Part shown: one piece after another, positions 1 to 64,000 of the stretch
How the letters are laid out: every line of letters starts with the position of its first letter
Numbering within the stretch: the first letter of the stretch is position 1
Assembly (NCBI RefSeq): GCF_044324875.1
Contig: NZ_CP172186.1
Length of the DNA: 64,000 nucleotides
Source: Escherichia coli
GTDB taxonomy: Bacteria; Pseudomonadota; Gammaproteobacteria; Enterobacterales; Enterobacteriaceae
Reading direction: 5' to 3' (one strand)
Notes under the pieces: generated by a model
What the model was told of the DNA's origin: nothing
Seen by the model: the letters and a program-made list of their open reading frames with translations, nothing else
Database searches by the model: none
Program-made: the position numbers and the translations under genes

Positions 1-23
1 TGGAGAGTGTTTTATCTGTGAAC

Positions 24-914
24 TCAGGCTGCCAGATCATCGTTTCCGATGGAAGCATAATAAGCTTTTTCTGCTTCTGCCGGTGGGATATGGCCCAGCC
101 TTTCCAGCAATCGTCGATTGTTATACCAGTCCACCCACGTGAGTGTGGCCAGCTCCACTTCTGTCCGGTTTTTCCAGCTCTTACGGTGTATTACCTCCGC
201 TTTGTAAAGGCCATTGATGCTCTCCGCCATCGCGTTGTCATACGAGTCACCAGTACTTCCTGTTGATGCCAGTAATCCGGCTTCCTTAAGCCGCTGTGTG
301 TAGGCCAGCGATACATACTGAGAACCTTTATCACTGTGATGGACTGTGCCGGACGGTCGACGGGCCCATAACGCCTGCTCCAGAGCATCCAGCACGAATG
401 TCGTTTCCATAGACGATGAGACCCGCCACCCCACGATGTATCCGGCAAACACATCAATGATGAACGCCACATAGACGACCCCCTGCCATGTGCTGACGTA
501 AGTAAAATCAGCCACCCACAACTGGTCAGGACGTTCTGCCACAAACTGACGGTTTACGCGGTCGCCTGCGGCAACGGCTTTCCGGCTGACGGTAGTGCGG
601 ACCTTTTTACCCCGGAGAACACCGGCAAGTCCCATAACCGCCATGAGGCGCGCCACTGTACATCTGGCTACCCTGATTCCTTCCCGTAACAACTGACGCC
701 AGACTTTACGCACACCGTATACCTGATGATTCCCATCGTATACGCGCAGTATCTCTTTCTTCAGCCAGTCATCGCGCTGCGCACGGGCACTGCGTTTATA
801 AGGATGATGTCGCTGTTGCTGACAGTGGTAATACGTTGACGGGGCAATATGTAGTTCACTGCATACCGGTCCGACCCCGTACAGCTTACGCAGCTTATCC
901 AGCAGTGGCATCAC
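24..914 (-). CDS. IS3-family transposase OrfB (DDE integrase core)
   Basis: 296-aa ORF, one substitution relative to 25472-26362; HSDKGSQY...YDNAMAES motif. Confidence 0.9.
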
Positions 915-1163
915 TTTTTCCAGAGGCGGTCGAACTCCGCCTTCGCAAAATAAGCGGAAGCCTGGCGAAGGATATCGTTACTGCGGCGCAGTTCACGATT
1001 TTCACGTTCCAGCTCTTTCAGACGCTGACGTTCAGCGGTGGTGAGCCCGCCATCACCGCCTCCGGTATCCCGCTCATGCTGGCGTACCCAGACACGCAGG
1101 GTCTCTGGCGTACAGCCAATCTTTGGAGCAATGGAACAAATTGCCGCCCACTGTGAGTCATAT
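911..1163 (-). pseudogene. 5'-truncated orfA of the IS629-like element
   Basis: Reverse complement matches the 3' two-thirds of orfA 25149-25475; N-terminal coding sequence absent. Confidence 0.7.
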
Positions 1164-1193
1164 GTAAGCGACTCGTCAGAACCGTATTGATAT

Positions 1194-2765
1194 TTACTGA
1201 GAGCTCAGATCAACTTTCCAGGGCAACAGATCGCGTACCCGGTTTGCCGGCCAGTCCTGGATATGTTCAATGACGTAACGCAGCCACTTTTCTGGCTCCA
1301 CATTGTTCAGACGGCATGTGCCGATCAGCGAGTACAACACCGCCGCATGTTCACCACCGCTGTCGGAACCCGCGAACATCCAGTTTTTCCGGCCTACGGC
1401 CACTCCCCGTAAGGCGTTCTCTGCGATGTTGTTGTCGATTTCCACCCAGCCATTACTGCAGTACACGTTCAGTGCATCCCACTGTTTCAGCAGGTATGCG
1501 AACGCTTTTGCCGTATCTGAGTGACGCGACAGTGTTTTCATCTGTTGCTGTATCCAGTCATACAGTGACTGCATCAGTGGCGCGGCTCTGGCTTTTCTTG
1601 CCGCCAGACGCTGTTCTGCTGAACAGCCCCGGACCTCTGCCTCGATGGCATACAGTTCACCGATACGCTGCAGGGCTTCCGTGGTGATGTAGGTGGGCGC
1701 TCTTGCATGCACATCGTGGATTTTTCTCCGGGCATGAGCCATACACGCGGCTTCCGTTATTCTGCCGGATTCGTATAACGCCCGGTAACCACCGTAAGCA
1801 TCGGCCTGAAGCACACCGCTGTAACCGGCCAGGTGATTTTGTGGATGGATACCTTTCCGGTCCGGACTGTACGCGAACCAGACCGCCGGGGGCATCTGTG
1901 AACCGGCGTTACGGTCATCACGGACGTAGACCCACAGCCGGGCTGTCCGGGTTTTACCGCTGCCCGGCTCCTGGACCGGGACGGGGATATCATCAGCATG
2001 GACTTTACCGGGCATCAGCACATACTGGCGCAGGACGTCATACAGCGGCTCCAGCAGTTCAGCAACAGCACCTGTCCAGCGCCCCAGTGTGGCACGGCTC
2101 AGCTCCACTCCCTGACGACGGTATATTTCTGACTGGCGGTATAACGGCAGATGGTCTGCATATTTCCCGGTGACAACATGGGCCAGAAGCCCCGCTCCGG
2201 CATAACTGCGTGCAATGGGTTTTGAAGGTACTGGTGCCTGCACGATATGGTCGCACCGGCAACAGGCCTGTTTCGGACGTTGTGTTTCGATAACCTTAAA
2301 GGCGCTGCTGATAAGCTCCAGTTGCTCTGACACATCACATCCCAGAGAACTGAGTTCACCACCACAGGCAGGACAGCATTCCTCTTCCGGCCGGATAACC
2401 CGGGTTTCACGGGGAAGTGAGGCCGGTAACGGTTTACGGGCTGAAGACTGGCGCAGGGCGGATGGCAGTACCGGGTCATATTGCTCACCCAGCGTTTCCG
2501 CCATTTCTTCCTGAAGTGCGCTGATTCGCTCCTGTGCTTCCTGTATCTGCCGTTCGGTTTTTGCACGAAGTTTTTCTGAGCTTTTACCGAACTGCATACG
2601 TTGCAGTTTCGCAACCAGCGCCTTCAGCCGGTTGATTTCGGAAGCATAAGCCGCCACCCGCTGTGAGAGCAGGCGGTTGTATTCAGCCATCTGGCGGATG
2701 GTGTCCTGTTGCGTCTGCAACAGTGCCCGCAGGCGGGCGTTCTCATGAGCAAGTGAGGTGTCCAT
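1194..2765 (-). CDS. tnpC: IS66-family transposase TnpC
   Basis: 523 aa, N-terminal coiled-coil/leucine zipper, CxxC zinc motifs, C-terminal DDE region. Confidence 0.9.
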
Positions 2766-2784
2766 ATCCTCACTTTACAACGGG

Positions 2785-3132
2785 TTATATGCGGATTCCA
2801 GCGCGTTCCGTTCGTTTCGGGTGCTTCCAGTTGATACCTTCAAGAAGCATGGATAACTGAGCCGGAGTAAGGTGCACCTTGCCGTCACGGGTGACTGGCC
2901 AGACGAAGCGGCCCCGCTCCAGGCGTTTGGTGAAGAGGCACAGTCCGTCACTGTCAGCCCACAACACTTTTATCTGGTCACCCCGGCGTCCGCGGAAGAT
3001 GAACAGGTGTCCGGAGAACGGGTCATCCTTCAGGACGTTCTGAACTTTTGATGCCAGGCCGTTAAAGCCATTTCGCATATCGGTGATACCTGCAACCAGC
3101 CAGATACGCGAACCTGCAGGGAGAGATATCAT
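2785..3132 (-). CDS. tnpB: IS66-family Orf2 (TnpB)
   Basis: 115 aa, typical IS66 Orf2 size, start/stop coupled to neighbours. Confidence 0.9.
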   Translation of the reverse strand: MISLPAGSRIWLVAGITDMRNGFNGLASKVQNVLKDDPFSGHLFIFRGRRGDQIKVLWADSDGLCLFTKRLERGRFVWPVTRDGKVHLTPAQLSMLLEGINWKHPKRTERAGIRI

Positions 3133-3809
3133 CAGTGGCTGCTCCCTTTTATTTCGCGGATAAGTGTCTGTAATAACGCCGGCGTCAGTTTACCTTTAAG
3201 CCTGAGAGTTCCGGCCGGCAGAACCAGCTCACAACACAGACTGTCGGACGGTGTATTTATCTGCTCTGGTTCCTGTGCGGGGGCCGGGATTTTATTATCC
3301 GGCTCCGGCGTTAACGTCACGGGAAGCAGTGCCGGCATATTTTTTCCGGAAGGCAGCAGGCCACCTTTCCGGTATTGATGGCGCCAGTTGAAGAGCAGGT
3401 TATCGTTGATTCCGTTTTCCCGGGCGATCTGCGCCACACAGGCTCCGGGCTGCAGTGACTGCTCCACTAAGGCGATTTTAAACTCATAAGGGAAGTTGGG
3501 CCGCCGGGGACGTTTTTTTACCACGGGGGCTTCGGATATAACGGTGCTTTCAGGACGTACGACTGGTACCGTGGAAAATTGTCCGTAAAGGCAGGCATCA
3601 AGTTCCTGCTCCGACATGCCTGCGGGCAAAGGCCACGAAAGGCCAGCTCTCCGAAAGCGCACGAACATACTACAAACTGTTGATTTTGGTACACCCAGGC
3701 GACGCCCGGCCACAACCCGGGGTAAATGTTCTTCAAAGTGAAGACGTAAAGCTTCAGTGATCCAGGTCCGGTGTTTCATACGATAGTGTCCATTAAAAAT
3801 GATGGACAT
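3132..3809 (-). CDS. IS66-family accessory protein Orf1 (TnpA-like) with N-terminal HTH
   Basis: C-terminal half resembles IS66 Orf1 (PRRPNFPYEFKIALVEQ...); N-terminal part has HTH and an LSWPLPA motif also seen in IS21-type IstA. Confidence 0.6.
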   Translation of the reverse strand: MSIIFNGHYRMKHRTWITEALRLHFEEHLPRVVAGRRLGVPKSTVCSMFVRFRRAGLSWPLPAGMSEQELDACLYGQFSTVPVVRPESTVISEAPVVKKRPRRPNFPYEFKIALVEQSLQPGACVAQIARENGINDNLLFNWRHQYRKGGLLPSGKNMPALLPVTLTPEPDNKIPAPAQEPEQINTPSDSLCCELVLPAGTLRLKGKLTPALLQTLIREIKGSSH

Positions 3810-4085
3810 TATTTTTGTAGAGCCGGAGGAAACAGACCAGACGGTTTAAATGAGCCGGTTACTTCCCGACAGACGACTCGGTGAAAAAAGTGGTGTGGCT
3901 GGCAATCCAGTCTGCGTCCCGGAAATGGACGATGCCGTTGAAGGACTGGCGAATGGCAATGAGCCGCTTTATTATCGAGTTCGGTGACCGCCTGGACGGT
4001 CACTTCTGAGAAAGGCATTTACACAGAATCTTAAACAGGCTCAAGTGAAGCTAAGCACACAATCAATTCAGGTCTTTGACATCCT

Positions 4086-4152
4086 CCATCTTAACTTCCA
4101 AAGGGTACTCCCGCCGACATAAGGCGGGAGTACCCTTTGGAAGTTAAGATGG
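4086..4152. repeat. Perfect 30-bp inverted repeat with 7-nt loop (hairpin; candidate bidirectional terminator or protein-binding site)
   Basis: CCATCTTAACTTCCAAAGGGTACTCCCGCC-gacataa-GGCGGGAGTACCCTTTGGAAGTTAAGATGG read directly. Confidence 0.9.
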
Positions 4153-4296
4153 AAAACCGACATAAGAACCCTCTGTTATCCTGAAACTCTTATATTTATA
4201 TAACTTGTGAAGGCGTTATGCACACAACCAATCTTCGCAAAGTCGGCGTCTCGTTGACATCCTCCACGCCCTGACGAATGTGGAGGAATGTCAATA

Positions 4297-6570
4297 TTAA
4301 TGTCCGGGCCACTCCTGTTGTTCAGTGACGTGATGTGATATTTCTTCTTTAGCTGTAGCCTCATTCTGGAGGTTTGAAGTAAATATACGCTCCATTGTTT
4401 GTGCAACCGATGGTGGCATTTTTTCTTCCACACGTTCCTCTTCCGGACAACTCTGTGTGATATAGCATACGTGCCGTTCTTCCCGGGATGTGGTATTGAT
4501 GATGTGAACTGCCTTGTTCCACAGGCTGTTTCCCCGGGCAGAGATATCTGTATCATATTGCGGAAGCAGATCCAGCGATGTTTGTGTTTCGTTAAGCTGC
4601 TTCTGGAAGGTATCGATGATACGGTAAGGCTCTGTACGGTTTTTACGACGTTTACGGGATGGTTTTGCTGTCAGTACACCAATAATGCTGCTGACATGCT
4701 CCGGTGTGGGAAAACGGCGCTGCACTGTCCTGGGGACGAGACGGCGGAGACGCTCCAGGCGGGGGGCTTCAACGGAAATATAGCGGTTGATGACCACCGG
4801 ATCACTGTCGCAACTTTTCTCGCTGTCCGGAATATACACAGAGGCTGACGGCACCACATCCCCCTGGAAAACGGTAAAGAACTCACCGGCATTCAGTCTG
4901 ATCAAATCCTGCACGTCGATTTTGCTTTCCATCTGGATGGTGATCTGGTTACCGTCCACCCAGGACTCACCCATCACACCATCGTGGCGCTGCAGGCTGC
5001 CCATTCTGGCCCGAGCCTCTTCACCGGCGGCATTTTTCACCGTTCTTGCCGTTTTGTCGTCACTGACAATGCGTCCGGCGAATTTGGTGCCGGCGTTCTG
5101 CATCAGTGTGGCGGTGTTGGTGGCGGAGGTCTGCCCTTCAATTCGCTCCTGATCCTGCGCCATCATTATCAGGGAAAACTCCAGTGAACGTACCTGGGTG
5201 GCCTCCACAGCAATGCGGTCTGTGTAGTAGGCACCGACTTCGTCAAGGATACAGATATAGGGGAAGCGGCCTTTGTATTTTTTTACTTCCAGGGTCTGTG
5301 CGTCTGTGCCTTCCAGGCGGTAGCCCAGGTCACGGGCGAGGATCATGCTCTGCTGGGTGATGAACATACGACCGAGTGCCGACGTGGTATGGGCTGATGT
5401 GTCCAGTGCGGGGATCATCACAATCAGAATTCGGTCGCTGTGGATACTGTCGCGAATATCGATGTCGCCGGCATCTGCCGCAAAGACGTCCCCGAAGGTT
5501 TCGGCAAAGGTTGTGAATGTTTCCGAGAACTGACCGGAGAGATAAGCATGCTGTTTACGGGGCTCCTCAGTCCAGGCTGACGGCGTTCTCACCAGTGACA
5601 TATCGAATCCCGGAACGTCCTGCAGGTAATTTCTCAGTGGTGCGATGGCTTCTTCCGGCCACTGGTCATCAAGCCCACGGCAATAGAGTTTTGCCATACC
5701 TTCCAGCGTCATATGCTCCCGTAACATCTGCAGGGACATGGTTTTTCTTTCCCGGACGCACCAGAATTTTGTGCCAAAGACCAGGGCTTTGTTCATGGCT
5801 ATCGCCCGTGACTGCCATTCACCCCCCTGAACGTTCTGGGGAAGCATGGACTGCATGGTTTCGGCGGTGAAGGCTTCGGTGCTGAATGCGAACGGGTTCC
5901 AGGTGTTTGACTGTGGGCGGGATTTTTCGCCGCTCTGAATGATTTCACTGCGGGATTTTCCGCCGTTCATGAAGTTGATGACCTCGATATCATCCTCCCG
6001 GCCAAAACGTCGGGAGAGATACCAGATTGTCCTCGTGGTATCGTTCTGTGCCTTTCCGTCAACAAAGGTAAAGCCTCTTCCCCAGCAGAGAGGGTTGAGC
6101 AGCCAGGCAAAGGTGGTTTCTGTTTTACCGCCACCGGTGGTGGAAAAAAATATGATATGCCGGGTGAGGTCATCCATGCTCAGCCAGAGCTCACGACCGA
6201 TATCGTTGATACGGCGGTAACCGACATAAAAAATCCCCCGTGCGGGGGATGTTTCATCTGCTTCATACTGAAACAGGGTGGGCCAGAAGCTGAAGAGGCT
6301 TCGCCTGACCTTTCTGTCCTGGGAGGGGTCATCAAGGCTGAGCGTCATGGGCATACGCAGGGGGCATCGCCAGCGTTGCAGCGTGAATATCACGGAGGTG
6401 ACCAGGGTGAACAGCAGACAGACAGGAAGGGCCAGTGGCCATATCAGGGCCGTAATGATACTGCCGGCCAGACACAGACCAATGATGTTCAGGTTGTGCA
6501 GTGCATTCCACAGCGGGTTTCCCCAGGCCGTGCGGTGTATGAGGTCAGGATTAACGTGATGCTGGCTCAT
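4297..6570 (-). CDS. trbC: Type IV coupling protein, TrbC/DotL(IcmO)-like
   Basis: 757 aa, N-terminal TM helices, Walker A STTGGGKTET; last gene of a trbA-trbB-trbC unit as in IncI1. Confidence 0.75.
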   Translation of the reverse strand: MSQHHVNPDLIHRTAWGNPLWNALHNLNIIGLCLAGSIITALIWPLALPVCLLFTLVTSVIFTLQRWRCPLRMPMTLSLDDPSQDRKVRRSLFSFWPTLFQYEADETSPARGIFYVGYRRINDIGRELWLSMDDLTRHIIFFSTTGGGKTETTFAWLLNPLCWGRGFTFVDGKAQNDTTRTIWYLSRRFGREDDIEVINFMNGGKSRSEIIQSGEKSRPQSNTWNPFAFSTEAFTAETMQSMLPQNVQGGEWQSRAIAMNKALVFGTKFWCVRERKTMSLQMLREHMTLEGMAKLYCRGLDDQWPEEAIAPLRNYLQDVPGFDMSLVRTPSAWTEEPRKQHAYLSGQFSETFTTFAETFGDVFAADAGDIDIRDSIHSDRILIVMIPALDTSAHTTSALGRMFITQQSMILARDLGYRLEGTDAQTLEVKKYKGRFPYICILDEVGAYYTDRIAVEATQVRSLEFSLIMMAQDQERIEGQTSATNTATLMQNAGTKFAGRIVSDDKTARTVKNAAGEEARARMGSLQRHDGVMGESWVDGNQITIQMESKIDVQDLIRLNAGEFFTVFQGDVVPSASVYIPDSEKSCDSDPVVINRYISVEAPRLERLRRLVPRTVQRRFPTPEHVSSIIGVLTAKPSRKRRKNRTEPYRIIDTFQKQLNETQTSLDLLPQYDTDISARGNSLWNKAVHIINTTSREERHVCYITQSCPEEERVEEKMPPSVAQTMERIFTSNLQNEATAKEEISHHVTEQQEWPGH

Positions 6571-7669
6571 TGTGATTATCCTCGGTATCTGTGGCTTTCA
6601 GGAACAGGCTGACGGTAGTGGCGTCTTTCAGGATGCCGGACGGCAGGTGCCAGCCGGTATCGGATAACACCCATGGGGTACCGCCAAAACCGAACTGGCG
6701 GAAAGCCTGGTTATTGACATCGATGGCAGCACGAGCAGCGGTCAGACACTTTTCATCCGGTGCAGCCGGTGCATCGCCGGTGGGTGCCATACCACCGTCT
6801 GCGGAATACAGCTGATGCCATCCGGTCGCCCGTTTTTGTGCGTCCGGTTCACACAGCAGTGGCGCAGTCCGGTTTGTGCTGGCCTCTCCGCCGATTACGG
6901 AGACCGGATAAATCACCACGCTGAATTCCCGGGCCAGTTGCTTAAGCGCGGGCTCCAGAAGACGGCAGTTGATGCATGCGGGGTCAAGGAAGGCGTAGAG
7001 TGTGCGTTCATGACCAGTGGAGAGATTAATGGTGAACATACCCCGGTCCGCGTTGCGTTTAAGTACAGTGGCCAGATTACGGCGGGCTTCAGCGACCAGA
7101 GTATTTTTGTCTGCTGTTATCGCCGGGGTAGCGGATGTCTCCTGCATTTCCTGTGATGCCGGGTGAACGATTTCATTTTTCGTCTCTGACGGGGCTACTG
7201 ACCGGACAATTTCCTTGTCGATGTGTAATGGTGCTGTTTCTGTTACGGATTCTGTGACAGGTACCCTGAGAGGGGAATCGCTGTCCGGTTTCAGTAAAAT
7301 ATATCCGGCTGTTACCGCTGTCAGAAGTGCCAGCACTAATCCTGCACCGTATATCAGCCCTCTCATGAAGCTGGTTTTCCGGGCAGGAAGTTCTGCATAT
7401 GCCGCGCTCAGACAGCTGTCAATCGCGGAGAGCATTCTGCCGATGTGATGTCCGGGACGTTCAGTATCAACGGTATCAACAAGCAGTGTTTCGGTTATTT
7501 CACGAAAAGGGGTGCTGAAGGACAGGTGCATCAGCCTGTTATTACGGTTAATCAGTGCGCCCAGTTCTGTAACCGGCAGGATGGCAATAACCTCCTGACC
7601 ACCGTCAGGGTACAGGGCGGTCAGGGACAGGTGTTTATTGTTCAGTGTTGCAGTGTAGCGGATGGTCAT
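6551..7669 (-). CDS. trbB: TrbB, DsbC-like thiol:disulfide interchange protein
   Basis: 372 aa, TM/signal anchor, thioredoxin-type CINC (CxxC) motif; coupled between trbA and trbC. Confidence 0.65.
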   Translation of the reverse strand: MTIRYTATLNNKHLSLTALYPDGGQEVIAILPVTELGALINRNNRLMHLSFSTPFREITETLLVDTVDTERPGHHIGRMLSAIDSCLSAAYAELPARKTSFMRGLIYGAGLVLALLTAVTAGYILLKPDSDSPLRVPVTESVTETAPLHIDKEIVRSVAPSETKNEIVHPASQEMQETSATPAITADKNTLVAEARRNLATVLKRNADRGMFTINLSTGHERTLYAFLDPACINCRLLEPALKQLAREFSVVIYPVSVIGGEASTNRTAPLLCEPDAQKRATGWHQLYSADGGMAPTGDAPAAPDEKCLTAARAAIDVNNQAFRQFGFGGTPWVLSDTGWHLPSGILKDATTVSLFLKATDTEDNHNEPASR

Positions 7670-8982
7670 TGTGCTTTTTCCTTGTCGGCGGGATGCTGTT
7701 TTTCGGTGGTTTCGGTGGTTTCGGTGGTTTCGGTGGTTTCGGTGGTTTCGGTGGTTTCGGTGGTTTCACCAGTGTCAGTGTCTTCGTCGTTATCATGGCG
7801 GCGGGGTATCACGTCATCCGTGAGTGACCAGCGGGTCCTGATCTGACGTTTACGATCGCGATCTGGCTGAGGTTCGTCCCATATCAGGCCCAGCCCCAGC
7901 ATGTCCCGTCGAAGCCCTTCAATGGCCTCTTCCACACAGGGTTCCGGGCAGGGGAGGCCGAGACGGCTGGCTTCATTTTCTGCCCGGGCAACGGCCACCA
8001 CGCCGGCCCCTTCGATGAAGCCTTTTGTGGTGTTTGCCCGGTGAAGGGCATAGAAGAGCGTCCGGTCAACGCCCTTGAGCCACAGCCAGTTCGGAGGCGT
8101 CAGGCGCAAATCATGTGCGTAAAGCCAGACCAGACCGCTGCGAACGTAACGGTGCTGCCTGAGCCACTTTTGTGCGCCTTCTGTTTTGATGACCCGGATA
8201 AAGGCGTTTCTGGCCAGTGAATACACCGGCGTGCTGAAACGCCCCTGGTCCCGTTTACTTTTGAGCCTGCAGGAGAGATTGAGGTTGTTCATCAGGGCTA
8301 CCGCTGCTTTCCGGTCACCGAGGAAGAACTGCAGGCCAAAGATGGCAAAGAGCGCTTTTTCATGTGGGGCCATGTCTTTCCAGCTGGTCAGTGGTTGCCC
8401 CAGTTGCGCCATGAAGCACTGGCGTGTGGACGCAACATCGAGCTGCATGTTGCGGATAAGGTTGTTCTGCTCCACAAAGGCTTCGGGGGTTAGTGCGACA
8501 CGGCGCTCGGGACGTTTTTGTCCGTGGAAGAGTCTGTTGTTGTCTCCGTCAGCCAGAACGGGGGCGATCGCCGGTGACAGAGCTGAAAAAATATGGGGCA
8601 GTGTGTGGATATTCAGTGGCCTGCGGGTAAAACGGGGCTGGGCCGGATGGTGAAACCACATCCACAGAAAGCCGAATGTCATGGGAAGCAGAATCAGCCA
8701 GAGGATCCCCACTGTCCGGGACATAACATCCAGCCACTGGCTGAAAGTGATGGTTGCCGCGTTGTTAGCAGTGATGGCCAGCAGGTTGTAACGGGGGACG
8801 GCAAAGTTGTGAAAGGGCCCCCAGTCAATCATGCCCCACAGTGTGTGCAGGATCAGGCAGGAGGCGAAGACGATTTCAGGTAAAAAGCGCCAGATGATAA
8901 TCGCAAAGAGCAGGCATATGGCACCGACGATATACCATATAGCCATTGGATCTTCGGCGGCAGACGTCTGTTGGTAAGACAC
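7666..8982 (-). CDS. trbA: TrbA/DotM(IcmP)-like inner-membrane protein with C-terminal (TET)n acidic repeat
   Basis: 438 aa, several TM segments; position and size fit IncI1 TrbA. Confidence 0.65.
   Translation of the reverse strand: MSYQQTSAAEDPMAIWYIVGAICLLFAIIIWRFLPEIVFASCLILHTLWGMIDWGPFHNFAVPRYNLLAITANNAATITFSQWLDVMSRTVGILWLILLPMTFGFLWMWFHHPAQPRFTRRPLNIHTLPHIFSALSPAIAPVLADGDNNRLFHGQKRPERRVALTPEAFVEQNNLIRNMQLDVASTRQCFMAQLGQPLTSWKDMAPHEKALFAIFGLQFFLGDRKAAVALMNNLNLSCRLKSKRDQGRFSTPVYSLARNAFIRVIKTEGAQKWLRQHRYVRSGLVWLYAHDLRLTPPNWLWLKGVDRTLFYALHRANTTKGFIEGAGVVAVARAENEASRLGLPCPEPCVEEAIEGLRRDMLGLGLIWDEPQPDRDRKRQIRTRWSLTDDVIPRRHDNDEDTDTGETTETTETTETTETTETTETTEKQHPADKEKAQ
7701..7766. repeat. Tandem 9-bp repeat TTTCGGTGG x7 (coding, minus strand ACCGAAACC = Thr-Glu-Thr)
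   Basis: Seven perfect head-to-tail copies inside the 3' end of trbA. Confidence 0.9.
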
Positions 8983-9292
8983 GGGGATTCCTCCATAGAT
9001 GAATGGATAAATTTCGGGATTAAGTCGGGTGGCATGAATGCGAATCAGCGCCGGTAATAACCGGACAGGAATGAATTCAACAGGACATTTTTACAGAGAA
9101 GAGCGAACGGCAGAAGGTGGTGGGAGACAGGTACAAAAAAACCGACTGGTGAGGCCGGTTTTTTTGCGATTCCGGGGTGGAGTTGGTGGCTCTGACCGGA
9201 GGAAGTCTCTTTTCAGCTAACAATGAGAGAGCTGTTGTGACAGGCAATGTAAGAGTAAGCAGCAGTGATTTCCTCCATTGACGGAGAAACGG

Positions 9293-9376
9293 ATGATTAA
9301 CCTGTTAATCATCGTTCTCAGGGCGGTTGTTGCTGTGGCTAACGCAGTGATAGCTCTCCGGGAACTGGTTGACTGA
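9293..9376 (+). CDS. 27-codon hydrophobic peptide MINLLIIVLRAVVAVANAVIALRELVD (candidate type I toxin-like small membrane peptide)
   Basis: ATG 7 nt downstream of GGAGA; single predicted TM helix; hairpin 9399-9428 just downstream; below ORF-track length cutoff. Confidence 0.3.
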   Translation: MINLLIIVLRAVVAVANAVIALRELVD

Positions 9377-9785
9377 TAATCCCGGAAACGTACTTAAGGG
9401 CAGAGGGTCACCTCCTTCTGCCCTTTAACAAAATATGCTCAGGTTAAAAATCGAAAACCTTCCTGCACTTCCTGTGCCTGTTCCCGTGAGCCAAACATGA
9501 GCCGGCTTTTACCCGGAACTCCCCAGGAAATATATTCTACATCCACCCACCATTTTCCGTATTCTTCATACGGTCCGGATATCACTTTAGTGACAAATGC
9601 ATCAATCAGGTTCATTTTTACACCTTTCTGTTATTCTGCTTATTACGACCAGCAGACAGCAAATATTAAAAATAACGCGGCGGTAATGCGTATTCCGCTC
9701 TATTCGATCACGGATTGGCATCGAAGTCCGATCAGCGATTCGCATCCATTCGATCAACCGGGAACTTAACTTTTTCTACCGCTTT

Positions 9786-10565
9786 TTAACGCGTTTTTTC
9801 GCTGCTTTCCACTACCGGGGGATTTTTCCTCAGTGACTCTCCCTGAAGGACCACTCGGTGTGAGTTATGTACCAGTCTGTCCAGGATGGCATCTGCTGTT
9901 GTTGGGTTCTCCATCAGACCATGCCATTTATCTACCGGGAACTGGCTTACCACTATCGTGCTGCTTTGTCCGTAACGATCCTCTATGAGCTCCAGAAGGT
10001 CATTACACTGGGCGTTACTTAACTGTTCCAGCCCCAGATCGTCCAGGATTAGAACCTGTATTTTTTGCAACTGTTTCAGATATTTCAGCCAGCTGCCATC
10101 AACACGTCCCTGAGCCAGTTGTTCCAGTAATCGCCCGGTTCTACAGTACCGGACGCTGTGTTTCTGTCGACATGCCTGTTCGCCCAGCGCATTGGCTATC
10201 CAGCTCTTGCCACATCCTGTCGGACCGGTTATCAGCAGGTTTTTCCTGTGGGTTATGTAGTGGCCGTTCAGCAGTTCTCTCATCTGTTCAGCCCGCAGAC
10301 CTCTTGAGGCCGGATAGCGCAGCCCTTCCGGTGTTGCCTGGTATTTCAGGCCGGCATTTTTTCTCAACCGTGCCACACGGCTGTTTTCCCTGCTCAGAAG
10401 CTCGTCATCAACCAGCAGCGTCAGCCTTTCCTCGAACGACAGTTCGTCGTAGGTCTGAGGCGTTTCCCGCTGCCGTATCAGGCTCCCGGCCATCGCCGGG
10501 AGTTTCAGTTGGGTCAGTTTGTTTAACAGGTTATCACTCATACTGTTGTTCCTTCTGTCAGTGGT
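9786..10565 (-). CDS. istB: IS21-family helper ATPase IstB
   Basis: Walker A GPTGCGKSW, DnaC-like AAA+; start taken at MSDNLLNKL inside the 332-aa ORF. Confidence 0.9.
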   Translation of the reverse strand, partial: TTDRRNNSMSDNLLNKLTQLKLPAMAGSLIRQRETPQTYDELSFEERLTLLVDDELLSRENSRVARLRKNAGLKYQATPEGLRYPASRGLRAEQMRELLNGHYITHRKNLLITGPTGCGKSWIANALGEQACRQKHSVRYCRTGRLLEQLAQGRVDGSWLKYLKQLQKIQVLILDDLGLEQLSNAQCNDLLELIEDRYGQSSTIVVSQFPVDKWHGLMENPTTADAILDRLVHNSHRVVLQGESLRKNPPVVESSEKTR

Positions 10566-12204
10566 AGTAGCCCGGACCACGCAGGTTTTCATGCTCTGAA
10601 GCATATGCCGGATGTTGTTCGCCCTGGCGGGATAATGGAAGCTCCAGGTTCTCCCGATGGTGACGCAGCAGATTGTCGATAAAGCGTCTGTCAGGGGCGT
10701 TATAGTGCAGGGCAACGTAACAGGCCTTTTCCAGCCGTTCCGGGCCGTATTTTTTCTGAAGTGCCAGCAGCCCCAGAACTGCACGATAAGCCAGTTCCGG
10801 ATGGGGTTTTGCCTTCAGCATGGATTCAACCACCCGGCCTGTGGACGGGCCCGTACGTTTTCCCTGCTCGATCAGGCGTTCCGGTGTCCATGTCCCGTGC
10901 TGCCGGTGGCGCTCTGGCATGTGAAGCGGATTGGTTGTGTGTTTATATTCATGTGTGCTGCGCGGATGTTGCGCCACACACTGCCCCTTGTGCCAGAGCT
11001 GTACCACCGACTGCCCCGCCTTCAGTGACAGACGCTGACCGACCAGTTCGTGTGGAACGGAGTACCAGTGACGGGCATATTCAACGTGGTAGTCAGGGCC
11101 AACCTTCACAGCTTTGTATTCCGTGTATTCATAAGGTGCCAGAGGCAGCGGAGAGAGTGCTGGCGCATCCAGTATGCGGAAGCGTTCTGCACGGGTTTGA
11201 TTGCCGTACCCCTTCATTGGCCGGTTATTCATGTCTGTCAGTAACTCCCTAAGGCGCGCATTCAGCGCCCTGAGCGTGTGGAAGGTTTCATTACGGATGC
11301 GGGCAAGAAGCCATCGTTCAACGATGAGGACGCCGTTTTCTGCTTTTGGTTTATCTTTAGGTTTGCGTGGTCGGGCCGGGATGATAACCGTGCCATAGTG
11401 CTCAGCCAGTGCCTGATAACTGTCGTTGATGACAGGCTCATATCGATCGGCCTTTTTCACTGCGCTTCTGAGGTTATCGGGGATGAGCAGCTTCGGTACG
11501 CCGCCCAGGAAGGTCAGGCAACGGCTGTGGGCATTTAACCATGACATCATGTCCTGACCTTCGCACGCTTCAACGTAGGTATAGTTGGACGCCCCCATTA
11601 CGGCCACGAAGATTGCCACGCGGCGTATCTCACCGGTGTCCGGATTAATAACAGGAACCGTAGGACCACAGAAGTCGATAAAAAGCTTTTCGCCGGCACG
11701 ATGCTCCTGGCGCATGGAGAGACGTCGCGTTTTTTTCCACTCCCGGTAGCAACGGCAGAAGTGCGAGTATCCCATCGCTTTGTTACCCGCCTGTGCCTTG
11801 TATTCCATCCACAACAGTTGCCGCGTCACACCTGGTTTTCTCATTTCCGTATCGAAGTACAACATGTCAGGCATTACAAGCTCTGATGCAAAGGTGTCTT
11901 TGGGCGGAAAAATGAGTTTCTCCAGCGTGTCATGGGATATATCAGCAGGTAATGGCCATGACAGAGAAGAGGCTTTGAAGCGGGCAAGAACCTCAAAAAC
12001 GGTTGAGGCGCTGATGTGTAACGTCAGTCCGATACAACGGTTAGTCAGCTTCTTGTCGAACTTGAGCTGAAGGATCTTAAAACAGGTTTCCATAGTGCTC
12101 CTGGATTTTCTCTTTCTGGACATTGACGTCTCCACTGGTTTAAACACGGCAATGGAGACTGTGGTGAAAAGAGTTAATTCCCGGAGTGACTGGCAGGATG
12201 CCAA
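10558..12204 (-). CDS. istA: IS21-family transposase IstA (true start probably internal, METCFKIL at ~12093)
   Basis: N-terminal HTH, LSWPLPA motif, DDE core; 2-nt spacing to istB. Confidence 0.9.
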   Translation of the reverse strand: MASCQSLRELTLFTTVSIAVFKPVETSMSRKRKSRSTMETCFKILQLKFDKKLTNRCIGLTLHISASTVFEVLARFKASSLSWPLPADISHDTLEKLIFPPKDTFASELVMPDMLYFDTEMRKPGVTRQLLWMEYKAQAGNKAMGYSHFCRCYREWKKTRRLSMRQEHRAGEKLFIDFCGPTVPVINPDTGEIRRVAIFVAVMGASNYTYVEACEGQDMMSWLNAHSRCLTFLGGVPKLLIPDNLRSAVKKADRYEPVINDSYQALAEHYGTVIIPARPRKPKDKPKAENGVLIVERWLLARIRNETFHTLRALNARLRELLTDMNNRPMKGYGNQTRAERFRILDAPALSPLPLAPYEYTEYKAVKVGPDYHVEYARHWYSVPHELVGQRLSLKAGQSVVQLWHKGQCVAQHPRSTHEYKHTTNPLHMPERHRQHGTWTPERLIEQGKRTGPSTGRVVESMLKAKPHPELAYRAVLGLLALQKKYGPERLEKACYVALHYNAPDRRFIDNLLRHHRENLELPLSRQGEQHPAYASEHENLRGPGYYH

Positions 12205-12408
12205 TCAATGATCGGAAGCATGCCAAATCGTGATCGATTGTGATGCCAAACTGTGATCGGAGATGGATGCCAAATCATGATCGATTCGAATGCCAAACTG
12301 CGATCGATTCAGATGCCATTTTGCAGGTAAAAATGGCAATTTTTTTCATGCTGTATTTTTGCCATTTATTTTCTTTGAAATGGTTTTTTTCTTCATATCA
12401 GCAAATAA

Positions 12409-12876
12409 TTATTTCTTATTCTGTTTTCTCCAGGTCCATGGTGGTACCGGATTTTTATCTGCCCATAATCCCCGCTTCAGGGCGCGGGCATCACGCTGGA
12501 GCGGCGGGAGAGTATAGTCATTATTGTAGTCCGGGTACACCCAGGCAGCGCCGTTACGGACCTGCCAGCGATTTGCTTCTGTGCCGTCAGCGGTATAGAC
12601 CCGGCCGAGAATACGGCCATACCTGTCTGTCTGCGCGTATTGCACGGTTACGGGCTTTCCGGCCACCAGGTCCTTCAGCTGAGTGGCTGACCAGCGTCCA
12701 AAGGGCTGTTTCTTTTCCGGTGCATCAATATTAGCCAGACGGACCCTGACAGGCTTTTTGTCCTGTAATATTTCCAGCGTATCACCATCAAGAACGCGGA
12801 TGACGTGCCCCTGAATCTGTGCGGCACAGAGAGAAGCGGAAAAAATAATGGTGAGTGAAAAGATATATTTTATCAT
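12409..12876 (-). CDS. nuc: Secreted thermonuclease (staphylococcal nuclease/SNase-like) Nuc
   Basis: 155 aa, signal peptide, VIRVLDGDT and RLANIDAPE motifs typical of SNase fold. Confidence 0.8.
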   Translation of the reverse strand: MIKYIFSLTIIFSASLCAAQIQGHVIRVLDGDTLEILQDKKPVRVRLANIDAPEKKQPFGRWSATQLKDLVAGKPVTVQYAQTDRYGRILGRVYTADGTEANRWQVRNGAAWVYPDYNNDYTLPPLQRDARALKRGLWADKNPVPPWTWRKQNKK

Positions 12877-12978
12877 TTCATCGTCTCCTTTTTATTTATG
12901 AAAACAGGTGCAATTAATATTGCGAAATAATAACGTTCAGGTGTGTTTTTTTTGGCAGTGTGATACTTCACGCAGGGC

Positions 12979-13659
12979 ATGAATTCCAGTACGCTGATAT
13001 CCGTGATGATACGGCAACAGATATCCGGTGACGGTATGCAGGAACATATTGATTATCAGATTGAGAAATATCAGTTCAGGGCCAGGAATGAGTCACCGCG
13101 ACTGATGCGCCAGTGGGAAGATGTCATGCGTGAATGCCGTGATACCGGAGCAGGAGCCAGGGAGCGGCTGCGGATTGCCTTACTTAATGTTGATTATGTG
13201 ACCAGTTTTGAACTGCCGTTTCGTCTGCTGTTAACCCGGACACCGCAGATGATTGACAGCGTGCGGCGGGAATGGCAGCTCAGCCAGAAAAAAGTCGTAT
13301 TCAATGAGCGGCAGCGGGGATGTGTATACAGTCTGCAGAATGACTTATCCGGCGTGCCGGATAGCTTCAGTTACAGTCTTGCGACGCGAATACGGCGGGT
13401 GGACAGCTATGGCATGACGACGCGTTGTTTCACTGATATAGCCGGGCAGGTTAAAGCCCCGACAGCACGGCTGAAACTGGCGCTGGAAAGCGGGTTAATT
13501 GTCACCGCGCTGGATGGTCTGTTCTGGCTTGGTATTCAGCGTATTGCCGCAGATGTGCAGCGGCTGCGTCAGTCCGGAATGACAATCATCACCCGGGATG
13601 TTGAGGTCTCAGACTCGCTGACCGGAACCACACGGGTTGTTTCCGGGTACAGACTTTGA
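12979..13659 (+). CDS. Hypothetical protein, possible C-terminal DNA-binding helix
   Basis: 226-aa ORF divergent from nuc with AT-rich shared upstream region; no recognised family. Confidence 0.45.
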   Translation: MNSSTLISVMIRQQISGDGMQEHIDYQIEKYQFRARNESPRLMRQWEDVMRECRDTGAGARERLRIALLNVDYVTSFELPFRLLLTRTPQMIDSVRREWQLSQKKVVFNERQRGCVYSLQNDLSGVPDSFSYSLATRIRRVDSYGMTTRCFTDIAGQVKAPTARLKLALESGLIVTALDGLFWLGIQRIAADVQRLRQSGMTIITRDVEVSDSLTGTTRVVSGYRL

Positions 13660-13860
13660 TTTATGCAACAAAGTATCGCAGCGTCGAATATGAGCTATGG
13701 CCAGATTTTTGTTAATCGTGGTTGTTGCAACATGTAAGGCGAATGACCACACTATTCTGGTACGCTCGTAATCACGCTGAAATTCTGCTTCCTGTCCTGC
13801 CGTGATGAGTTCCGACCAGGACATACGGCGAAGTGTATGTCTGTCAGTAATATCCGTCAT
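13609..13860 (-). CDS. Hypothetical small protein (83 aa), last gene of a four-ORF cluster
   Basis: Start overlaps stop of upstream ORF; no recognisable domain. Confidence 0.35.
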   Translation of the reverse strand: MTDITDRHTLRRMSWSELITAGQEAEFQRDYERTRIVWSFALHVATTTINKNLAIAHIRRCDTLLHKSKSVPGNNPCGSGQRV

Positions 13861-14072
13861 GAGCTCTCAGCCTCCTCCTTCGTATTTCCGTCAGAAACAC
13901 AAACGCCCCGCAGAGAAAATTCGCCAACATTCTCCTTTTTAATGGCGCGCAATGCATCGCGGCAGGCCCGTTCGGTATGAAAGGCCTGGCTGTGCACCGC
14001 CAGTGTGGGCTGACGGGCATCACCGGAAGAGACATTAAAGGGCGATGAAAGCCAGAAAATCAGTAGCCACAT
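13857..14072 (-). CDS. Hypothetical small secreted protein (71 aa)
   Basis: N-terminal hydrophobic signal-like segment; coupled with neighbours. Confidence 0.35.
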   Translation of the reverse strand: MWLLIFWLSSPFNVSSGDARQPTLAVHSQAFHTERACRDALRAIKKENVGEFSLRGVCVSDGNTKEEAESS

Positions 14073-14075
14073 GCG

Positions 14076-14459
14076 TCACACCTCGTCCTTTTTATGCGGG
14101 TATCTGGACAGAATATTGAGCGCCTGTAATGGCGCTTCATGCATTTCACGGATACAACGGGCATCGGTGATATTTTCCCGGTAATGTGTGGTTTCCAGCA
14201 TCATATGATGCATATGGAGCATCCGGGCCAGGGCTGCGCGGAGTTCTTCAATATGTTGTTCATGGGAATGCTGGCGGGGCTGTATCCGGCAGAGAGGGAT
14301 AACCTCCACATCATCCGGGTGCGCGCGAAGCCACGCGTCAGTGACTGCAATGTCGTCAGTGTAAAACCATGTGCCGGATGTCCCGTTGGCCAGAAAACGC
14401 ATTTTCCAGGCTTCTGGGGTGGCGGTTGTGTTGTTATCTTTCATGGTGCCACCACTCAT
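14076..14459 (-). CDS. Hypothetical protein (127 aa), His/Met-rich segment
   Basis: ORF with ATGA overlap to upstream ORF; HMHHMMLETTHY stretch. Confidence 0.45.
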   Translation of the reverse strand: MSGGTMKDNNTTATPEAWKMRFLANGTSGTWFYTDDIAVTDAWLRAHPDDVEVIPLCRIQPRQHSHEQHIEELRAALARMLHMHHMMLETTHYRENITDARCIREMHEAPLQALNILSRYPHKKDEV

Positions 14460-14647
14460 TCAACAGGCTTAATGCTGTCCAGGCGCAGTCTGCTCAGACT
14501 GTCGTGGCTGCCACAGCGGCGTCCAGTGCTTTTGCTGTAGCACTCCTGCCCCCTGATACACCATGCCGTTGGCGTTTCGTAGAGGCTGACACGTCGGGTT
14601 TTATCTTTAATGATGAGAAGCCCGGTGTGAGTTTTTGTCTTTTTCAT
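14456..14647 (-). CDS. Hypothetical small basic protein (63 aa)
   Basis: First ORF of the coupled cluster; weak support. Confidence 0.3.
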   Translation of the reverse strand: MKKTKTHTGLLIIKDKTRRVSLYETPTAWCIRGQECYSKSTGRRCGSHDSLSRLRLDSIKPVE

Positions 14648-14901
14648 CGGTGGGGTACAAACGCAGAAATTTTGTTGTCATTACATCATCAGTTTTAGCC
14701 TGCAGAGACGCTGAAAAATCAGCGTTTTCAGACCCTGTTCAGGTTAGTGAATATTCTTGCCTGGCCTTTCGGCAATATCAATCCCCTGATGTGTGCACAC
14801 GTAGTCACTTTCCGGCTTTATTTCTGTCCCTGACACAAAATACGTGGTGGCATGAAAAGGATTGTGGCGGACAGGAAAACGATTAGAATAGCGGCGGGCG
14901 C

Positions 14902-15195
14902 TTGAGGCTGTATGCCGAAAGCGTTTTGTGGACGGCATGTAGCAGAAAGCCCCAGGCGATTTTTTTATCAATCAACCCAGGGCCCACTGTAATGCCTAGA
15001 CAACATTATAGTAGCCCGATGACGGCCGAAAGGCAATGGAGGGGCTGCGATGCCACAACGAACGTTTTTAATGATGTTAATCGTCGTCTGTGTGACGATA
15101 CTGTGTTTTGTCTGGATGGTGAGGGATTCGCTTTGCGGATTTCGTATCGAGCAGGGAAATACGGTGCTTGTGGCAACGTTAGCCTACGAAGTTAA
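14902..15195 (+). CDS. Possible pndC (mok-like) overlapping reading frame of the pnd locus
   Basis: ORF in alternative frame overlapping the Hok-family toxin gene, as in hok/mok loci; real start uncertain. Confidence 0.35.
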   Translation: MRLYAESVLWTACSRKPQAIFLSINPGPTVMPRQHYSSPMTAERQWRGCDATTNVFNDVNRRLCDDTVFCLDGEGFALRISYRAGKYGACGNVSLRS

Positions 15196-15202
15196 ACGTT
15201 AA
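15050..15202 (+). CDS. pndA: Hok/Gef-family type I toxin PndA
   Basis: Hand-translated 50 aa MPQRTFLMMLIVVCVTILCFVWMVRDSLCGFRIEQGNTVLVATLAYEVKR; GGAGG 9 nt upstream; not in ORF track (<60 aa). Confidence 0.85.
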   Translation: MPQRTFLMMLIVVCVTILCFVWMVRDSLCGFRIEQGNTVLVATLAYEVKR

Positions 15203-15339
15203 CGGGCAACACGGCGGTAGAGAATCTGCCGCCGGATTGTTGCGAAGGCTGACCTCAATGCGCCTTGTTTGTCTTTTTTACCGGACGACTGCTGGTTGCT
15301 GCTGTCCGGCAGCTATTATTTTTTCCGTCCTGTGCGTCA

Positions 15340-15555
15340 TCAATTATGACAGTCGCTCTCATTTAGTTGTCTCTGGTTAGATGTATTATTATATATTTTC
15401 GGGGTAATTCGATAAAAGTTATCCACTTCAGCACCAGACTGAATGATATATGCAATAAGATCTAAACGATGAATCTCGTATCGTGTACGTAACTCCATTA
15501 TTTCACGCCATGGAGTACCATGTCGTGCTGGAAAATTGCTGCGGGATTCAGACAT
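15340..15555 (-). CDS. Hypothetical small protein in AT-rich segment
   Basis: 71-aa ORF only; no recognisable domain. Confidence 0.25.
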   Translation of the reverse strand: MSESRSNFPARHGTPWREIMELRTRYEIHRLDLIAYIIQSGAEVDNFYRITPKIYNNTSNQRQLNESDCHN

Positions 15556-15828
15556 GATTTTATCTTTATGTTTTCTAGGTACTGCCTTGAGTGTGTGGAT
15601 ATGATAATTATTTATAATGATATTGTTATCTTTTATAGATAACTGATATGCAGAATTGTATTGATTTTGTCTACAGTGGGCAAGACAGTGCTAAGAATTT
15701 GTGGGGAAAACATAGAGACTCCATGCTGCGTCCTGAGATAGACGGCAGACAGGCATTCTGCCTGAAAAGAAAAAGCCGGTTCAGAGAAAACCGGCTGACG
15801 GATTATCGTCTAACAGTTGATAGCTACC

Positions 15829-16476
15829 TCAAAATACTTCTGCAACAGGAACACCGGCAACTTTTTCCCACTCTTTAACCCGATACCGGATCATCTGTGG
15901 GAAACGTTCCTTGTACTCATATCCACGTGCAGCCATGGTGTGCATGGTGTTGGCCAGCGTCCTTGCTGAGATGCCGGAGATCTCAAGAGGAATCATCGGC
16001 AGACTCACATAGGTGGTGTGGATTTCCAGCTTGCCGTCCTCAGCAACCGTGCGGGTAAAGTTGTGAATATCCAGACCAATCACATCCATCACATTGTTTG
16101 GATAAATACGCACATACAGCATGGTGCCGTTTTTAATGTCGATCCCGAAATAACAACTCTTCGAGAATGACAGTTGCTCATAATCGCTGGTCGGCGCAAA
16201 GGGACTGCTTTCTTTTATCTGCTGAACAACCTGCTGGACTTTCTTTTTCTTCGCCCTGGTTCTTAGATATAGCCAGAGTAATGGGAGGATAATCAGCGTT
16301 GAACATCCATATGTTATCATATAGATATTAGGGGAGGAGTATCTGGCGTAGCTAATACTTAATGTACCTAATATTGCATATATTAATAGGAATGGTATTC
16401 CAATAATAAAATAAGCATTGCGGATCAGGTAATAATATGCCCACCAGGAAGGATATCTGTTTTTTGTTGTACTCAT
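15829..16476 (-). CDS. Inner-membrane protein, putative entry-exclusion ExcA-like
   Basis: 215 aa, N-terminal TM helices, AT-rich, immediately downstream of traY as excA is in IncI1; assignment by position. Confidence 0.45.
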   Translation of the reverse strand: MSTTKNRYPSWWAYYYLIRNAYFIIGIPFLLIYAILGTLSISYARYSSPNIYMITYGCSTLIILPLLWLYLRTRAKKKKVQQVVQQIKESSPFAPTSDYEQLSFSKSCYFGIDIKNGTMLYVRIYPNNVMDVIGLDIHNFTRTVAEDGKLEIHTTYVSLPMIPLEISGISARTLANTMHTMAARGYEYKERFPQMIRYRVKEWEKVAGVPVAEVF

Positions 16477-16563
16477 AATAAACCTCCATATTCACCTGAA
16501 TGTATTTTAATCTCTTCAGGTGAATATGGCAATGGTATTTTAGTGGTTTTTCGATATTTTCAT

Positions 16564-18723
16564 TTATTGTTTTATTCCGTCTTTATCATCTCTATTAATA
16601 TTTTTCAGTTTTTCTTCACGAACGCCAGGTGTTCTGCGCATATTGGTATTACCTCCGGCAATAATATCTTTGACGGATGAAACCATATTCCCCAGCATAT
16701 TAACACCGTCACGTCCGCCCAGAAAATTAATCACATGGTCAGGCAGATAAGCCTGAAGCGCAAAAACGGCCGCAACCAGCGTGGTACAGACTCGGGCATA
16801 AATCAGCAAAAATCCTGCCATGCTGAATAGCCCCGTCAGGGAGTCTGTCTGTACATTGGCCAGTGCAGCTCCAAACAACGAATTTAGAATGGTTCCGGCA
16901 GCAATGATAGCGACTGACGCAAAGAAGAACCCGAATACCATCAGCAGCGGTCTGATCATGCTGTCTATCAGGTAGATGTAACCGTAAGCGGCCCGGCTTC
17001 CCCGGTCCTGGCTTGTTCCCAGGTGGGTGGCCGCCCAGAGGGGGCCAGCAGCACATCCAATCAGCACGCTGACTATCCAGTTACCAATGCCGGTCATCCA
17101 GAAGATAAACGGAATAAACGGCAGGTAAATGGATAACGAAAAGCCGGCACAGAACAGCAAAAACAGCAGGAAGTAGAGCGGTGGAGCGGCTGCTTCCATA
17201 AAAGCCTTTGCAGCCTCAGGTAAGCCCGTAACGGTATTAACCAGCCGACCAAAAATGGAGTTGCTGCCGGCAGTCGAAAGCACCCTGACTGTGGTATAAC
17301 CCGCCCAGATGCTTTCAGTAATGCCCATAGTGTAATCACCGATATTTTTCATTTTTATCAGTGGGTTTAGTTGGTCAGTGGTTGTGCCGGTTTTTGTAAA
17401 GATTGTTGCTACATTATTTGTAAGTTCTACTCCAGGAATTGAACTTAAAATAGCACTTTGCGGATCGTTACTGCCTGCGCTGTTATATTCATTTGCTGAT
17501 TTTAATGTTCCCAGTGCAGGAGTATACGTTGAGTTCTGTAGCTGTGCCTGGTAAGCCCCCTTGACTTCCTTCAGGAACTCCGTATCCCCGGCTTCGCCCA
17601 GTGACGAGACGCCACTCACAGTAGGAGCGCGGTTGGCCAGGTCTTCCAGTCGCTGGTTGGCGGTGGCAAAGGTCTGGTACCAGGCGCCCAGGGCAACCCA
17701 GCCGTAGGTGGTCAGGTAGGATTTCAGCTGCTCCCTGCGCTCAGTTTCTGCGTTATCTGCCGGCAACGCCTTCTGCACCGTTTCTTCATACCGGTTGGCA
17801 GCCTGCTGAATACGGCTTTCAATATCCGGCAGGTTGCCGTTACCCGTGTCGCGTCGGGTCCGGTACGCTGACACAAATTCCTGCGCCGCGCTGTCCAGGT
17901 CACGGAGCATGGTATCCATGGCGGAGCGCTGTGCCGTCAGAACCCCCTGATATTCCGTTTCAATGAAGGGATTGAAAAAATGGGCCAGCGCGGACTGCTT
18001 GTTACTGCCGTTTCCTTTCACGGAGAGACTCACACTCCCGCAGGTGGCGCTGCCATTTGAGACGGTGACGGTATATCTGCCATTCTCTGTCCGTGAGGAT
18101 TCGCTCATGGGCGGCGTTGATGAACGTGCGGTACGGTTAAAGTCATCGAGGCCCGTATTCATGGCGTGTTTGCACAGTTCCATCTCCAGTATTCCCCGTG
18201 CTGCCGTGCGGGTGGAGACATGTACTGGCTGTACGGTCATTGAATAGCCTTCAGCGATGTTTTCTGCCGCTGTCTGAACCATGATATTGGCGGAACCGAT
18301 GCCCATGATGGATGCGCCCCACAGCATGACCAGTTGTGCCAGACTCCAGCCGGAAGCGGTGGGCACAATCATCATAAAACCGCTCACAATACTGAGCATT
18401 CCGACGACGTCCCGTCCGTTGTTAAAGACATTGCCCTGGTGTCCCGTGCGGACAGCATGACGGATACCAATAAACAGAAACCAGACTATCCCCATCGTGG
18501 CGATAATTGCGTTAAACACCATGAACAGGTTGCCAATGATGGTGTTGCTGCTGGCTGTCAGGGGATTTGTGACCACATCACCAAAAATGGTGACCAGTGC
18601 CTGGCGCGACAGGTCATCCGGATTGGTGGCGGCACTCACAATGTCCTGATAGGTGACGAAAGCCTGTGCAGGTACGGCAGCCAGCGCCAGACCTGCACTC
18701 AGTGCTCTGGGTATGATTTTCAC
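16564..18723 (-). CDS. traY: TraY, polytopic inner-membrane protein (DotA-like)
   Basis: 719 aa, signal peptide plus many TM helices; terminal gene of tra block. Confidence 0.75.
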   Translation of the reverse strand: MKIIPRALSAGLALAAVPAQAFVTYQDIVSAATNPDDLSRQALVTIFGDVVTNPLTASSNTIIGNLFMVFNAIIATMGIVWFLFIGIRHAVRTGHQGNVFNNGRDVVGMLSIVSGFMMIVPTASGWSLAQLVMLWGASIMGIGSANIMVQTAAENIAEGYSMTVQPVHVSTRTAARGILEMELCKHAMNTGLDDFNRTARSSTPPMSESSRTENGRYTVTVSNGSATCGSVSLSVKGNGSNKQSALAHFFNPFIETEYQGVLTAQRSAMDTMLRDLDSAAQEFVSAYRTRRDTGNGNLPDIESRIQQAANRYEETVQKALPADNAETERREQLKSYLTTYGWVALGAWYQTFATANQRLEDLANRAPTVSGVSSLGEAGDTEFLKEVKGAYQAQLQNSTYTPALGTLKSANEYNSAGSNDPQSAILSSIPGVELTNNVATIFTKTGTTTDQLNPLIKMKNIGDYTMGITESIWAGYTTVRVLSTAGSNSIFGRLVNTVTGLPEAAKAFMEAAAPPLYFLLFLLFCAGFSLSIYLPFIPFIFWMTGIGNWIVSVLIGCAAGPLWAATHLGTSQDRGSRAAYGYIYLIDSMIRPLLMVFGFFFASVAIIAAGTILNSLFGAALANVQTDSLTGLFSMAGFLLIYARVCTTLVAAVFALQAYLPDHVINFLGGRDGVNMLGNMVSSVKDIIAGGNTNMRRTPGVREEKLKNINRDDKDGIKQ

Positions 18724-18797
18724 GGTAACTCCGGAACCGAAGGGGATGCCCGGGCATCAGCCCCCGGAATGAGGAAAAGAAATTGCAGACCGGACGG

Positions 18798-19367
18798 TCA
18801 GTACTGCCGGTGGGTAATGGCCAGCCATGTGGCCTGTTTCCAGCCGTGCCGGGCCTGCAGGTAATCGGGGAAGGTGCCCTGTTCGTCCTCGCTGACCCGC
18901 CGTTCATTCAGCTGCCAGAGGCGGTATGACGCAATCAGGGCTTTTGAGGCACACAGTGCTGCAATGGTGCTCATCAGTAACAGGCAGACCAGGATACGTA
19001 TCAGGGTGATGACCGGCAGTGCGGTGGCCGCAAGGGCCATACCACACAGCAGAAGTACCGGTATCATCATCAGCCAGAATCCTGTCCGCCAGAACATCCT
19101 GCGACGTCGCAGACGCCGGTCCAGTTCGTCGACCGTCAGTCCGCTGGCCCTGACCGCTTCCTCCCAGGTCATACAGACCGGACTCTCCGGTTGCCGGTCG
19201 GGCATGAGGCGCTTCAGGCGCGTTTTATGCTGGTCCAGCATATGGCGGCAGCTGCGCAGCATCCAGCGGGTTTCTGCCAGTGGTGCGAACAGATTTATCC
19301 CTATATCACCGATGCGGCGGAGACGGGGGGCCGGTTTTTTTTCGTCGATGCTGTTGTCGTCTTTCAT
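18798..19367 (-). CDS. traX: TraX membrane protein
   Basis: 189 aa, TM helices; synteny traU-V-W-X-Y. Confidence 0.55.
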   Translation of the reverse strand: MKDDNSIDEKKPAPRLRRIGDIGINLFAPLAETRWMLRSCRHMLDQHKTRLKRLMPDRQPESPVCMTWEEAVRASGLTVDELDRRLRRRRMFWRTGFWLMMIPVLLLCGMALAATALPVITLIRILVCLLLMSTIAALCASKALIASYRLWQLNERRVSEDEQGTFPDYLQARHGWKQATWLAITHRQY

Positions 19368-20569
19368 CTTACGCTCCCCTGGCTCATGGCCTGTGACAGT
19401 TCGCCAAGGCGCTGTCCGTAATACTGCCGTGCGGCCAGCGCAAGTTGCTGCCCGGCGATAACGTTACCCTGACGAATCTGCTCTTTCAGGTCGTTCATCT
19501 GCCAGTTCAGCAGGGCGGTGGTGCGCAGCAGTTCACGGAGAAGGTTATCGCCTTCCATGCCCTGCAGATCCTGCTGCCAGTCGGTGTTTGCATAGCGTCT
19601 GCCGGCTTCAAAGGCCTCAAACTCCCGCTGGCTCATGTGACCACGGGTGCGGGCCTCTGATGATGCGGTCCGGTCAAAATATGCCGCAGCGGATGGTGAC
19701 TGCAGGGCTTCAGTCAGCGCTCCACGGGTGGCCTCATTAGGGGTGCTGTCAGCTATCAGTGACAGTTGCGGATGAGAGGCGGCATCGATGATGCCGTTGT
19801 ATTCATTCTGCAGGCCCACATACGTGCGCCCGGTCTGTGTTCCCACTTCACCTTTCCCCGGGGCACGACCCGCTGACGGTCTGGCGGTGTTTTTCATGTA
19901 AGCCGTGGCAGCATCAATCTGTTTCTGATCCCAGGTGAGGGCGGCAGGGGTATCTGCTGTGCCTGCACCCTGATAGAGCGATCGCACCTGGCTGTCTCCG
20001 CCCGGCAGCTCGCCCACGGCAGGGCAGACATCGGTTCCGCCAAAGCGGGCATATTCAGCTTCCGTGCAGTAACCGGCATGAATGCCTGCACTGTCATATG
20101 CCTCGCGGGTTGGTGAGTCTGCTGCCCGGGAGAGACGTTCACGGATGAGTTTACTGCTGACGCCTCCTCCCTGACTCAGACGTGCAGCCGCAGACGCTGC
20201 TGCACGGCGACTTTCAGCTGCAACTCCGGAGGCGGATTCACTGCAGATGGAGTCCGGCACGCTGAAGCTCTTCCGGGCTTCCTCAAGCCGGCGGGTTTCA
20301 TTACTGAATATCATCTGCTGACGGGTGGCCTGCCCATCCTGTGCGATGACAGAGGCCAGCTTCTCTGAACTCTGGTTGATGGCTGTGCCGGTGGCTGTCT
20401 GCATACGGACCATCTCTGCCATCACGCCCTGAATGGCGGCCAGCTCCGGCATGATTTGTGTGGTGACAGGCTGGCTGGCCACTACGGTCACAGAATAGGC
20501 GTGGGTGGACGGGATAACCGCACAGCCTACCAGGAGTGCAAGCAGTGTGGTTGCTGGTTGTCTTTGCAT
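19364..20569 (-). CDS. traW: TraW lipoprotein
   Basis: Lipobox LLVGC after internal Met; ORF-track start at 20674 probably too far upstream. Confidence 0.6.
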   Translation of the reverse strand: MQRQPATTLLALLVGCAVIPSTHAYSVTVVASQPVTTQIMPELAAIQGVMAEMVRMQTATGTAINQSSEKLASVIAQDGQATRQQMIFSNETRRLEEARKSFSVPDSICSESASGVAAESRRAAASAAARLSQGGGVSSKLIRERLSRAADSPTREAYDSAGIHAGYCTEAEYARFGGTDVCPAVGELPGGDSQVRSLYQGAGTADTPAALTWDQKQIDAATAYMKNTARPSAGRAPGKGEVGTQTGRTYVGLQNEYNGIIDAASHPQLSLIADSTPNEATRGALTEALQSPSAAAYFDRTASSEARTRGHMSQREFEAFEAGRRYANTDWQQDLQGMEGDNLLRELLRTTALLNWQMNDLKEQIRQGNVIAGQQLALAARQYYGQRLGELSQAMSQGSVR

Positions 20570-21147
20570 TCTTTTTTCTCCGTTTTCAGGGGATACAGGA
20601 TGTCTGGTACGCGGTGACTGTGTGATTCCGGCAGCGGAGCCAGCGGGAAACACTGGAAGCGGCGCGTGATCCATCCCTGACGGTTACGGTTATCGATGAG
20701 CGTGAAGGTACGACGCTTCACGCGTTTCAGTGTCGGGGTGTCGCTTTCCATGACCGGCCAGTCTCCGGCTGTGAGTGCCGGTGTGCCGGGGACATCCGGC
20801 CACAGCCAGGTGTTGTCAGACATCAGCGCCGTGAGAGGCGAGGGCAGAAGCCAGTGAATGACATGCTGTATATCAAAAGGCGGTCGCTCCGGCACGTTAA
20901 CCTGCCAGGTGGCCGTTGTTATCAGCGTGCCTGTCTCTCCGGGCAGGGCCAGGCGAATACCACTCATCTCCCCGTCAGCCCGTCTGTCACTGGCAAAAAT
21001 GACCCGGGGATTGGGGGACGGTCGCAGTGTGAAGCAGGCGGACGGCAGGGTGAAGCTGAAACTGTCACCGTCCACGCGCAGCGTTTTCAGGAAGACCTGT
21101 CCCCGTGCAGGACGCCGGCAGCGGGGAGTGATGTGTATGCTGTACAT
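20527..21147 (-). CDS. traV: TraV
   Basis: 206 aa, stop/start coupled to traU; assigned by synteny. Confidence 0.5.
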   Translation of the reverse strand: MYSIHITPRCRRPARGQVFLKTLRVDGDSFSFTLPSACFTLRPSPNPRVIFASDRRADGEMSGIRLALPGETGTLITTATWQVNVPERPPFDIQHVIHWLLPSPLTALMSDNTWLWPDVPGTPALTAGDWPVMESDTPTLKRVKRRTFTLIDNRNRQGWITRRFQCFPLAPLPESHSHRVPDILYPLKTEKKECKDNQQPHCLHSW

Positions 21148-24100
21148 CAGAGGTGATATCCCTGCTTACGGATGAGTTCCGCAGCCAGATCATGGATGAC
21201 GTTTTCACTGTCATGTGTACGGGCGCGGTGTTCTATCAGTGAGGTGGCTGAACCACGGGGAAAGTTTTCTGCCAGGATCTGGCGTGCCCGCAGTGACCCG
21301 AGCTCCTGCGTCAGCGCACGTCTCAGGGCGCTGTCTTTGGGTGAGGAATTCAGAGCCCACAGCTCCAGTGGACCGAGAGTGAATTTCAGGATCCGGGCCA
21401 GCGTACCGTTTTTTACACGGAACACAGCCAGTACCGGGACACCGCTGCCATCCGGTGCAGCCCCTTCCGGCATTTTCAGAAAGCGCCGCAGGGTGACTTC
21501 AGGGACACCAAAATTATCCCGCAGAAACGGAATTTCGTCAGGGCGGTAACGCAGCAACCAGAGGGTGTTGGCGGATTTGAGAACTGCCGGTGGATAGTCC
21601 TGCAGTAGCTGGGTGCTCAGCACTGTGCGTATCCCGAACTTACGCTGCTCCAGCTCCTGGGTGTCCAGGGCTTCCCAGATGAAGTTGATCCCTTTTGCAT
21701 TGTGCAGTTCGTCATAGACTTTGGTCTTGACCTCCTGATCAAGCTGTTCAATGCGGCGGAAAATCACCTCATGGTAGCGTGGGTCGAGATTTTTCCGTAT
21801 TTCCTCCTGATACTGCGGCAGGACAAAATCCCCGCCGGCGATTTGTCCTGCCAGCAGGTACATGATGCCGGTGCGCAGACGCCCGGCAGGTGTCTTGTCA
21901 CCGGCCACATTGTTCAGATCAACGGCCACAACGCGGGTGTCGGGGCTGAGCATAAACCGGGTACAGCCGGACATCATCGGGTAGTCACTGTGTCCCTGAT
22001 CGAGGGCACGGCGGATGTAGTCCAGTAACAATTCTGCTGAGTTATCGCGCTGAACTGTGCCGAACACATCCCGGATGGATGGCTGTCCCAGCAGGGCGGA
22101 CATTTCAGCCAGCAGGGGCATGGCCTGGTAGTGTGCCCGCTGGGCTGCGGGGATATTGCCAGCCATATGCAGCATGTCCCTGATTTCAAACCAGGTGGCA
22201 GCATTCCACCATCCAGAGTCATGTTGTTCTGCGATGCCACTCTCTTCCAGGGCGAGATCCACAAGGGGCTCTGTTCCTGCACGGTACAGTCTGGGGTTGT
22301 TTTCGCCATACTCCCTGAAGGCCAGATCCACCAGGTTGCTTATGATTTGCCGGGTGTCACCGGGATTACAGGGCTGACCGGTGCCGGTATCCACGCACAG
22401 TGCGCAGAGTACAGATACCATGAAGTTCTTTTCCGGGGTGGCGGGTTTTTTAGCACCGTACATCACATCAAACAGGTTACGGGTGTGTTCCGGATCATTG
22501 CTCAGAATGATCCCCACGGCTTCGTCCTTTCTCTGCTCCGGCAGGCTGTCACGGATAAGCTGTACCAGTCCCTGTGCACTGAATCCCTTGTCGATATAGG
22601 CAATGAAAGGCAGGTTCTTCTGGGCTGAGGCTATCTGGATCTCCGACAGTGCGTTGATGAGTACCGATTTGCCCAGACCGGGTGCGCCGGGCGTCAGTTC
22701 CGTGTGCTTGTTCTGTTGTGACGATGCCAGTGCGACCTCCCATGCAGAGCCGTCCTCGGTGTGCATCATCAGATTTCCCTGTCCCCGCCAGACAGAGCCT
22801 GCCCTGTTCAGGGGAAACAGGGAAAGGGCGTGTGAAAGGGGCGGGTAAAGGGGGATCGGGCCGGAGCTGTGGGAGGCTGCCAGAACCGTGTTCACCCAGG
22901 CACGTCTCGGATCACCGAAGGTGGTGGTGGTGCCGCATACCCCCCAGCCTTCCAGCGCAGATTTCAGGAGAGCCTGGTTACGGGTACAGACTTCCCGGCT
23001 GTTTCCCCATGTGGTGGCAACAATGGTCATGATACAGACCGGATCATGTTTGTTGATGTCATTCAGCATCATCACCGAGTCATACATGGGCCGGAGAGGG
23101 GAAATAAAGCTGCTGTAGGTTAGCAGGGTTTTCTTGACTCCAAGCGCCTTCATGCCGCCGGGCATCAGATCCATCCGGATACGCCAGGGGATTGCGCGGG
23201 GCACATCCCTGACCAGCTGGTTGAATGTCCGCAGATTCTGGGGTGGCAGGGTAATGGCGACCATACCGTGCCAGAGGTCACCGGCCTTTATCAGGCTGCC
23301 GTGTGTTTCAGGCTGTGTGGTGAATAACTGCAGATTCAGCGACGGTGCGTGGAATACAGAGGTATCCTCGCCCTGTCGCCAGCCGGCAGGACGGGCATCT
23401 TCAGGCAGATGAGGCTGCCATACTGCAGGTGTGCTGTTGCGCTCCAGTTGACGGCGGATTTCCCGTCCCACTTCATGAATATCCATCAGGCGAACCAGCA
23501 GACCATCAGAATCATGTGTCAGGGCCTGCTCCAGCGTGTCCAGAAAGGCGTCATGCCGTATTTTGAGTGCGGAAAGTGTCCAGCGCCATGGATCCTGCGC
23601 AAATCGGGCTGGCGGAGCGTGTTCAGCGAGTTTCCTGATACGGGTCTGGTGGTCCTTGCGATCGGTCCGGCTCAGCAGTTCTTCAGAGCTCCAGACGGTC
23701 AGCCAGCAGCGTTCCCGGACAAGCCAGGGGGTGAGGGTGGTGACTTTTTCATCCAGAACGTCCTGAAGCAGGATCCCCGTACGTGCGATGGATTTTCGCT
23801 GGGGTAAGAGCATGGCTTCGATTTCATCCCTTCCACGCTCCGGATCGCGTTCGAAAACAAAACTGATTTTGTGACCGGTGTTTTTATAGGCAGTGTTCAT
23901 TCGCTCTGCCAGCGCTGTAATCAGTGATTCCAGTGTGCCGGGGGCTGTCAGGTCCGGGTTTTCATCCATTTCTTTCAGGGCACCGCTGATTTCAAAGACG
24001 GAAAGGTAATACCCCTGTTTTGTGGTGGCAATGTAGGGGGCTTTCAGCCAGGGGCGGCGTTCGCGGTCCTGTTGGTCCAGACCGATGACGGTGTGCAGAT

Positions 24101-24203
24101 CACAGTAATCGGGGAAGAATGCGGAAACGGAATACCGTGACAGGGTACTGATACAGTCTTCAATGGCAAAAATAATGCGGTTGATATTCATGGCATGGAG
24201 CAC
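21147..24203 (-). CDS. traU: TraU ATPase (DotO/IcmB-like, VirB4-class)
   Basis: 1018 aa, Walker A GAPGLGKS; size matches IncI1 TraU. Confidence 0.85.
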   Translation of the reverse strand: MLHAMNINRIIFAIEDCISTLSRYSVSAFFPDYCDLHTVIGLDQQDRERRPWLKAPYIATTKQGYYLSVFEISGALKEMDENPDLTAPGTLESLITALAERMNTAYKNTGHKISFVFERDPERGRDEIEAMLLPQRKSIARTGILLQDVLDEKVTTLTPWLVRERCWLTVWSSEELLSRTDRKDHQTRIRKLAEHAPPARFAQDPWRWTLSALKIRHDAFLDTLEQALTHDSDGLLVRLMDIHEVGREIRRQLERNSTPAVWQPHLPEDARPAGWRQGEDTSVFHAPSLNLQLFTTQPETHGSLIKAGDLWHGMVAITLPPQNLRTFNQLVRDVPRAIPWRIRMDLMPGGMKALGVKKTLLTYSSFISPLRPMYDSVMMLNDINKHDPVCIMTIVATTWGNSREVCTRNQALLKSALEGWGVCGTTTTFGDPRRAWVNTVLAASHSSGPIPLYPPLSHALSLFPLNRAGSVWRGQGNLMMHTEDGSAWEVALASSQQNKHTELTPGAPGLGKSVLINALSEIQIASAQKNLPFIAYIDKGFSAQGLVQLIRDSLPEQRKDEAVGIILSNDPEHTRNLFDVMYGAKKPATPEKNFMVSVLCALCVDTGTGQPCNPGDTRQIISNLVDLAFREYGENNPRLYRAGTEPLVDLALEESGIAEQHDSGWWNAATWFEIRDMLHMAGNIPAAQRAHYQAMPLLAEMSALLGQPSIRDVFGTVQRDNSAELLLDYIRRALDQGHSDYPMMSGCTRFMLSPDTRVVAVDLNNVAGDKTPAGRLRTGIMYLLAGQIAGGDFVLPQYQEEIRKNLDPRYHEVIFRRIEQLDQEVKTKVYDELHNAKGINFIWEALDTQELEQRKFGIRTVLSTQLLQDYPPAVLKSANTLWLLRYRPDEIPFLRDNFGVPEVTLRRFLKMPEGAAPDGSGVPVLAVFRVKNGTLARILKFTLGPLELWALNSSPKDSALRRALTQELGSLRARQILAENFPRGSATSLIEHRARTHDSENVIHDLAAELIRKQGYHL

Positions 24204-24366
24204 TCCGGTAAGGATGAATCATCACGGTCTGATATTTTTTGATGCCACAGCAGGGGATGTGGCATGAAAAAACAGCAGAGGAAATAAATAATCTGTTGAG
24301 GGACAGGTGCGTATTTCTGTGTGATTACAGTAAATAATAAAAATGTAATAAGGTGGAAACACGCTG

Positions 24367-24489
24367 TCAGCTTAGTGAATTTACAGGCGGATAAGTGATT
24401 TTATTAATATGTACAACAATAGATTTTCTTCTTTTATTTTGTATAAATACCGGTGGGACATAAAAGAAACGGAGACTGCAGAGACAGAG
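24367..24489 (-). pseudogene. 3' remainder of the tra-region gene split by the Tn3-family insertion
   Basis: Reading frame of 31268-31678 continues in frame across the ATGAA duplication for 41 codons to a stop at 24367. Confidence 0.5.
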
Positions 24490-24526
24490 ATGAAGGGGTT
24501 CTACGCCGGAACCGCCGAAATTTCCG

Positions 24527-25120
<594 letters not shown>

Positions 25121-25148
25121 TAAACTCCCTGAGAAAGAGGTAAACAGA

Positions 25149-25475
25149 ATGACTAAAAATACTCGTTTTTCCCCCGAAGTCCGTCAGAGGGCGATTCGTA
25201 TGGTTCTGGAAAGTCAGGGCGAATATGACTCACAGTGGGCGGCAATTTGTTCCATTGCCCCAAAGATTGGCTGTACACCGGAGACTCTGCGTGTCTGGGT
25301 ACGCCAGCATGAGCGGGATACCGGAGGCGGTGATGGCGGGCTCACCACCGCTGAACGTCAGCGTCTGAAAGAGCTGGAACGTGAAAATCGTGAACTGCGC
25401 CGCAGTAACGATATCCTTCGCCAGGCTTCCGCTTATTTTGCGAAGGCGGAGTTCGACCGCCTCTGGAAAAAGTGA
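25149..25475 (+). CDS. IS3-family transposase OrfA (HTH)
   Basis: 108 aa [19 protein letters not shown]..., leucine-zipper region; overlaps orfB start. Confidence 0.9.
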
Positions 25476-26362
25476 TGCCACTGCTGGATAAGCTGCGTAA
25501 GCTGTACGGGGTCGGACCGGTATGCAGTGAACTACATATTGCCCCGTCAACGTATTACCACTGTCAGCAACAGCGACATCATCCTGATAAACGCAGTGCC
25601 CGTGCGCAGCGCGATGACTGGCTGAAGAAAGAGATACTGCGCGTATACGATGGGAATCATCAGGTATACGGTGTGCGTAAAGTCTGGCGTCAGTTGTTAC
25701 GGGAAGGAATCAGGGTAGCCAGATGTACAGTGGCGCGCCTCATGGCGGTTATGGGACTTGCCGGTGTTCTCCGGGGTAAAAAGGTCCGCACTACCGTCAG
25801 CCGGAAAGCCGTTGCCGCAGGCGACCGCGTAAACCGTCAGTTTGTGGCAGAACGTCCTGACCAGTTGTGGGTGGCTGATTTTACTTACGTCAGCACATGG
25901 CAGGGGGTCGTCTATGTGGCGTTCATCATTGATGTGTTTGCCGGATACATCGTGGGGTGGCGGGTCTCATCGTCTATGGAAACGACATTCGTGCTGGATG
26001 CTCTGGAGCAGGCGTTATGGGCCCGTCGACCGTCCGGCACAGTCCATCACAGTGATAAAGGTTCTCAGTATGTATCGCTGGCCTACACACAGCGGCTTAA
26101 GGAAGCCGGATTACTGGCATCAACAGGAAGTACTGGTGACTCGTATGACAACGCGATGGCGGAGAGCATCAATGGCCTTTACAAAGCGGAGGTAATACAC
26201 CGTAAGAGCTGGAAAAACCGGACAGAAGTGGAGCTGGCCACACTCACGTGGGTGGACTGGTATAACAATCGACGATTGCTGGAAAGGCTGGGCCATATCC
26301 CACCGGCAGAAGCAGAAAAAGCTTATTATGCTTCCATCGGAAACGATGATCTGGCAGCCTGA
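25472..26362 (+). CDS. IS3-family transposase OrfB (DDE)
   Basis: 296 aa, rve domain; made as OrfAB fusion by -1 frameshift in this family. Confidence 0.9.
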
Positions 26363-26405
26363 GTTCACAGATAAAACACTCTCCAGGAAACCCGGGGCGG
26401 TTCAA

Positions 26406-28271
26406 AACGTCAGCCACATCACAAAATGGTAGCTGTTCATAGAATCGCGTCTCTTTTGCCTTATTACGATTGACAACGGGTTTATGCCAAGTCAGCTTCT
26501 GCGTTTCTCTATCGTATATCACATGCTTCAACTTTCCCTGTTTTAGCTCGCGGTTGAATGCTTTCCATTGTCGATGCAGTTCAGACTCCAACTTCTTTAG
26601 TTGTGTTTTGATCGGCTTGTGCAAAAATGGGATATTCATTTCAGCCAGCACCGTCGCCTTTTTTCCTTCTGGTACCAGTTCATCAGAAAGATGACGATGA
26701 CGGAGACTGTTATTGAGGTGGAATTCACCTGCCTGAAAGCGTTTTCTAATCTGTCGGTAGAGCCAGAACTCATAGCGCCCAGCATTCAGTCCAATGACTT
26801 CGCCACTCTCATCAAACTCTAGCAAATACGGGCGTAATCGTTTGGGTAATGTTCCCTTTGGGCATTCTGTTAGTGGTCGCTGCGAAAGCGTCTGCTTTTT
26901 ACTGAATACCACCTTAAGCCAGTTCATGGCTTTTACCCACGGACTATCGCTGACTACACTGTTGAGGTCGAGCGACAGAAATAATGGTCGAAGGTGACGC
27001 CGGATTAATCCGGTCATACCATCGACAGCTTGCCACTGTAATGCCAGTTTGCTGACGGGTTTTACGCTCATACGCTGAGCGGTGGTTTGCAGTGTCTCCC
27101 GTGGCATAATCTTCCACGCTCTACGGCGCACTTCGCCAAAGGTGGTAAAGTCTGAGACACTATCATCAACATAAAGAGACAGCAGTCGTCCGATCTTAGG
27201 CGTTTCACGCCGGTGTTTTTCTTGAACGTCAACCAGAAGCTGCTTAGCTACACGGCGACTCTCATCCTCGATCTTTTTCAAATGGAAAAACATGGCTTCC
27301 ACCAAGTTATCGCTGAACTGACGATAACGAACCCATGCATAACACAGCAGATAAAGACGCGCCTGCTCGGGTTTCAGTTGACGCAGATCGTAAACGGTAT
27401 AGAAATTTGCCAGACTCGCGTAGTACAACAGGTTTTGCTGAGAAATATTCAGTGTAGGTAAAATATTGCAGGCTTTATGGTGCAGTGCTTCCAAAATGGT
27501 TCGTTTTTCCCTTTCTTGGGTCATCTGTCGCCATCCGAAGTCTCGGGCATCTTGCCTGAGAATGGCAAGGCGGGAAAGAGTTTCATCGCGTTCAATCAGC
27601 TTGTTCAAATGAGCAATAGTCGCGTCATCGAGTTGTTCCGTTAAAATATGTCCTAATCTTTGTCTTTCATTAGAAAGGACTTTGCTGACTAGCTCTTGAA
27701 GTGTGGTATAGCCGGGTCTGATAATTTTGTTCTCGTTGAGCCAGATAATTAGCTCTGTGGCAACAAATCCGGGAGTGATATCGCGGTGAACAATATGGAC
27801 AGCTTGTTGTTCAACCAATGAAGACAATGCTGAGGACCATGGACGATAATTATACAATTTGAATATTTTTTCTCGCTGAGCATAGCGTTCATATTTAGAG
27901 GGCGATTGAAGTGGAATTGACTCTCCAGGAAAATAACGACTCAGGATAAAGTTGCAGTCGTCCAAGACATCATGCCAATTGAAATGAAAAAACAGACTTT
28001 TAGCTTTAAAGTAAGCAATCTGCAGAATGCAACAAAGCTGCGCATGAAGCCCTTTTCGACTGTTGACTAACGCTAACTCCGATTCATCCAGAACCAAAAA
28101 CTCTAATTGTTGTGCATCATCGAAATCAGGGAGGCCATAGAGAGCTTCTTGTTCAGCATTACTTAATACCGCTAGTCGTTCACTTTTACCAGCGGCTTTA
28201 CCACCACTTACCATCTTGCCCCCCGAAATTAATGTCCGTAAGAGGATCGTTAAGCGGACAGTAATAACCAC
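26406..28271 (-). pseudogene. tnpA: Tn3-family transposase tnpA, N-terminal ~620 codons (interrupted, internal deletion)
   Basis: Tn3-type TnpA N-terminal region; ORF-track frame runs into IS629; combined fragments shorter than a ~1000-aa TnpA. Confidence 0.8.
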
Positions 28272-28362
28272 TTTTATAATCCGCCTATTTATTAGGCTGA
28301 CGTTGTCTCATATAACTGGTACGATATCAATCTCTTTTATCCCCCCTTAAACGTACATTAAT
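28272..28362. promoter_or_regulatory. Probable res site / divergent tnpA-tnpR promoter region
   Basis: Intergenic between divergently oriented tnpA and tnpR, the usual res position in Tn3-family elements; inferred, subsites not mapped. Confidence 0.4.
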
Positions 28363-28938
28363 ATGACTGGAATCAAGATTGGCTATGCTCGTTGCTCCAC
28401 AGACCAACAAGACCTAACTGCCCAGATAGATGCGCTGATAAATCTAGGCATTTCCACTGACAGGATCTATACAGACAAAGGACTGACTGGTTCAAACCGA
28501 CAGAGGCCGGGCCTAGAACAGGCGCTTGCAGCGGTTCGAGAGGGAGATACGCTAGTTGTTCCAAAACTAGATCGTTTAGCCCGTTCAGTACCTGATGCAA
28601 GAGGTATTGCTGATATCCTACAAGCTCGAGGAGCGAAACTCGCTCTAGGGGACAGTATCTATGATCCAACAGACCCGATGGGGAAAATGTTCTTCAATAT
28701 TCTTGCTACTTTTGCAGAGTTTGAAGGAGACCTTATTCGACTACGAACTAAAGAGGGGATGGCTGTTGCCCGTTCAAAGGGAAAATTGAAAGGAAAACAG
28801 CCTAAATTATCTGAAAAACAACAAAAAGAACTATGCCGTATGCGTGATACTGGCCAGTACTCTATCAGCGATCTAGCGGAACTATTTACCGTCTCGCGTG
28901 CAACGGTTTATCGAACACTTTCACGAGGACAAAAATGA
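28363..28938 (+). CDS. tnpR: Serine recombinase (resolvase) TnpR
   Basis: 191 aa, GYARCSTDQQ catalytic serine motif, C-terminal HTH. Confidence 0.9.
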   Translation: MTGIKIGYARCSTDQQDLTAQIDALINLGISTDRIYTDKGLTGSNRQRPGLEQALAAVREGDTLVVPKLDRLARSVPDARGIADILQARGAKLALGDSIYDPTDPMGKMFFNILATFAEFEGDLIRLRTKEGMAVARSKGKLKGKQPKLSEKQQKELCRMRDTGQYSISDLAELFTVSRATVYRTLSRGQK

Positions 28939-29149
28939 CCGATTTAACTACACAGCAACATCTAGTAAAAATTGTCCATGATTATGCCTGCCCTCAAAAG
29001 GGTCATGGACAGTCCATCAAAGGTTCAAATGGATTACATCTGCATTCAATACCCAGATTACTTCCGCTTTGCTAAATGGATAGAACGGTTGGCGTAGGGT
29101 ATTGTTGATGGTGTAATTAAAGTTCCTAAAGATCATTAAAATATCAGAT

Positions 29150-29188
29150 CGGAAATTTAGGCGGTTCCGGCGTAGAACCCAGAACCCC
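29150..29188. repeat. Internal third copy of the Tn3-family terminal IR (variant terminus)
   Basis: CGGAAATTTAGGCGGTTCCGGCGTAGAACCCAGAACCCC, same orientation as the right-end IR at 31234-31267. Confidence 0.8.
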
Positions 29189-29197
29189 TTATCCGAA

Positions 29198-30061
29198 TTA
29201 TTGTTCAGTTAACTTCATTTCGACAAGTAAAGGTAAATGATCTGAGACAGATGCATATGGCTTACTTTCAGGGGTCGCTCTATCTGACGGTTTAGGAATA
29301 TATACATCTTTAATGTCCCATTTTTGAGCATTTGATGTAAGTATATAATCAATTTTCCTGTCTGGATTCCATGATGGTGCCGTGTACTTCAATTCCTTAT
29401 CAGTGTCATTGAACCATGCTGTTAAATCCAAGTACTCTGTTGATTGAGGTGGTAAATTAAGATCACCCACTATAATTGGAAGTGCATTTTTAAACTGCCA
29501 AGAAGAGAATTTTGTTTGAAGAGTTCTTACTTGCTCTGCTCGTAATGGCTGCGTAGTGAAGTCCAAATGAGTAGTTACTAACATAACAGGCGCAGGATAA
29601 TTAGGGACATCAACTTCTACAGCACAGGCCGCTCTTTGCTCCGCACCTTTGATGTTAGGTAGTTCCATCCTTTTACTCAATTTCAAATCATACTTAGACA
29701 GTACTGCTGTACCATATTCCCCACCATCATGATCTATAGCCTTGCAGAAGTAATAATTCATTCCCAACTTATTAGCTATATACTCTGCTTGATTGACTGG
29801 GTTAGAACCCTCTTTACTAAAGTTCTTACCAGAACGCCTAGTCATGTTATCAACTTCTTGCAGTCCAATAATATCAACATTCATTTTACGAATTGCTTCT
29901 ACAATGGCATCAGTACTCCCCATTCTAGAGGCCATTATGTTATATGACCCAACACGAATACTATCGGTATCTGCTGGACCATCCATGAGGCGATCAGAAG
30001 CTAAAGTTGAAGAGGAAAGAACTATAAACCCTATAACCGCAGCAATGCTTGTTAATTTCAT
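29198..30061 (-). CDS. Secreted endonuclease/exonuclease/phosphatase (EEP, DNase I-like fold) family protein
   Basis: 287 aa, N-terminal signal peptide, SYNIM...GLQEV and C-terminal SDHLP motifs; AT-rich; cargo inside transposon. Confidence 0.7.
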   Translation of the reverse strand: MKLTSIAAVIGFIVLSSSTLASDRLMDGPADTDSIRVGSYNIMASRMGSTDAIVEAIRKMNVDIIGLQEVDNMTRRSGKNFSKEGSNPVNQAEYIANKLGMNYYFCKAIDHDGGEYGTAVLSKYDLKLSKRMELPNIKGAEQRAACAVEVDVPNYPAPVMLVTTHLDFTTQPLRAEQVRTLQTKFSSWQFKNALPIIVGDLNLPPQSTEYLDLTAWFNDTDKELKYTAPSWNPDRKIDYILTSNAQKWDIKDVYIPKPSDRATPESKPYASVSDHLPLLVEMKLTEQ

Positions 30062-30062
30062 T

Positions 30063-30390
30063 TGGATTTGCCCCTATATTTCCAGATACCTGTTATCACT
30101 TAACCCATTACTGGCTTGCTGCCGTAGATATTCCCGTGGCGAGCGATAACCCAGTGCACTATGCGGATGCCATTCGTTATAATGCTCGAACGCCTCTGCA
30201 AGGTTCTTTGCTGCCGTTAACCCGTCTGGTTTGGGCATGACACTGATGTAGTCACGCTTTATCGTTTTCACGAAGCTCTCTGCTATGCCGTTACTCTCCG
30301 GACTCCGCACCGCCGTGCTCTTCGGTTCAAGCCCCAACATCCGGGCAAACTGCCGTGTTTCATTAGCCCGGTAGCATGAACCATTATCCG
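30063..30390 (-). mobile_element. IS2 remnant (3' end of orfB plus terminal IR)
   Basis: IS2 end TGGATTTGCCCCTATATTTCCAGA; translation matches IS2 OrfB C-terminus; junction with IS1 approximate. Confidence 0.8.
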
Positions 30391-30937
30391 TCATCCATAT
30401 CACCACGTCAAAGGGTGACAGCAGGCTCATAAGACGCCCCAGCGTCGCCATCGTGCGTTCACAGAATACGTGCGCAACAACCGTCTTCCGGAGCCTGTCA
30501 TACGCGTAAAACAGCCAGCGCTGGCGCGATTTAGCCCCGACATAGCCCCACTGTTCGTCCATTTCCGCGCAGACGATGACGTCACTGCCCGGCTGTATGC
30601 GCGAGGTTACCGACTGCGGCCTGAGTTTTTTAAGTGACGTAAAATCGTGTTGAGGCCAACGCCCATAATGCGGGCAGTTGCCCGGCATCCAACGCCATTC
30701 ATGGCCATATCAATGATTTTCTGGTGCGTACCGGGTTGAGAAGCGGTGTAAGTGAACTGCAGTTGCCATGTTTTACGGCAGTGAGAGCAGAGATAGCGCT
30801 GATGTCCGGCGGTGCTTTTGCCGTTACGCACCACCCCGTCAGTAGCTGAACAGGAGGGACAGCTGATAGAAACAGAAGCCACTGGAGCACCTCAAAAACA
30901 CCATCATACACTAAATCAGTAAGTTGGCAGCATCACC
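30390..30937 (-). mobile_element. IS1 remnant (IR, insA, 5' two-thirds of insB) fused to the IS2 remnant
   Basis: IS1 terminus GGTGATGCTGCCAACTTA at 30920-30937; InsB sequence ends at WMTD then continues as IS2 OrfB. Confidence 0.8.
30607..30882 (-). CDS. insA: IS1 InsA
   Basis: 91 aa [30 protein letters not shown]... Confidence 0.85.
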
Positions 30938-31267
30938 CGCGAATTATTAAATAAATACCATGGGCTCTCTCGTATTAGCCAAAAATTAAGGCAAAAAGGC
31001 TCGAGACCTTAGTAATAGAACAAGAGCTTGAAGATACCGATGTCAATTGGTTTGAGACGTGCCTTAAAGCAAAAGAAAAAAGTTTGGCAGCAGCTTCCCC
31101 CAAAATCAGAGTTAGAAAACAAAGATGATTCGTGACCTTCTATATTAAGGTCACTCGTTATCAATGATATTAGAGTGCATAAGCAAATAGAAAGAACATA
31201 CCAGTCAATTACTTATACTTTCTTTGACTCAATGTCGGAAATTTCGGCGGTTCCGGCGTAGAACCCC

Positions 31268-31678
31268 ATGAAGTTGTTTTCTCCGTTTCCTTAATGAAAA
31301 TTCAGCCAGAGGCGCAGCAGGATGATTATGTAGTGCACTTAATGCCCTGTTGAACTGAAGTATTCCGGCAATATCCATCCATGAGAGATATTTATCGACG
31401 CTCACTGTGACGGTGATGCAGTCATGGGTACGGGATTTTTCATGAATTTCTGCAGCCAGAAAGAGCAGCCAGCCGCCGTTAAATGCCGGGTGGCGGAGAA
31501 TGAACCGGGCAATCTCTTTTTCAACTCCATCAGGCGGAATATCGTCCGTCAGTGTCCGGATAATAAAGTGCCGGAATGCATCAGCGGTGAACTGATATGC
31601 GGCAGAGAGGGTATCCATTTTTGTTCCTCTGTAAGTTGAGAGGGCCGGCAGAACGTCACCGGCACCGGTGTGTGTCAC
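31268..31678 (-). pseudogene. 5' part of the tra-region gene disrupted by the Tn3-family insertion
   Basis: ORF-track ORF 31229-31678 takes its last 13 codons from the transposon IR; native frame continues at 24489-24367. Confidence 0.55.
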
Positions 31679-32493
31679 ATGACGTACTTTTTGTCAGGAA
31701 ACGAATCCGGCAGCAGGATAAGCGCCACACCGTCCATTTTCTCCCGCAACATTTGACGCTGTGCCGGCGGCCAGCGGCGCAGTGCATCAGCAAAATCCGC
31801 CGGACGCCAGGTGCGAAATTTCTCCTCAACGGCCAGGCGGTTCTGTACCAGGGCATTCAGTACGGCCCGTCCCTGTCTGACTCGCTTACGCTCATCGCTG
31901 AAAATTTCCTTCAGTGCCCGTGCATTGAGAGCAACTACCGAGGCCGGATGCAAATCAGGGAGCCAGACCATCACCCCCTGTGCGGCAGCGTAGCCGTTCA
32001 GGCAGTGCCAGGCGTGGCAGAAGGCACAGAGATGAAAGGGCGGGCCTTCCGGCTGCAGCAGTTCACTTTCATTTTCGCTGAGTGCATCTGTTGTGACGAT
32101 TTGTGACTTTTCCACATGACGCAGGGCCAGTCGCCTGGCCGACAGGCGGGCCTGTGCCAGGGACCGCTCCGCATCCTGCAGGGTTCGGGTGTGTTTCTTT
32201 TTTTCGTCAGCGTTTTCCGGTACCGGATGTTTTTTCAGGCGCATCACCCGGGTGAGGTTTTTTTCCAGCAGGACGACCGTATCCCGGCAGGTGTCAGCCA
32301 TCTGCTGTAATGGCCATGAATCCTCCAGAATGAAGCGGTGAGTGACGGTCCTGCGACAGCAGGGACAGCGTCCGGGTGTTGAGAGCACGGGTGGTGGCAG
32401 CAGGGATTCACCGCTGAATACCGTGTCCGGTTGCGGGAGCGGGAAAAGCCAGCGTTCCCGGGCCGGGGCGATGAGTGGCGGTGTTTTGTTCAT
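31675..32493 (-). CDS. Tra-region protein (traS/traT position), unknown function
   Basis: 272-aa ORF coupled to neighbours; no recognised domain. Confidence 0.5.
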   Translation of the reverse strand: MNKTPPLIAPARERWLFPLPQPDTVFSGESLLPPPVLSTPGRCPCCRRTVTHRFILEDSWPLQQMADTCRDTVVLLEKNLTRVMRLKKHPVPENADEKKKHTRTLQDAERSLAQARLSARRLALRHVEKSQIVTTDALSENESELLQPEGPPFHLCAFCHAWHCLNGYAAAQGVMVWLPDLHPASVVALNARALKEIFSDERKRVRQGRAVLNALVQNRLAVEEKFRTWRPADFADALRRWPPAQRQMLREKMDGVALILLPDSFPDKKYVM

Positions 32494-32715
32494 ACGTTTT
32501 TCTCTCTGTATACAGGGTGACGGCAGCCAGAATCAGTGCTGCGATGGCGGTGGAATAACACTCTGCAAACACAAACTCCTGATTATCCCGGTTGTCGCGG
32601 GCAATCACGTTGCCGTGCTCTGTTCTGAGCAGGGTGAAAGGGGGCAGCTCACAGGACATGGTCTGGTCCTCTTCATTGTGTGAAGACGGCACCGGGAAAC
32701 CGGTGCCGTTGTGGA

Positions 32716-33114
32716 TTAACTGATGGAGACCGGAGAAAGACCGAGCGTTTTCTGTCCGCTGCTCATCATTTCCGGTACGACGGCAAGACAGGCACCGACC
32801 ACAATGGACAGTATGCAGGCCAGCCCTGCTCCGGGTTTTTTACCGATTTGTTTGAGGCCAAGCAGGCCGGCAATAAAGAGCACCAGGCCAATAACCTGAG
32901 CGATGGTCACAAATGAACTGCTGGAGCCTTTTGCACCATCGCCAACGGTTTTGATCATATCGAATAGGGTGTTTGCCATCGCTGTGTGGGGCAGCAGTAT
33001 CACGGGAAGCAGAAGTAACAGGCGTATCAGCCGGTCACGGCAGGCCACCAGGCATAACTGAACATAAATAAATGCAGCGCACAGACGCGCCGCCATGGCA
33101 CGGAATCGTGACAT
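32716..33114 (-). CDS. traR: TraR-position small inner-membrane protein
   Basis: 132 aa, three TM helices; symbol by synteny. Confidence 0.45.
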   Translation of the reverse strand: MSRFRAMAARLCAAFIYVQLCLVACRDRLIRLLLLLPVILLPHTAMANTLFDMIKTVGDGAKGSSSSFVTIAQVIGLVLFIAGLLGLKQIGKKPGAGLACILSIVVGACLAVVPEMMSSGQKTLGLSPVSIS

Positions 33115-33160
33115 ATAGTCTCCTTAACTAACAGACTGAATTACTGAAAATGAATGTGGA

Positions 33161-33691
33161 TCAGAAGGCGAGACCAAGACTCGCCAGAGAGGCATCGATG
33201 ACGCGATCGATAAAAACCAGCAGAACGCCGGCAACAAACTTGACGTTTCCTTTGCTGATGGACTCACTGCTGCTCAGGGCGGTATGCCCGTCCAGCAGGG
33301 ATTTACGCCAGATGGAAATGCCGTTCATGGCAAATCCCACTCCGGCCAGTTTTACCAGTGAGAGCATGGCATTGGCGGCACCGGCAGCGGCACCAAAGGT
33401 GGTTGGTTGTACATAAGCGATAGGGCCGAAGGAATCTGCCCTGAATCCCATCTGGGTACCCCCGGCATTGATGAAGGATGGCAGGGCGACCAGCATGCCG
33501 CAGATGACGATACCGGCGATAAATTTTCCCGGTCCCATACTGTGACGCCCTTCTGCCCGGGCGCGCATCAGATGACCAATCAGGCCGATAATCCCCAGCA
33601 GCTCTCCCCAGGTGAAGAGAAACTCCATGCCTGCACTGAATATACCGCTGGCAAAGTTCTCTATGGCTGTCAGGGCATCAATGCTCATCAT
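33161..33691 (-). CDS. traQ: TraQ inner-membrane protein
   Basis: 176 aa polytopic; by synteny. Confidence 0.5.
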   Translation of the reverse strand: MMSIDALTAIENFASGIFSAGMEFLFTWGELLGIIGLIGHLMRARAEGRHSMGPGKFIAGIVICGMLVALPSFINAGGTQMGFRADSFGPIAYVQPTTFGAAAGAANAMLSLVKLAGVGFAMNGISIWRKSLLDGHTALSSSESISKGNVKFVAGVLLVFIDRVIDASLASLGLAF

Positions 33692-34401
33692 CGTAATGTA
33701 CCGGCAGAGGTGATGACTGAGCGGCTGGACGGTTCAATCCGGGTGATGGTGATATTCCCCAGCCTGTCACCTTCCCGTACTGCCCAGGCGCTACCCTGCC
33801 AGCGGATCCAGGCCATTCCTTTTTCCACCGACATGATTTGCATGCCCTGCAGGCGGGAAGGCGGGGTTTTCGTTGACTGGCCGTTATTCCCGGTCGGGAT
33901 TTGCAGTGGTCCCTGCATCTGCAGGGCATGCACCTGCTTACGGGTTTCATCAAGCAACTGACGGGTTTCCTGTGCCCAGGCCTCATCTTTCCGTATGGTG
34001 TCGCCAAGGGTTGTGATGCTCTCTTTCAGCATGGTCAGGGTACGTCGGATTTCCTCATCCCGCCTGTCCAGCTCTGCTTTCAGGTCACGGGCAAGCTGCT
34101 GCATGTCTGCCTGTGGGGTGACAGGAGGCGCGGACATGGTGTTTCCGCTCCCGGTCTCCGTTATGGGCATGGGCTCTGCCCAGCTTTCGGCTGCGGGCGG
34201 TGTGACAGCGAAGCCTGCATCTGCAGGGGGCTCTGAGGGTGTCCGCAGAAACTTGTACCAGACTGCGGCCAGGATGATGAGGACACAGCCGGCCCAGACT
34301 GGCAGGCTGTATCCCATATACTGGCGTTTCAGGAAGGATTTGCCGGATGCCGGTGTCGTTGTTTCGCCAAAACTGCCGGGATCTTCATGTTCGTTTTTCA
34401 T
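33688..34401 (-). CDS. traP: TraP membrane-anchored protein
   Basis: 237 aa, single TM; coupled to traO and traQ. Confidence 0.5.
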   Translation of the reverse strand: MKNEHEDPGSFGETTTPASGKSFLKRQYMGYSLPVWAGCVLIILAAVWYKFLRTPSEPPADAGFAVTPPAAESWAEPMPITETGSGNTMSAPPVTPQADMQQLARDLKAELDRRDEEIRRTLTMLKESITTLGDTIRKDEAWAQETRQLLDETRKQVHALQMQGPLQIPTGNNGQSTKTPPSRLQGMQIMSVEKGMAWIRWQGSAWAVREGDRLGNITITRIEPSSRSVITSAGTLR

Positions 34402-35729
34402 GGATGACTTTCCTGTTGTATTCCGTAACGTTGCCGCATTTCGTTCTGTTTACGCATGACAGCTGCCTGGATCCTGTCAGACGCCTGACGCTCTGCTTCT
34501 TCCTGGGTGAGCGGGCGTCCGGAGGGCGGTGGCACAGAAGGGGCAGTGCCGGAGGAGGGGGGACTGATATCGTTGCTCATGACCGGCTCAACAAACAGAA
34601 TGGAGACAACCTCTCCGCGTGACACTGTCACCTGCCGGTAAGGTTCGCTCTCCGCCTGGCGGGTCAGCAACTGACTGCCCCGTTCGGCCATGCCGCCTGC
34701 AATGACGCCAGCCAGCGCCTCGCCATCAGGCATTCCCACCCTGCCAGTAATGCTGCCGTAGTTTCCCTGAATGACCTGTGTGTTGGCGTCTTTGTAAAGA
34801 CTTCCGACACTGCCCACCCCACCGAGCACAGACGGCAGAACGATATGCTTAAACCAGCGGTGGTTCACGTCGCTGGCCACGGATGACATGCCGGTATGTT
34901 CATTCAGGGCATATGCATTGACTTTCAGAAACATGCCCCGCCACATCATCCGGTCAAAGTGGATATCCATTCCCTTGCCGGCGAGTCTGGCGTCCTGGCT
35001 GTAGAGGACGGCCCCGGCCCATGGGCCGGCAGGTACGGAGGCCACCACGCGGGAGACAGCATTGTCAGAGTCCACTTCCGTATCAATGAAGGCAGGTACG
35101 CGGGTCAGTGCCGGTATCAGCTGTATCCCTGTACGAGCTGCCGGGGTTGCCAGACTGGCCTCCTGCAGACGTGGTTGTGGTGATGTGCCGGTACCGGGTG
35201 GTGAGGCGTGTGAGCTTATCCCGGGAGCACCAGTGGCACCCCACATTGCAGCCGCCACTACCGGGGGGCGGGCGTCAGGATGCTGTGTGTTGATGCGGGC
35301 AAGCAGTTTTTGTAACGCTTCCCGCTGTTTTTCCCGGGCTGTTTGATCTGCCTGAGGGGGCGTTGATGGTTGACCAGAACCCTCGGCCTGGTCAGCAGGC
35401 TGAGTATCCCTACTTTGATTCTTTCCGTGATCAGTATCCAGTCCCCTGGGCAGACTGGCGATGAACGTCTGGTTATTACGTAATGCTTCTGCGGCCCCGC
35501 GCTCATTGTCAGCACGCAGTAAATCCCGGTAGTGCTGTGACTCCACCACGGTCCGCCCGCTGCCTGTTGTCGTGCTGTTGATATTGACTGACGAGAGCGA
35601 TGCGCTGTTTTCGGGGGAAAGCCAGGTGAGCAGCAGGTATCCGCCCCCGATGATAATCACGCTCCCGAGAACCAGCAGGGCTGACAGTTTTTTGCCGGAC
35701 TTTACGGCTGTGTCCTGTTCTGCGCTCAT
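34398..35729 (-). CDS. traO: TraO (DotG/VirB10-like core component)
   Basis: 443 aa, N-terminal TM, Pro/Gln-rich linker, conserved C-terminal domain. Confidence 0.6.
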   Translation of the reverse strand: MSAEQDTAVKSGKKLSALLVLGSVIIIGGGYLLLTWLSPENSASLSSVNINSTTTGSGRTVVESQHYRDLLRADNERGAAEALRNNQTFIASLPRGLDTDHGKNQSRDTQPADQAEGSGQPSTPPQADQTAREKQREALQKLLARINTQHPDARPPVVAAAMWGATGAPGISSHASPPGTGTSPQPRLQEASLATPAARTGIQLIPALTRVPAFIDTEVDSDNAVSRVVASVPAGPWAGAVLYSQDARLAGKGMDIHFDRMMWRGMFLKVNAYALNEHTGMSSVASDVNHRWFKHIVLPSVLGGVGSVGSLYKDANTQVIQGNYGSITGRVGMPDGEALAGVIAGGMAERGSQLLTRQAESEPYRQVTVSRGEVVSILFVEPVMSNDISPPSSGTAPSVPPPSGRPLTQEEAERQASDRIQAAVMRKQNEMRQRYGIQQESHP

Positions 35730-35732
35730 GAT

Positions 35733-36707
35733 TTACTCCAGTTCAGGGGTGACGTGAATGGACTGACCATTCACGGAGAAGGTGAGTAAGGGAGTCACCG
35801 GCAGTTTCCACAGACGCGTACCGTCAGCAGATGCCAGCGTCTGTTCAAATTCATCCCGCAGCATGGCCCGCGATCGCACGAGCAGATCATCGCCGTGCTG
35901 CCAGATGGTGGTGCCCGGAACATTTCCGGAGAATTTCAGCCGACGCACGGTGGGATCATCGGGAGGAACACCGTCCAGAAAGGCCTGCAGGGTGGCATCA
36001 TGCAGGGCAATCTTCTCTGATGGTACGGCTACCACAGGACTGGCAGGTCCCTGACGGGGAATGCGCAGATCCAGACGGCTGTCGATCTCCTGACTCAGGG
36101 TATTGGTGTCGGTTTCACCACTGGTGATATTCAGAATGACCGGTACAGACAGTCCTTTGAGGTAGACCGTTACATTCCCTGCAGCCCAGGCGCGCAGGGG
36201 GGTGACGGAGACCATATTGCCGTTGAACTGCACATCAAAGTGACCGGGTGCCGCGTTATAAGGCGGATCCGACTGAGGCCACGGGGAGCCGTTGATGTCC
36301 GTGAACGTTACCACGCTGACGTTATGCAGTGCGGTTCGGACAAGCGGCAGACTGGCCCCGGGTGACAGATTTACCGTGAGGGAGCTGATACGGGGCACCA
36401 CACTGGTGACAGGTGCGCTGATGGCCCGTTCGTTATCGGCCATTCGTCCCCGCAGTTCCCGAATTTCACCTGCATTCAGGGGGGAATCCAGTGATGCGGC
36501 TTCCTGAACAAGAGGAGAGGCAGGTGGCGGCAGGGGGCCTGTGAGTTGTGTGGCTGGCGGGGGGCCGCCTGCGGGGGCGCTCCCGGGAGCCTGTCCTGTC
36601 TTTCCGCCAGCCTGTGGGGTTCGTGCGTTCTGCCAGCCCGGGTTATCTGCAGCCGTGACAGTGCCGCACACAATAAGCAGTGCGCCAAGAAGATGATGTA
36701 TTTGCAT
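35733..36707 (-). CDS. traN: TraN (DotH-like periplasmic/outer-membrane component)
   Basis: Signal peptide MQIHHLLGALLIVCGTVTA; start taken at internal Met. Confidence 0.55.
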   Translation of the reverse strand: MQIHHLLGALLIVCGTVTAADNPGWQNARTPQAGGKTGQAPGSAPAGGPPPATQLTGPLPPPASPLVQEAASLDSPLNAGEIRELRGRMADNERAISAPVTSVVPRISSLTVNLSPGASLPLVRTALHNVSVVTFTDINGSPWPQSDPPYNAAPGHFDVQFNGNMVSVTPLRAWAAGNVTVYLKGLSVPVILNITSGETDTNTLSQEIDSRLDLRIPRQGPASPVVAVPSEKIALHDATLQAFLDGVPPDDPTVRRLKFSGNVPGTTIWQHGDDLLVRSRAMLRDEFEQTLASADGTRLWKLPVTPLLTFSVNGQSIHVTPELE

Positions 36708-36717
36708 GATATGAGTC

Positions 36718-37413
36718 TCAGGTTCCTGATGCGGCGTTACGGGAAACCATCTGGCTGATTTCCATGCCGCCGGGTTTGATTCGTGGGTCAACGCGCCGGA
36801 CAGTGATTTCAAAGGTGAAGGCCTGCTCGGGGCGGGTGCTGGTCTGACCGACCAGACGCATCCTGACCGGATACTGGAATTTCCAGAACCAGATGCCGTT
36901 TTCCATCTGGCCCTGATTCACCAGCGTGCCGGCCCCGATGGTGGCTGTGAGGTTAAATTTCTCCTTTTTAATGGTGTCCAGAATGTTGGAGGCCTGAAGA
37001 GCATTCACATAGCCGGCAAAACCGGCTTCGGAAAAGCGTGGAGCCAGTGTCGTGATTTGTTTCCTGTAGTGGACAAAATCCAGATTAAAAGCTTCGCTCA
37101 GCGTCATGCTGCCAAACGTCATGACGTCGCTCTGACTCCAGGCTGGCTGACTGGTGGGGGCCAGGCGGACCAGCCGGCCATTGTCGGTGGCAAAGTATTC
37201 GCGCGTCACGTCGGTGGCATGCCAGTACTGTATGATATTGCCGGTCAGACTGATGACGAGAGCTGCGCTGCTACACAGCAAGGCCCTGACCAGTCCGGGA
37301 ACCAGTGCGGCCCGTTGTTCTGACTGTGCGATGGTTCTGAGCACGGGGTTATAAATATCTCCGCTGTTATCCGCTTCCGGTGAGACAGGGGAGGTGGGTT
37401 GTGCTTCGCTCAT
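36718..37413 (-). CDS. traM: TraM membrane protein
   Basis: 231 aa, one TM; by synteny. Confidence 0.5.
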   Translation of the reverse strand: MSEAQPTSPVSPEADNSGDIYNPVLRTIAQSEQRAALVPGLVRALLCSSAALVISLTGNIIQYWHATDVTREYFATDNGRLVRLAPTSQPAWSQSDVMTFGSMTLSEAFNLDFVHYRKQITTLAPRFSEAGFAGYVNALQASNILDTIKKEKFNLTATIGAGTLVNQGQMENGIWFWKFQYPVRMRLVGQTSTRPEQAFTFEITVRRVDPRIKPGGMEISQMVSRNAASGT

Positions 37414-37424
37414 GGTGCTCCTGT

Positions 37425-37775
37425 TCAGAGGTTATAGTCTTTCCAGGGGTCGATATTCCCCGGCAGATGTTCATTCACCCGATCCACGACGGCATCACAG
37501 ACCTGGTTTTCCAGGTCGCGGAGGAGTTTGTCCAGGCTGGGGAACTGCGGAAGAGTGATGCTGACGTCCTTGATGCGGGACAGGCAGGACTGCAGGGAAG
37601 AGGCGACGTCATTCTCCCGCTGTGACCATGCCTGGCTGGCTGTGCGCGCCCGCTCCCAGGCGGCTCTGCTGCCGGCTTCGGCAGCGGCCCCCGCCCGGCA
37701 GGTGGCGGCACCTGCCACCGGTGATGCCAGGGTGATGCCGGTCAGTATGACCAGCAGCGTTTTTTTCATGTTCAT
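37425..37775 (-). CDS. traL: TraL small secreted protein
   Basis: Signal peptide MNMKKTLLVILTGITLASPVAGA; start taken at internal Met downstream of primase stop. Confidence 0.5.
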   Translation of the reverse strand: MNMKKTLLVILTGITLASPVAGAATCRAGAAAEAGSRAAWERARTASQAWSQRENDVASSLQSCLSRIKDVSITLPQFPSLDKLLRDLENQVCDAVVDRVNEHLPGNIDPWKDYNL

Positions 37776-37791
37776 GGTCGTCCTTACCGGC

Positions 37792-40700
37792 TCATCGGCC
37801 GGGGCTGTGAGATTGTGCCTGTTGCAGAGTTTTTTCCTGCCTGTCCTCCGCCTTTTGGCTGTCAGACCACTCTTTCCAGGTCTGCTCAAAACCCAGAGAG
37901 CGGAAAAGCTTGTCCGGCTGCTCTTCCGGTTTGTGGATGGCGGCAAACAACGGGGAGTCCTGTTGCTTCAGGTGAAACTGCATCAACTGTGGGGCAGGAC
38001 GCTTAGGGCCGTCCGCATCCCGGTTGATGGCCTCACCGTAACCGGAAAACTGAAGGCCCCTGTCGGTCATGGCGTTGATGACCAGCTGACGGCTGTCCGC
38101 TGTCGGGGTGGCCAGTGCCGGGTAAAGGGTGCCGTTCAGGCGGACCACGCCCTGCATGTATTCGTCGGCGCTTTGTAACAGCAGCAGATCCAGACGCTGG
38201 CTTTGTTTGTCGACGGAGAAGATGAGCGGCGTCAGTGTGGCGGGCGGTGTTCCGTTAAGTGGAACCCGCAGTGCCGGGTCTCGCGGTGCAGCGGCTGGCT
38301 GGCGGTCCTCCCCCAGATACAGGGTGTCGGGTACTTTGTCGGGGAGACGTACATCCTGCATGAGCTGTGGCCATCCCTGCTGTAACAGGGTCATCATCTG
38401 GCGGAATGTGGCCGCCGGATATTCCCGGATGTACTGGCCTTCATGCGGGTTATCATGCGATACGCTGATCCCGTTACAGACCGGTTTCATGGTCCAGATA
38501 TTTCGCACCCATTCCGGTTTGCCCTGTGATGAAGGTGATCTCTCCCGGGCCTGCAATGTCAGCGTGACGGGGTCGCCTTTCTGGTGGTTTTTGACCAGTT
38601 CTTCCAGGCCTTTTCCCCAGTATTCCCGTTTGCCACTGCGGTTGGTGAGCTCCACAAAAAAGCAGCGCCCTTTTCCGGGCGCATACTCTTTTTCTCCGTA
38701 GTTTGTCAGGACGGCAGTCACACTTTCACCGGGTCTGAGTTTGCCGGGGGGCTCTTCCTCCGGTGTGTCGGGTTGCTGTGGCTGTGCACTGACAGCGACG
38801 TTTCCTGCTGACGATGACGGGGCGGCTGGTTGTTCCGGTGTGTCGGCCCGGGGGGCTTCAGCTTTTGCCGTGACCGGCGCTTCCGGATGCGGTGTTTCAG
38901 CCGTACTGCCTGCAGTTTGCTCTGTTTCTGCTTTCGGTGACACAGGGGGGGCCGGTTGTGCCATTGTTGTCTCTTCCGGTGACAGGCGGTTGAGTTCCGG
39001 CGTGGGTCTGTGGGTGACGATGGCATCATGCGCCATCCCTTTCTCCTGGCGGAGTTTTTCCAGCGCAGCCCTCTGGGTCGGGAGTTTCATGCGAACCTTG
39101 ATGTCGTATTCGACAATCAGTTGCATGGCTTTTTGTTTAAAGGCATCACTGCCGGTCAGCTCGATAACGCCGCCATAGAAATTGGTGGCCACAGCAAGGG
39201 CAGCCAGAACCTTTTTGTCATCCGCGCTGGCGCCATCCACCATTTCCAGACGGTTGAGTTTATCCAGGAATGCCGGTTCGCCGTCGACGCGGTAGAGCGC
39301 AGTATTGTCGGGTAACTCTTCGTGCTCAAGATTTTTAATAATCTCGTCCAGGTTGTGCCGCTGCGGACTGTCGGGACGGCGGGGCGCAAAGATAATCGTG
39401 TCCGGTTCCGTTGACGATGTGTCTTCCGGGCTGTTTTCCGGTGGTGATGGTGGTGCGACCTCCTCTGTTGCTGTTTCAGCCTCCGTGGGCTTTTTCTCCT
39501 GAATAACGGAAGGTTCTGAGGTGCGTGATTTCCCACCGGTCAGAAAACGGCGCAGACGGCTGAAAAGCGATGGCGTTTCAGGGTGGGCTGCTTCATTCGC
39601 TGTGCTGGTCTCAGTGGCAGACACAGGACGCTCTTCCTGCAGTTTATCTTCAGCCGTCGGTTCAGCGGTGGCCTGCCGGACTGGCTGAGTTTCTGCAGGT
39701 TCAGAAGGTGAGGCTGTTTCTGCTGTGCCGGTGTTGTGAACAGTGGCAGCAACCGTGGCATCGGCATTGAGCTCCTCAGGCGGTGCGTCACGGTTGTTAT
39801 CGGGGACGGCAGAGGCACTCTTTTCACTGGTATCCGTTGCAGACAGAACATCCTCTTCCTGCGGTTTATTTTCTGCCGTTGCTTCAGGGGTTGCCTGCTG
39901 AACAGGCTGAGTCCCGGCAGGTTCAGAAGGTGAGGCTGTTTCTGTTGTATCGGTGTGGTGAGCCGTGGTCATCACAGTGGCATCAGCGTTGAGGTCTTCC
40001 GCAAATGCGCTCCAGTCGTCAGCGCTGGCCATGGAGACCTGCAGTTGTTCTTCAGTCTGCGTTGTGGTGGTGTGCTGTGTCCCGGTCGCGTCGGAGACGG
40101 AGGTTTCCGGTGTGTCGTCACCTGGGGAGAGCTCTTCTGCCTGTACGCTCTGGTTGTCAGCGGTGGTGGCAGAGGCATTTTTTTCACCGGTATCAGCGGC
40201 AGGTATAACGCTCTCCTGAGGTTTGTCTTCTGCTGTTGGTTCAGGGGAGGACTTCTGAACAGGCTGAATCTCTGCAGGTTCAGGAAGCGTTCCTGTTTCT
40301 GCTGTGTTGGTGTTGTGAGCGGTGTCTGTACCTGTGGCGTCTGTATTGAGGTCTTCCTGGTCGCCAGCGGTAGCCGCAGAGGTATTCTCTGTGCCGGTAT
40401 CAGCGGCAGACGCAATATTCTCCAGTGGTTTATCCGGGGATAACGTCTCCGTAGTTACTGACTGCAGGGATGCATAGGCGGCATAGTCATCTTCATATGC
40501 CTGGTTTTCTGTCTCTTCAGTGTGGATGTCATAAGGCGTATCCGGTGTCGCCAGCACCGTTTCCGGGGCTGTGCTCTGTTTGTTTTCAGGGGACATTTGT
40601 GGCTTCTCATCTTTTACCGGTGTGAATATCAGGTTGCCGATCACGACAGCTTCACGGTGGTCGGCAGTGTCACTGTTGGGTGTGGGGATACCGATATGTT

Positions 40701-41823
40701 TTAACTGTGCGTTCATGACATGCTGAAAGTCGTCCCGTCCCCGGCTGGCGTCCAGGTCATTGAAATCGGTCAGTCCCTGTGCTTTTTCCTCCTCCGTAAA
40801 GGCCGGAATAATGACTTCGCCATTCGTGACTTCTGCGGCTTTTGTTGCACTAAAAACCCCCTTGTTAATTTCCCGTTGATGATCGTTGTCGGCACAGAAG
40901 ACAAAGGGGCTGTCAGTCCAGATTTGGCGGGCATTTTCTGCCACGGCAATCATATTGCCGGCATCAACTGTCATCAGAACCGGAAGGCCGGTGGCTTCGT
41001 GCAGGGAGGCGGCAGTAGCGTAACCTTCCGCAAATAACAGGGGACGGCCATTTTCCGGGGTTCCGAAGGTGAACCAGTTGCCGGTTTTCTCGGAGTCTTT
41101 CAGAATGCGGGCATCCTTCCCGCCGGTGACCGGAATACGCTGGTACGAACGTATTTCCCCCCGGCCGTTGCTGAAGGGAATAACCAGCTCATTTTTATTG
41201 TTCAGCCGCACGCCAGGCGCGGCCCGGATGCCCTTGCGCGTCAGGTATTCATGTGCTGTTGCCTGTGGCAACCCGTTAATATAGGAGCGGGCATACCGGG
41301 CCTGTTTGTTGTACTGTTGCTGCAGTTTACGTGCGTTATCATCGCGCTGTTGCTGAGCGAATGCCCGCAGATGCAGTCTGGCCAGAGGATCGTGTTGTTC
41401 TCCGCCGGAAAATACCCAGTTTGTGGGACTGTCATCGGCGCTCCGGTAGTCGCGGTACCAGCCAGCGGGGCGCCCATCAAGATAGGCTTTGTATGCGCCA
41501 CTTTTGGCCCCTTTTTTGTCATCCCGGGTGGCGACTCTGTGTATGGCGCCATCCATCTGTGGCAATCCCTGAATAACCAGCCCGGCGTTTTCCAGGACCT
41601 GAGCAAATTCGGTGACCGGATCGCCGGCATCCATCGACAGTTCCTGCGGCCGGGGTAACCAGCGCTCCAGCAGAGAAAGTTCGGTACCTGCCCGGGCATA
41701 CCAGAGTTTTTTTTCTGGATCCCATGCGACAGCTTTGCGGCCATTTAACGGGGGTACTGCATTTTTTACGGCTTCTGTCTCCTCAGGCGGGACAGCAAGC
41801 CAGGTACGATATCTGGACTTCAT
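37792..41823 (-). CDS. sogL: Conjugative DNA primase (Sog-like; Toprim domain, repeat-rich linker)
   Basis: 1343 aa, Toprim-type CADNDH acidic motif, position between traK and traL. Confidence 0.75.
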   Translation of the reverse strand: MKSRYRTWLAVPPEETEAVKNAVPPLNGRKAVAWDPEKKLWYARAGTELSLLERWLPRPQELSMDAGDPVTEFAQVLENAGLVIQGLPQMDGAIHRVATRDDKKGAKSGAYKAYLDGRPAGWYRDYRSADDSPTNWVFSGGEQHDPLARLHLRAFAQQQRDDNARKLQQQYNKQARYARSYINGLPQATAHEYLTRKGIRAAPGVRLNNKNELVIPFSNGRGEIRSYQRIPVTGGKDARILKDSEKTGNWFTFGTPENGRPLLFAEGYATAASLHEATGLPVLMTVDAGNMIAVAENARQIWTDSPFVFCADNDHQREINKGVFSATKAAEVTNGEVIIPAFTEEEKAQGLTDFNDLDASRGRDDFQHVMNAQLKHIGIPTPNSDTADHREAVVIGNLIFTPVKDEKPQMSPENKQSTAPETVLATPDTPYDIHTEETENQAYEDDYAAYASLQSVTTETLSPDKPLENIASAADTGTENTSAATAGDQEDLNTDATGTDTAHNTNTAETGTLPEPAEIQPVQKSSPEPTAEDKPQESVIPAADTGEKNASATTADNQSVQAEELSPGDDTPETSVSDATGTQHTTTTQTEEQLQVSMASADDWSAFAEDLNADATVMTTAHHTDTTETASPSEPAGTQPVQQATPEATAENKPQEEDVLSATDTSEKSASAVPDNNRDAPPEELNADATVAATVHNTGTAETASPSEPAETQPVRQATAEPTAEDKLQEERPVSATETSTANEAAHPETPSLFSRLRRFLTGGKSRTSEPSVIQEKKPTEAETATEEVAPPSPPENSPEDTSSTEPDTIIFAPRRPDSPQRHNLDEIIKNLEHEELPDNTALYRVDGEPAFLDKLNRLEMVDGASADDKKVLAALAVATNFYGGVIELTGSDAFKQKAMQLIVEYDIKVRMKLPTQRAALEKLRQEKGMAHDAIVTHRPTPELNRLSPEETTMAQPAPPVSPKAETEQTAGSTAETPHPEAPVTAKAEAPRADTPEQPAAPSSSAGNVAVSAQPQQPDTPEEEPPGKLRPGESVTAVLTNYGEKEYAPGKGRCFFVELTNRSGKREYWGKGLEELVKNHQKGDPVTLTLQARERSPSSQGKPEWVRNIWTMKPVCNGISVSHDNPHEGQYIREYPAATFRQMMTLLQQGWPQLMQDVRLPDKVPDTLYLGEDRQPAAAPRDPALRVPLNGTPPATLTPLIFSVDKQSQRLDLLLLQSADEYMQGVVRLNGTLYPALATPTADSRQLVINAMTDRGLQFSGYGEAINRDADGPKRPAPQLMQFHLKQQDSPLFAAIHKPEEQPDKLFRSLGFEQTWKEWSDSQKAEDRQEKTLQQAQSHSPGR
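39550..40450. repeat. Degenerate tandem coding repeats (~70-110 codons, at least three copies) in the primase linker
   Basis: Repeated LNADAT...ETASPSEPA.TQPV.QAT.E.TAE.K.QE blocks; mirrored by similar antisense ORFs; boundaries approximate. Confidence 0.6.
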
Positions 41824-41886
41824 GTCGTTCTCCGGGGATTAAAGATGAGGGCGTTGTGATACGCCGGGATGATGGACAAAAGAGGG

Positions 41887-42177
41887 CTATTCTGGTCCGT
41901 GCCATTCACGGGGTAATTCTGTGCGGTGTCGGTACCACCAGGGACGTCCTGATGCCTGCTTACCCTGAAGCAGGCTGTACAGACGTATACAGAGGGTGCG
42001 GACTGTCCAGCCGGAATATCCCAGGAGCATAAAAAACAGCAGAATGCCGCTGCACACCCAGAATGTCGTTTTTGACGGATACGGAAACAACAGCAGGTAA
42101 ATCATGGTAAACGGCAGGGGGACACCATAAATGTTGAGCGGTGGAGTTACATCCCGCCAGAAGCCTTCGCGTTTCAT
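41887..42177 (-). CDS. traK: TraK small inner-membrane protein
   Basis: 96 aa, two TM helices, stop/start coupled to traJ; by synteny. Confidence 0.45.
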   Translation of the reverse strand: MKREGFWRDVTPPLNIYGVPLPFTMIYLLLFPYPSKTTFWVCSGILLFFMLLGYSGWTVRTLCIRLYSLLQGKQASGRPWWYRHRTELPREWHGPE

Positions 42178-43385
42178 CGGGGGAACTCTCCGGCCGGGAT
42201 GAAGAGCGCTGCTTCTGATTTCTCAATGCGGTCGTTCTGATACATGGTCAGAACCTGATCCCTTATCCGCCGTTTTTCCTGACGAATGATTTCGTCAATG
42301 TAATGTCCCCATGTTGCATGGGATTGTCCGGAGAGCGTATTGCGCAGTTCGTCAGTCATGACGATGTATTCCCGGACAGCCTGCCTGCCGCCGTCATTTG
42401 TTCTGACCAGTACCTGCACCAGAATGAACTGTACGAGGGAAAGCGTGGCTGCAGCCATCGAATCCCTGATTTCAGGAGGAAACAATCCCAGCAGGCGGGC
42501 AAAGGTTTCTCCGGGTGATTTTGTGTGCATGGTGCCGATACAAAAGTGTCCGGTATTACCCGCCTGGACTGCGGCATCTGCTGTTTCATAATCCCTGATT
42601 TCACCGATACCAATGATGTCCGGATTACGGCGAACGGCAGAGCGAAGTCCTGCAGCAAAACTTTCCACATCGCGCCCGATTTCGGCCTGATGGGGAGGCA
42701 GAAGGTCATTCTCTCCGCCCAGAATGTATTCCACCGGATCTTCATAGGTCACTATTTTGCGATCGGGGAAATTTTTCAGAATGTGGCGATACAGTGCCGC
42801 CGCCAGTGTGGATTTCCCGGAGCCGGTTTCTCCGCAGATGAAGCCCAGGCCGGTTTTTCTGAGCATGGCATCCAGCAGATCCGGTTCAATATTCATAGTG
42901 AGGATGTCCGGAATATCTGACGGGATCACCCGCATGGTGACGGAAATGGCTTTTTCTTCTGTTGCCGATGTTCCCTGTATCAGGTGGCAGCGCAGGCGAA
43001 CACGCTGACCTCGTTGCAGGCCATAGCGACCGGAGGCATCTCCGCTGACCTGAATGGTACGATCCACGGGATGACCTGACAGAACCCGGGGAAGAACCTC
43101 CCGCCCAAACAGCTCATCACTCAGTGCCATCATGATGGAGGACGGAAGGGGATTTACGGATGAGCGAACCCGCCGTCCAAAGCGACTGACGGATACCGGT
43201 GAACCGCCGGTCAGATCAATATCACTGACGCGGTGGCGGGCACACCAGGCAAAAAAATGGCGAAACTCTTCTGCCGTAAAACGGGAGAAGGGGAAGGTAC
43301 CGAAGTCATCTGGTGATATCATTTTTCTCTCCTTCGGTGCTGACAAGAGGGCGCCAGCGCGATTTCTGCAGCGTAAATTCAGCAT
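42174..43385 (-). CDS. traJ: TraJ secretion ATPase (DotB/VirB11/PilT-class)
   Basis: 403 aa, Walker A GETGSGKST. Confidence 0.85.
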   Translation of the reverse strand: MLNLRCRNRAGALLSAPKERKMISPDDFGTFPFSRFTAEEFRHFFAWCARHRVSDIDLTGGSPVSVSRFGRRVRSSVNPLPSSIMMALSDELFGREVLPRVLSGHPVDRTIQVSGDASGRYGLQRGQRVRLRCHLIQGTSATEEKAISVTMRVIPSDIPDILTMNIEPDLLDAMLRKTGLGFICGETGSGKSTLAAALYRHILKNFPDRKIVTYEDPVEYILGGENDLLPPHQAEIGRDVESFAAGLRSAVRRNPDIIGIGEIRDYETADAAVQAGNTGHFCIGTMHTKSPGETFARLLGLFPPEIRDSMAAATLSLVQFILVQVLVRTNDGGRQAVREYIVMTDELRNTLSGQSHATWGHYIDEIIRQEKRRIRDQVLTMYQNDRIEKSEAALFIPAGEFPR

Positions 43386-44142
43386 GTGTTTTCAGGCGGC
43401 GGACGCGATCGCCAGTGATGAGTTTTTGCCCGTTGCCGGTAACCGTCTGCATCTGCTCTGTGACATCTGGACGTGTGATCATGCCCTGACGCCACAGAAG
43501 GGCGTAAAGCATCATGCCCCGGTAATCACGGGTCAGGCGCTTCTGATTAGCTTCCAGTGTGAGATCTGCGTTGAGGCGCCCTTCCTGCCATCCCTGACGT
43601 AAGGCGTTTTCCCATAGTCTGCGTTGTGCCCGGTCTTCCGGCACAACCCGGCCTTCAGTGCCTGGTGTGGCGGTGGTTGAGAGTCCTTTCAGCAGCCAGT
43701 CACGCCATCCAGGAGGATTACTGACAAAGCGTTCCGGGCGGAGGATAGTCCAGACACGGGAGGCTGTTCTTATCTGGTCCGGTCTGATGTGTGCAACATC
43801 CTGCGCTTCATCGATAACAGGAGGCAGCCAGCCTTCCTTGCTGATGAGAGGCCGGAAATCATACAGGGCATTCAGGGTACTTTCCCGGGCATTCAGTGCC
43901 TGAATCAGTTCCCATGAGCGCTGTGCTTTTCCACCACGGAATCCCAGCGTTCTGCCGGCATCCGTGAGCATCTGACGACGGGTATCTGAAATACCATCAT
44001 CCTGGTTGCCGGAGGGCGTCAGCCATGCACGGATATCCGGGGGCGGTGCGTTTTCTGTCATGACGGCAGAAGAACGGTGATGCTGTCCGGCACAGCCTGT
44101 AAGCAGGAGAGCAGACAGCAGGAGACACAGGTGTGTTTTCAT
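43306..44142 (-). CDS. traI: TraI lipoprotein (DotC-like)
   Basis: Lipobox LLLTGCAG; 278 aa. Confidence 0.65.
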   Translation of the reverse strand: MKTHLCLLLSALLLTGCAGQHHRSSAVMTENAPPPDIRAWLTPSGNQDDGISDTRRQMLTDAGRTLGFRGGKAQRSWELIQALNARESTLNALYDFRPLISKEGWLPPVIDEAQDVAHIRPDQIRTASRVWTILRPERFVSNPPGWRDWLLKGLSTTATPGTEGRVVPEDRAQRRLWENALRQGWQEGRLNADLTLEANQKRLTRDYRGMMLYALLWRQGMITRPDVTEQMQTVTGNGQKLITGDRVRRLKTHAEFTLQKSRWRPLVSTEGEKNDITR

Positions 44143-44591
44143 TTTTTCTCCGGCGTCATAAAAGACAGATGTAAACGCCCGGCTGACTGCGAGAGTGTTG
44201 CCCGCCAGGCAGTCTGGGCTTCAGTGAGACGAAGGACATCAGCAAAGGTCATGTCGCGGACGTGCAGTGAGACGGGTAAGGGGAGACGGACGCCGCTGTA
44301 GCTGAACTGCTGGCCGCGCAGACGGGCCAGTTCGTTGAGCAATTCCAGGGCATCGCCTTCCCAGTCAAAGGAAACACGGTCGCTGTGAGCCTTCAGACTG
44401 CCGCCGGACTGACGCTCCGGAAGGGCTGCAGAGTAAATTCCCTGCCCCCATAGCTGATACTGCGCATGCCGGGCGACGGCGACATCAGAGGCAGCACCAT
44501 ACTTTCTGGTCGGAGCTGTATTATCCGGGGGGAGATGGCAGCCGTTCAGGCAGAGTACGGCGAGACATCCCGCAGGTATCATACGGTTCAT
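44139..44591 (-). CDS. traH: TraH lipoprotein (DotD-like)
   Basis: Lipobox LCLNGC; 150 aa; ATGA coupling to traI. Confidence 0.65.
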   Translation of the reverse strand: MNRMIPAGCLAVLCLNGCHLPPDNTAPTRKYGAASDVAVARHAQYQLWGQGIYSAALPERQSGGSLKAHSDRVSFDWEGDALELLNELARLRGQQFSYSGVRLPLPVSLHVRDMTFADVLRLTEAQTAWRATLSQSAGRLHLSFMTPEKK

Positions 44592-44949
44592 GGTGTATTT
44601 TTCCTGAGCAGTGAAAGAAGAAAGCGTTGTGGGGAGGATTTACTGGTTCGTGTTTTTGCTGAATGGCTGGAACACCTCAGAGGGTGACAGTGCTACCCGG
44701 ATACAAATATCGTTTGCTATCACGATATTACATTCGTTAGCTGTCGGATCCCGGAACGGTTCCACCATAAAGGCTTTGTTTTCGATATGCGTTTTATTTT
44801 TGTTAAACATGCATTTCCTCATGCGAAAATGATATGTCAGATAACAGCCAGATCAGAGGCAGCACTACAGGTCTGGCTGTGTCGTTTGATGGTCGGAAAA
44901 CGCGAGGATGCAGGTCTGGATACCCCGGTCAGTACCGGGGCAGAGATGA

Positions 44950-46152
44950 TCAGAATGTGAACTGCAGTTGTGCAACGGCACCGTAGTTGTTGTCTGTGCC
45001 TGCTATACCCGCCACATCAATATGGACGACATCAAATGGTGAGATACCCAGCCCGGCGGTGAACGCACTGCCATCATTGCTGGCCAGATTCTGGCGGTAG
45101 CCTGCACGTAACTGTGCCCATTTCCAGGCATTAAATTCAGCACCAATGGCAGCAAACTGACGTTTACTGTCTGATGTGAAGCCACTGGCCGGGGTCAGGT
45201 CAACATCCAGTGCTGTAGTGAACATGTCGTTGTGCCAGGAGACACCGGCAGTCACCTGCGGGCGGATCCTGAAAGTTTCAGTGACACCGTTCACTTCTTT
45301 TGTCTCAATACTGCGGGGGAGCAGGTTCTGTGCGACCAGACCCAGTGTCCAGTTGTCATCCAGGTCCATGCTGGCCCCGATATCAGCGTTAATGCCGTTT
45401 CTGGTGTTGTGGTAACGGTCGCCTTTGAAAGCGCTGCTGTCGTAATTTTTAACCAGCACGTTGTAGCTAAACAGGTCAACACGCTGGAATTTTGGTGTGA
45501 AGCCCAGAGACCACTTTTGTCCGGCCGTTTCCAGTTCAGTAGCCAGAGCAATACCCACATCGGTGACCAGTGCGGCACGGGCAAAAGCCTGAGAGGTCAG
45601 TCTGTCTTTATCCACATCCTGACCGTTACTGTTTGCAATGCTTTCCAGATAGTTCAGGTCGGCATCACTGACTTTACCGTCGACACTGACCGTACCGTAG
45701 CTTTTCAGCATCAGAGCGGCAGCGAGGGTGTCACCGGGAAGAGTCGCCACAGCAGATGTTCCCACCTGTGCGTCAGCATGCGTGTGACGGAAGTCCTGAA
45801 GTCGCGTCTTCAGACGTGCAGCAGTCTGCGACACGTTGCTCTGACTGTCGATGGCACGATCAAAGGCTTTCCAGTCATCACTGATTTTGTCTGCGTTGTC
45901 ACTGATATTACCCGGATCGGACAATTGCCCACCAACGGACGGAATCAGAAGACTGAAGTCATCTTCCGGACCGGCTTTTGTCAGCAGGGCCGGGTTTGCC
46001 AGAGGTGCCACACCGTAGTGAGAGGAGGCTACCCCGGTTCCCCCCATTGCATCATTGCGGGCTTCAAAATATGAAGTTGCGGCTGTTGAATTAAAGGAAA
46101 ATAAAACAGCAGATGCGATGAGAGTTCGGGTAATGTGCATATTCATCATCAT
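44950..46152 (-). CDS. Outer-membrane beta-barrel protein (traG/traF position)
   Basis: Signal peptide after internal Met, alternating-hydrophobic strands, C-terminal aromatic QLQFTF. Confidence 0.55.
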   Translation of the reverse strand: MMMNMHITRTLIASAVLFSFNSTAATSYFEARNDAMGGTGVASSHYGVAPLANPALLTKAGPEDDFSLLIPSVGGQLSDPGNISDNADKISDDWKAFDRAIDSQSNVSQTAARLKTRLQDFRHTHADAQVGTSAVATLPGDTLAAALMLKSYGTVSVDGKVSDADLNYLESIANSNGQDVDKDRLTSQAFARAALVTDVGIALATELETAGQKWSLGFTPKFQRVDLFSYNVLVKNYDSSAFKGDRYHNTRNGINADIGASMDLDDNWTLGLVAQNLLPRSIETKEVNGVTETFRIRPQVTAGVSWHNDMFTTALDVDLTPASGFTSDSKRQFAAIGAEFNAWKWAQLRAGYRQNLASNDGSAFTAGLGISPFDVVHIDVAGIAGTDNNYGAVAQLQFTF

Positions 46153-46241
46153 TTCAGTTTCCTGGTTTGAGGTGTTTTGGGTACAGCAACGGTATGACAC
46201 GACTGTGCCATTAAAAATTTACTGGTTTTTTCTCTGCGTTA

Positions 46242-47063
46242 TTACCAGGGTAATAACGGTATACTGAATAACTCAGCAGGTAATATTTTTCCTGTCATCA
46301 GATATTCTGCCTGTGCCGGACGAAGCGTTACGGTCCGGACGGATGTCTTTGCATATAAATTGCGGGCAGTGTGAAACCAGTTTTCTTTTTCCTTATTCAT
46401 TCTTACAGGTGATAAAGAAAGTACAGGATAAATGATGGCTTTATTAATTTCTTTTTTCTTGCGGAACAGTACACCGCAATATTCCTGTGAATGAACACCG
46501 GCAAAAGGAAAACTGTGCCAGATAATAATATCCACATTATCGCTGGCTGAAATAAGCTGGCAGAACGCATCCTGTGTTGCTGGCCACTCACCGGCACGGC
46601 TTAAAGGATAACGTACCCTGCCGTTCAGCCATTCCGGGTTGAGATAAAACCAGTCAGCCAGAGCAGTCAGAATCTCTCCTGTCAGATAATCTGCGAGTTT
46701 GTCCGGGTCACGGAAAACGGCAGGACGGATATTCCAGGGAGCCAGTAACGTTGTCATCGTTGTTACGCAGACATCATGTGCCTGCATGATGTGTTCTGTC
46801 CGGCAGATAAGACGGTGAACGATGTTTTCAGCCGGGAGAAACATTTCAGTTAATGCATCTTCGACCAGGATACGCGTCAGGTCGGATACAGAAAGGGAGA
46901 GTTGCTCGCTCATTATTCCGAGTGCTTCTCTGACGCCCTGCGGATAACGGATCTGCAGGGGAGTGGACTGCAACTGGCGGTTATTGAGCAGAGCTTCACT
47001 AATCCGGGCCCTGTCAATGGAGAGCATCATGCGGGCAGCAATGCCTGTGCTGTTGGGTTTCAT
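46242..47063 (-). CDS. Hypothetical protein (tra-region, traE/traF position)
   Basis: 273-aa ORF; no recognised domain. Confidence 0.4.
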   Translation of the reverse strand: MKPNSTGIAARMMLSIDRARISEALLNNRQLQSTPLQIRYPQGVREALGIMSEQLSLSVSDLTRILVEDALTEMFLPAENIVHRLICRTEHIMQAHDVCVTTMTTLLAPWNIRPAVFRDPDKLADYLTGEILTALADWFYLNPEWLNGRVRYPLSRAGEWPATQDAFCQLISASDNVDIIIWHSFPFAGVHSQEYCGVLFRKKKEINKAIIYPVLSLSPVRMNKEKENWFHTARNLYAKTSVRTVTLRPAQAEYLMTGKILPAELFSIPLLPW

Positions 47064-47322
47064 TTCACCTCCGTGCGGTTCATATGTTAAGTCTAAAGAG
47101 CGTGTTTACTGAACGGAAACGAGTTATTTCGATCGTTATGATCGAGTGTGTTTCAAGAGTGCTTTTAACTCTGTTTTAAGCGTGAATGAAAAGGATTCGG
47201 ACAGGACGTGATTTAGTATGCCGCTGGTCTGGCATTATGCTGCAGAGCAGACGGAGTCAGGAGATTGAAAGTATTTCGTTATATAATCTTTTCCTTTTCG
47301 GGATGAAATCAACGAGGTTCGT

Positions 47323-47643
47323 ATGAAAATTAAACAGCATAAAGAAAAACTGGAGATTATAAGGGATATTATTCGAGAGACGCTGTTGGGTAATGCTGCT
47401 CTTATTGTTCTGGCAGCCATGGTTCCGGTTGTACTGGTGAAACCATGGGATTCGATGACATTTATTTTTATGGGGGCCGTGTGTGTTTCTTTTGCAGTCA
47501 TTCTGTTTTGGCTGGTTTATATAGTTTGTTTGTATATAGGAACGCTTGTAAAGAATATTTTTATAAGGATTTTTGCTTTTTCTATTTGGGCCCTTTCTGC
47601 TGAGGGGGCAATTATTTATAACATGATAAAGATATTATCATAG
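47323..47643 (+). CDS. Hypothetical small membrane protein
   Basis: 106 aa, 2-3 TM helices, AT-rich, opposite strand to backbone. Confidence 0.35.
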   Translation: MKIKQHKEKLEIIRDIIRETLLGNAALIVLAAMVPVVLVKPWDSMTFIFMGAVCVSFAVILFWLVYIVCLYIGTLVKNIFIRIFAFSIWALSAEGAIIYNMIKILS

Positions 47644-47734
47644 AAAAGTTGTTTATATATTGGCTCTATGTAAAAAGAATGGTACCTCTGCCAGAGTTCC
47701 CGGCGTTATTTTTATGTGTTGGGGCCATGAATGT

Positions 47735-48055
47735 TTATTTGGCATCCCTTATCTCGCCCATTAGCAGGCGGATACGCAGCCAGGTGTCATGATCCAGAAC
47801 AGGTGATGGTGTTACCATGCAAGCACAGTGCCCGATGGCGAGCGTATCAAGGAAGCGTTTTGCATCGCTGGCACTTTCATATTCACCAGTATGGATCAAC
47901 ATCCACCTTTGCCCCAACGCTGATTCGGTGTGAATTGGTTGCGAGAATGCGATTGTGTAAACGTCTTCAATTGTAACGATACGATTATTATCCGCAGTGG
48001 CTGCACGGGAGGATAAGTGTTTCATAAAGGGTCTCATAGCGTTAATTTTGAACAA
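47735..48055 (-). CDS. Hypothetical protein downstream of rci
   Basis: 106-aa ORF; no recognised domain. Confidence 0.35.
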   Translation of the reverse strand: MFKINAMRPFMKHLSSRAATADNNRIVTIEDVYTIAFSQPIHTESALGQRWMLIHTGEYESASDAKRFLDTLAIGHCACMVTPSPVLDHDTWLRIRLLMGEIRDAK

Positions 48056-48066
48056 AAATTATTTGT

Positions 48067-49236
48067 TCAGGAGGAGGATATGAAAATACTGTTCGCTTTT
48101 GTCATGAACTGGCTGTTTGTTAACGGACAAATCATGACCCGTTCATCAATGTTTGCGGGTAGCTCGCCTGGTGTGGGGACGCGTTCACCCCGCTGAGCAG
48201 CCTGGGCCAGTGCGCGCAGCAACAATACGCTGGCGTGAGATATTGCCAGTTCCCGGGTTTCAGCACGGCTTTCAAGGTCGAAATCGTGCAGTGTCACAAT
48301 GAACACTCCGTTTCTGTTTCTGACAGTTGCAGGGTAGGGAACAAAATAAGGGGAAATTTTGCTGGTCTGTTTACGCCTTGCATCGAGTTTACTGACCAGG
48401 TGATATGCCCGGAGATGTGTGTACCGTTTCAACATGTTCAGGGAGCGGTGACCGGAAATGGCTGCAATCTCCATAACGTTCAGTGTGCCGAGCTCGAACA
48501 GACGGCTGATGGCCTCATGGCGGAGATCGTGAAAATGCAGATTTTCTATTTTCAGATCCAGAAGAGCGGTACGCCAGGCGCTTTTGAAACCGGACGAGGT
48601 GTAATTGAACACATTGCCGTTTATCTGTTGTGGCAGAATTTGCAGGTAGTTACGTGCTTTCCGGGAGAGTGGTACGTCGCGTGGTGAGCCATTTTTCGTT
48701 TCAGGAAGATGCGCCACGCCGTGCTGCAAATCGAGGTGTTCCCAGCGTAATGAGAGAATTTCTCCCTGGCGCATTGCTGTTTCCAGAGCCAGATGGAAGA
48801 TAACGTAGAGCTGCGGATTTTTGTCCCTGAAATAGCGGGAAAGGCGGCGTTCTTCACCAGAAGTCAGTCGGCGGTCGCGGCCATTACTGATTTTCGGTTT
48901 TCGGACCAGTTCAACAGGATTCATACGGCATGTTCCCCATTCCACACGGGCGATATTGAATAATGATGATAAAAGGGCAAGTTCAAGACGGACGGTATTT
49001 CCGGTGATTTGACGCCCTGTTCGTGGGTTAATTTGAGCTAAACGCTGATCCCGGTAACCGGCGATATCAATGGTAGTGATTTCATCCATATAGCGCTCGG
49101 CCATAGGGTGACGTTTAATCACATTGACGCGATAAAACTCCTGCAGATGACCTTTTTTATGGACGGAAACGGTTTTCAGGTATTTGTCCAGCGCCCGGTT
49201 GAGAGTCATTTTGCGAATTTTGATTTTTCGAAACAT
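48067..49236 (-). CDS. rci: Shufflon-specific tyrosine recombinase Rci
   Basis: Tyrosine-recombinase C-terminus (HDLRHEAIS...[14 protein letters not shown]); adjacent to 19-bp repeats; start taken at MFRKIK since the ORF-track start overlaps a repeat. Confidence 0.85.
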
Positions 49237-49298
49237 ATCTGCCTTCCACGATAAAAACGGGGAAGGTAGGAATAGTGAAACGGAAATGCAATATCGCC

Positions 49299-51117
49299 GT
49301 GCCAATCCGGTTCGTGGATTAGGGTATCAGGTAGCACTGTTCTGACAGGAAAAATCGCAAATGGAGAACGACTACCTTTGCCGTCTGGTTTTTCTGCCAG
49401 CCAGTGTACCTGGAGCGTCAGCAATGCTGAAAACCCGCATGGCTGGAAGCCAAATTACTTCGCAGGTTCTGTTGCGACATATGATTCGAACAGGATTGTG
49501 AAGTGTGGTTACTACGATGAATACAATTTTCACGGCGGTACAAACAGGAACGACCTGACGGGGAAATGTAGTTACATTGTGGTTTGCCAGTAAATCACTT
49601 TGTCATTGGCAAATGGCATGTACAGTTATTTTTCCAATGATGTGTTCTGTCGTATCGCAATAGCCATACCAGGCATTATTGTTTACAGGTATTGAACGGA
49701 CAAGCCAGATAAAGCCAATTCCAGAGCTGCATTCTGCACCACCCCCGATCACCTTCTTACCCATTGGGCAGGTGGCAGTAGCACCAGGCCAGCGGAGTTT
49801 TGATGCTGTTACTTTGACGATTTCAATATCGCCTTTTCCTGCATTTTTCCACGAACCGGATTGGCACGGAGGCCAGTGCCAATCCGGTATCTGGACAACG
49901 ACAAAAATGAACTTCACTACCAGTACATACAATATCGGGAAAAATACTCGTAATCTGAGCATTGGCGTACATGCGTACTGCTCGTGGACATACCTTAATG
50001 GCTCGCCTTTTGGTGGTTTTCAGCAGATATACGCCGACCAAAACAAGGTTTGGTATGTGAATAATTATGCGTGGGGAAATTATGAGTCCGGTGGCACAAT
50101 TACAGTGACATGCCTCAACCTTCCTGGTGCCGGAATCTAACCAAAAGGGCAACAGTAAGCATCGACGTGCTCTTCATCAATACCATCTCCGATGCCGTAC
50201 ATTCTTGTACCTGTCATGACGTACCCGGCAGGGCACTGAATCGGCTTGTAATAAATAGAACCTCCACTTCTGCCACCGATAAAATGTGCGGAGGTCGCTT
50301 CATACCATTTACAGGCAGAATAGTTCACTTTATTGCCTCCAAGCCACAAACCGGATTGGCACTGGCCTCCGTGCCAATCCGGTGTGTGGGTTGGCTTTGA
50401 ATCCTACCCTGTGGGAAGCCCTATCCCGTGGCCATCTGCCACTCCTCCACAAGGCTATCTGTTGATGAACGGCCAGTCGTTTTCCTGTTCCCGGTATCCT
50501 CAGCTTGCCCGTGCTTATCCTGGCTGTAAATTGCCCGATCTGCGCGGTGTTTTTATCCGTGGCTGGGATAACGGGAAGGGACTTGATGGTGATCGGAACA
50601 GACAACTCCTGAGTTATCAGGCCGATCAATCAGGCGTCTATCACGAACGTGGCGGATGGCTGAAAGGGCATCATAGTGGTATGCCATACTGGGCACAGGG
50701 GAGTACCACAGAAATGCGTCCCAAAAATATTGCATTCAACTACATTGTTAAAGCCAGCTAGGGACTCACATCTGATAGGCATACACAGAGAAAACACCGT
50801 TACCACAGGCGTAATTTTGTGTTGGTCTGGAGATGATTTGATATGACGCTCCCACTGGCACGGCAAATGAAATAAATGCTGTCTTTCCGTAGGAGGGGTT
50901 ATTGCTGGCATTCATACCAATGAAAGCGCCGTTCACATAGCCCTGAAGATTTGATGTGTTGGCGCAATCACCGCCACCGGCACCATTTCCACCGGAAGCG
51001 TACACAAACAAAGTTCCTCTGCCGTTATTTCTCCCGTTAAATGTTCCCCGGTGAGAACCCAGATTGCTGTAACTTCCGTCAGGTGCACCAATCGTTCGCC
51101 ACACACCGGATTGGCAC
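49299..51117. repeat. PilV shufflon: six 19-bp repeats GTGCCAATCCGGTNNGTGG bounding three invertible segments with convergent alternative pilV 3' exons
   Basis: Repeats at 49299-49317(+), 49849-49867(-), 49876-49894(+), 50345-50363(-), 50371-50389(+), 51099-51117(-); overlapping ORFs on both strands. Confidence 0.85.
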
Positions 51118-52100
51118 GAAAGTATTGCCCCTTTACTGTCGCGGCCTACAAGTCCGTCCGGTGAGCAGGAAGTACCTGCGGTGGCTGTTTTATCCAGCTG
51201 TAAATACTCACCCGTGGAAAGACGCCCCTCAGACCGGACAGTTCCACCACTGACTTTTCCTCCTTTGAGCTCTCCTTCGGTTGTGATCCCTTTGTTGTTA
51301 ACAGCACGTATCCATTGGCTGTCCGTCATGGTGAAACCGCCTCCGTGCGTCGTGTTCATCCACCCCTTGTTGTTTCTGGTGATAAGCCAGCCGTCTTCGC
51401 TGGTTATATCGCCTTTCACCGTGGCTTTCTGACCATTGAGGTTACCGGCGTTATTGATGTCATTTCCGCCCATGTTGATAGCTGTGTGCATCTGGTTCAG
51501 CTCTGATCTCCCCGGGACCTGGAAACGATACAACCTGTCGCTTTCCTGCAGATCATCACCCGTCATGACGACGGCAATGTGACCTGCCGAACAGGTGAGT
51601 CCGTAATCCCCCGGTTTGTCTGTCCAGGCGCCGAATGCGCCGGTTGCTGTTCCGTTTTTACCAATATAACCACCCAGCCCGGGAAGCTGTCCTGCCACAC
51701 TGCGCAGACCATCTTCTTTGATATTCTGCCCCCCTGTTGAGCAGGTCAGGGCTTCAAGACGTCCTGTAGTCTGGTTACGGCGGATACCCGTGATATAACT
51801 CTGCCCAAACGGAGAATGATTAAATCCCTGTTTCAGGTATCCCTTGCGAATCAAATCATCGGCTGTAAAGTTTGCCGGAAGGCTGCCGTTGTGCAGAGTG
51901 GCATTGTTATCGGCAATGTAATTTCTGGCTGCGGTATTGTAGGCATCTGCATGAGAAGCAGCACTCTGGTAAAGCTGTTCATTCAGCCAGTTTTCTATTT
52001 CGGAATAAATCAGCGGCGTGGCGATACCAATCACTATCAGTCCCGCCAGTATTTCAAGCAGAATAAAACCTTTGTCGTCATCGTGTCTGAACTTTTTCAC
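50766..52100 (-). CDS. pilV: PilV minor pilin/adhesin (constant N-terminus plus currently attached shufflon exon)
   Basis: Prepilin-like N-terminus GFILLEILAGLIVIG; ORF crosses the repeat at 51099-51117. Confidence 0.85.
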   Translation of the reverse strand: MKKFRHDDDKGFILLEILAGLIVIGIATPLIYSEIENWLNEQLYQSAASHADAYNTAARNYIADNNATLHNGSLPANFTADDLIRKGYLKQGFNHSPFGQSYITGIRRNQTTGRLEALTCSTGGQNIKEDGLRSVAGQLPGLGGYIGKNGTATGAFGAWTDKPGDYGLTCSAGHIAVVMTGDDLQESDRLYRFQVPGRSELNQMHTAINMGGNDINNAGNLNGQKATVKGDITSEDGWLITRNNKGWMNTTHGGGFTMTDSQWIRAVNNKGITTEGELKGGKVSGGTVRSEGRLSTGEYLQLDKTATAGTSCSPDGLVGRDSKGAILSCQSGVWRTIGAPDGSYSNLGSHRGTFNGRNNGRGTLFVYASGGNGAGGGDCANTSNLQGYVNGAFIGMNASNNPSYGKTAFISFAVPVGASYQIISRPTQNYACGNGVFSVYAYQM

Positions 52101-52804
52101 GTGAATATCTCCGAAGTGCGGAAAACGGAATCAGGGAGGAGGGTTAGTGCATACAGTGATGCGCAGAGAAACGGGGCGAACGGCAGTGCCTGCTGATGTC
52201 TGTGACGGCAGAAGAGGAGGATAAACAGAAATGCCCCGGAAGCTGCGGCGGTGATTAGCAGCGGCGTGTGTTGTGGCTGTGTCCACATTGCAATTCCTGC
52301 TATCAGGAATACATCACCAAGGCCGAGTGCTTCTGTTCCTTTTGCCGTTATGAAAAACTGCCGTAGCAGGTATGTCATGCCGAACCAGAGTGATGCGTTG
52401 AGGAGGCTGTATGTGAGCTCCTCCAGGCTGTACCTGAACGCTGCCCCCAGAACAATCAGTGAAAGCGTGAATATCCGGGGAAGCCGACAGACGGCGATGT
52501 CCGTCAGCGTCATTACAGTTAATAATCCCGTCAGAATGGAAAGGAATAACAGCCCCGTGGCTTCAACACCATATGCGCCGTTGAGGCTGACACTCACTAT
52601 GGCCAGAAGGCAACACACGTACACCACCGGCCTGGGCGGCCGGGTGTCGTGTACTGCTGACAGGTAGAGAGCGGCGGTGATGTATGCAATATAAAGAATA
52701 ACCGCCAGGATGATGATTATTATTGTCATGCTCAGTAATGCGCTCACCGTCACCTCGTATTTATTAATATTGTCTGAAATACCGGTTGTGGATTTTTCGG
52801 GCAT
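52097..52804 (-). CDS. pilU: PilU prepilin peptidase-like polytopic membrane protein
   Basis: 235 aa, multiple TM; position between pilT and pilV. Confidence 0.7.
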   Translation of the reverse strand: MPEKSTTGISDNINKYEVTVSALLSMTIIIIILAVILYIAYITAALYLSAVHDTRPPRPVVYVCCLLAIVSVSLNGAYGVEATGLLFLSILTGLLTVMTLTDIAVCRLPRIFTLSLIVLGAAFRYSLEELTYSLLNASLWFGMTYLLRQFFITAKGTEALGLGDVFLIAGIAMWTQPQHTPLLITAAASGAFLFILLFCRHRHQQALPFAPFLCASLYALTLLPDSVFRTSEIFT

Positions 52805-53240
52805 ATATCATGCGCCGGGCTGTGTTATTTTTGCTGAAACCGGCGTTATAGCTGCCAAGGCATTCCCAGTTAACGCCGCAGCGTTGAAAATGGCGGGCCA
52901 GTATCCAGGCACCGGTATGAATATTCAGGCAGGGCTTTTTAAGCAGTTCATCCTTGTTTTTAATGACGCCCAGTTTTTTCAGTTCAGGAATATGCACTGA
53001 ATTAATCTGCATTATTCCGTAATCCGTACTGATAATTTTTCCGGATTTGTTTTTATTGTGATTTATCGCAGTGGCGACCAGGCCGCTTTCCTGCTGTGCA
53101 ATGGTTTTAAGAAGCTCAGGCGCAATCAGGTAACGTTTTCCGGCCTGAATAAAACAGGAATCGAGATGATTATTATTCATCACAGATGCGATTGATGTGT
53201 GACTGAATAAAAGCAGGACAGAGAGATATAACCATTTCAT
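52764..53240 (-). CDS. pilT: PilT lytic transglycosylase (SLT domain)
   Basis: Signal peptide; SLT catalytic-region motifs QQESGL...DYGIMQIN. Confidence 0.8.
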   Translation of the reverse strand: MKWLYLSVLLLFSHTSIASVMNNNHLDSCFIQAGKRYLIAPELLKTIAQQESGLVATAINHNKNKSGKIISTDYGIMQINSVHIPELKKLGVIKNKDELLKKPCLNIHTGAWILARHFQRCGVNWECLGSYNAGFSKNNTARRMIYARKIHNRYFRQY

Positions 53241-53298
53241 TATGATAATCCCGGCAGTGACAGCATCCTCTGGTATTTAAGGATGCTGTCCGGAAACA

Positions 53299-53835
53299 TT
53301 AGCTGTTTGTTTCAAGGGTGATGTTATTTTTGTCGTTACTACATACTGTTACGGGATCCACAGTAGCCGGGGCGGTATTCATGATTTTGGTAAACATGGA
53401 TGAACTGCGCAGGCTGTTAATGAGTTCCACGCAATTTTCTTTCGGTACATTATTGCTGGTAATCGTATAACCATACTTATCTGCTGTTGCCTTAATGGTG
53501 ACATCACCGCCCCAGGCATTTTTGGCCTTGTTACCACCGGCGATCATATCGGCCGGCAGGGAACCACTCTGCGTCAGCGTTTTGATATAATCACTGCTGG
53601 TATATTGTCCCTGGAACTTGTACTGCTTCATTTTGGTTGCAATGGTCTGCAGGTTTTTCACTTCGCGCTGGTTATCACTGGATGACATGGTACTGGACAT
53701 CTGACTCATTGCGAGAACAACCACAATACCGATAATAATCAGTGCGCCGGCAACTTCCAGTAAGGTTAAACCTTTATCCTCCTCTTTCTCTTTTTTTAAA
53801 GCAAAATAAGAATAAAGACATGATCTGAAGTTCAT
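53299..53835 (-). CDS. pilS: PilS type IVB prepilin (major thin-pilus subunit)
   Basis: Long leader followed by GLTLLEVAGALIIIGIVVV hydrophobic pilin N-terminus. Confidence 0.8.
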   Translation of the reverse strand: MNFRSCLYSYFALKKEKEEDKGLTLLEVAGALIIIGIVVVLAMSQMSSTMSSSDNQREVKNLQTIATKMKQYKFQGQYTSSDYIKTLTQSGSLPADMIAGGNKAKNAWGGDVTIKATADKYGYTITSNNVPKENCVELINSLRSSSMFTKIMNTAPATVDPVTVCSNDKNNITLETNS

Positions 53836-53884
53836 ATATCACTCCTGGTTTATGGGATGTTTCAGAAATATTCTGTATGCGGGA

Positions 53885-54985
53885 TTATTGTTTCAGCATG
53901 TCGCTGATACTGTAGATGGCAGATATCATGTTAAGAATAAAAAAGAAGACAAAACCTCCTGATATACCGGTAATAATTAATCCAATTCGTTTTACCCGTT
54001 TTTTTGCTTCCTCCAGCCACTGATCGGCATAGAGTGCCATGGTTGCCACACTGTCCTCCCTTTCGGAGTTCAGGAGCAGTTTATTGATGCATATTCTGGA
54101 CGGAAAATCGTAACCGGAATTTCGCATTGCTGTGGCCAGATTCTGACCGGATAATACATGTTTTCGTATTGCCTGAATTCTCTCCTTTAACCATTTATTC
54201 TTTTCTGCACCTTTTTCCATTCGGAGCAGCGCCTGCGAAAGAGGAATATTAATCTGCAGCATGGATGAAATACTGAACAGATAATTCACCCCGTGTAAGG
54301 TCTGATACAGTGACCAGGGGGGAGCCTTGTCCAGCATCCTCCGGCCGGGGCCGGTATACCGGCTGAATGAAAAACGGATCAGAAGCGTCAGGGCGAAAAT
54401 GGTCCCACAGAGCCAGAATCCGTACCCGATGAAAAATTCCGACATGCCGGCAAGCAATTTCATCTGGAATGACCATTTATCTTCTGAAGCAAACGCACTG
54501 ACGATGGGGATGATACGGGTATGGGCGTTGTACATATTCACCACACAGAGCGAAAGCAGCAGAAGGGGGTAGAGGCAGACGGCAATGAGGCTGGATGTCA
54601 TTTCCCGCCGGGCTTTAACGGTTCTGGCCACCTGGAAAAGGGCGTCGGCAATATTTCCGCGCTCTTCCCCGTTTCTGATTAACGTGGCTTCCTCCGGTGG
54701 CACCCAGGTTAACAGGGCACCGGATAACATGCCGCTGGCTTTGATGGAATCGATGCATTCTTTTGCCAGAAAATACATGCCGGATGTGCCTTTCTTTTCA
54801 CCAAAATCGGTTTCGATCTCGCAGAGAAATTCGAGTGCACGCAGGGACGGCGTTCCGTCACGTATCATGCCGCCCAGGGCTTCGTAGAACTCCACCCGGT
54901 TCAGGGCAAAGGTTTTTCTGGCTATCCAGACAGTCAGTGCTGTCAGCTCAATGTCGGTGTTGTTGAGTTTTTCCAGAAATCTCAT
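53885..54985 (-). CDS. pilR: PilR inner-membrane platform protein (GspF/PilC family)
   Basis: Polytopic; start taken at internal Met adjacent to pilQ stop. Confidence 0.75.
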   Translation of the reverse strand: MRFLEKLNNTDIELTALTVWIARKTFALNRVEFYEALGGMIRDGTPSLRALEFLCEIETDFGEKKGTSGMYFLAKECIDSIKASGMLSGALLTWVPPEEATLIRNGEERGNIADALFQVARTVKARREMTSSLIAVCLYPLLLLSLCVVNMYNAHTRIIPIVSAFASEDKWSFQMKLLAGMSEFFIGYGFWLCGTIFALTLLIRFSFSRYTGPGRRMLDKAPPWSLYQTLHGVNYLFSISSMLQINIPLSQALLRMEKGAEKNKWLKERIQAIRKHVLSGQNLATAMRNSGYDFPSRICINKLLLNSEREDSVATMALYADQWLEEAKKRVKRIGLIITGISGGFVFFFILNMISAIYSISDMLKQ

Positions 54986-54986
54986 G

Positions 54987-56495
54987 TCAGTGCAGCAGCG
55001 TATAGCTGTCCTCGTCGATGGGAGAGATGTAATGGGCCGCCAGCGGATCAACCTGCCCGCTGTTGATTTTTCCCAGCAGATGCTGATTTCGTGTCATGCC
55101 GCCCAGCTCCCGGTGCCAGTATGTTCTGGCCTCAATACGCCCCTTTTCCCGGTACAACTGGAAAAAACGGGCATCCGGGGAGATGACTTCTGCGATCACC
55201 GTTCGTCCTGTCACGCCACGCCAGCAGTGCGGGCAGCCTTCATGATTTCGCAGATATACCTGGTCCGGGTTGCAGACGCTTTCCACCAGGTGCCGTTCAT
55301 CATCCGTGCGCTCGGTAGCCACCTCATGCCAGGGGCGACGGCAGTGCGGACATATCAGCTGAACCAGACGCTGGCTCAGCAGGCCAATGAACAGTTGCGG
55401 GTCGGCAATCATCCTGGCCTGTACCCCCTCCATCTCAAGACGTTCGAGGATGTTAATCGGGTCGTTCGCATGGATGGTGGTCAGCATCAGATGGCCGGTC
55501 ATGGCGGCTTTTATTGCCGTAATGGCGGAATCGTGGTCGCGGATTTCACCGTTCAGGATCCCGTCGGGGTCAAGACGCAGTGCCGATTTGATGGAGTCCA
55601 CCCAGCCCTGCGCGGTATCCATGACGGCGGTCTGAATGGCACCGGGAATACGCCCTTCCGGCGGGGATTCGATGGTGAACAGCCTGCGACGGGGAAGAAG
55701 AATATCGCCGGTGTTGTTGAAGCCGTACTGTTCAAGGTACGCCGCAGAGGCGGTTCTCAGCGTGGTGGATTTTCCTGAGCCGGTGGGGCCTGAGAGCGTG
55801 ATAATGCCTTCAGGGCGCTGCAGAATGCGGCGAAGAGTGCGCTCCTGGTCAGGGTGATAGCCCAGCATACTGAAGGTCGGGATTTGCTGACTGTCATCCT
55901 TGATCAGACGGAGCACAGCATATAGGCCGCCCACACAGGGGTAGTGGGAGTAGCGTGCACCAAACAGACCGGCCAGTTTCAGATACTGCTCTGAAAGACG
56001 TGCATCCTGAGGCACCCCGGGATCAAACTGTGTGCCCTTGATAACATCGGTCATGCCGGAATAGGTGGCCCCCAGTAATTCGAGGCCTTCTTCTTTCCGG
56101 AGGATATCGAGCACTTCCAGTTCGCCGTGAACCCGGGCTTCCACATAGGTGAAGTCCGTGTTGTCTCGTCCCGGGGTCATATGAAGGTCTGAGGCACCAA
56201 GAGAGGCAGAATGGCGGATATAGCCGAGCATTTTCTGCTGTACCGGGTTAATGACGCTTTCATCACCGGCGGTTGTGGTGTCCTGTCTGAGGCGGGCTAT
56301 CACATCCAGGGTGGTGAATTCAAAGTCTCCCACACGCCCCTGATGACGTGCGCGCAGGCGGGTCAGATATTCCTGGACGGCACGCAGATGTTTTTTTCCC
56401 TCCACGACCCTGACCCGCAGATGACCGGTTTTATCTGTGTCGATAGCCACATAATCCAGAATGTCATCCGGTGGCAGGTCTGCAGGCTCCAACAT
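54987..56495 (-). CDS. pilQ: PilQ pilus-assembly ATPase (GspE/PilB family)
   Basis: 502 aa, Walker A LSGPTGSGKSTT, tetracysteine motif. Confidence 0.85.
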   Translation of the reverse strand: MLEPADLPPDDILDYVAIDTDKTGHLRVRVVEGKKHLRAVQEYLTRLRARHQGRVGDFEFTTLDVIARLRQDTTTAGDESVINPVQQKMLGYIRHSASLGASDLHMTPGRDNTDFTYVEARVHGELEVLDILRKEEGLELLGATYSGMTDVIKGTQFDPGVPQDARLSEQYLKLAGLFGARYSHYPCVGGLYAVLRLIKDDSQQIPTFSMLGYHPDQERTLRRILQRPEGIITLSGPTGSGKSTTLRTASAAYLEQYGFNNTGDILLPRRRLFTIESPPEGRIPGAIQTAVMDTAQGWVDSIKSALRLDPDGILNGEIRDHDSAITAIKAAMTGHLMLTTIHANDPINILERLEMEGVQARMIADPQLFIGLLSQRLVQLICPHCRRPWHEVATERTDDERHLVESVCNPDQVYLRNHEGCPHCWRGVTGRTVIAEVISPDARFFQLYREKGRIEARTYWHRELGGMTRNQHLLGKINSGQVDPLAAHYISPIDEDSYTLLH

Positions 56496-56591
56496 AAGGC
56501 CTCCTTACGGGCAGCGGCGCCCGGAAAATATGTTTTCTGTTATTAAGCGAGGGAAATAATCAGTTCTTCTGCGGAGAGAATCTGGACATTT

Positions 56592-57266
56592 TCAGCACAG
56601 GCTTAACAGTGTAAAAATGATTACGCCTCCAAAAGCGAATAACAGGGGAATGTTTTTCTCCGGCTGTGTTGATCTCAGCGTTAATACCGGTGTGGCGAGA
56701 GCGTAAAAAATAATACCTGCGGTATAAATAAAATAAGGTGTGATGCCGGACAGATTACATACACTGGCGAATATCATAAGCATGACGGCAACTACCGATA
56801 AAATAATGGAAGTATTCTTCCATTCACCAGATGGTGTAAGTGAAATGATATCGCCATCCTGTTTATAGTTCGTGTTCAGCTTCAGGAAATGACGGATATC
56901 TTTCAGCGTGTTCAGTTTCTGCTGGATATCTTCCACAAGTTCCTGTCTGTCGGTTTTTTCACGGAGCAGCTGGAATTTTGTCTCCCTCAGTACAGATATA
57001 ATACGGTCCACCTGGCCGGGGGAGGGATAGTAATGATGTTCGAGCATCCACCGGATATCGGCGATTAACCGGTCAGTTACCGGTGTATTACCGTTGTTAA
57101 TGAGAGGTGTTTCGTGCATCCACTGAAATATGCGGTAGATATGTTGCTTAACAAAAATAAAATCATCGGTGGTTTTATTCTCCAGCATGAGATATATCCC
57201 GTCGAGTGTTAATAATAAAACGTCCCGGGTGTGAGGTGATTTGTGATGTATTGTACGGAATATCAT
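56592..57266 (-). CDS. Hypothetical membrane protein (soluble N-domain, 3 C-terminal TM), AT-rich
   Basis: 224-aa ORF between pilP-like gene and pilQ. Confidence 0.4.
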   Translation of the reverse strand: MIFRTIHHKSPHTRDVLLLTLDGIYLMLENKTTDDFIFVKQHIYRIFQWMHETPLINNGNTPVTDRLIADIRWMLEHHYYPSPGQVDRIISVLRETKFQLLREKTDRQELVEDIQQKLNTLKDIRHFLKLNTNYKQDGDIISLTPSGEWKNTSIILSVVAVMLMIFASVCNLSGITPYFIYTAGIIFYALATPVLTLRSTQPEKNIPLLFAFGGVIIFTLLSLC

Positions 57267-57283
57267 TTCTGCACTGTAATCGT

Positions 57284-57838
57284 TTACGCAGGTGATATAT
57301 CACACCAGAGTAAATACAGCGGAATGAAGCTGTAGAGTGACCAGAAAAGCCCGAGGGGATCTTTTGCCCACAGGCATAAGAATGTCAGTCCGGTGCACCA
57401 TGCGCCGGCAAGTGCCGCGCATAATTCAGCGCCTCCGGAATTGCCGCTCTTCATCATATAACAGAGCGCGATCAGCAGTGGGATAATGAAGACGAGCGGC
57501 AGGACAAAGGATTCGGCTGCGGATATCCATTCCCGGTAACGCCAGCGGTCGTTTAATCTGTCGGCATCATATTTCAGACAGTTGCTCAGGAACGCCAGAT
57601 CGTTCATGAGGGGGGCGTCCTGGCCATACTGCGCCGCGAGGCGCATTCTGGCACCCCACAACCGGGCACTCAGGGCACGGAGTTGTGCCGGGGTGACCTG
57701 TTTTCCCCGACAAAGTTGTACCTGTAATTGTGTTGCCTCGTGGACAATATCTGTGTGGTTCACCCCATATTCTGCAGCGGCTGTTTCCAGGTCACGGATG
57801 ATCAGGCTGAGCCAGGATATCAGTTCACTGATGTTCAT
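57284..57838 (-). CDS. Hypothetical membrane protein (soluble N-domain, 2 C-terminal TM)
   Basis: 184-aa ORF between pilP-like gene and pilQ. Confidence 0.4.
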   Translation of the reverse strand: MNISELISWLSLIIRDLETAAAEYGVNHTDIVHEATQLQVQLCRGKQVTPAQLRALSARLWGARMRLAAQYGQDAPLMNDLAFLSNCLKYDADRLNDRWRYREWISAAESFVLPLVFIIPLLIALCYMMKSGNSGGAELCAALAGAWCTGLTFLCLWAKDPLGLFWSLYSFIPLYLLWCDISPA

Positions 57839-57886
57839 TGTCGTTCATCCTTTTGTACGGACAGCCGCCTGTACTGGCGGCCGGTT

Positions 57887-58339
57887 TCATGGTCGCAGGG
57901 TTTTTCTGATGCCGGACTGCTCCAGTACCACACTGTCCGGTGTGATTTTCTCCACGAGATAAGGGGTTCCGGGGATGTTCTGGCCCGTCTTCACATCGGT
58001 GATGTGTCCACCCGAAAGTTCTATCCGGGCGCTCAGCTGAGGCTGTACACCAAATATTTCTGTCAGACGGGGGGATGTCGCCGTCGACGGGGCAGTCGGG
58101 ATGGCGGACGTGCTTTCCTGCGGACGACCGGGCTCTGCGGGAATACCCTGCTCCAGCATGCGCAGTTCATGACGGATTTTCTCTCTCGCCAGCATGGCTT
58201 CATACAGGGCTGTTTCGTCCTGTATCCGCTCAATCTGCAGTTGCCGGGGACTCTGTTCCTCTGCGTTTCCGGTTGTGGCCATTGCCGTTGCCGGTAACAG
58301 CAGCGCTGAAACCAGAAGGGCTTTTGTTTTAGCGTGCAT
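57887..58339 (-). CDS. PilP-position periplasmic protein
   Basis: 150 aa with signal peptide; downstream of pilO. Confidence 0.5.
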   Translation of the reverse strand: MHAKTKALLVSALLLPATAMATTGNAEEQSPRQLQIERIQDETALYEAMLAREKIRHELRMLEQGIPAEPGRPQESTSAIPTAPSTATSPRLTEIFGVQPQLSARIELSGGHITDVKTGQNIPGTPYLVEKITPDSVVLEQSGIRKTLRP

Positions 58340-59624
58340 AATATTTACCTGTAAATTGATAGTGGAAACGACCGTTCTCCAGTTGTCGTGTGACAGAGAT
58401 AAAACGGACAGAAGGCGCCTTCAGACGTTCAACCAGCTGGTATGCCGGGAGTAGCGTCTGTATCTGAAGGTCATACTCTTTCCACGGAGGCTGGATAATA
58501 TTTCCGTTTTCATCGGTGACGCTGTTACTGACCTCCTGCCAGTCCAGCGTCAGTGGCATTGACTGAGCAAGCGTGGTCAGTTGTTCTTGCAGGACAGAGC
58601 TTTCCGGCAGAGCATCAACGTCGACGGGATGTTCAGGCAGGCGGAAGCTGACTGGCAGGCCAATGCCGCCGGTCTTTCCTTCCGGCATCACAATAAAGGG
58701 GCGGGTACCCGTCATATCACTGATGCGCCGGATGAAGTCAGTCACTGTCGCGCCAGCTGTATTAGTGTACGAGGCGCGAAGATTGCCGCTGCCGCCGTCA
58801 GTTGAACATTCAGCCAGCGAATAACGCCATCCGGAGGCAGACAGTGGCAGTGACGTCCATATGTCAGCACATCCCTGGATAAAGGCGTCGGTTTCGGGGA
58901 GTCCGGGCCAGGGGGGACTGATTTGTTCCTCTGTGACCTGTCGGGCAGCTGCTGCCTGCGCGGCTTGTTCAGTCTTCCACCGTTCATAATACTGCCAGCC
59001 GTACCATGCAGCGCCGAGAAGGGCGATGATCAGCGAGACAGTGATGAACTGCGCTCCCCGGGATACCGGATTCAGGCGCGCGGCAGCCGGATGTTTACCA
59101 GAGCCGGTCAGGGTGGACAGCGGCAGGGCCTGATTCTGATCGCCTGCTGAAAATGCCACCGGTTCATAGCGTGTCCAGCCCTGCTCCGGTTCGGTGTTGA
59201 TGGAAAGAAAGGTATCCCGGGCTTCACGGACCTCTTCTCCGCTTCCCACCAGGTCACTGACGAGAACACCGTCGACAGCGGAAACAAAGCTGTAGCGCGG
59301 TGTTTCTCCGGGTAACGTCAGTTCCGTGATGGCATAGCCGCCCTGTTCAAGCAGTGGCAGGATCAGCAGGGCGAGGGAGAAGCACTGACGGGGTTTTCCG
59401 GGCAGTATGCGGCGACTGGCTGTGGCCACCATGGTGTGGGTATCGGCATCTTCATTACTGAGATACTGACAGGCCAGGAAAAGGTCGGCTTTCTGTGCCC
59501 GGGCAAAGTCGCGGGCATGCCGGTACTGTGAGGGCAGTGTTTTCCATTCCAGACCGGCCAGAAACACATTGCGCCCTGCCGTCAGCGGAAACACCTGCCG
59601 CTCTGTCGGTGAAATATCCGTCAC
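58329..59624 (-). CDS. pilO: PilO
   Basis: 431 aa, one TM; synteny pilN-pilO. Confidence 0.55.
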   Translation of the reverse strand: MTDISPTERQVFPLTAGRNVFLAGLEWKTLPSQYRHARDFARAQKADLFLACQYLSNEDADTHTMVATASRRILPGKPRQCFSLALLILPLLEQGGYAITELTLPGETPRYSFVSAVDGVLVSDLVGSGEEVREARDTFLSINTEPEQGWTRYEPVAFSAGDQNQALPLSTLTGSGKHPAAARLNPVSRGAQFITVSLIIALLGAAWYGWQYYERWKTEQAAQAAAARQVTEEQISPPWPGLPETDAFIQGCADIWTSLPLSASGWRYSLAECSTDGGSGNLRASYTNTAGATVTDFIRRISDMTGTRPFIVMPEGKTGGIGLPVSFRLPEHPVDVDALPESSVLQEQLTTLAQSMPLTLDWQEVSNSVTDENGNIIQPPWKEYDLQIQTLLPAYQLVERLKAPSVRFISVTRQLENGRFHYQFTGKYYAR

Positions 59625-59644
59625 GATCGTCCTCCTTGTGAAAA

Positions 59645-61264
59645 TCAGATGATATTGGGCGTGATCAGCACCACGAGAATGGTGTCGTCGTTTTCACTGT
59701 TGATCCCACCGCCAAGACCGAAGAATCCCGGCGTGCCTACACCCTGTTTTCCGCTGCGACGTCCTGACTGCTGGAAGCCACTGATAATGACCGTCTGCCC
59801 GGATTTCAGATCCACGGTCTGATTGATGGTTTTCAGATCCACATTCGGCAGCTGGGCTTTACTTCCACCGCTCTCATAATTCTCAATAACCGGTTTGTCG
59901 GAGAGACTCATGGAATAGAGCAACTGCAGTGTCTGTGAGTCCGGGAGAATGAACGGCAGAAGGGTCATGTTAAAACCGGTGGTGATGGTGGCCGCATTCA
60001 GGGAGGTGGATGAGCCGACATTGGCAGTGGTATCCGTCGTCACACTCTCGATGTAACTCTGCTGATTGGCGATCTGCATTGGCACCGGCGTCAGGTTTTT
60101 GGTGACGGCAGAGTTCTGGGTCACCACACTGACATCCCCCTGGGAAGACAATGCTTTCAGGAAGGCTTTTGAACCGGTGAGTTTACCGTCCACAATGGAA
60201 ACACCACCTGTGATGGCATCACTGGCTGCACTGGTGAATGTGCTGCCGAGACTCAGTCCCAGCGTTCTGTCGCTGAAGACTGCGTTCCAGTCGATACCGG
60301 CCTGCTCATTGCGGGTTTTCCGGATACTCAGAATTTCCACATTCAGCACCACCTGACGTTTCATCTCTTCATTGCGTTTTTCAATGAATGCCCGGACCGT
60401 TTCCAGAACCTGTGGATTATCTGTGACGGTGATAAAGCCCGTGGACATGAACATGCGTCCGATACCCGGGGTCAGCATTGATGTGACCGCATTTTTCACA
60501 TCCTGATACAGCGCAGACTTCATATCCACGGTGGTGGTCTGGGTATTGCTGGCATCACCGGAAATGGCATCTGATGCACTGCCTCCTGATGAGCCGTTTG
60601 AGGACATGGTGCCGCTGACCACAGTGGCGTTATAGGTCACCTGACTGTCCATATAGGTGATGGGGAAGGTCTGTGTCTCGAGATAATAGAAGATGATATG
60701 CGAGCCGTCATAGCGCCAGGATATACCGAGACGGGAGGAGACCGCATTCAGCAGGGTCGTCAGGCCGGAGGCATTCAGTTCAGACAGTGCTGCGGTATTT
60801 CCCGGCAGACGGGATGGTGGCGTGTCAGATGCGCCAATGGCGGCAAGGGGGACCATGCCGCTCGCATCTGGTGGGGGTAACGCGCCCTGGATTTGTTGTG
60901 TGCTGCCGGTTGTGGATGTATTCAGGTATGTCAGTACATCAGGTGTGATCCGTACCGGAATATGGCAGCTTTCCGTGATTCGCTGAACCACCTGCTGAAG
61001 GGTGATGCTCTGACGGGTATGAATGACAATGGGACAACCGGGAACGGTTTTGCCGGTGTTTTTATCCATGACCGGACGGGGATTGATCCATTGTCGTGAT
61101 GATTCCTTAACAACCGGCGTCCGGGTTCGCAGATCAGACATCATTTCCCGTGCCCGTTGTTGTTCCGCAACGGCTTCCTTTCTTGTGCTCTCAAGCTCTC
61201 TGTAACTGGCACAGCCCTGTAACAGAGCGGCGGCAATCATAATGGCAAGAATTTTTTTATTCAT
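59645..61264 (-). CDS. pilN: PilN secretin-like outer-membrane lipoprotein
   Basis: Lipobox ALLQGCAS, 539 aa, secretin-type C-terminal domain. Confidence 0.7.
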   Translation of the reverse strand: MNKKILAIMIAAALLQGCASYRELESTRKEAVAEQQRAREMMSDLRTRTPVVKESSRQWINPRPVMDKNTGKTVPGCPIVIHTRQSITLQQVVQRITESCHIPVRITPDVLTYLNTSTTGSTQQIQGALPPPDASGMVPLAAIGASDTPPSRLPGNTAALSELNASGLTTLLNAVSSRLGISWRYDGSHIIFYYLETQTFPITYMDSQVTYNATVVSGTMSSNGSSGGSASDAISGDASNTQTTTVDMKSALYQDVKNAVTSMLTPGIGRMFMSTGFITVTDNPQVLETVRAFIEKRNEEMKRQVVLNVEILSIRKTRNEQAGIDWNAVFSDRTLGLSLGSTFTSAASDAITGGVSIVDGKLTGSKAFLKALSSQGDVSVVTQNSAVTKNLTPVPMQIANQQSYIESVTTDTTANVGSSTSLNAATITTGFNMTLLPFILPDSQTLQLLYSMSLSDKPVIENYESGGSKAQLPNVDLKTINQTVDLKSGQTVIISGFQQSGRRSGKQGVGTPGFFGLGGGINSENDDTILVVLITPNII

Positions 61265-61294
61265 GGGAGATCCGTGATTTATTCAGATTCGTGA

Positions 61295-61732
61295 CTAATT
61301 CATCCAGAGGATGACGTGATCGGGGATCACTGACGGAAGTGTGATGGAAAGCGCTCTGCCGGCAGTGTCCAGCAGTCGGCCGTTTTCCACCCTGCCGAGC
61401 AGAGCAGAGTCATTACTCTGTTCCCTGAGCGCGGCCATCAGGCCCGGGGTTTCTGTAGCCCAGACAAAAACACGTTGCTGGCTGATGATATGACTGACGG
61501 TATCCGTCCCGGGAATCCCGAGCTGAGCGGATGTCAGCCGCCCTCCGGCTGTCCGTCGTTCCGGATGCTGATGCAGGTAATCATTGATGGCGTTCATATA
61601 ACGAATGAACGTTGCTGCCTGTTGTGTGTTTTCTGCGGCCTGATGACGGTGTTCGCTGCGGGAGAGCTGACTGGTGAACCAGAAATTGCCGGTGGTCGTG
61701 ATGACCATGATGAACACGATGAACCAGCCCAT
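61295..61732 (-). CDS. pilM: PilM
   Basis: 145 aa, N-terminal TM; between pilL and pilN. Confidence 0.5.
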   Translation of the reverse strand: MGWFIVFIMVITTTGNFWFTSQLSRSEHRHQAAENTQQAATFIRYMNAINDYLHQHPERRTAGGRLTSAQLGIPGTDTVSHIISQQRVFVWATETPGLMAALREQSNDSALLGRVENGRLLDTAGRALSITLPSVIPDHVILWMN

Positions 61733-61736
61733 AAGG

Positions 61737-62807
61737 TTATTCCTGTGGACGATCTGTCACCCGCAGCAGACATTGTGCTGTGCTGGTCCGGGCATACAGC
61801 GGTTTTTCCACCGGGGTGTAGAGTGCAAAGAGCTGCTCCAGCGCCTGGCGGAAACTGCCGGTGAAAACCAGAGGAGCATCGATGCTGTAGTTGACAGGTG
61901 TTTCCCAGCGCAGTGTCCATGTGCCGTGCGGGCATTTTTCGGATGATGTCCAGCGGGCCAGTCCGTCTTTCAGGGTGGTCCCCTTTTCCATTTTCCATTG
62001 CCGTGGCGGTATGACCTTCTGCGGTGGTGGCACTACCGGTTTCGTGGCCACCGGGGCTGGCGTGGTTGTTCTGCTCTCTGGTGTTCCGGATGCCCCGGTG
62101 GTGGTCTGAGCCCGGGATACGCTGACGGCAGGTGTCACTGGTGTCGGGCCTGCCGGCGTTGCGGTGCTGCCCCTGAACGGATTACGCGGTGTATCAGCAG
62201 CTTTCTGTGAACCCTGCGGTGCCGTGACGTCGACCGGCGGTGTTGCAGAGGTCGTGACAGTCAGTATTTTCCTGTTCCAGTCCATATGTCCGTAAAGCTG
62301 CTGGCCGGCCAGCAGCGCATTCAGTGCCCGGTGCCACTGGTCATTAACGGACCAGGAAGGGAGGCGTTTGTTCAGTGCCGGTGTGGCGGCATTCTGCTGG
62401 CGGAACTGCCAGCCGGTTGGCAGCAGCTGGCGTATCCAGTCACTGACGGTGCGCTGACGTGCTTCACGTAAATAAACGACGGATGAGGGACCGGGCTTAC
62501 CGGTCATAACCAGTGCAGACAGCGGTGTGGCCTGAAGAAGCGGGCGGGGAGGCAGTGCGGTACTCTGGCTGCTGACAGTGGTTGAGGGTGTCGCCGTTGT
62601 TGTCGGACGGGGCGGTGTCACAGGGCGGGTCACCGGTGGCGGAAGCAGACGTTTTTGCGTATGGGTGATAATGGCAGCACTTTCGCGAATTTGTCCGTCG
62701 ACGAACACCAGAGCCGGAGGCGTGGTATCCGGAACAGGCGTGGCATTAAATGCCGTACAGCCGCTGAGTAATGACGGCAGAAGGAGTGTCAGTGATTTCT
62801 TTTGCAT
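61737..62807 (-). CDS. pilL: PilL lipoprotein
   Basis: Lipobox LLSGCTA, 356 aa, Pro/Thr-rich linker. Confidence 0.7.
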   Translation of the reverse strand: MQKKSLTLLLPSLLSGCTAFNATPVPDTTPPALVFVDGQIRESAAIITHTQKRLLPPPVTRPVTPPRPTTTATPSTTVSSQSTALPPRPLLQATPLSALVMTGKPGPSSVVYLREARQRTVSDWIRQLLPTGWQFRQQNAATPALNKRLPSWSVNDQWHRALNALLAGQQLYGHMDWNRKILTVTTSATPPVDVTAPQGSQKAADTPRNPFRGSTATPAGPTPVTPAVSVSRAQTTTGASGTPESRTTTPAPVATKPVVPPPQKVIPPRQWKMEKGTTLKDGLARWTSSEKCPHGTWTLRWETPVNYSIDAPLVFTGSFRQALEQLFALYTPVEKPLYARTSTAQCLLRVTDRPQE

Positions 62808-62928
62808 AGAATATAATCCGGTATATTACGGGTTACGGTATAAGACAGGTGGCGGGTAACTGGCCTTCAGATGAATATCATTTCATCGGGTTATTGATGA
62901 TGAACCTTAAAAATCACAGAGGTGATGC

Positions 62929-63324
62929 ATGATAAAGAAGATGTGGCGTTATTTACGGCAAATTGATAAGTATGAATTGCTGCAGCAGGTGATTTCAGTA
63001 CATGAAGTGGAACTGCTCAGGAAAATGATGACAGATTCATTATTAGGGTGCTCAGTAGGATATGTGTTTTCGAAAATACTGAAGATATCCTTTCTGCGTT
63101 TTATTCAGTCTGAGGGGGGATGGGATATTATTACTTACTTTTTGTGGATGCTGGGAATGCTTATTGTCATGGCCGTGCTGTTTATCTGGATGTGCGCCGC
63201 TGTATGCTATGAGCTTCGGATGTATAAAATAAAAACAGGAAGGGAGAACGATATATTATTCTGGGTGTGGATTCTTCTTTTTGATGTCGCGGTTGTATTT
63301 TCGCTGGGTAATGTTATCTGGTGA
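62929..63324 (+). CDS. Hypothetical membrane protein, AT-rich
   Basis: 131 aa, 3 TM helices. Confidence 0.35.
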   Translation: MIKKMWRYLRQIDKYELLQQVISVHEVELLRKMMTDSLLGCSVGYVFSKILKISFLRFIQSEGGWDIITYFLWMLGMLIVMAVLFIWMCAAVCYELRMYKIKTGRENDILFWVWILLFDVAVVFSLGNVIW

Positions 63325-63756
63325 TTATGGGTTCAGTGACATATGGAAAAAGATAAGTGCGAACATTGATACTGAAGAATAATATATCCAGGAATAGAAA
63401 AACATGAATTTCGGAGATGGTTTCTTCTGTCTCCTGTTTTTCAGGGGAGTCTGTGGGTCAAATGTTATCAGCGTCATTAAAGGATACCCTTTCATAAGAA
63501 TAAAAATATAGACGCATAAATGAGCGTAAAGAGGTAACCTGTCCTGCCAGAACAGAATCATCATGATGACGGCAAGATGAAATGTCGTTACATTGATATA
63601 ATAAAACCAGCTGTATTTACGCAGATACTGTTGGATATTCACGCTGTCAGCATGCGGTTCTGGTGAACAATTTATGCAAAAACAGAAGAAAGAAATGATG
63701 ATGAACACGGTCAGAGTGACCGGTAATACAGTCACAAGCAGAAAGAGTATGGACAT
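63325..63756 (-). CDS. Hypothetical membrane protein, AT-rich
   Basis: 143 aa, 4 TM helices; convergent with previous ORF. Confidence 0.35.
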   Translation of the reverse strand: MSILFLLVTVLPVTLTVFIIISFFCFCINCSPEPHADSVNIQQYLRKYSWFYYINVTTFHLAVIMMILFWQDRLPLYAHLCVYIFILMKGYPLMTLITFDPQTPLKNRRQKKPSPKFMFFYSWIYYSSVSMFALIFFHMSLNP

Positions 63757-64000
63757 AAAAATATCTCCGTCAGGATAGTGTGATTATTCCTTTATGGTTC
63801 CATAACCCGGCGTAGCTCCGTCGACTGGTTATAATTTTATCCGGGACCTGGCTTTAAGGGGTAATGCCACCTCTTTCCATTCACTACAGCTTCCGGGAAT
63901 ACGTTCTGTGCGTCGTATTATTCGTGTGTTCTGGCATACAATAATCAGGGCATTGTCTGCCGTCTGAAAAGGCATAATCGCAATGTTAATATCTTCTGTT

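Follow-up and report, generated by a model that had tools for sequence, protein, structure and literature searches.

A complete ISSso4-type insertion sequence of the IS21 family, with multimeric terminal repeats, beside the nuc gene of an Escherichia coli plasmid

The DNA analysed here is a 64-kb stretch of Escherichia coli sequence, referred to below as the window. Between a thermonuclease gene and a short hypothetical reading frame it carries istA and istB, both on the minus strand and both lying between two blocks of short repeats. The features of the locus are listed by window coordinates; the istA-side end of the element is called its left end and the istB-side end its right end.

7666–8982: trbA, left of dqlB in window coordinates.
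9293–9376: dqlB, a toxin gene between the 58-aa ORF and trbA.
9439–9615, minus strand: 58-aa ORF, start codon 72 bp away from the element; annotated as hypothetical in both pCT and pLH50-c-A.
9682–9686: target duplication GGTAA at the istB-side tip, read directly from the sequence.
9687–12325, minus strand: complete ISSso4-type IS21-family insertion sequence, 2639 bp.
9687–9756, plus strand: right (istB-side) repeat array; inward from the tip, units R1 (9687–9710), R2 (9711–9734) and R3 (9735–9756).
9757–9780, plus strand: right inner block, ACCGGGAACTTAACTTTTTCTACC, just inside R3 and just past the istB stop codon.
9786–10541, minus strand: istB, encoding a 251-aa AAA+ helper ATPase (Pfam IstB_IS21 at 1e-60).
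10558–12093, minus strand: istA, encoding a 511-aa DDE transposase with an HTH N-terminus and a Mu-transposase C-terminal-type beta-barrel (Pfam rve and Mu-transpos_C_2).
12163–12185, minus strand: left inner block, TCCGGGAATTAACTCTTTTCACC, just inside L6; the inverted partner of 9757–9780 (inverted-repeat pairs I1 and I12).
12186–12325, minus strand: left (istA-side) repeat array of six 22–25 bp units phased from the tip, L1 (12325–12301), L2 (12300–12278), L3 (12277–12254), L4 (12253–12231), L5 (12230–12209) and L6 (12208–12186); the unit approximates nnRTTTGGCAT-n5-TCGATCA.
12326–12330: target duplication GGTAA at the istA-side tip, likewise read directly.
12409–12876, minus strand: nuc, a thermonuclease with an SNase fold (Pfam SNase, 6.5e-22), stop codon 79 bp from the element; annotated as a thermonuclease family protein in pLH50-c-A.
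15050–15202: Hok/pnd-type toxin gene, about 2.7 kb beyond the element.

A preliminary description of this DNA had assigned the element to the IS21 family, and both of its proteins bear this out, since they score above the curated NCBIfam cut-offs. IstA reaches 284.7 bits with NF033546 (IS21 family transposase, cut-off 160) and IstB 257.8 bits with NF038214 (IS21_help_AAA, cut-off 200). The catalytic triad of IstA is D140/D206/E252, which stands opposite D124/D187/E233 in an alignment with IstA of IS5376 (8q4d/8b4h). IstB, aligned to its IS5376 counterpart (8q3w), displays a Walker A motif GPTGCGKS at residues 106–113 and a Walker B motif LILDD at residues 164–168. The istB gene lies directly downstream of istA, with 16 nt between the stop codon of the one and the start codon of the other. 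The 58-aa ORF gave no Pfam or NCBIfam match.

The repeats at the two ends were searched for with the motif ATGCCAAAYYGTGATCG, allowing up to three mismatches. Five plus-strand copies were found at 12198–12214, 12220–12236, 12243–12259, 12267–12283 and 12290–12306, and one inverted copy at 9705–9721; a weaker inverted copy (4 mismatches) is located at 9729–9745. The 64-kb window holds no further match at this threshold. The chance expectation is 0.63 matches, and six were reached in none of 100 shuffles. Tandem Repeats Finder reported periods of 23 and 47 bp across 12196–12318, and a half-unit forms each tip of the element (12313–12325 and 9687–9699). The earlier account, which described at least five tandem units at 12190–12320 and inverted counterparts at 9700–9760, thus proved accurate. 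In full register, the terminal inverted repeats are built of multiple direct repeats, six units on the left and three on the right, as is characteristic of the IS21 family.

In this element, terminal repeats scored without gaps are confounded by register shifts between units, and the boundaries were set from identical copies and from an empty site. By sequence comparison, homology to unrelated contexts ends exactly at 9687 and 12325, and the intervening DNA is 100% identical over exactly 1–2639 to copies in other plasmids and in chromosomes. The span of 9690–12325 proposed before was therefore right at its upper end and three bases short at its lower end. Read in the istA orientation, the element begins with TGCAAAATGG and ends with GGAATACGCA; its tips are 5'-TGC...GCA-3' and so conform to the 5'-TG...CA-3' tips of the family. 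The only 2639-bp match in the 64-kb window is the element itself, with no second or tandem copy.

The uninterrupted form of the site is found in pLH50-c-A, an IncK2/Z plasmid. The empty site reconstructed from the window is 100% identical to it over 1000 bp, and its single GGTAA aligns to both copies in the window. Over 9 kb, only two differences separate the sequences: the element with its additional 5 bp, and an 18-bp repeat indel within trbA. The alignment of the ends and the search for a target duplication that had been proposed thus yielded the boundaries 9687/12325 and the duplication GGTAA. Judged by its sequence, the backbone is an IncK2/Z-type I-complex conjugative plasmid and not IncI1 proper. 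The element interrupts the 149-bp spacer between nuc and the 58-aa ORF. It had been placed between trbA and nuc, which is correct on the nuc side; on the other side the immediate neighbour is the 58-aa ORF, followed by dqlB and only then by trbA. As a matter of geometry, the insertion does lie between the trb promoter region and the nuc/pnd side, as had been stated.

Tandem units of 22–24 bp resemble iterons in size and spacing, and the surrounding genes serve plasmid maintenance and transfer. One might thus assign the repeats to the backbone, as iterons, as a centromere-like or partition site or as a regulatory array close to the trb promoter, and regard istAB as merely lying between them. 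However, the corresponding locus of pLH50-c-A, whose flanks are 99.6–100% identical to those of the window, contains no match to ATGCCAAAYYGTGATCG-type repeats. The motif occurs nowhere else in the window. Moreover, the repeats mark the exact tips of a 2639-bp unit, and this unit has target duplications of its own in IncHI2, IncF, IncX1 and IncI-gamma/K1 plasmids and in chromosomes. Because the empty site is free of the repeats and these travel with the element into at least ten other sequence contexts, plasmid iterons can be ruled out as their identity, and a backbone origin of any kind has next to no probability. The earlier view that these are repeats of the element ends, which would have fallen had they been present in the uninterrupted backbone, is upheld.

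Copies with 0–1 mismatches were found in six other plasmid contexts, flanked by duplications of 5, 5, 6, 7, 7 and 7 bp. The copy in pCT has a 6-bp duplication and the Escherichia albertii copy one of 5 bp, while those of the Shigella sonnei, Enterobacter and ETEC1717 copies measure 7, 7 and 6 bp. Target duplications in the IS21 family range from 4 to 8 bp, and both GGTAA and the duplications at ten other sites (5–7 bp) fall within this range.

The same insertion was also sought in pCT-type plasmids. Two PLSDB records and four complete-genome records covered the junction query, but the coverage was split into two or three pieces; the pCT element is located on the opposite side of nuc and thus represents an independent insertion. 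Neither PLSDB nor the complete E. coli genomes yielded this exact junction, which makes it a potential lineage marker for the plasmid.

A short sequence in the left flank, AAAATGGCA, matches tip positions 4–12 of the element in inverted orientation 5 bp from the junction, forming a 9-bp palindrome across it. A preference for targets similar to the ends of the element was considered and rejected: a AAAATGGCA-type match at the junction was present in none of the seven other sites examined. Since some 9000 9-mers are compared per site, a match of this kind somewhere is not improbable, and we attribute it to chance or to a local peculiarity.

The element is already known. The copy on S. sonnei pINV, annotated by NCBI as ISSso4, served as reference and is 96.3% identical to the window element in DNA, 97.7% in IstA and 97.2% in IstB. 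By the ISfinder convention, the thresholds for an isoform are about 90% identity to the named element in DNA and about 95% in the transposase. Both values are exceeded here, which makes the window element an isoform of ISSso4. The two agree in length (2638 versus 2639 bp), gene order, tips, six-plus-three unit ends and inner block; they differ by about 4% nucleotide divergence, by the 1 bp in length and in unit L6, where the S. sonnei copy has a degenerate GGAAT instead of GGCAT. NCBI labels IstB of the window type "IS21-like element ISSso4 family", and the pCT copy, 99.7% identical to the window element, has been termed ISSso4 (PMC6361801). The name used here is based on these annotations and on the identity to the S. 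sonnei copy.

A total of 506 plasmid records contain matches to the element, and 232 of them cover at least 80% of it. Matches also occur in 1778 of 5426 complete E. coli genomes, at up to 23 places in a single genome, with at least 80% of the element covered in 225 of the 1778. The variant in the window is the form common in plasmids of poultry-associated E. coli and of E. fergusonii.

The many partial copies could be taken as a sign that the element has become a relic that only looks structurally complete and can no longer move. A simple sigma-70 consensus scan of the minus strand in the left end and leader also gave no promoter-like site for istA, and the same kind of scan revealed no outward-reading promoter in the element ends. 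An IS21-style hybrid promoter, as would be formed by abutted ends, was looked for by eye; it showed just 2–4 matches out of 6 per hexamer. However, a weak promoter of its own is normal for a single IS21 copy (PMC10122671). The reading frames are full-length, the DDE and Walker A/B motifs are intact, and the tips and duplication of the window copy are perfect. In addition, 100% identical copies occur at many sites with fresh, perfect duplications, up to the 23 places per genome mentioned above. We therefore consider immobility highly unlikely. It is almost certain that 9687–12325 on the minus strand is a complete and probably transposition-competent ISSso4 isoform that was inserted by simple transposition into the spacer between nuc and the 58-aa ORF of an IncK2/Z-type plasmid, and that its terminal units are multimeric inverted repeats.

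Like the prototypes IS5376 and IS21, the element has an istA-istB operon, a DDE triad, an AAA+ helper, a terminal CA, a target duplication of about 5 bp (5 bp in IS5376) and terminal repeats composed of direct repeats, which in those prototypes are bound by the HTH of IstA. Their IstA is about 400 aa long as opposed to 511 aa here, and the similarity is remote (E = 6e-14 over residues 75–373). The element belongs to the long-IstA subgroup of the family. ISEc12, IS1162, ISAs29 and ISPsy14-type elements share the long IstA (about 505–560 aa, 42–48% identity), an element size of about 2.5–2.6 kb and end repeats of their own with a period of about 23 bp. The sequence of the unit differs from element to element (TGACCGCTCATTTCGCTA in IS1162, TGGACACCCATTCCACG in the ISPsy14-like element), and the number of direct units detected per end is just two or three in these relatives. 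IS5376 has two units at each end, only two per end being present in the solved complex, compared with six and three here, and its unit sequence is unrelated.

By analogy with IS5376 and IS21, each terminal unit would be bound by the HTH domains at the N-terminus of IstA. In this family several direct repeats make up the terminal repeats (L1/L2 and R1/R2), integration depends on two complete ones, and R1 and R2 are contacted by the HTH domains of the catalytic and the structural IstA subunit, respectively; integration also requires IstB (PMC10122671). On this model, cooperative assembly of IstA on the units of the two ends would give a synaptic tetramer that positions the DDE site at the terminal 3'-CA. 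An IstB AAA+ oligomer would bind and bend the target DNA and activate strand transfer with a stagger of 5–7 bp. Simple transposition would in this way have duplicated the 5-bp target GGTAA.

The number of units at the left end varies among natural copies. The ETEC1717 copy lacks 47 bp, corresponding to two units, and has four left-end units, yet its istA and istB are intact and it is flanked by a 6-bp target duplication. In the pLAO49 copy one unit (23 bp) is missing, and a 74% relative has a five-unit form of the left end. As one otherwise intact copy has just four left-end units, six are not obviously required. It is possible, if unlikely, that the three surplus istA-side units arose by slippage or unequal recombination between units and have no function of their own, and that only the outer two or three units of each end work in transposition. 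The whole-unit differences between copies and the fact that two units per end suffice for IS5376 (PMC10122671) are in line with this. However, variants of 96%, 84% and 82% identity retain the full set of six units on the left and three on the right, and the six keep their GGCAT and CGATCA cores at 82–84% overall identity. The ends as a whole are 90–96% conserved, compared with about 83% for coding DNA; the left end stands at 90%, and the right end reaches 95.7% in the 83.6%-identical Enterobacter variant. The persistence of the units and a left end conserved above the coding DNA point to selection rather than drift.

The inner blocks share a core, TCCGGGAATTAAC, that is identical in all variants, the 74% relative included, and that can pair in RNA with the istA ribosome-binding region; in read-through transcripts, this pairing is predicted to mask the ribosome-binding site. 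One might suppose that the unequal ends, six units versus three, together with this invariant block constitute a selected regulatory device and not an accident of duplication, although we regard the proposal as doubtful. For the extra istA-side units we would then infer the following function. They would titrate IstA over the istA leader or promoter, causing autorepression or holding the transposase in an autoinhibited state, and they would distinguish the two ends of the element, going beyond the two-plus-two arrangement of IS5376. Natural alleles of four, five and six units would then tune the frequency of transposition.

The element points in the same direction as nuc, the 58-aa ORF and trbA. 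It could thus break off, or substitute for, any transcription reading through into the trb genes, on which conjugation depends. Otherwise, it is an ordinary catalogued insertion sequence, common in plasmids and chromosomes of E. coli, Shigella and Salmonella, and its significance is small beyond correct annotation. Its six-unit left end and the natural variants with four and five units nevertheless make up a handy series for studying surplus repeats in elements of the IS21 family.

Both ends of the element begin with TGC when read inward, and GGTAA lies directly outside each of them (9682–9686 and 12326–12330); the element therefore spans 9687–12325 (2639 bp). The preliminary description had placed it at 9690–12325 and proposed a check of its boundaries and target duplication. 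This check was carried out and gave 9687/12325 and GGTAA, so that the high end stands while the low end moves to 9687 by its TGC tip and the duplication. Three independent tests (megablast, six fetched copies and an empty site) agree on this span. Many plasmids carry copies spanning exactly positions 1–2639 at 100% identity by megablast. When the query was extended by 500 bp at either end, the matches in unrelated records were confined to about 9687–12325. Six copies fetched from IncHI2, IncF, IncX1 and IncI-gamma/K1 plasmids differ from the window copy by 0–1 bases and are each flanked by a separate direct duplication (5, 5, 6, 7, 7 and 7 bp). Further duplications were found in pCT (6 bp, AAGTAT), E. 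albertii (5 bp), S. sonnei (7 bp), Enterobacter (7 bp) and ETEC1717 (6 bp). The window flanks joined with a single GGTAA (1000 bp) are 100% identical to pLH50-c-A (NZ_CP100501.1, IncK2/Z). Across 9 kb this plasmid is 99.6–100% identical to the window; an 18-bp indel in trbA, and the element with 5 additional bp, are all that sets the two apart. The repeat motif has no match in the empty-site locus of pLH50-c-A. The repeats thus belong to the element ends, as had been proposed, and not to the uninterrupted backbone.

These repeats were recovered by reading 9400–12700, by pattern search, by Tandem Repeats Finder and by a repeat finder, confirming the tandem units and inverted counterparts noted before. 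With up to 3 mismatches, ATGCCAAAYYGTGATCG occurs on the plus strand at 12198–12214, 12220–12236, 12243–12259, 12267–12283 and 12290–12306 and once inverted at 9705–9721, with no other copy in the 64-kb window; 0.63 matches are expected by chance, and 0 of 100 shuffles gave six. Tandem Repeats Finder reported periods of 23 and 47 bp across 12196–12318. The two regions pair as inverted repeats, with a second, weaker inverted unit at 9729–9745. Phased from the element tips, the left (istA-side) end holds six units of 22–25 bp and the right (istB-side) end three, with a consensus of approximately nnRTTTGGCAT-n5-TCGATCA:

12325–12301: left unit L1
12300–12278: left unit L2
12277–12254: left unit L3
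12253–12231: left unit L4
12230–12209: left unit L5
12208–12186: left unit L6
9687–9710: right unit R1
9711–9734: right unit R2
9735–9756: right unit R3

At either end the innermost unit is directly followed by the same inner block, in inverted orientation (TCCGGGAATTAACTCTTTTCACC, 12185–12163; ACCGGGAACTTAACTTTTTCTACC, 9757–9780), and the left end therefore resembles the right end plus three units. The core of this block, TCCGGGAATTAAC, is unlike the repeated unit (window 12163–12185 and 9757–9780; about 2700–2730 in locus L019), and its left-end copy is identical in every variant examined, including a relative with 74% DNA identity.

Two minus-strand genes fill the interval between the repeat blocks:

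10558–12093, minus strand: istA, 511 aa, Pfam rve and Mu-transpos_C_2
9786–10541, minus strand: istB, 251 aa, Pfam IstB_IS21 at 1e-60

Both products exceed their NCBIfam cut-offs (IstA, 'IS21 family transposase', 284.7 bits against 160; IstB, 'IS21-like element helper ATPase IstB', 257.8 against 200), which together with the six-plus-three end units bears out the assignment to an IS21-family element with multimeric terminal repeats. Residues D140/D206/E252 of IstA align with the catalytic D124/D187/E233 of IS5376 IstA, and alignment with the IS5376 protein located Walker A (GPTGCGKS) and Walker B (LILDD) motifs in IstB.

An identical IstB is annotated by NCBI as 'IS21-like element ISSso4 family helper ATPase'. 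The Shigella sonnei virulence plasmid has a 2638-bp copy whose two proteins are both annotated as ISSso4, and the window element shares with this copy 96.3% identity in DNA, 97.7% in IstA and 97.2% in IstB. Under the usual ISfinder convention these identities class the window element as an isoform of ISSso4. It is widespread, with 506 matching PLSDB records and matches in 1778 of 5426 complete E. coli genomes (at most 23 places in one genome); in 225 of these 1778, at least 80% of the element is covered at some place.

Comparison with relatives indicates that the units serve a function in the element. In the Enterobacter variant (83.6% identity overall) none of the six left units is missing, their GGCAT and CGATCA cores are conserved, and the three right units are present as well. 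The ends of this variant are 90.2% (left, 163 bp) and 95.7% (right, 94 bp) identical to the window, as against 82.8% for istA and 83.3% for istB coding DNA. All six left units and both cores are likewise conserved in an Edwardsiella variant (82%), whose record stops before the right end; five units are retained in the 74% relative, whose inner block has an identical core. That the units persist in such diverged variants speaks against drift alone. The more remote ISEc12, IS1162, an ISPsy14-like element and ISAs29 (IstA identity 42–48%) also have end units, of different sequence, two or three at each end and spaced at about 23 bp. Unit number varies among natural copies. The ETEC1717 plasmid copy has four left units (47 bp, two units fewer), intact istA and istB and its 6-bp duplication, and the internally deleted pLAO49 copy has five (23 bp, one unit fewer). 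These differences lie at 2601–2785 of L018 and 2601–2764 of L017, the loci covering the two copies. Six left units are therefore not obviously essential.

Terminal repeats of the IS21 family consist of several direct repeats, as a rule two or more (L1/L2, R1/R2), and integration by IS5376 IstA requires two complete repeats (PMC10122671). In the IS5376 IstA tetramer, HTH domains of catalytic and structural subunits contact R1 and R2 alike, the terminal CA is the site of DDE action, and IstB is needed (PMC10122671). By analogy, the end units described here would be putative IstA binding sites. The istA leader (12185–12086, minus strand) has a predicted RNA fold of −27.1 kcal/mol (z = −2.64; equalled by 4 of 200 shuffles). 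It includes a predicted 10-bp hairpin (12159–12128), kept in variants through wobble or compensatory changes, and a predicted outer helix in which the inner block (UCC.GGG) pairs with the Shine-Dalgarno region (CCA.GGA). Such a fold could occlude istA translation from read-through transcripts.

The surrounding backbone, closest to IncK2/Z and not IncI1 proper, is organized as follows:

7666–8982, minus strand: trbA (DotM_C domain)
9293–9376, plus strand: dqlB, DinQ-like DqlB type I toxin (47.2 bits, cut-off 35), between trbA and orf58
9439–9615, minus strand: orf58, a 58-aa ORF from the ORF list
9687–12325, minus strand: the element (TGC tips, GGTAA duplication, empty site)
12409–12876, minus strand: nuc
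12979–13659, plus strand: HTH gene
15050–15202, plus strand: Hok-family toxin (pnd-type gene), annotated Hok/Gef in pLH50-c-A

The insertion had been placed between trbA and nuc. It does adjoin nuc, but orf58 and dqlB intervene before trbA; the site is the 149-bp nuc–orf58 spacer, and the element is co-oriented with nuc, orf58 and trbA. A consensus scan found no outward promoter. At 66.7 bits the Hok-family toxin does not reach the HokA equivalog cut-off of 89; with dqlB it makes two type I toxin genes bracketing the region. At the 3' end of trbA (7701–7767), just upstream of an overlapping DsbC-like gene, a 9-bp unit, TTTCGGTGG on the plus strand, is perfectly repeated in tandem (7.4 copies) and codes for an (ETT)n tract at the TrbA C-terminus. 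The repeat is 18 bp (two units) longer in the otherwise 99.6% identical pLH50-c-A, so that its copy number varies within a conjugation gene. The left tip and target (12314–12338) form a palindrome with a 9-bp stem, TGCCATTTT-GCAGGTA-AAAATGGCA, with a T-run after it. The AAAATGGCA in the flank equals tip positions 4–12, inverted, 5 bp from the junction. Seven other insertion sites show no such feature at their junctions, so it is probably chance or a local target structure. A backbone inverted repeat, AAATGGCAA...TTGCCATTT, lies just past the nuc stop codon (12332–12372).

The exact window junction was found in none of the PLSDB records or complete E. coli genomes. A 99.7% identical copy, oriented as in the window, sits between nuc and the HTH gene in pCT, of which ISSso4 is an accessory module according to Zhang et al. 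(PMC6361801), and in pCT-like IncI-gamma/K1 plasmids (pCT locus L002, 4099–6737; H176–H179). Since that copy lies on the opposite side of nuc, it represents an independent insertion event. Neither the insertion sequence nor its family is new, and its end architecture is already known for that family; only the six-versus-three unit asymmetry, the invariant inner block and the naturally occurring differences in unit number are mildly unusual. Related plasmids took up this same element twice independently, once on each side of nuc, at backbone sites about 650 bp from each other.

What the first reader, a model, noticed from the sequence alone, without database searches (positions are those of the whole stretch)
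13609..14647. Four tightly coupled small ORFs of unknown function between nuc and the pnd locus
Four consecutive minus-strand ORFs (63, 127, 71 and 83 aa) have overlapping or nearly abutting stops and starts (14459/14456, 14076/14072, 13860/13857), which suggests one translationally coupled operon. One has a signal-like N-terminus and one a His/Met-rich patch. I recognise none of them. Plasmid maintenance and transfer regions often hold small anti-defence or regulatory genes.
Basis: inference. Interest (0 to 1): 0.5.

Follow-up and report, generated by a model that had tools for sequence, protein, structure and literature searches.

The report
Plasmid operon ending in ANR-like regulator
These are four real, tightly packed small genes on an IncB/O/K/Z resistance plasmid; three resemble accessory genes from the early regions of temperate phages, the last is a diverged relative of the ANR proteins that bind and silence AraC-type and H-NS regulators, and published transposon data suggest the block is not needed for plasmid upkeep or transfer.

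Summary
Four minus-strand ORFs lie at 14647-13609: A 63 aa, B 122 aa from its conserved start, C 71 aa, D 83 aa. All four are under purifying selection. They recur as an A-B-C-D block in two lineages about 72% identical in DNA, on roughly 470-590 E. coli/Shigella plasmids.

The window copy is truncated. A 266-bp deletion removed a fifth upstream ORF (80 aa) that nearly all relatives keep.

D is not an orphan. It is a diverged homologue of the ANR (AraC negative regulator, Aar) family:
- profile-profile probability 90.9%, E 1e-6, gapless over 53 columns
- NCBIfam ANR E down to 2e-7 for family members, just under the curated cut-off
- a confident three-helix model
- ANR proteins dominate the structural neighbours

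A, C and the C-terminal half of B belong to unnamed families found in early accessory regions of lambdoid and Mu-like prophages.

Published TraDIS on pMS7163B shows insertions in B, C and D are tolerated and not depleted after conjugation.

Best reading: a phage-derived accessory operon of small protein-binding modulators, with D acting as an anti-regulator on a host H-NS-type or AraC-type protein. That function is inferred, not shown. Interest is modest.

The parts
14456..14647 (-). Gene A (63 aa). A small phage-type protein with the motif KTHTG..I......L.ET..W....E.Y.K..GRR.G.....RL.L.SI.P.
   Evidence: ORF. PGAP annotates it as a hypothetical protein. pN/pS 0.24 with no stops against paralogue A'. 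PHROG 1226 E 7e-17 and PHROG 7520 E 9e-17. 100 phage records at 40-53% identity. 252 viral-contig relatives, either about 67 aa stand-alone or the N-terminal part of a 121-aa protein. No Pfam, NCBIfam or PDB match.
14076..14444 (-). Gene B (122 aa from the conserved start; the longest ORF runs to 14459). It has two parts: an N-terminal beta-beta-alpha-beta domain, and a C-terminal helical hairpin carrying the conserved RMLHMHH..L....Y......C.RE.HEAP.QA motif.
   Evidence: ORF; PGAP CDS of 369 nt. pN/pS 0.32. Full-length relatives are almost all from E. coli, at 57% identity or more. A profile search of 1.84e9 representatives gave 69 hits. About 50 of them match only the C-terminal ~50 residues, with E from 3e-8 to 9e-4. 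AlphaFold2 mean pLDDT is 72.7. Foldseek against PDB and AFDB50 found no informative neighbour. No phage tblastn hit.
13857..14072 (-). Gene C (71 aa). A short hydrophobic N-terminus followed by a domain with two conserved cysteines (ACR....KK.N.....LRGVC).
   Evidence: ORF; PGAP CDS. pN/pS 0.17 and 83% amino-acid identity to C'. PHROG 3766 E 2.5e-11. 41% identical to an unannotated 56-aa ORF between EaD and Eaa in Klebsiella phage 2b LV-2017. No Pfam or PDB match.
13609..13860 (-). Gene D (83 aa). A diverged ANR-like three-helix protein with its core at residues 14-66 and a variable, disordered C-terminal tail. Its start overlaps the stop of C (ATGA). Its last 51 nt overlap the convergent plus-strand gene.
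   Evidence: ORF. PGAP does not annotate it in the identical plasmid. A 252-nt ORF at the equivalent position is annotated in pMS7163B, matched by gene lengths and spacing. pN 0.33 against pS 0.76, with no stops, versus D'. NCBIfam ANR_neg_reg NF033650: E 7e-3 for this copy, and 1.4e-5, 1.3e-4, 2.1e-7 and 1.2e-6 for four relatives, covering model positions 3-52 of 54. hhalign of the D family against 10 annotated ANR proteins: probability 90.9%, E 1.1e-6, 53 gapless columns. AlphaFold2 gives pLDDT above 90 for residues 10-65, with helices 15-27, 31-44 and 48-70. 19 of Foldseek ranks 11-50 are 'ANR family transcriptional regulator'.
14744..14788 (-). Remnant (last 14 codons plus stop) of the 80-aa ORF that precedes A in nearly all relatives. 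The junction of the 266-bp deletion lies at about 14788-14790.
   Evidence: Pairwise alignment with L002 (NZ_CP103594) shows 266 extra bases there. They carry the 5' leader and codons 1-66 of the 80-aa ORF. Intact copies are called in L002 and L005-L009. Only the two best plasmid hits match the window in one piece.
14753..14781 (-). Promoter-like site (TTGATA-17-AAGAAT, 9 of 12 matches) upstream of A, inside the retained 3' end of the deleted ORF. It is a candidate only.
   Evidence: Consensus scan. The same site is present in the undeleted relative. The number of sites found is no higher than in shuffled sequence, so this is not evidence of function.

Best explanation
The region is an accessory operon of an I-complex (IncB/O/K/Z) conjugative plasmid. 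In most plasmids it has five small genes (an 80-aa ORF, then A, B, C, D); here a 266-bp deletion has reduced it to four.

Shown:
- All four ORFs are protein-coding genes under purifying selection.
- They travel together as a block in two diverged lineages.
- B-C and C-D are spaced for translational coupling.
- A, C and the C-terminal half of B belong to unnamed families. A and C have homologues in temperate phages (A in lambdoid ea regions). The three B-domain relatives whose contexts were read lie in prophage early regions, two just upstream of gemA/mor in Mu-like prophages.
- D is a diverged homologue of the ANR family. Its archetype is Aar of enteroaggregative E. coli.

Inferred:
- D folds into the ANR three-helix bundle. 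Like Aar, it probably acts by protein-protein binding rather than DNA binding. It would sequester or alter a host transcription regulator, an H-NS-family silencer or an AraC/XylS-family activator, and so retune host or plasmid gene expression.
- No AraC-type or H-NS-type gene is annotated on the identical plasmid, so the target is most likely chromosomal.
- A, B and C are most likely further small protein-binding modulators co-expressed with D, as is typical of phage early accessory genes. Their partners are unknown.
- The operon is dispensable for replication, maintenance and surface conjugation, so any benefit is conditional on host or niche.
For: Coding status and block conservation:
- pN/pS is 0.17-0.43 only in the annotated frames, with no stops.
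- The A'B'C'D' paralogue block is present in L003, L013 and L014, and A'B'C' in the IncF plasmid L004.
- 469 plasmid records match at high identity, 455 of them predicted conjugative.

Coupling: ATGA overlap between C and D, a 3-nt gap between B and C, and Shine-Dalgarno-like motifs.

D as an ANR homologue:
- NCBIfam NF033650 hits for five family members, E from 7e-3 to 2e-7, across nearly the whole model.
- hhalign against 10 annotated ANR proteins gives probability 90.9% and E 1.1e-6. The alignment is gapless and in the register that lines up ANR signature positions A14, E18, A26, W30, A33, N42 and C53 of Aar with A22, E26, A34, W38, A41, N50 and C61 of the D family.
- The AlphaFold2 three-helix model has pLDDT above 90 over the core.
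- ANR proteins dominate the Foldseek neighbours outside D's own family.

ANR mechanism, from the literature: Aar binds the central region of AggR (PMC4983702). Aar also binds H-NS and modulates its silencing (PMC5570504). A PerC/ANR-like gene on a PICI represses the LEE (PMC11773190).

Phage kinship of A, B and C.

Dispensability: in pMS7163B, genes 560, 570 and 580 have the same lengths and spacing as B, C and D. Their Log2MPM is about 13. Their Log2FC after conjugation is +2.08, +1.29 and +1.62, within the range of neutral genes such as traE, proQ and psiA.

No AraC-type or H-NS-type gene is annotated on the 100%-identical plasmid.
Against: - D scores below the curated NCBIfam cut-off: 16.2 bits for the window copy and at most 30.7 in the family, against 32.
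- Two of the seven ANR signature residues are replaced throughout the D family (Aar W45 becomes L53; R49 becomes H or K at position 57).
- The window copy also carries G22 and T34 at two alanine positions. The corresponding sites in Aar (A14, A26) were among those whose modification abolished activity. This copy may be weakened.
- hhalign against Aar alone is weak (probability 15%). Individual Foldseek E-values to ANR proteins are 0.04-0.4.
- No binding partner is identified, and canonical ANR genes usually accompany an AraC-family gene.
- There is no direct evidence of transcription, and no promoter was mapped. The deletion may have removed the native promoter.
- Nothing links A, B or C functionally to D beyond co-location. 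One B homologue (P0123) occurs alone.
- TraDIS gave no phenotype.
- The correspondence to pMS7163B rests on identical gene lengths and spacing. That record could not be fetched.
Confidence: 0.45

Rival explanations
1. It is a counter-defence or host-takeover cassette. The small phage-type proteins would inhibit host immune systems or competing mobile elements when the plasmid or a phage enters a cell. The ANR-like fold of D would be reused as an inhibitor of a non-regulatory target.
For: A, C and the C-terminal domain of B have homologues in temperate phages or prophage early regions. From general knowledge, not tested here, such regions hold many known anti-defence and host-shutoff genes. The proteins are small, lack enzyme domains and are co-expressed. 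The block sits in a variable accessory stretch alongside nuc, hok/pnd and dqlB.
Against: The block does not lie among the ardA, psiB, ssb and antirestriction genes of this plasmid. Insertions in B, C and D are not depleted after conjugation, whereas insertions in ardA, ardB/klcA and ssb are. There is no match to any described family with such a role (PADLOC holds defence systems, not anti-defence genes). The recipient in that screen was a K-12 derivative, so the test is weak.
Confidence: 0.15
2. It is a toxin-antitoxin, addiction or exclusion module, like its neighbours pnd and dqlB. One small protein would be toxic or membrane-active (C has a hydrophobic N-terminus) and another would neutralise it.
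For: The ORFs are small and tightly coupled, and lie next to two type I toxin loci. C has a hydrophobic N-terminal segment and conserved cysteines.
Against: No TA family matches in NCBIfam, Pfam or PADLOC. Transposon insertions are abundant in 550, 560, 570 and 580 of pMS7163B (Log2MPM about 13). An antitoxin gene would be expected to be depleted. Natural deletions (this window, and the B-D fusions P0025 and P0036) are tolerated. The B homologue P0123 and the phage homologues of A occur without the other genes.
Confidence: 0.05
3. It is hitch-hiking phage-derived cargo with no current role for the plasmid. The genes would persist because they are neutral and linked to the transfer region.
For: There is no phenotype in TraDIS. 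The window copy has lost the first ORF and perhaps the promoter. The tail of D is repeatedly rearranged. D is left unannotated by PGAP.
Against: Purifying selection is strong on all four genes across saturated synonymous divergence (pS 0.6-0.76, pN 0.10-0.33). The order A-B-C-D is retained in two lineages and at two different insertion sites.
Confidence: 0.15

Closest known systems
ANR (AraC negative regulator) family: Aar of EAEC 042, Cnr of ETEC, Rnr of Citrobacter rodentium (NCBIfam NF033650)
   Same: D shares the small size and the predicted three-helix core. It keeps the signature residues that correspond to Aar A14, E18, A26, W30, A33, N42 and C53, at the family level. The profile-profile alignment is gapless and has the same helix 2-3 loop length as Aar. 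Like many ANR genes, D is carried on a plasmid or mobile element.
   Different: D scores below the curated family cut-off. Aar W45 and R49 are replaced by L and H/K. D has an extra 13-residue conserved N-terminal segment (LRRMSW) and a variable C-terminal tail. No AraC-family gene is annotated on the plasmid. D is the last gene of a multi-gene operon; the ANR genes inspected here were viewed with only 150-bp flanks, so their operon status was not examined. Binding activity is untested.
PerC-like/ANR-like gene EcCIMP1_025 of the E. coli phage-inducible chromosomal island EcCIMP1 (PMC11773190)
   Same: Both are small helical regulator-like proteins carried by a mobile element rather than a virulence island. 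The authors of that paper suggest their gene is an ANR-type repressor acting on host virulence regulation. PerC-family proteins also appear among D's structural neighbours.
   Different: No sequence comparison with EcCIMP1_025 was made here. That gene has an experimentally shown effect (LEE repression); D has none.
Unnamed accessory genes of temperate-phage early regions: lambdoid ea/nin regions (PHROG 1226, 7520 and 3766) and the region upstream of gemA/mor in Mu-like prophages
   Same: A and C match these PHROGs. Homologues of A sit in the ea region of phage mEp460, and a homologue of C lies between EaD and Eaa in Klebsiella phage 2b. Relatives of the C-terminal domain of B sit directly upstream of gemA in two Mu-like prophage contigs. 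They share the same style of short, tightly packed ORFs.
   Different: Here the genes lie on a conjugative plasmid and in a fixed A-B-C-D combination that was not found in any phage. The phage families have no known function, so the comparison gives provenance, not mechanism.

Membership tests
ANR family (NF033650; Santiago et al. 2014/2016) | Score at or above the curated NCBIfam cut-off (32 bits) | tested here: not met
   The window copy of D scores 16.2 bits (E 7e-3). Relatives score 21.7-30.7 bits (E 1.3e-4 to 2.1e-7), over model positions 3-52 of 54. These are significant E-values, but all fall under the cut-off.
ANR family | Homology to bona fide members by profile-profile comparison | tested here: met
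   hhalign of the D family (20 sequences) against 10 proteins annotated as Aar or ANR gives probability 90.9%, E 1.1e-6 and 53 gapless columns. Against Aar alone the probability is only 15%.
ANR family | Seven highly conserved signature residues (consensus A10, E14, A22, W26, A29, W43, R47; PMC4983702) | tested here: inconclusive
   The D family consensus keeps five of the seven (A22, E26, A34, W38, A41). W43 is replaced by L53, and R47 by H or K at position 57. C51 and the conserved N are kept (C61, N50). The window copy keeps only three of the seven, because it has G22 and T34.
ANR family | Small protein (under 10 kDa) made of three alpha-helices | tested here: met
   D has 83 aa, with a conserved core of about 60 aa. 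AlphaFold2 predicts helices 15-27, 31-44 and 48-70 with pLDDT above 90, plus a short N-terminal helix and a disordered tail. This is a prediction, not a solved structure. The D' clade is longer at 107 aa.
ANR family | Direct binding to an AraC/XylS-family regulator and/or H-NS, with repression of the activator's regulon | not testable with these tools
   This needs two-hybrid or pull-down assays and reporter assays, as in PMC4983702 and PMC5570504.
ANR family | Occurs alongside an AraC-family partner gene | tested here: not met
   No AraC/XylS-family or H-NS-family gene appears in the feature table of the 100%-identical plasmid NZ_CP100501. That PLSDB table is incomplete. E. coli chromosomes encode many such regulators, so a chromosomal partner is not excluded.
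PHROG 1226/7520 (A) and PHROG 3766 (C): phage proteins of unknown function | Significant full-length match to the family profile | tested here: met
   A matches PHROG 1226 at E 7.1e-17 (residues 1-63 against 1-63 of 67) and PHROG 7520 at E 9.2e-17. C matches PHROG 3766 at E 2.5e-11 (residues 1-65 against 2-64 of 66).
Type II toxin-antitoxin module | Match to a known toxin or antitoxin family, and an antitoxin gene that does not tolerate disruption | tested here: not met
   No TA family hit in NCBIfam, Pfam or PADLOC. Insertions are abundant in genes 550-580 of pMS7163B (published data, mapped by gene length and spacing).
Plasmid leading-region anti-defence genes | Location in the leading region next to oriT, among ssb, psiB and ardA, and a requirement for establishment in the recipient | tested here: not met
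   In the identical plasmid the block lies between trbA and excA, apart from the ardA/psiB/ssb cluster. Log2FC after conjugation is positive for B, C and D, whereas it is -3.1, -3.4 and -2.5 for ardA, ardB and ssb.

The most novel reading that the evidence does not exclude
The operon could be a portable 'regulator-hijack' kit that widespread ESBL-carrying IncB/O/K/Z plasmids bring into each new host. In this reading the ANR-like D neutralises H-NS-family silencing or a chromosomal AraC-type activator. A, B and C would be previously unrecognised partner modulators or anti-defence proteins from the phage early-gene pool. Plasmid carriage would then rewire host virulence, stress or xenogeneic-silencing programmes. 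This would define a new ANR subfamily that works without a cognate AraC partner, and would give a first function to three unnamed phage protein families.
Probability: 0.12. Interest if true: 0.6.

Novelty: new variant of a known kind. Interest (0 to 1): 0.3.

Why it matters
IncB/O/K/Z plasmids are common carriers of ESBL and AmpC genes in E. coli and Shigella from people, poultry and food. If D behaves like Aar, these plasmids carry a small anti-regulator able to alter H-NS silencing or AraC-type virulence and stress regulators in every host they enter. That would bear on plasmid fitness cost, host range and pathogen behaviour. It would also show that the ANR family extends beyond virulence loci with a cognate AraC gene.

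On the practical side, the D family is either unannotated or carries meaningless names in public databases ('neurotensin receptor R8', 'flagellar biosynthesis protein FlgM'). Re-labelling it as ANR-like would be a real annotation gain. Without experiments, the block remains a conserved accessory operon with no phenotype in the one genome-wide screen available.

Tried and rejected
- Pfam scans of all four proteins and of the D family alignment found nothing.
- PADLOC found nothing.
- NCBIfam found nothing for A, B, C, the 80-aa ORF or their paralogues. It also found nothing for ten carriers of the B C-terminal domain.
- PDB sequence searches with D, the D profile, the A profile, the B profile and C gave no hit below E 0.09.
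- Foldseek of the B model against PDB and AFDB50 returned only B's own family and noise.
- blastn of the region against phage genomes gave no match. tblastn of B against phages gave no match.
- A viral-contig scan with C confirmed no relatives.
- tblastn of a B-domain relative (P0145) against phages matched only its unrelated N-terminal part.
- Word-indexed protein searches with D, and with the D profile, never left the E. coli plasmid family, so they could not bridge to ANR. tblastn of P0032 against plasmids likewise stayed in the family. The bridge came from NCBIfam and from hhalign against ANR proteins fetched separately.
- Promoter and terminator scans were no better than shuffled sequence in the window, in the undeleted relative and in the paralogue.
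- The leader upstream of A has no notable fold (z -1.45).
- GC content is host-like at 50-53%, so there is no AT-rich signature of an H-NS target.
- pMS7163B (CP026855) is not in the local collections. The match to its TraDIS table therefore rests on identical gene lengths, gaps and overlaps.
Full report
**What is there.** The window matches the IncK2/Z (I-complex, MOBP/MPF_I) plasmid pLH50-c-A of E. coli at 100% identity across the queried 13400-14900. The finding lies in the accessory stretch between trbA and excA.

- A, 14647-14456, 63 aa
- B, 14459-14076, 127 aa as the longest ORF
- C, 14072-13857, 71 aa
- D, 13860-13609, 83 aa

The stop of C and the start of D share ATGA. B and C are 3 nt apart, and purine-rich Shine-Dalgarno-like motifs precede C and D. 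The reported A/B overlap is an artefact of taking the longest ORF. All B homologues start at MKD/MND and PGAP annotates 369 nt. B therefore starts at 14444, 9 nt after the stop of A.

The flanks are as stated. A thermonuclease gene lies at 12409-12876. The hok-type pnd ORF lies at 15050-15202, with an Rfam sok match at 14896-15052. It converges on D and overlaps its last 51 nt.

**Are they genes?** Yes. A second version of the block, about 72% identical in DNA, occurs in other plasmids. In L003 it reads A' (63 aa), B' (121 aa), C' (63 aa) and D' (107 aa), in the same order and orientation.

Nei-Gojobori counts between the two versions:

| Gene | dN/dS or pN vs pS |
|---|---|
| A | 0.11 |
| B | 0.15 |
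| C | 0.09 |
| D | pN 0.33 vs pS 0.76 (saturated) |

Third codon positions carry most of the differences. A six-frame control shows that only the annotated frame combines no stop codons with low pN/pS (0.24, 0.32, 0.17, 0.43). The long antisense ORFs at 14139-14540 and 14369-14698 have pN/pS of 1.2-1.8 and are shadows of the real genes.

The block is present in 469 plasmid records at megablast level, 455 of them predicted conjugative, mostly from E. coli and Shigella.

**The unit is truncated here.** Nearly all relatives carry 266 more bases upstream of A. These hold the leader and first 66 codons of an 80-aa ORF. In the window only its last 14 codons remain (14788-14744). Only the two closest plasmid hits match the window in a single piece. 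The ancestral operon therefore has five genes.

The promoter is unknown. Consensus scans are no better than shuffled sequence in the window, in the undeleted relative and in the paralogue. The A leader has no notable fold.

**Gene D.** PGAP leaves D unannotated in the identical plasmid. Other sources name its homologues 'neurotensin receptor R8' or, for the D' clade, 'flagellar biosynthesis protein FlgM'. These names find no support in any search here.

NCBIfam's ANR_neg_reg model (NF033650) hits five family members, always over model positions 3-52 of 54:

| Protein | E-value |
|---|---|
| Window D | 7e-3 |
| P0004 | 1.4e-5 |
| P0019 | 1.3e-4 |
| P0032 | 2.1e-7 |
| D' | 1.2e-6 |

All of these fall below the curated 32-bit cut-off; the best is 30.7 bits.

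I fetched Aar from pAA of EAEC 042 and nine plasmid genes annotated as ANR. Aligned against the 20-sequence D family, hhalign gives probability 90.9%, E 1.1e-6 and 53 gapless columns. Against Aar alone the signal is weak.

The register places the published ANR signature (PMC4983702) as follows:

| Aar residue | D family residue |
|---|---|
| A14 | A22 |
| E18 | E26 |
| A26 | A34 |
| W30 | W38 |
| A33 | A41 |
| N42 | N50 |
| C53 | C61 |
| W45 | L53 (replaced) |
| R49 | H or K at 57 (replaced) |

The window copy itself has G22 and T34 at the two alanine positions. The corresponding sites in Aar were among those whose modification abolished activity.

AlphaFold2 predicts helices 15-27, 31-44 and 48-70 with pLDDT above 90, and a disordered tail. 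In Foldseek against AFDB50, after D's own family, 19 of ranks 11-50 are 'ANR family transcriptional regulator' and three are PerC-family. Individual E-values are 0.04-0.4.

The C-terminal tail beyond residue ~61 varies among relatives. In P0032-type plasmids a phosphoethanolamine transferase/DUF2569 pair follows directly after a D copy with a different tail.

I conclude that D is a diverged homologue of the ANR family. It is a new subfamily rather than a member by the curated definition.

**Genes A, B and C.**
- **A** matches PHROGs 1226, 7520, 5148 and 4183 (E 7e-17 to 1e-8). It has 40-53% identical homologues in 100 phage records, in the ea region of phage mEp460 for example, and in 252 viral contigs. 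These are either ~67-aa proteins or the N-terminus of a 121-aa protein.
- **C** matches PHROG 3766 (E 2.5e-11). It is 41% identical to an unannotated 56-aa ORF between EaD and Eaa in a Klebsiella phage. Both share the hydrophobic N-terminus and two cysteines.
- **B** has full-length relatives almost only in E. coli plasmids. One more distant copy (53% identity) stands alone in a T3SS/PerC/ProQ context.
- A profile search of 1.84 billion representatives shows that the C-terminal ~50 residues of B form a domain found at the C-termini of about 50 diverse small proteins (E 3e-8 to 9e-4). This stretch carries the His/Met patch, within the motif AL.RML.MH.LMM.K.NH.ASFYDA.C.REMNEAP.QA.
- Three contexts were inspected. 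Two lie directly upstream of gemA/mor in Mu-like prophages, and one lies in the early region of an integrase-bearing prophage.
- The B model (pLDDT 72.7) is a beta-beta-alpha-beta domain plus a helical hairpin. It has no informative structural neighbour.
- None of A, B or C matches Pfam, NCBIfam, PADLOC or a solved structure.

The fixed A-B-C-D combination was not found in any phage.

**Experimental evidence from the literature.** Lian et al. 2023 (PMC10286972) ran TraDIS on the IncB/O/K/Z plasmid pMS7163B. Their Table A lists genes 530 (pnd, 153 nt), 550 (243 nt), 560 (369 nt), 570 (216 nt), 580 (252 nt), 590 (681 nt, complementary strand, 51-nt overlap with 580) and 600 (468 nt). These lengths, gaps and overlaps are identical to pnd, the 80-aa ORF, B, C, D, the ECs1377-family gene and nuc here.

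Insertion density before conjugation is high (Log2MPM about 13). The post/pre-conjugation Log2FC values are:

| Gene | Log2FC |
|---|---|
| 550 | -0.78 |
| 560 | +2.08 |
| 570 | +1.29 |
| 580 | +1.62 |

Values for 560-580 sit in the range of neutral genes (traE +1.9, proQ +2.2, psiA +1.8); 550 is slightly negative but far from the depletion of required genes. By contrast, tra genes fall by 5-6 log2 units, and ardA, ardB and ssb by 2.5-3.4.

The block is thus dispensable for maintenance and surface conjugation between K-12 strains. I could not fetch CP026855 to confirm identity by alignment.

**Mechanism.** Aar binds the central, dimerisation-associated region of AggR and other AraC/XylS activators (PMC4983702). 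It also binds H-NS directly and modulates H-NS silencing (PMC5570504). A PerC/ANR-like gene on a phage-inducible island represses the LEE (PMC11773190).

By homology, the most likely action of D is protein-protein sequestration of a regulator. No AraC-family or H-NS-family gene is annotated on the identical plasmid (the feature table is incomplete). The target would therefore be chromosomal, with H-NS-family proteins the obvious candidates.

For A, B and C the evidence gives provenance (the phage early accessory gene pool) but no mechanism. I infer that they are small protein-binding modulators co-expressed with D. Confidence levels:
- about 0.95 that these are real co-located genes
- about 0.8 that D is an ANR homologue
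- about 0.45 for the full functional statement

**Rivals.**
- A counter-defence cassette fits the phage kinship. It does not fit the location away from the leading-region genes, or the TraDIS result, although that screen used a permissive recipient.
- A toxin-antitoxin module is unlikely. There are no family matches, insertions are tolerated in every annotated gene, and natural deletions exist.
- Neutral cargo is contradicted by strong purifying selection and by the order being retained at two different insertion sites.

The new points are these:
- D is a diverged, mis-annotated ANR-like protein.
- The other three genes belong to unnamed families with homologues in temperate phages and prophages.
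- The window copy is a deletion variant of a five-gene unit.
- Published data show no conjugation phenotype.

This is a modestly interesting lead and needs a binding experiment.

Noticed in passing
window 14788-14790 (junction); compare L002 7344-7586: A 266-bp deletion relative to nearly all related plasmids removes the leader and 66 of the 80 codons of the ORF upstream of A. TC microhomology lies at the junction. Only the two closest plasmid hits share the deletion.
   Followed up: yes
window 12979/13036-13659 (+): A convergent gene of the NCBIfam ECs1377 family (E 3.4e-90; PHROG 24243; faint HTH_39) overlaps the 3' end of D by 51 nt. In pMS7163B TraDIS the equivalent gene, 590, has Log2FC +2.94. 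Any functional link to the operon is unknown.
   Followed up: partly
L005-L009 5457-7640; L003 7592-9782; L014 1143-3333: In some I-complex plasmids a phosphoethanolamine transferase (Sulfatase domain, 475-514 aa) and a DUF2569 gene are inserted immediately after D, or in place of the block, and D then has a different C-terminal tail. Whether this transferase affects polymyxin susceptibility was not examined.
   Followed up: no
L003 4643-5768; L013 5377-6282; L014 5359-6282; L004 5000-5768: A paralogous A'B'C'D' block (about 72% DNA identity) sits at a different site, between nuc and dqlB/trbA. In L013 it lies next to an S6-family (SPATE) autotransporter. In an IncF plasmid (L004) it lies next to IS66.
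   Followed up: partly
public protein databases (P0008, P0014, P0085-P0104; UniProt O87514, A0A085P7C8): D-family proteins carry the names 'neurotensin receptor R8' and 'flagellar biosynthesis protein FlgM', which nothing found here supports. PGAP leaves the D ORF unannotated in the identical plasmid.
   Followed up: yes
pMS7163B gene 610 (55080-55256 of CP026855), equivalent to the 177-nt ORF at L001 4684-4860 beyond nuc: This small ORF next to dqlB has the largest positive TraDIS value in the neighbourhood (Log2FC +4.69 after conjugation). The paper devotes a supplementary figure to insertions there. The reason was not looked into.
   Followed up: no
P0025, P0036 (metagenome/Logan proteins): These are B-D fusion proteins joined between B's LHMHH motif and D's SFALHV. 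They indicate natural internal deletions that remove C and parts of B and D.
   Followed up: no
L101 4001-4234; L102 4001-4669: Carriers of the B C-terminal domain lie directly upstream of gemA and mor in Mu-like prophages. This suggests a conserved but unnamed early-region domain with variable N-terminal partners.
   Followed up: partly
window 10558-12204 (-): A 548-aa minus-strand ORF whose product looks like an IS21-family IstA transposase. A related plasmid has annotated IS21-like istA/istB between trbA and dqlB (L002). The ORF is not in the PLSDB feature table of the matching plasmid and was not examined further.
   Followed up: no
window 14139-14540 (+) and 14369-14698 (+): Long antisense ORFs (133 and 109 aa) overlap B and A and are also open in the paralogue. 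Their pN/pS of 1.2-1.8 shows they are non-coding shadows.
   Followed up: yes

What the first reader, a model, noticed from the sequence alone, without database searches (positions are those of the whole stretch)
14902..15202. hok/sok-type post-segregational killing module (pndCA) with the 50-aa toxin missing from the ORF track
The hand-translated 50-aa protein is a typical Hok/Gef/PndA toxin. The overlapping alternative-frame ORF is in the position of mok/pndC. The antisense RNA and fold-back elements should lie in about 14950-15060 but were not mapped here.
Basis: partly seen in the sequence, partly recalled or inferred. Interest (0 to 1): 0.4.

Follow-up and report, generated by a model that had tools for sequence, protein, structure and literature searches.

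The report
Known pnd plasmid-addiction toxin–antisense module
This is an intact copy of the long-known pnd (pndBCA) hok/sok-type killer module of IncI-complex conjugative plasmids, with a toxin gene identical to that of plasmid R16, so it is real but ordinary.

Summary
Window 15050-15202 (+) encodes a 50-aa Hok/Gef toxin (Pfam PF01848, E 1.3e-12). Its CDS is nucleotide-identical to PndA of plasmid R16 (UniRef PNDA1_ECOLX). The leader 14896-15052 matches the Rfam hok/sok leader model at 125.6 bits against a 59-bit threshold.

The conserved cassette runs from 14855 to 15264, at 90% identity to R64. Every element of the hok/sok paradigm can be placed by homology and folding:
- mRNA promoter 14862-14889, with +1 at about 14896
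- tac 14896-14906, and its metastable partner 14919-14925
- ucb 14946-14953
- pndC SD 14979-14983, and pndC 14992-15195 (67 aa)
- PndB target loop 14995-15003
- PndB antisense RNA at about 15001 to 14938 (-), with its promoter at 15036 to 15008
- pndA SD 15038-15042
- 3' stem-loop 15213-15233
- fbi 15254-15265

- The 97-aa ORF starting at TTG 14902 begins 6 nt from the mRNA 5' end. Its first 30 codons are not conserved, so pndC starts at ATG 14992.
- The fold-back elements lie at the two mRNA ends, outside 14950-15060.
- The toxin is "missing" from the ORF track only because it is shorter than the default 60-aa cut-off.

The system is already known, so interest is low. One minor point: the antisense recognition loop exists in two common alleles.

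The parts
14862..14889 (+). pnd mRNA promoter: -35 TTGTGG (14862-14867), 16-nt spacer, -10 TAGAAT (14884-14889)
   Evidence: Read from the sequence. The -10 hexamer is invariant and the -35 is TTGTGG or TTGTTG in all six aligned plasmids. The geometry matches F flm, where TATGAT is followed by 6 nt and then GGCGC. The simple promoter scan did not report it. Inferred, not shown.
14896..15267 (+). Full-length pnd mRNA, about 372 nt. The 3'-processed active form would end just after the 15213-15233 stem-loop, at about 15234-15238.
   Evidence: The 5' end equals the first position of the Rfam RF01794 match and lies 7 nt after the -10. The 3' end is placed by homology to the 398-nt hok/flm mRNA, which ends a few nt after fbi. 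Conservation with R64 stops at 15264. The fold has z = -5.8 against shuffles.
14896..14906 (+). tac (translational activator element), GGGCGCUUGAG
   Evidence: It pairs with 15254-15265 in the full-length MFE fold. It pairs with ucb in the free leader. It is invariant in the six-plasmid alignment and shared with F flm.
14919..14925 (+). Partner of tac in the metastable 5' hairpin of the nascent transcript (AAGCGUU)
   Evidence: The 35-nt nascent RNA folds with nt 2-8 paired to nt 24-30, at -15.1 kcal/mol. The concept comes from hok (PMC9841398).
14946..14953 (+). ucb (upstream complementary box, the anti-SD of pndC), AAAGCCCC
   Evidence: It pairs with the pndC SD (GCCC 14949-52 with GGGC 14980-83) in the full-length fold. 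It pairs with tac in the free leader and in the Rfam consensus.
14938..15001 (-). PndB antisense RNA (antitoxin), about 64 nt. It has a single-stranded 5' tail GUCUAGGCAUUA, then a stem-loop, then the tail GGGGCUUUCUGCU. Both ends are uncertain by about 2-3 nt.
   Evidence: It lies 6-7 nt downstream of the conserved -10. It is positionally homologous to Sok of R1 and F (and R1 numbering). Its fold is a 12-13 nt free tail plus a hairpin, -24.9 kcal/mol, z = -3.5. Transcription was not shown here.
15008..15036 (-). PndB promoter: -35 TTGCCT (15036 to 15031), 17-nt spacer, -10 TACTAT (15013 to 15008). A TATAAT overlaps at 15010 to 15005.
   Evidence: Read from the sequence. Both hexamers are invariant in six plasmids while three spacer positions vary. 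It aligns base for base with TTGCGC-17-TATCCT of the F flm sok-type promoter. The simple scan did not list it.
14979..14983 (+). Shine-Dalgarno region of pndC (AGGGC)
   Evidence: It lies 9 nt upstream of ATG 14992 and is positionally equivalent to the GAGG mok SD of R1. It pairs with ucb in the full-length fold and with dcb in the free leader.
14992..15195 (+). pndC (mok homologue), 67 codons. It overlaps pndA in another frame, and its translation is coupled to that of pndA.
   Evidence: The exact 67-aa sequence is in the protein collection, and its cluster mates are named 'PndC' or 'counter protein to PndA'. The start M-[PL]-R-Q-H is conserved in R64 and F flmC. The frame upstream of the ATG is not conserved. 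Window versus R64 gives 2 synonymous and 13 non-synonymous codon differences, so the product is not under purifying selection.
14986..15012 (+). Antisense target hairpin. The 9-bp stem contains the pndC AUG, and the 9-nt loop CCUAGACAA (14995-15003) carries a YUNR motif (CUAG).
   Evidence: Folds, and the Rfam consensus hairpin. The loop is perfectly complementary to the PndB 5' tail, with a duplex energy of -17.2 kcal/mol.
15014..15017 (+). dcb (downstream complementary box), GCCC
   Evidence: It pairs with the pndC SD GGGC in the free-leader fold and in the Rfam consensus.
15038..15042 (+). Shine-Dalgarno sequence of pndA (GGAGG)
   Evidence: It lies 7 nt upstream of ATG 15050 and is invariant in the alignment.
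15050..15202 (+). pndA, the 50-aa Hok/Gef-family membrane toxin
   Evidence: Pfam PF01848, E 1.3e-12. The protein equals UniRef PNDA1_ECOLX. The CDS is 153/153 nt identical to 'PndA_R16' in the supplement of bioRxiv 10.1101/2025.08.07.668861. Family-invariant residues C14, T16, R25, L28, C29, G36 and A45-Y46-E47 are present.
15213..15233 (+). 3' stem-loop (GGCGGUAGA-GAA-UCUGCCGCC) that would cap and protect the 3' end of the processed mRNA
   Evidence: Folds. It is 100% paired in six plasmids, with two wobble-preserving changes (helix 12). It is positionally equivalent to the GGCGGGC-GCAG-GCCCGCC hairpin of flm and hok.
15254..15265 (+). fbi (fold-back inhibitory element), CUCAAUGCGCCU
   Evidence: It pairs with nt 1-11 (tac) in the full-length MFE fold. 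The same 5'-3' closure is predicted for R64 and for the F flm positive control. The helix is 95.5% paired across six plasmids (helix 1).

Best explanation
Window 14855-15264 is an intact pndBCA cassette, the hok/sok-homologous type I toxin-antitoxin (post-segregational killing) module of IncI-complex conjugative plasmids. This copy is the R16-type allele.

Inferred mechanism, by homology with hok/sok of R1 and pnd of R483:
1. A constitutive promoter makes a stable mRNA of about 372 nt.
2. While the mRNA is nascent, its 5' tac element is held in a metastable hairpin.
3. When the mRNA is complete, tac pairs with the 3' fbi element. The pndC Shine-Dalgarno is then sequestered by ucb, and the mRNA is translationally inert.
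4. Slow 3' exonucleolytic trimming back to the 15213-15233 stem-loop removes fbi.
5. tac then pairs with ucb and the leader refolds. This exposes the pndC start region and the target hairpin.
6. In plasmid-carrying cells, the short-lived 64-nt antisense PndB RNA is made from a strong promoter on the opposite strand. Its 5' tail binds the target loop, blocks pndC translation and hence the coupled translation of pndA. The duplex is cut by RNase III.
7. In cells that lose the plasmid, PndB decays first. pndC and pndA are then translated, and the 50-aa PndA damages the inner membrane and kills the cell.

Shown here: the sequence identity, the family membership and the presence, conservation and predicted pairing of each element. 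Inferred from the literature: transcription, processing, RNase III cleavage and killing.
For: Toxin: Pfam HOK_GEF E 1.3e-12. The protein equals PNDA1_ECOLX. The CDS is nucleotide-identical to PndA_R16.

Leader: Rfam RF01794 at 125.6 bits against a 59-bit threshold, over the full model length 1-157.

Cassette boundaries: 90% identity to R64 over exactly 14855-15264, with unrelated flanks.

pndC: its start is conserved in R64 and in F flmC, and cluster mates are named PndC.

Folding: the full-length RNA closes 5' to 3' (tac/fbi) with ucb paired to the pndC SD, z = -5.8. The free leader adopts tac/ucb plus SD/dcb plus the target hairpin, which matches the Rfam consensus. The nascent 35-mer forms the metastable hairpin. 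PndB folds as a free 5' tail plus a hairpin.

Positive controls: F flm and R64 give the same 5'-3' closure.

Promoters: hexamers of both promoters are invariant across six plasmids while spacer positions vary.

Selection: the substitution pattern is 5 synonymous to 4 non-synonymous in pndA, against 2 to 13 in the pndC frame. This fits a model in which translation of pndC matters but its product does not.

Context: the cassette lies in the IncI transfer region between trbA and excA/traY, where the literature places pnd (PMC7602700; PMC5330492). The mechanism is described in PMC9841398 and PMC4147584.
Against: Nothing contradicts the identification. There are five caveats.
1. No expression data are available; both promoters and all RNA ends are inferred. 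The simple promoter scan did not flag either promoter.
2. Among the six close relatives there are no double-sided compensatory changes, only 21 wobble-preserving one-sided ones. The shuffle control is therefore uninformative. Comparative support for the structure comes mainly from the Rfam model.
3. MFE folding shows the target hairpin in both the full-length and the truncated forms. The documented refractoriness of the full-length mRNA to the antisense RNA is therefore not reproduced in silico.
4. NCBIfam Hok models score below their curated cut-offs: 66.7 against 89 bits, and 41.5 against 73 bits.
5. In one IncI plasmid, pESBL, deleting pnd alone did not change stability (PMC7602700). The contribution to maintenance therefore depends on context.
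Confidence: 0.95

Rival explanations
1. The cassette is a decayed, non-functional relic of pnd, as many chromosomal hok loci are. It would be retained only by hitch-hiking in the transfer region.
For: Decayed copies exist. An IncF plasmid carries a pnd remnant in which the toxin's transmembrane segment is deleted (L009). A pESI-like megaplasmid matched only the first ~120 bp of the cassette (L010). Deleting pnd in pESBL gave no stability phenotype on its own (PMC7602700).
Against: Here every element is intact: both promoters, tac, ucb, both SDs, both reading frames, the target loop, the 3' stem-loop and fbi. The CDS is identical to the R16 gene. The authors of bioRxiv 10.1101/2025.08.07.668861 report that they could not clone that CDS without mutations, which suggests toxicity. 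The same DNA is at 99% identity or more in 246 plasmids.
Confidence: 0.03
2. The module is functional as a toxin-antisense pair, but its main benefit to the plasmid is something other than segregational stability. Examples are competition with related plasmids or abortive-infection-type phage exclusion, as reported for hok/sok against T4.
For: Deleting pnd alone did not destabilise pESBL (PMC7602700). hok/sok on a high-copy plasmid protected against T4 (reviewed in PMC4147584). Two recognition-loop alleles coexist at high frequency, 1249 against 579 plasmid records, which could reflect inter-plasmid competition.
Against: The native pnd locus of R483 mediates post-segregational killing (cited). 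Neutralising pndBCA was sufficient to allow curing of an IncI1 plasmid in vivo (PMC5330492). The molecular mechanism would be the same in either case, so this rival concerns selective benefit, not identity.
Confidence: 0.12
3. The 97-aa ORF 14902-15195, taken, is a genuine protein-coding gene.
For: It is an open frame of 97 codons. Gene callers have occasionally produced extended versions of 70-102 aa in the same cluster.
Against: TTG 14902 lies 6 nt from the inferred mRNA 5' end, inside the tac helix, and has no SD. A 1-nt indel in R64 shifts the upstream part into another frame, and F flm has in-frame stops there. Pfam and NCBIfam give no significant hit. The conserved start is ATG 14992.
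Confidence: 0.02

Closest known systems
pnd of plasmid R16 (IncB); PndA = UniRef PNDA1_ECOLX
   Same: The pndA CDS is identical at all 153 nt, and the protein is identical. By implication it is the same allele of the whole cassette.
   Different: No difference was found in the CDS. The R16 record itself was not in the collections, so the non-coding parts of the cassette and its flanks could not be compared directly.
pnd (pndBCA) of R483 / R64 / ColIb-P9 (IncI1); PndA = PNDA2_ECOLX. This is the experimentally dissected pnd system.
   Same: The architecture and all elements are the same. Identity is 90% at the nucleotide level over 410 bp and 92% at the protein level. Both lie in the transfer region near trbA and excA, and both have a 67-codon pndC.
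   Different: There are four amino-acid changes: V13I, F31L, I33L and E34Q. There is a 1-nt indel just upstream of the pndC ATG. The antisense recognition loop and PndB 5' tail differ at 2 nt (CCUAGAC against CUUCGAC). In R64 the cassette abuts trbA. Here it lies about 5.9 kb from trbA, separated by dqlB, an IS21 insertion, nuc, an HTH gene and small ORFs.
hok/sok (parB) of plasmid R1 and flm of F
   Same: The organisation is the same: a long structured leader, tac/fbi 5'-3' closure, ucb and dcb, an overlapping mok-type frame starting in the antisense target, an antisense RNA of about 64 nt with a free 5' tail, and a 3' protective hairpin. The antisense promoters align base for base.
   Different: The toxin is only 34% identical, at 50 aa against 52 aa. 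The leader is about 15 nt shorter (157 nt here against 172 nt matched in F). The mRNA is about 372 nt against 398 nt. The antisense and target sequences differ, so cross-regulation is not expected.

Membership tests
Hok/Gef toxin family (Pfam PF01848) | A protein of about 50 aa that matches the HOK_GEF profile, with an N-terminal transmembrane segment and the conserved Cys, Arg and AYE residues | tested here: met
   PF01848 gives E 1.3e-12 and 47.5 bits against a 22-bit cut-off. The NCBIfam HokA and Hok models score below their stricter cut-offs.
hok/sok-type type I toxin-antitoxin locus | A structured 5' leader of the toxin mRNA matching the family covariance model | tested here: met
   Rfam RF01794 gives 125.6 bits against a 59-bit gathering score, over the full model 1-157, on the toxin (+) strand.
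hok/sok-type type I toxin-antitoxin locus | An overlapping mok-type reading frame that starts inside the antisense target and ends within the toxin gene | tested here: met
   ATG 14992 to TAA 15195 gives 67 codons. The start is conserved with R64 pndC and F flmC. Cluster mates are named PndC.
hok/sok-type type I toxin-antitoxin locus | A cis-encoded antisense RNA of about 60-70 nt with its own promoter, a free 5' tail complementary to a target loop (YUNR), and a terminal hairpin | tested here: met
   The promoter is TTGCCT-17-TACTAT on the minus strand, and both hexamers are invariant in six plasmids. The predicted RNA has a free tail of 12-13 nt plus a hairpin. The loop CCUAGACAA contains CUAG, and the cognate duplex energy is -17.2 kcal/mol. 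This was tested at the sequence and fold level only.
hok/sok-type type I toxin-antitoxin locus | Long-range tac/fbi complementarity between the mRNA ends, with ucb sequestering the mok-type SD in the full-length form and tac/ucb pairing after truncation | tested here: met
   The full-length MFE pairs nt 1-11 with 15254-15265, and GCCC (ucb) with GGGC (SD). The free leader gives tac/ucb plus SD/dcb. R64 and F flm give the same 5'-3' (tac/fbi) closure. The element definitions come from PMC9841398.
hok/sok-type type I toxin-antitoxin locus | A metastable 5' hairpin in the nascent transcript | tested here: met
   In the 35-nt RNA, nt 2-8 pair with nt 24-30 at -15.1 kcal/mol, and 2 of 200 shuffles fold as well. 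This is a prediction only.
hok/sok-type type I toxin-antitoxin locus | 3' processing of the mRNA, RNase III cleavage of the duplex, differential RNA stability, and killing of plasmid-free segregants | not testable with these tools
   These are known for R1 hok/sok and R483 pnd from the literature. No expression or phenotype data exist for this sequence.
pnd subfamily (pndBCA of IncI-complex plasmids) | The PndA sequence and a location in the IncI-type transfer region | tested here: met
   The protein is identical to PNDA1_ECOLX / PndA_R16. The cassette lies between trbA and excA/traY on an MPF_I, MOBP plasmid backbone.

The most novel reading that the evidence does not exclude
The pnd family has two common alleles of the antisense recognition determinant. 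The target loop / PndB 5' tail is CCUAGAC / GUCUAGG in this window (R16 type, about 1249 PLSDB records). It is CUUCGAC / GUCGAAG in the R64/R483 type (about 579 records). Mosaic cassettes also exist. The predicted kissing duplex drops from about -17 to between -7 and -10 kcal/mol for non-cognate pairs. The two alleles may therefore be separate specificity (immunity) classes, in which PndB of one plasmid neutralises the other's toxin mRNA poorly. That would matter for competition between IncI-complex plasmids. It would also matter for antitoxin-based plasmid-curing designs, which have assumed a single pndB sequence.
Probability: 0.3. Interest if true: 0.3.

Novelty: already known. Interest (0 to 1): 0.06.

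Why it matters
It matters little for discovery. pnd has been characterised since the 1980s and 1990s, and it is routinely listed as the addiction system of IncI-complex resistance plasmids.

Its practical value is for annotation:
- The antisense gene, pndC and the regulatory elements are not annotated in the RefSeq/PGAP annotation or in the (incomplete) PLSDB gene tables checked here. Only a 'Hok/Gef family protein' CDS is present there.
- The Rfam 'sok' hit falls on the mRNA strand.
- A base-level map of the R16-type allele is useful for people engineering or curing these plasmids.

The two recognition-loop alleles are a small, testable side issue.

Tried and rejected
(1) The simple sigma-70 and terminator scan over 14700-15450 found neither pnd promoter. 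Both were placed instead by homology and conservation.

(2) I looked for covariation among six pnd cassettes. There were no double-sided compensatory changes and the shuffle control was flat. The relatives are too close, at 89-99% identity, to prove the structure independently.

(3) Records AP005147 and HG970648 were not in the collections. R64 was obtained as NC_005014 instead. No record I inspected annotates pndB or pndC, so coordinates could not be copied from an annotation.

(4) With tac blocked in the isolated 127-nt leader, folding did not reproduce ucb/SD pairing. That pairing appears only in the full-length fold. I do not rely on the isolated-leader result for the closed form.

(5) I rejected the 97-aa ORF as a gene.

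(6) I rejected the idea that this is an R1-type hok/sok or F flm copy, because toxin identity is only 34%.

(7) I considered whether the + strand terminator-like hairpin at 15293-15315 is the pnd terminator. It lies outside the region conserved with R64, which ends at 15264, so it is probably not part of the cassette. Read-through to it is not excluded.

Full report
OBSERVATION

One is a 50-codon ATG ORF at 15050-15202 (+). The other is an overlapping alternative-frame ORF at 14902-15195 (+), with a TTG start and 97 codons.

The 50-aa product matches Pfam HOK_GEF (PF01848) with E 1.3e-12, at 47.5 bits against a 22-bit cut-off. It scores below the stricter NCBIfam cut-offs for HokA and the Hok family. 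The 97-aa product matches nothing significant.

A scan of Rfam finds one strong hit in the region. RF01794 ('sok') scores 125.6 bits against a 59-bit gathering score, E 1.4e-29, covering 14896-15052 over the full model length. The hit is on the + strand and the model ends at the toxin's AUG. It therefore describes the toxin mRNA leader, not the antisense RNA itself.

The toxin is absent from an ORF track only because it is shorter than the usual 60-aa threshold. RefSeq annotates the identical sequence as 'Hok/Gef family protein' WP_001302699.1.

WHAT IT IS

The 551 bp around the finding occur at 99% identity or more in 246 plasmid records, and in 1892 records overall. Nearly all are conjugative plasmids of Escherichia, Salmonella or Shigella. 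In E. coli, 1800 of 1867 places are on plasmids. The best matches are typed IncI1/B/O or IncK2/Z, with a MOBP relaxase and MPF_I mating-pair formation.

The local gene order in the window is as follows:
- trbA, 7666-8982 (-)
- a DinQ-like dqlB toxin gene, 9294-9377 (+)
- an IS21-family insertion, 9687-12325
- nuc, 12409-12876 (-)
- an HTH gene, then small ORFs
- the Hok-family gene
- a remnant of a TnsA-like gene
- excA, 15829-16476 (-)
- traY, 16564-18723 (-)

This is the transfer region of an IncI-complex plasmid, which is where the literature places pnd (PMC7602700; PMC5330492).

The 50-aa sequence is exactly UniRef PNDA1_ECOLX, 'Protein PndA'. Its 153-nt CDS is identical, base for base, to the entry '15_1423_PndA_R16' in supplementary file 10 of bioRxiv 10.1101/2025.08.07.668861. 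The R64/R483-type PndA (PNDA2_ECOLX) is 92% identical, and FlmA/Hok of F is 34% identical.

Alignment with R64 shows that homology begins abruptly at 14855 and ends at 15264, at 90% identity, with unrelated flanks. This 410-bp block is the cassette.

ANATOMY

mRNA nucleotide n corresponds to window position 14895 + n.

Toxin mRNA promoter. The -35 is TTGTGG (14862-67) and the -10 is TAGAAT (14884-89). The 5' end falls at about 14896, which is also the first position of the Rfam match. The geometry copies that of F flm.

pndC. Its conserved start is ATG 14992 and it runs to TAA 15195, 67 codons. The evidence is:
- That exact protein is in the public collection, and cluster mates are named PndC.
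- Its first residues, M-[PL]-R-Q-H, align with R64 PndC and F FlmC.
- Upstream of the ATG the frame is shifted by a 1-nt indel in R64 and closed by stops in flm.

It is not a start codon.

Between the window and R64, pndA shows 5 synonymous and 4 non-synonymous codon differences. The pndC frame shows 2 and 13. This fits the published view that translation of mok/pndC matters, not its product (PMC9841398).

Antisense gene. On the minus strand, TTGCCT (15036 to 15031), a 17-nt spacer and TACTAT (15013 to 15008) align position for position with TTGCGC-17-TATCCT of the flm/hok antisense promoter. Both hexamers are invariant in six plasmids, while three spacer positions vary.

The predicted PndB RNA runs from about 15001 to about 14938, roughly 64 nt. 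It folds as a free 5' tail of 12-13 nt (GUCUAGGCAUUA) followed by a stable hairpin and a U-rich tail. The tail is complementary to the 9-nt loop CCUAGACAA (14995-15003) of a hairpin whose stem contains the pndC AUG. The loop carries a YUNR motif, CUAG.

Fold-back control. The full-length RNA 14896-15268 folds at -153.9 kcal/mol, z = -5.8. Nucleotides 1-11 (tac) pair with 15254-15265 (fbi), and ucb (GCCC, 14949-52) pairs with the pndC SD (GGGC, 14980-83).

The free 5' leader folds into tac/ucb plus SD/dcb (dcb = GCCC, 15014-17) plus the target hairpin. This is essentially the Rfam consensus structure. The first 35 nt form a hairpin that sequesters tac, the metastable structure. A 9-10-bp stem-loop at 15213-15233 sits where the processed mRNA should end.

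These are the conformations described for hok in PMC9841398:
- full-length form: a tac/fbi stem, with the mok SD sequestered by ucb
- truncated form: a tac/ucb stem and an SD/dcb stem
- nascent form: tac paired to the region immediately downstream

As positive controls, the F flm mRNA and the R64 pnd mRNA fold with the same 5'-3' closure.

STRENGTH OF THE STRUCTURAL EVIDENCE

On a six-plasmid alignment, 97% of cells in the predicted full-length structure are standard pairs, against 35-47% for slid controls. The structure was derived from one of these sequences. All 21 variant pair types are one-sided (wobble-preserving) changes and there are no double compensatory changes, so the shuffle control is flat. 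The independent comparative support is therefore the Rfam covariance-model score plus the published work, not this alignment.

MFE folding also shows the target hairpin in both the full-length and the truncated forms. The known inertness of the full-length mRNA towards the antisense RNA is not reproduced in silico. Neither promoter was picked up by the generic promoter scan. Transcript ends are inferred to within a few nucleotides.

MECHANISM

The mechanism is inferred from R1 hok/sok and R483 pnd (PMC9841398, PMC4147584, PMC7602700, and references therein).
1. A stable, initially inert mRNA is slowly activated by 3' trimming.
2. The unstable PndB RNA binds the activated mRNA through a tail-to-loop contact. 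It blocks pndC translation and therefore the coupled translation of pndA.
3. The duplex is destroyed by RNase III.
4. Cells that lose the plasmid lose PndB first and are killed by the membrane toxin.

COMPARISON AND NOVELTY

This is the R16-type allele of a well-characterised system, so it is already known.

ONE SIDE OBSERVATION

The recognition determinant differs at two positions between this allele and the R64 type. The loop is CCUAGAC here and CUUCGAC in R64, and the PndB tail is GUCUAGG here and GUCGAAG in R64. The predicted tail-loop duplex falls from about -17 kcal/mol for cognate pairs to between -7 and -10 kcal/mol for non-cognate pairs.

Exact-word searches find the window-type loop in 1249 plasmid records and the R64-type loop in 579. 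At least one IncI1-backbone plasmid, p75-02_3, is a mosaic of the two. Whether these alleles are separate specificity classes is untested.

Noticed in passing
window 9133-9377: There is a second type I toxin-antitoxin-like module on the same plasmid. A 27-aa DinQ-like ORF (MINLLIIVLRAVVAVANAVIALRELVD) lies at 9294-9377 (+), and relatives annotate it as dqlB. An Rfam AgrB (RF02891) hit lies at 9133-9220 (-), at 51.8 bits against a 40-bit threshold. The module sits just downstream of trbA. R64 has the same pair (L003:15628-15715 and 15975-16070), and CP032260 carries two dqlB copies.
   Followed up: partly
window 9687-12325: A 2.64-kb IS21-family insertion is present: istA 10558-12204 (-), with rve and Mu-transposase C-terminal domains, and istB 9786-10784 (-). 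It is absent from the otherwise 99.3-99.99% identical plasmid pLH50-c-A (NZ_CP100501.1). It separates the dqlB region from nuc.
   Followed up: partly
window 15340-15555 (-), junction near 15508-15512: Only the C-terminal remnant (71-aa ORF) of the 'TnsA endonuclease N-terminal domain-containing protein' remains here. That gene lies directly downstream of pnd in relatives such as NZ_CP032260.1. About 1.37 kb (L001 8648-10015) is missing in the window, and it is also missing in pLH50-c-A.
   Followed up: partly
window 840-956 (-) and 25430-25546 (+): Two identical-scoring Rfam ALIL pseudoknot hits (IS3-family frameshift signal, 116.2 bits each) lie in inverted orientation. They bracket the approximately 24-kb trb/pnd/tra segment. 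This could be a composite or invertible arrangement.
   Followed up: no
window 14896-15052 (+): The Rfam family RF01794 is labelled 'sok antitoxin', but it matches the toxin-mRNA strand. It spans the whole 157-nt leader up to the toxin AUG, in the window, in R64 and in F. Automatic annotation from this hit would place 'sok' on the wrong strand, with the wrong length.
   Followed up: yes
L009 (NZ_CP062813.1, IncFIA/FII plasmid), about 295-590: This is a degenerate pnd remnant, unannotated, at 78.5% identity in two pieces. The toxin frame has lost its transmembrane segment (MPQRTLCGFCFLQGNMVPMATLAHKV...).
   Followed up: partly
L010 (CP114001.1, S. Infantis 290-kb megaplasmid), 501-620: Next to trbA, the distant-mode search matched only window 14855-14976, which covers the pnd promoter, tac and the start of the leader. 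No toxin gene is annotated in the stretch. The locus sequence was not inspected further.
   Followed up: no
window 14995-15003, compared with L003 (R64) 14946-14954: There are two common alleles of the PndB recognition loop. The CCUAGAC allele is in about 1249 PLSDB records and the CUUCGAC allele in about 579. Mosaic cassettes exist, for example p75-02_3. An earlier paper reported identical pndB in all 125 IncI1 plasmids examined (PMC5330492).
   Followed up: partly

Follow-up and report, generated by a model that had tools for sequence, protein, structure and literature searches.

The orfA-orfB junction of an IS629-type element in Escherichia coli and its probable U-run and ALIL pseudoknot frameshift cassette

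The orfA-orfB junction of a complete IS629-type insertion sequence in Escherichia coli is probably an example of the programmed −1 cassette already described for IS629/IS3411, a ribosomal frameshift signal in which a U-run is followed by an ALIL pseudoknot. The cassette is already represented in Rfam (RF01497), in RefSeq features, and in the IS629/IS3411 literature, and its occurrence here has little significance beyond correct annotation. We regard the U-run as the supported shift site because of the ALIL match, the 5-nt spacer, the conservation of U_UUY, the covariation in the structure, and the NCBI record of the corresponding fusion protein; one point against it is the far lower intrinsic strength of the U_UUU tetramer compared with A_AAG. 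The prominent A-rich motif with which orfA ends is distinct from the conserved site that is tied to the structure, and scanners that seek only A_AAG, by analogy with IS3 and IS911, misplace the junction 33 nt downstream and get 11 residues wrong.

The element, its reading frames, and its surroundings

The element (25095-26404, plus strand; 1310 bp) is a complete insertion sequence of the IS629/IS3411/IS1203 type, within the IS3 family, and lies in a window of 64,000 nt, the whole stretch of DNA that was analysed. Aligned over 1310/1310 nt, it shares 99.9% identity with many E. coli copies in RefSeq that bear the annotation "IS3 family transposase," and the 90% cluster-mates of its fusion protein are named "IS3-like element IS629 family transposase" or "IS629 transposase OrfB." Placement in the IS629 group, whose members are ∼1310 bp long and share 95% or more of their nucleotides with the named elements, was made through these RefSeq copies and cluster-mate names, and the earlier note was correct in calling this an IS629-like copy. 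OrfB is 95.6% identical to IS1203-named copies, and both IS1203 and IS3411 are isoforms of IS629 (PMC3271280). The terminal inverted repeats match at 23 of their first 25 positions (TGAACCGCCCCGGG... at 25095 and ...CCCGGGGCGGTTCA at 26404), and the ends are of the imperfect 5′-TG...CA-3′ type that the IS3 family requires. IS629 is among the most abundant insertion sequences of E. coli and Shigella, with matches in 4259 of 5426 complete genomes.

Two consecutive open reading frames are present in the typical IS3 family layout, in which orfB overlaps part of orfA and is read in the −1 frame. The first, orfA (25149-25475, plus strand), codes for 108 aa with an HTH_Tnp_1 domain and ends at TGA (25473-75); Pfam PF01527 spans residues 1-87 of the fusion protein. 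The orfB frame (25409-26362, plus strand) is shifted by −1 from that of orfA and encodes the rve/DDE catalytic domain; it opens at 25409, immediately after a TAA at 25406-08, such that the two frames overlap by 67 nt. Candidate independent starts for orfB are GTG at 25472 and ATG at 25475, both overlapping the orfA stop codon (GUGAUG). Pfam matches in the fusion and orfB are HTH_Tnp_1, HTH_21, rve, rve_2, and rve_3, and the fusion scores 363.7 bits against NCBIfam NF033516 (IS3 family transposase; cut-off, 160), covering profile positions 1-369/369.

The window contains a second, truncated IS629 copy on the minus strand (1-1163; blastn identity 99.57%, IS positions 129-1291), which has 5 substitutions, is in inverted orientation, and extends past the window start. 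This copy carries a frameshift cassette of identical sequence (840-956, minus strand), and an IS66-family element with three minus-strand open reading frames (1194-2765, 2785-3132, and 3132-3809) cuts it at IS position 129. The flanks of the studied element are themselves mobile-element remnants; to the left (24989-25094) is a 35-codon 5′ fragment of an IS21-family istA (NF033546, E 3e-6), and to the right (26405-28271) is a minus-strand Tn3-family tnpA truncated at profile position 564/954. AAAC is present at both ends of the element and looks like the direct target duplication of 3-4 bp usual in the IS3 family, yet the flanks derive from different elements (IS21 type and Tn3 type); the 4-bp repeat may be a coincidence, or an exchange of flanks may have taken place, perhaps through an inversion involving the pair of inverted IS629 copies. 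At E≤0.001, neither Pfam nor NCBIfam yields a match to a 1018-aa open reading frame (21147-24203, minus strand). Its counterpart on the best-matching plasmid, the IncK2/Z plasmid pLH50-c-A (NZ_CP100501.1), is annotated as "ATP-binding protein" and adjoins traW, and the window is therefore assigned to the transfer region of an IncI/K-type conjugative plasmid.

The U-run site and its pseudoknot

The conserved shift site of the cassette, U_UUU(G) or "T4G," is at 25436-25440 (plus strand), where the 0-frame reads TAT TTT GCG, with U_UUU in frame and 33 nt upstream of A_AAG. The only strong match in an Rfam scan is to the ALIL pseudoknot RF01497 (25430-25546, plus strand), which covers model positions 1-117/117 and, at 116.2 bits (E 4e-31), is well above the gathering score of 50. 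Stem-loop 1 (SL1; 25445-25461, plus strand) is the 17-nt hairpin GGCGG-AGUUCGA-CCGCC with its apical loop at 25450-56; it can be extended to 25444-25462, and its ViennaRNA folding energy is −7.5 kcal/mol, or −10.4 kcal/mol with the extension. Stem-loop 2 (SL2; 25507-25546, plus strand) has a 5′ internal loop, UCGGAC (25512-17), that is complementary to GUUCGA in the SL1 loop (25451-56) at 6/6 pairs.

The spacing of these parts agrees with what has been reported for frameshift cassettes. A hairpin that serves a slippery motif is expected 4 to 10 nt from it (PMC4066793), and the 5-nt spacer between U_UUU and SL1 is within this range, whereas A_AAG, being 3′ of SL1, is outside it. In ALIL elements, SL2 is found 44 to 104 nt 3′ of SL1 (PMC5009743), a range that includes the 45-nt gap here (25461 to 25507). 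The ALIL structure was described for IS3411 by Mazauric et al. 2008, as cited in PMC5009743, and stimulation of −1 frameshifting by it in vivo has been reported for IS3411 (PMC5009743). IS3411 also heads a list of insertion sequences ranked by the size of the post-motif structure, a range that begins at 17 nt (PMC4066793); SL1 is exactly 17 nt, equal to this lower end. Neither IS3411 nor IS629 is mentioned in the supplements of PMC4066793.

To avoid circularity, relatives were chosen by the similarity of their OrfB protein, from hits spaced along the ranked output of a tblastn search of plasmids. The 16 loci fetched range from 87% to 46% identity and include enterobacterial copies (Salmonella, Pantoea, and other E. 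coli isoforms including IS1203) as well as copies from Agrobacterium, Sinorhizobium, Rhizobium, a Rhodobacteraceae strain, Azoarcus, Acinetobacter (two), Rhodococcus (three), and Gordonia. Each of the 16 matches ALIL where orfA meets orfB (49 to 122 bits) and has a U_UUY 5 nt ahead of SL1, and in Acinetobacter the U-run is a full canonical U_UUU_UUC heptamer. An in-frame U_UUY occupies the same alignment columns in 18/18 sequences compared, with columns T7, T8, and T9 invariant, although this conservation could partly mirror the conserved Tyr/Phe-Phe of OrfA, because the 33-nt segment between the two sites must simultaneously serve OrfA, the fusion protein, and the RNA fold. The structure is likewise well maintained: with the pseudoknot included, 88.9% of alignment cells are paired, in contrast to 28 to 42% when the pairing partners are slid by 1 to 3 columns. 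The SL1 helix is 84% paired in 17 relatives and the loop-loop helix 94% paired (17 sequences), with the pair of columns 23 and 87 occurring as C-G in nine, U-A in five, and A-U in two. In all relatives the orfA stop also overlaps an orfB-frame start (GUGAUG here, AUGA in Alphaproteobacteria), which suggests that translational coupling for separate OrfB synthesis may be conserved alongside the frameshift.

A change of frame by RNA polymerase, through transcriptional slippage on the A5 or T4 run, has very little to recommend it. Homopolymer runs are indeed present at both sites, but productive transcriptional realignment typically needs runs of 7 or more, and runs of 4 to 5 bases are far too short; a covarying RNA pseudoknot 5 nt after the U-run is, moreover, a hallmark of ribosomal frameshifting.

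Database annotation follows the U-run. In one RefSeq copy, which has a single synonymous base difference, a two-segment CDS equivalent to 25149-26362 is flagged "programmed frameshift," and the stretch corresponding to 25430-25546 is labelled "AL1L pseudoknot." We built both possible 404-aa fusions, which differ only in an 11-residue linker, and looked them up by exact sequence among NCBI proteins. The fusion joined at the U-run (AYF-CEGG junction) is identical to the NCBI protein "MULTISPECIES: IS3 family transposase," seen on 33 contigs, and that joined at A_AAG (...RLWKK-VMPLL...) is absent from the NCBI protein collection by this lookup. Among 123 full-length NCBI proteins fetched in an OrfB homologue search, which covers near-identical enterobacterial copies only, 110 are joined at the U-run and 13 at the orfA end (...WKK-L-MPLL), although the join position in NCBI is an annotation choice and not a measurement. 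Whether a U-run protein reads AYF-C-EGG or AYF-G-EGG is set solely by the base that the annotation re-reads. Current annotation practice thus puts the frameshift site at the U-run.

Public records therefore carry two join conventions, the majority at the U-run and a minority at the orfA end. We considered whether the ...WKK-L-MPLL proteins could be natural in-frame orfAB fusions arising by a 1-nt insertion, but their DNA is ordinary frameshifted sequence and the idea was rejected. The Leu instead reflects an older convention with the shift at the orfA end, in which the annotation join re-reads the T of TGA, and a Leu at this position is biologically impossible.

With the U-run as the shift site, ribosomes translating orfA would decode UUU at 25437-39 (Phe97) with the ALIL pseudoknot at the mRNA entrance. 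A fraction would slip, with tRNA-Phe re-pairing from UUU 25437-39 to UUU 25436-38, the next codon becoming UGC (25439-41), and these ribosomes would read UGC GAA GGC and onward to 26362, yielding the 404-aa OrfA-OrfB fusion transposase. Unshifted ribosomes would reach TGG AAA AAG UGA, where most would terminate and release OrfA (108 aa); re-initiation at the overlapping GUG/AUG (GUGAUG) could possibly give OrfB, and a minority may slip on A_AAG to make a second 404-aa fusion with 11 different residues. The sequence data establish the anatomy, frames, spacing, conservation, and covariation of the cassette; for slippage at either site, and for the proportions involved, we infer from published work on IS3411 and on tetramer motifs.

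The A-rich motif at the end of orfA

The motif GGAAAAAG occurs once in the orfA/orfB overlap, at 25465-25472 (plus strand), and contains an in-frame A_AAG tetramer that is a candidate for a second, lineage-specific −1 site. The earlier note had reported this slippery motif within the overlap, inside 25455-25475, which is confirmed, but its placement at about 25461-25468 is 4 nt too low, those positions reading CTCTGGAA. The orfA frame around the motif is CTC TGG AAA AAG TGA, and A_AAG (25469-72) abuts the UGA stop; it is an in-frame Z_ZZN motif within an "A4G" at 25468-72 and forms a near-heptamer, G_AAA_AAG, rather than a true heptamer. The proposal that the motif directs the programmed −1 frameshift that makes OrfAB holds as far as the overlap, the frame, and the slipperiness of A_AAG are concerned, but the conserved site is U_UUU(G) at 25436-40, outside 25455-25475. 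Alignment with family frameshift windows does reveal the pseudoknot that had been envisaged, although the conserved structure follows the U-run and not A_AAG, and the family reference RF01497, being anchored on the U-run, largely places the site elsewhere than had been proposed.

An in-frame A_AAG is expected by chance with a probability of ∼0.09 (22 in-frame positions in the 67-nt overlap, at the window's own AAAG frequency), and the window composition predicts ∼1.6 in-frame Z_ZZN motifs of all kinds for the overlap, so the presence of this motif is by itself only slightly surprising. Two such motifs, and no more, are in the overlap: U_UUU (25436-39) and A_AAG (25469-72). A third motif, AAAAT at 25384-88, was rejected as a fusion site; it is upstream of the −1-frame stop TAA (25406-08).

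No tetramer shifts more efficiently in E. coli than A_AAG, but tetramers that have no stimulator are barely shifty; with a pseudoknot, the order is A_AAG >> U_UUC > U_UUU (0.26-5.6%), and A_AAG, U_UUC, and U_UUU predominate among the tetramer users of the IS3 family (PMC4066793). At this junction A_AAG is intrinsically a better slippery sequence than U_UUU but is without a correctly placed conserved stimulator. It is unlikely that A_AAG is the principal −1 site making OrfAB, as an analogy with IS3 would have it. Its position in frame and in the overlap, and its standing as by far the best E. coli tetramer, would fit such a role, as would the stop codon immediately after it, since a stop directly 3′ of a shift site is a weak stimulator ("shifty stop"), and the 13 of 123 NCBI proteins joined at the orfA end. 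However, A_AAG is between the two stem-loops, 7 nt past the end of SL1 and 34 nt ahead of SL2, and the conserved pseudoknot, which starts upstream, is therefore not positioned to act on it; the fusion joined there has no NCBI record, and an unstimulated tetramer would barely shift.

The motif is also poorly conserved. In the 16 relatives an A-run before the orfA stop is restricted to Enterobacterales, and A_AAG is found only in the studied isoform, with A_AAA in five enterobacterial relatives (carriers being IS1203, Salmonella, Pantoea, and an E. coli relative at 80%). In the 11/11 non-enterobacterial relatives (Alpha- and Betaproteobacteria, Acinetobacter, and Actinomycetes) the A-run is missing and the pseudoknot is kept, orfA ending instead with, for example, AAA CGA TGA, CAC AAA TAA, or AAC AAG TGA. 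This further argues against A_AAG as the principal site.

A possible stimulator for A_AAG is a hairpin at 25479-25529, closed by the stem CACUGC/GCAGUG (25479-84/25524-29), which begins 6 nt after A_AAG, has a folding energy of −17.5 kcal/mol, and conforms to the published hairpin rule in the studied copy. This speaks for A_AAG as the principal site, but the hairpin is not conserved in the relatives, where it is 45% paired, similar to controls (47.7% when shuffled, 36 to 49% when slid), and is without covariation. We rejected it as an A_AAG stimulator on these grounds, and also since a 6-bp stem is not unlikely by chance within the space searched. No conserved stimulatory structure was found in the relatives 4 to 10 nt downstream of A_AAG. 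The hairpin and the upper stem of SL2 are mutually exclusive, and the 6-bp CACUGC/GCAGUG stem is perfect only in the A_AAG-bearing isoform, with a mismatch in IS1203. One could speculate that an A-to-G change creating A_AAG_UGA, together with the U that completes CACUGC/GCAGUG, made a second, lineage-specific frameshift module whose hairpin competes with ALIL SL2, the alternative folds partitioning ribosomes between two transposase isoforms, but we think this improbable.

The remaining question is whether A_AAG has a role in addition to the U-run. A_AAG is a plausible second frameshift site, and there is roughly an even chance that it contributes a biologically meaningful second product. The stronger proposition, that both sites are used on purpose to give two fusions with different roles, a transposase proper and a helper, falls a little short of even odds in our judgment. 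Work by Chen and Hu from 2006 reportedly identified TTTTG (T4G) and AAAAG (A4G) as −1 signals in IS629, and is said to have described two fusion products with different roles made through them. This pair fits the sequence, because the overlap has just two in-frame slippery motifs, and the products of dual use differ in an 11-residue linker. On the other hand, a conserved stimulator for A_AAG was not found, and the motif is isoform specific, so that any role of its own would have been gained recently and in this lineage alone.

Alternatively, the A-run may be incidental, merely two Lys codons before the orfA stop, with orfB expressed from the U-run shift and GUGAUG re-initiation. We hold this possible but doubtful. 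The chance expectation given above, the want of a conserved stimulator, the loss of the motif in relatives, and the conservation across relatives of the stop/start overlap (UGAUG or AUGA) are all consistent with it; but A_AAG is a ready slippage point for Lys-tRNA(UUU) in E. coli, as is known from the literature, and the 2006 paper of Chen and Hu, to go by its title ("Two frameshift products ... IS629"), indicates that there are two frameshift products.

Comparison with known frameshift systems

The studied copy resembles IS3 in its family, in the −1 arrangement of orfA and orfB, and in having an in-frame A_AAG near the end of orfA. In IS3, however, A_AAG is in a C_CAA_AAG context and is then followed by an H-type pseudoknot, whereas in this IS629 copy the ALIL structure precedes and flanks A_AAG and follows U_UUU.

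With IS911 and dnaX, in which an A_AAA_AAG heptamer is served by an upstream Shine-Dalgarno sequence and a downstream stem-loop, the common feature is an A-rich run on which Lys-tRNA would slip. Upstream of A_AAG here there is also a GGAG (25448-51), considered as a possible stimulator of the Shine-Dalgarno type, but it falls within SL1 at a distance of 17 nt from the tetramer, farther than the optimum of roughly 10 to 14 nt. Unlike IS911 and dnaX, the studied copy has only G_AAA_AAG, with no conserved downstream hairpin.

IS1203 (E. coli O111/O157) is much closer, with an OrfB that is 95 to 96% identical and the same layout of U_UUU, SL1, and SL2; it differs in having A_AAA_UGA for A_AAG_UGA and GCAGCG for GCAGUG in SL2. 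The closest counterpart is the IS3411/IS629 ALIL cassette itself (RF01497), with which the studied copy agrees in the full-length match, the 17-nt SL1, the 5-nt spacer, the loop-loop pairing, and the 45-nt gap. Relative to the RF01497 consensus, the loop-loop helix of the studied isoform has a compensatory change of C-G to U-A and a change of U-A to a U-G wobble, and the upper SL2 stem contains a single C-A mismatch; the structures are otherwise the same.
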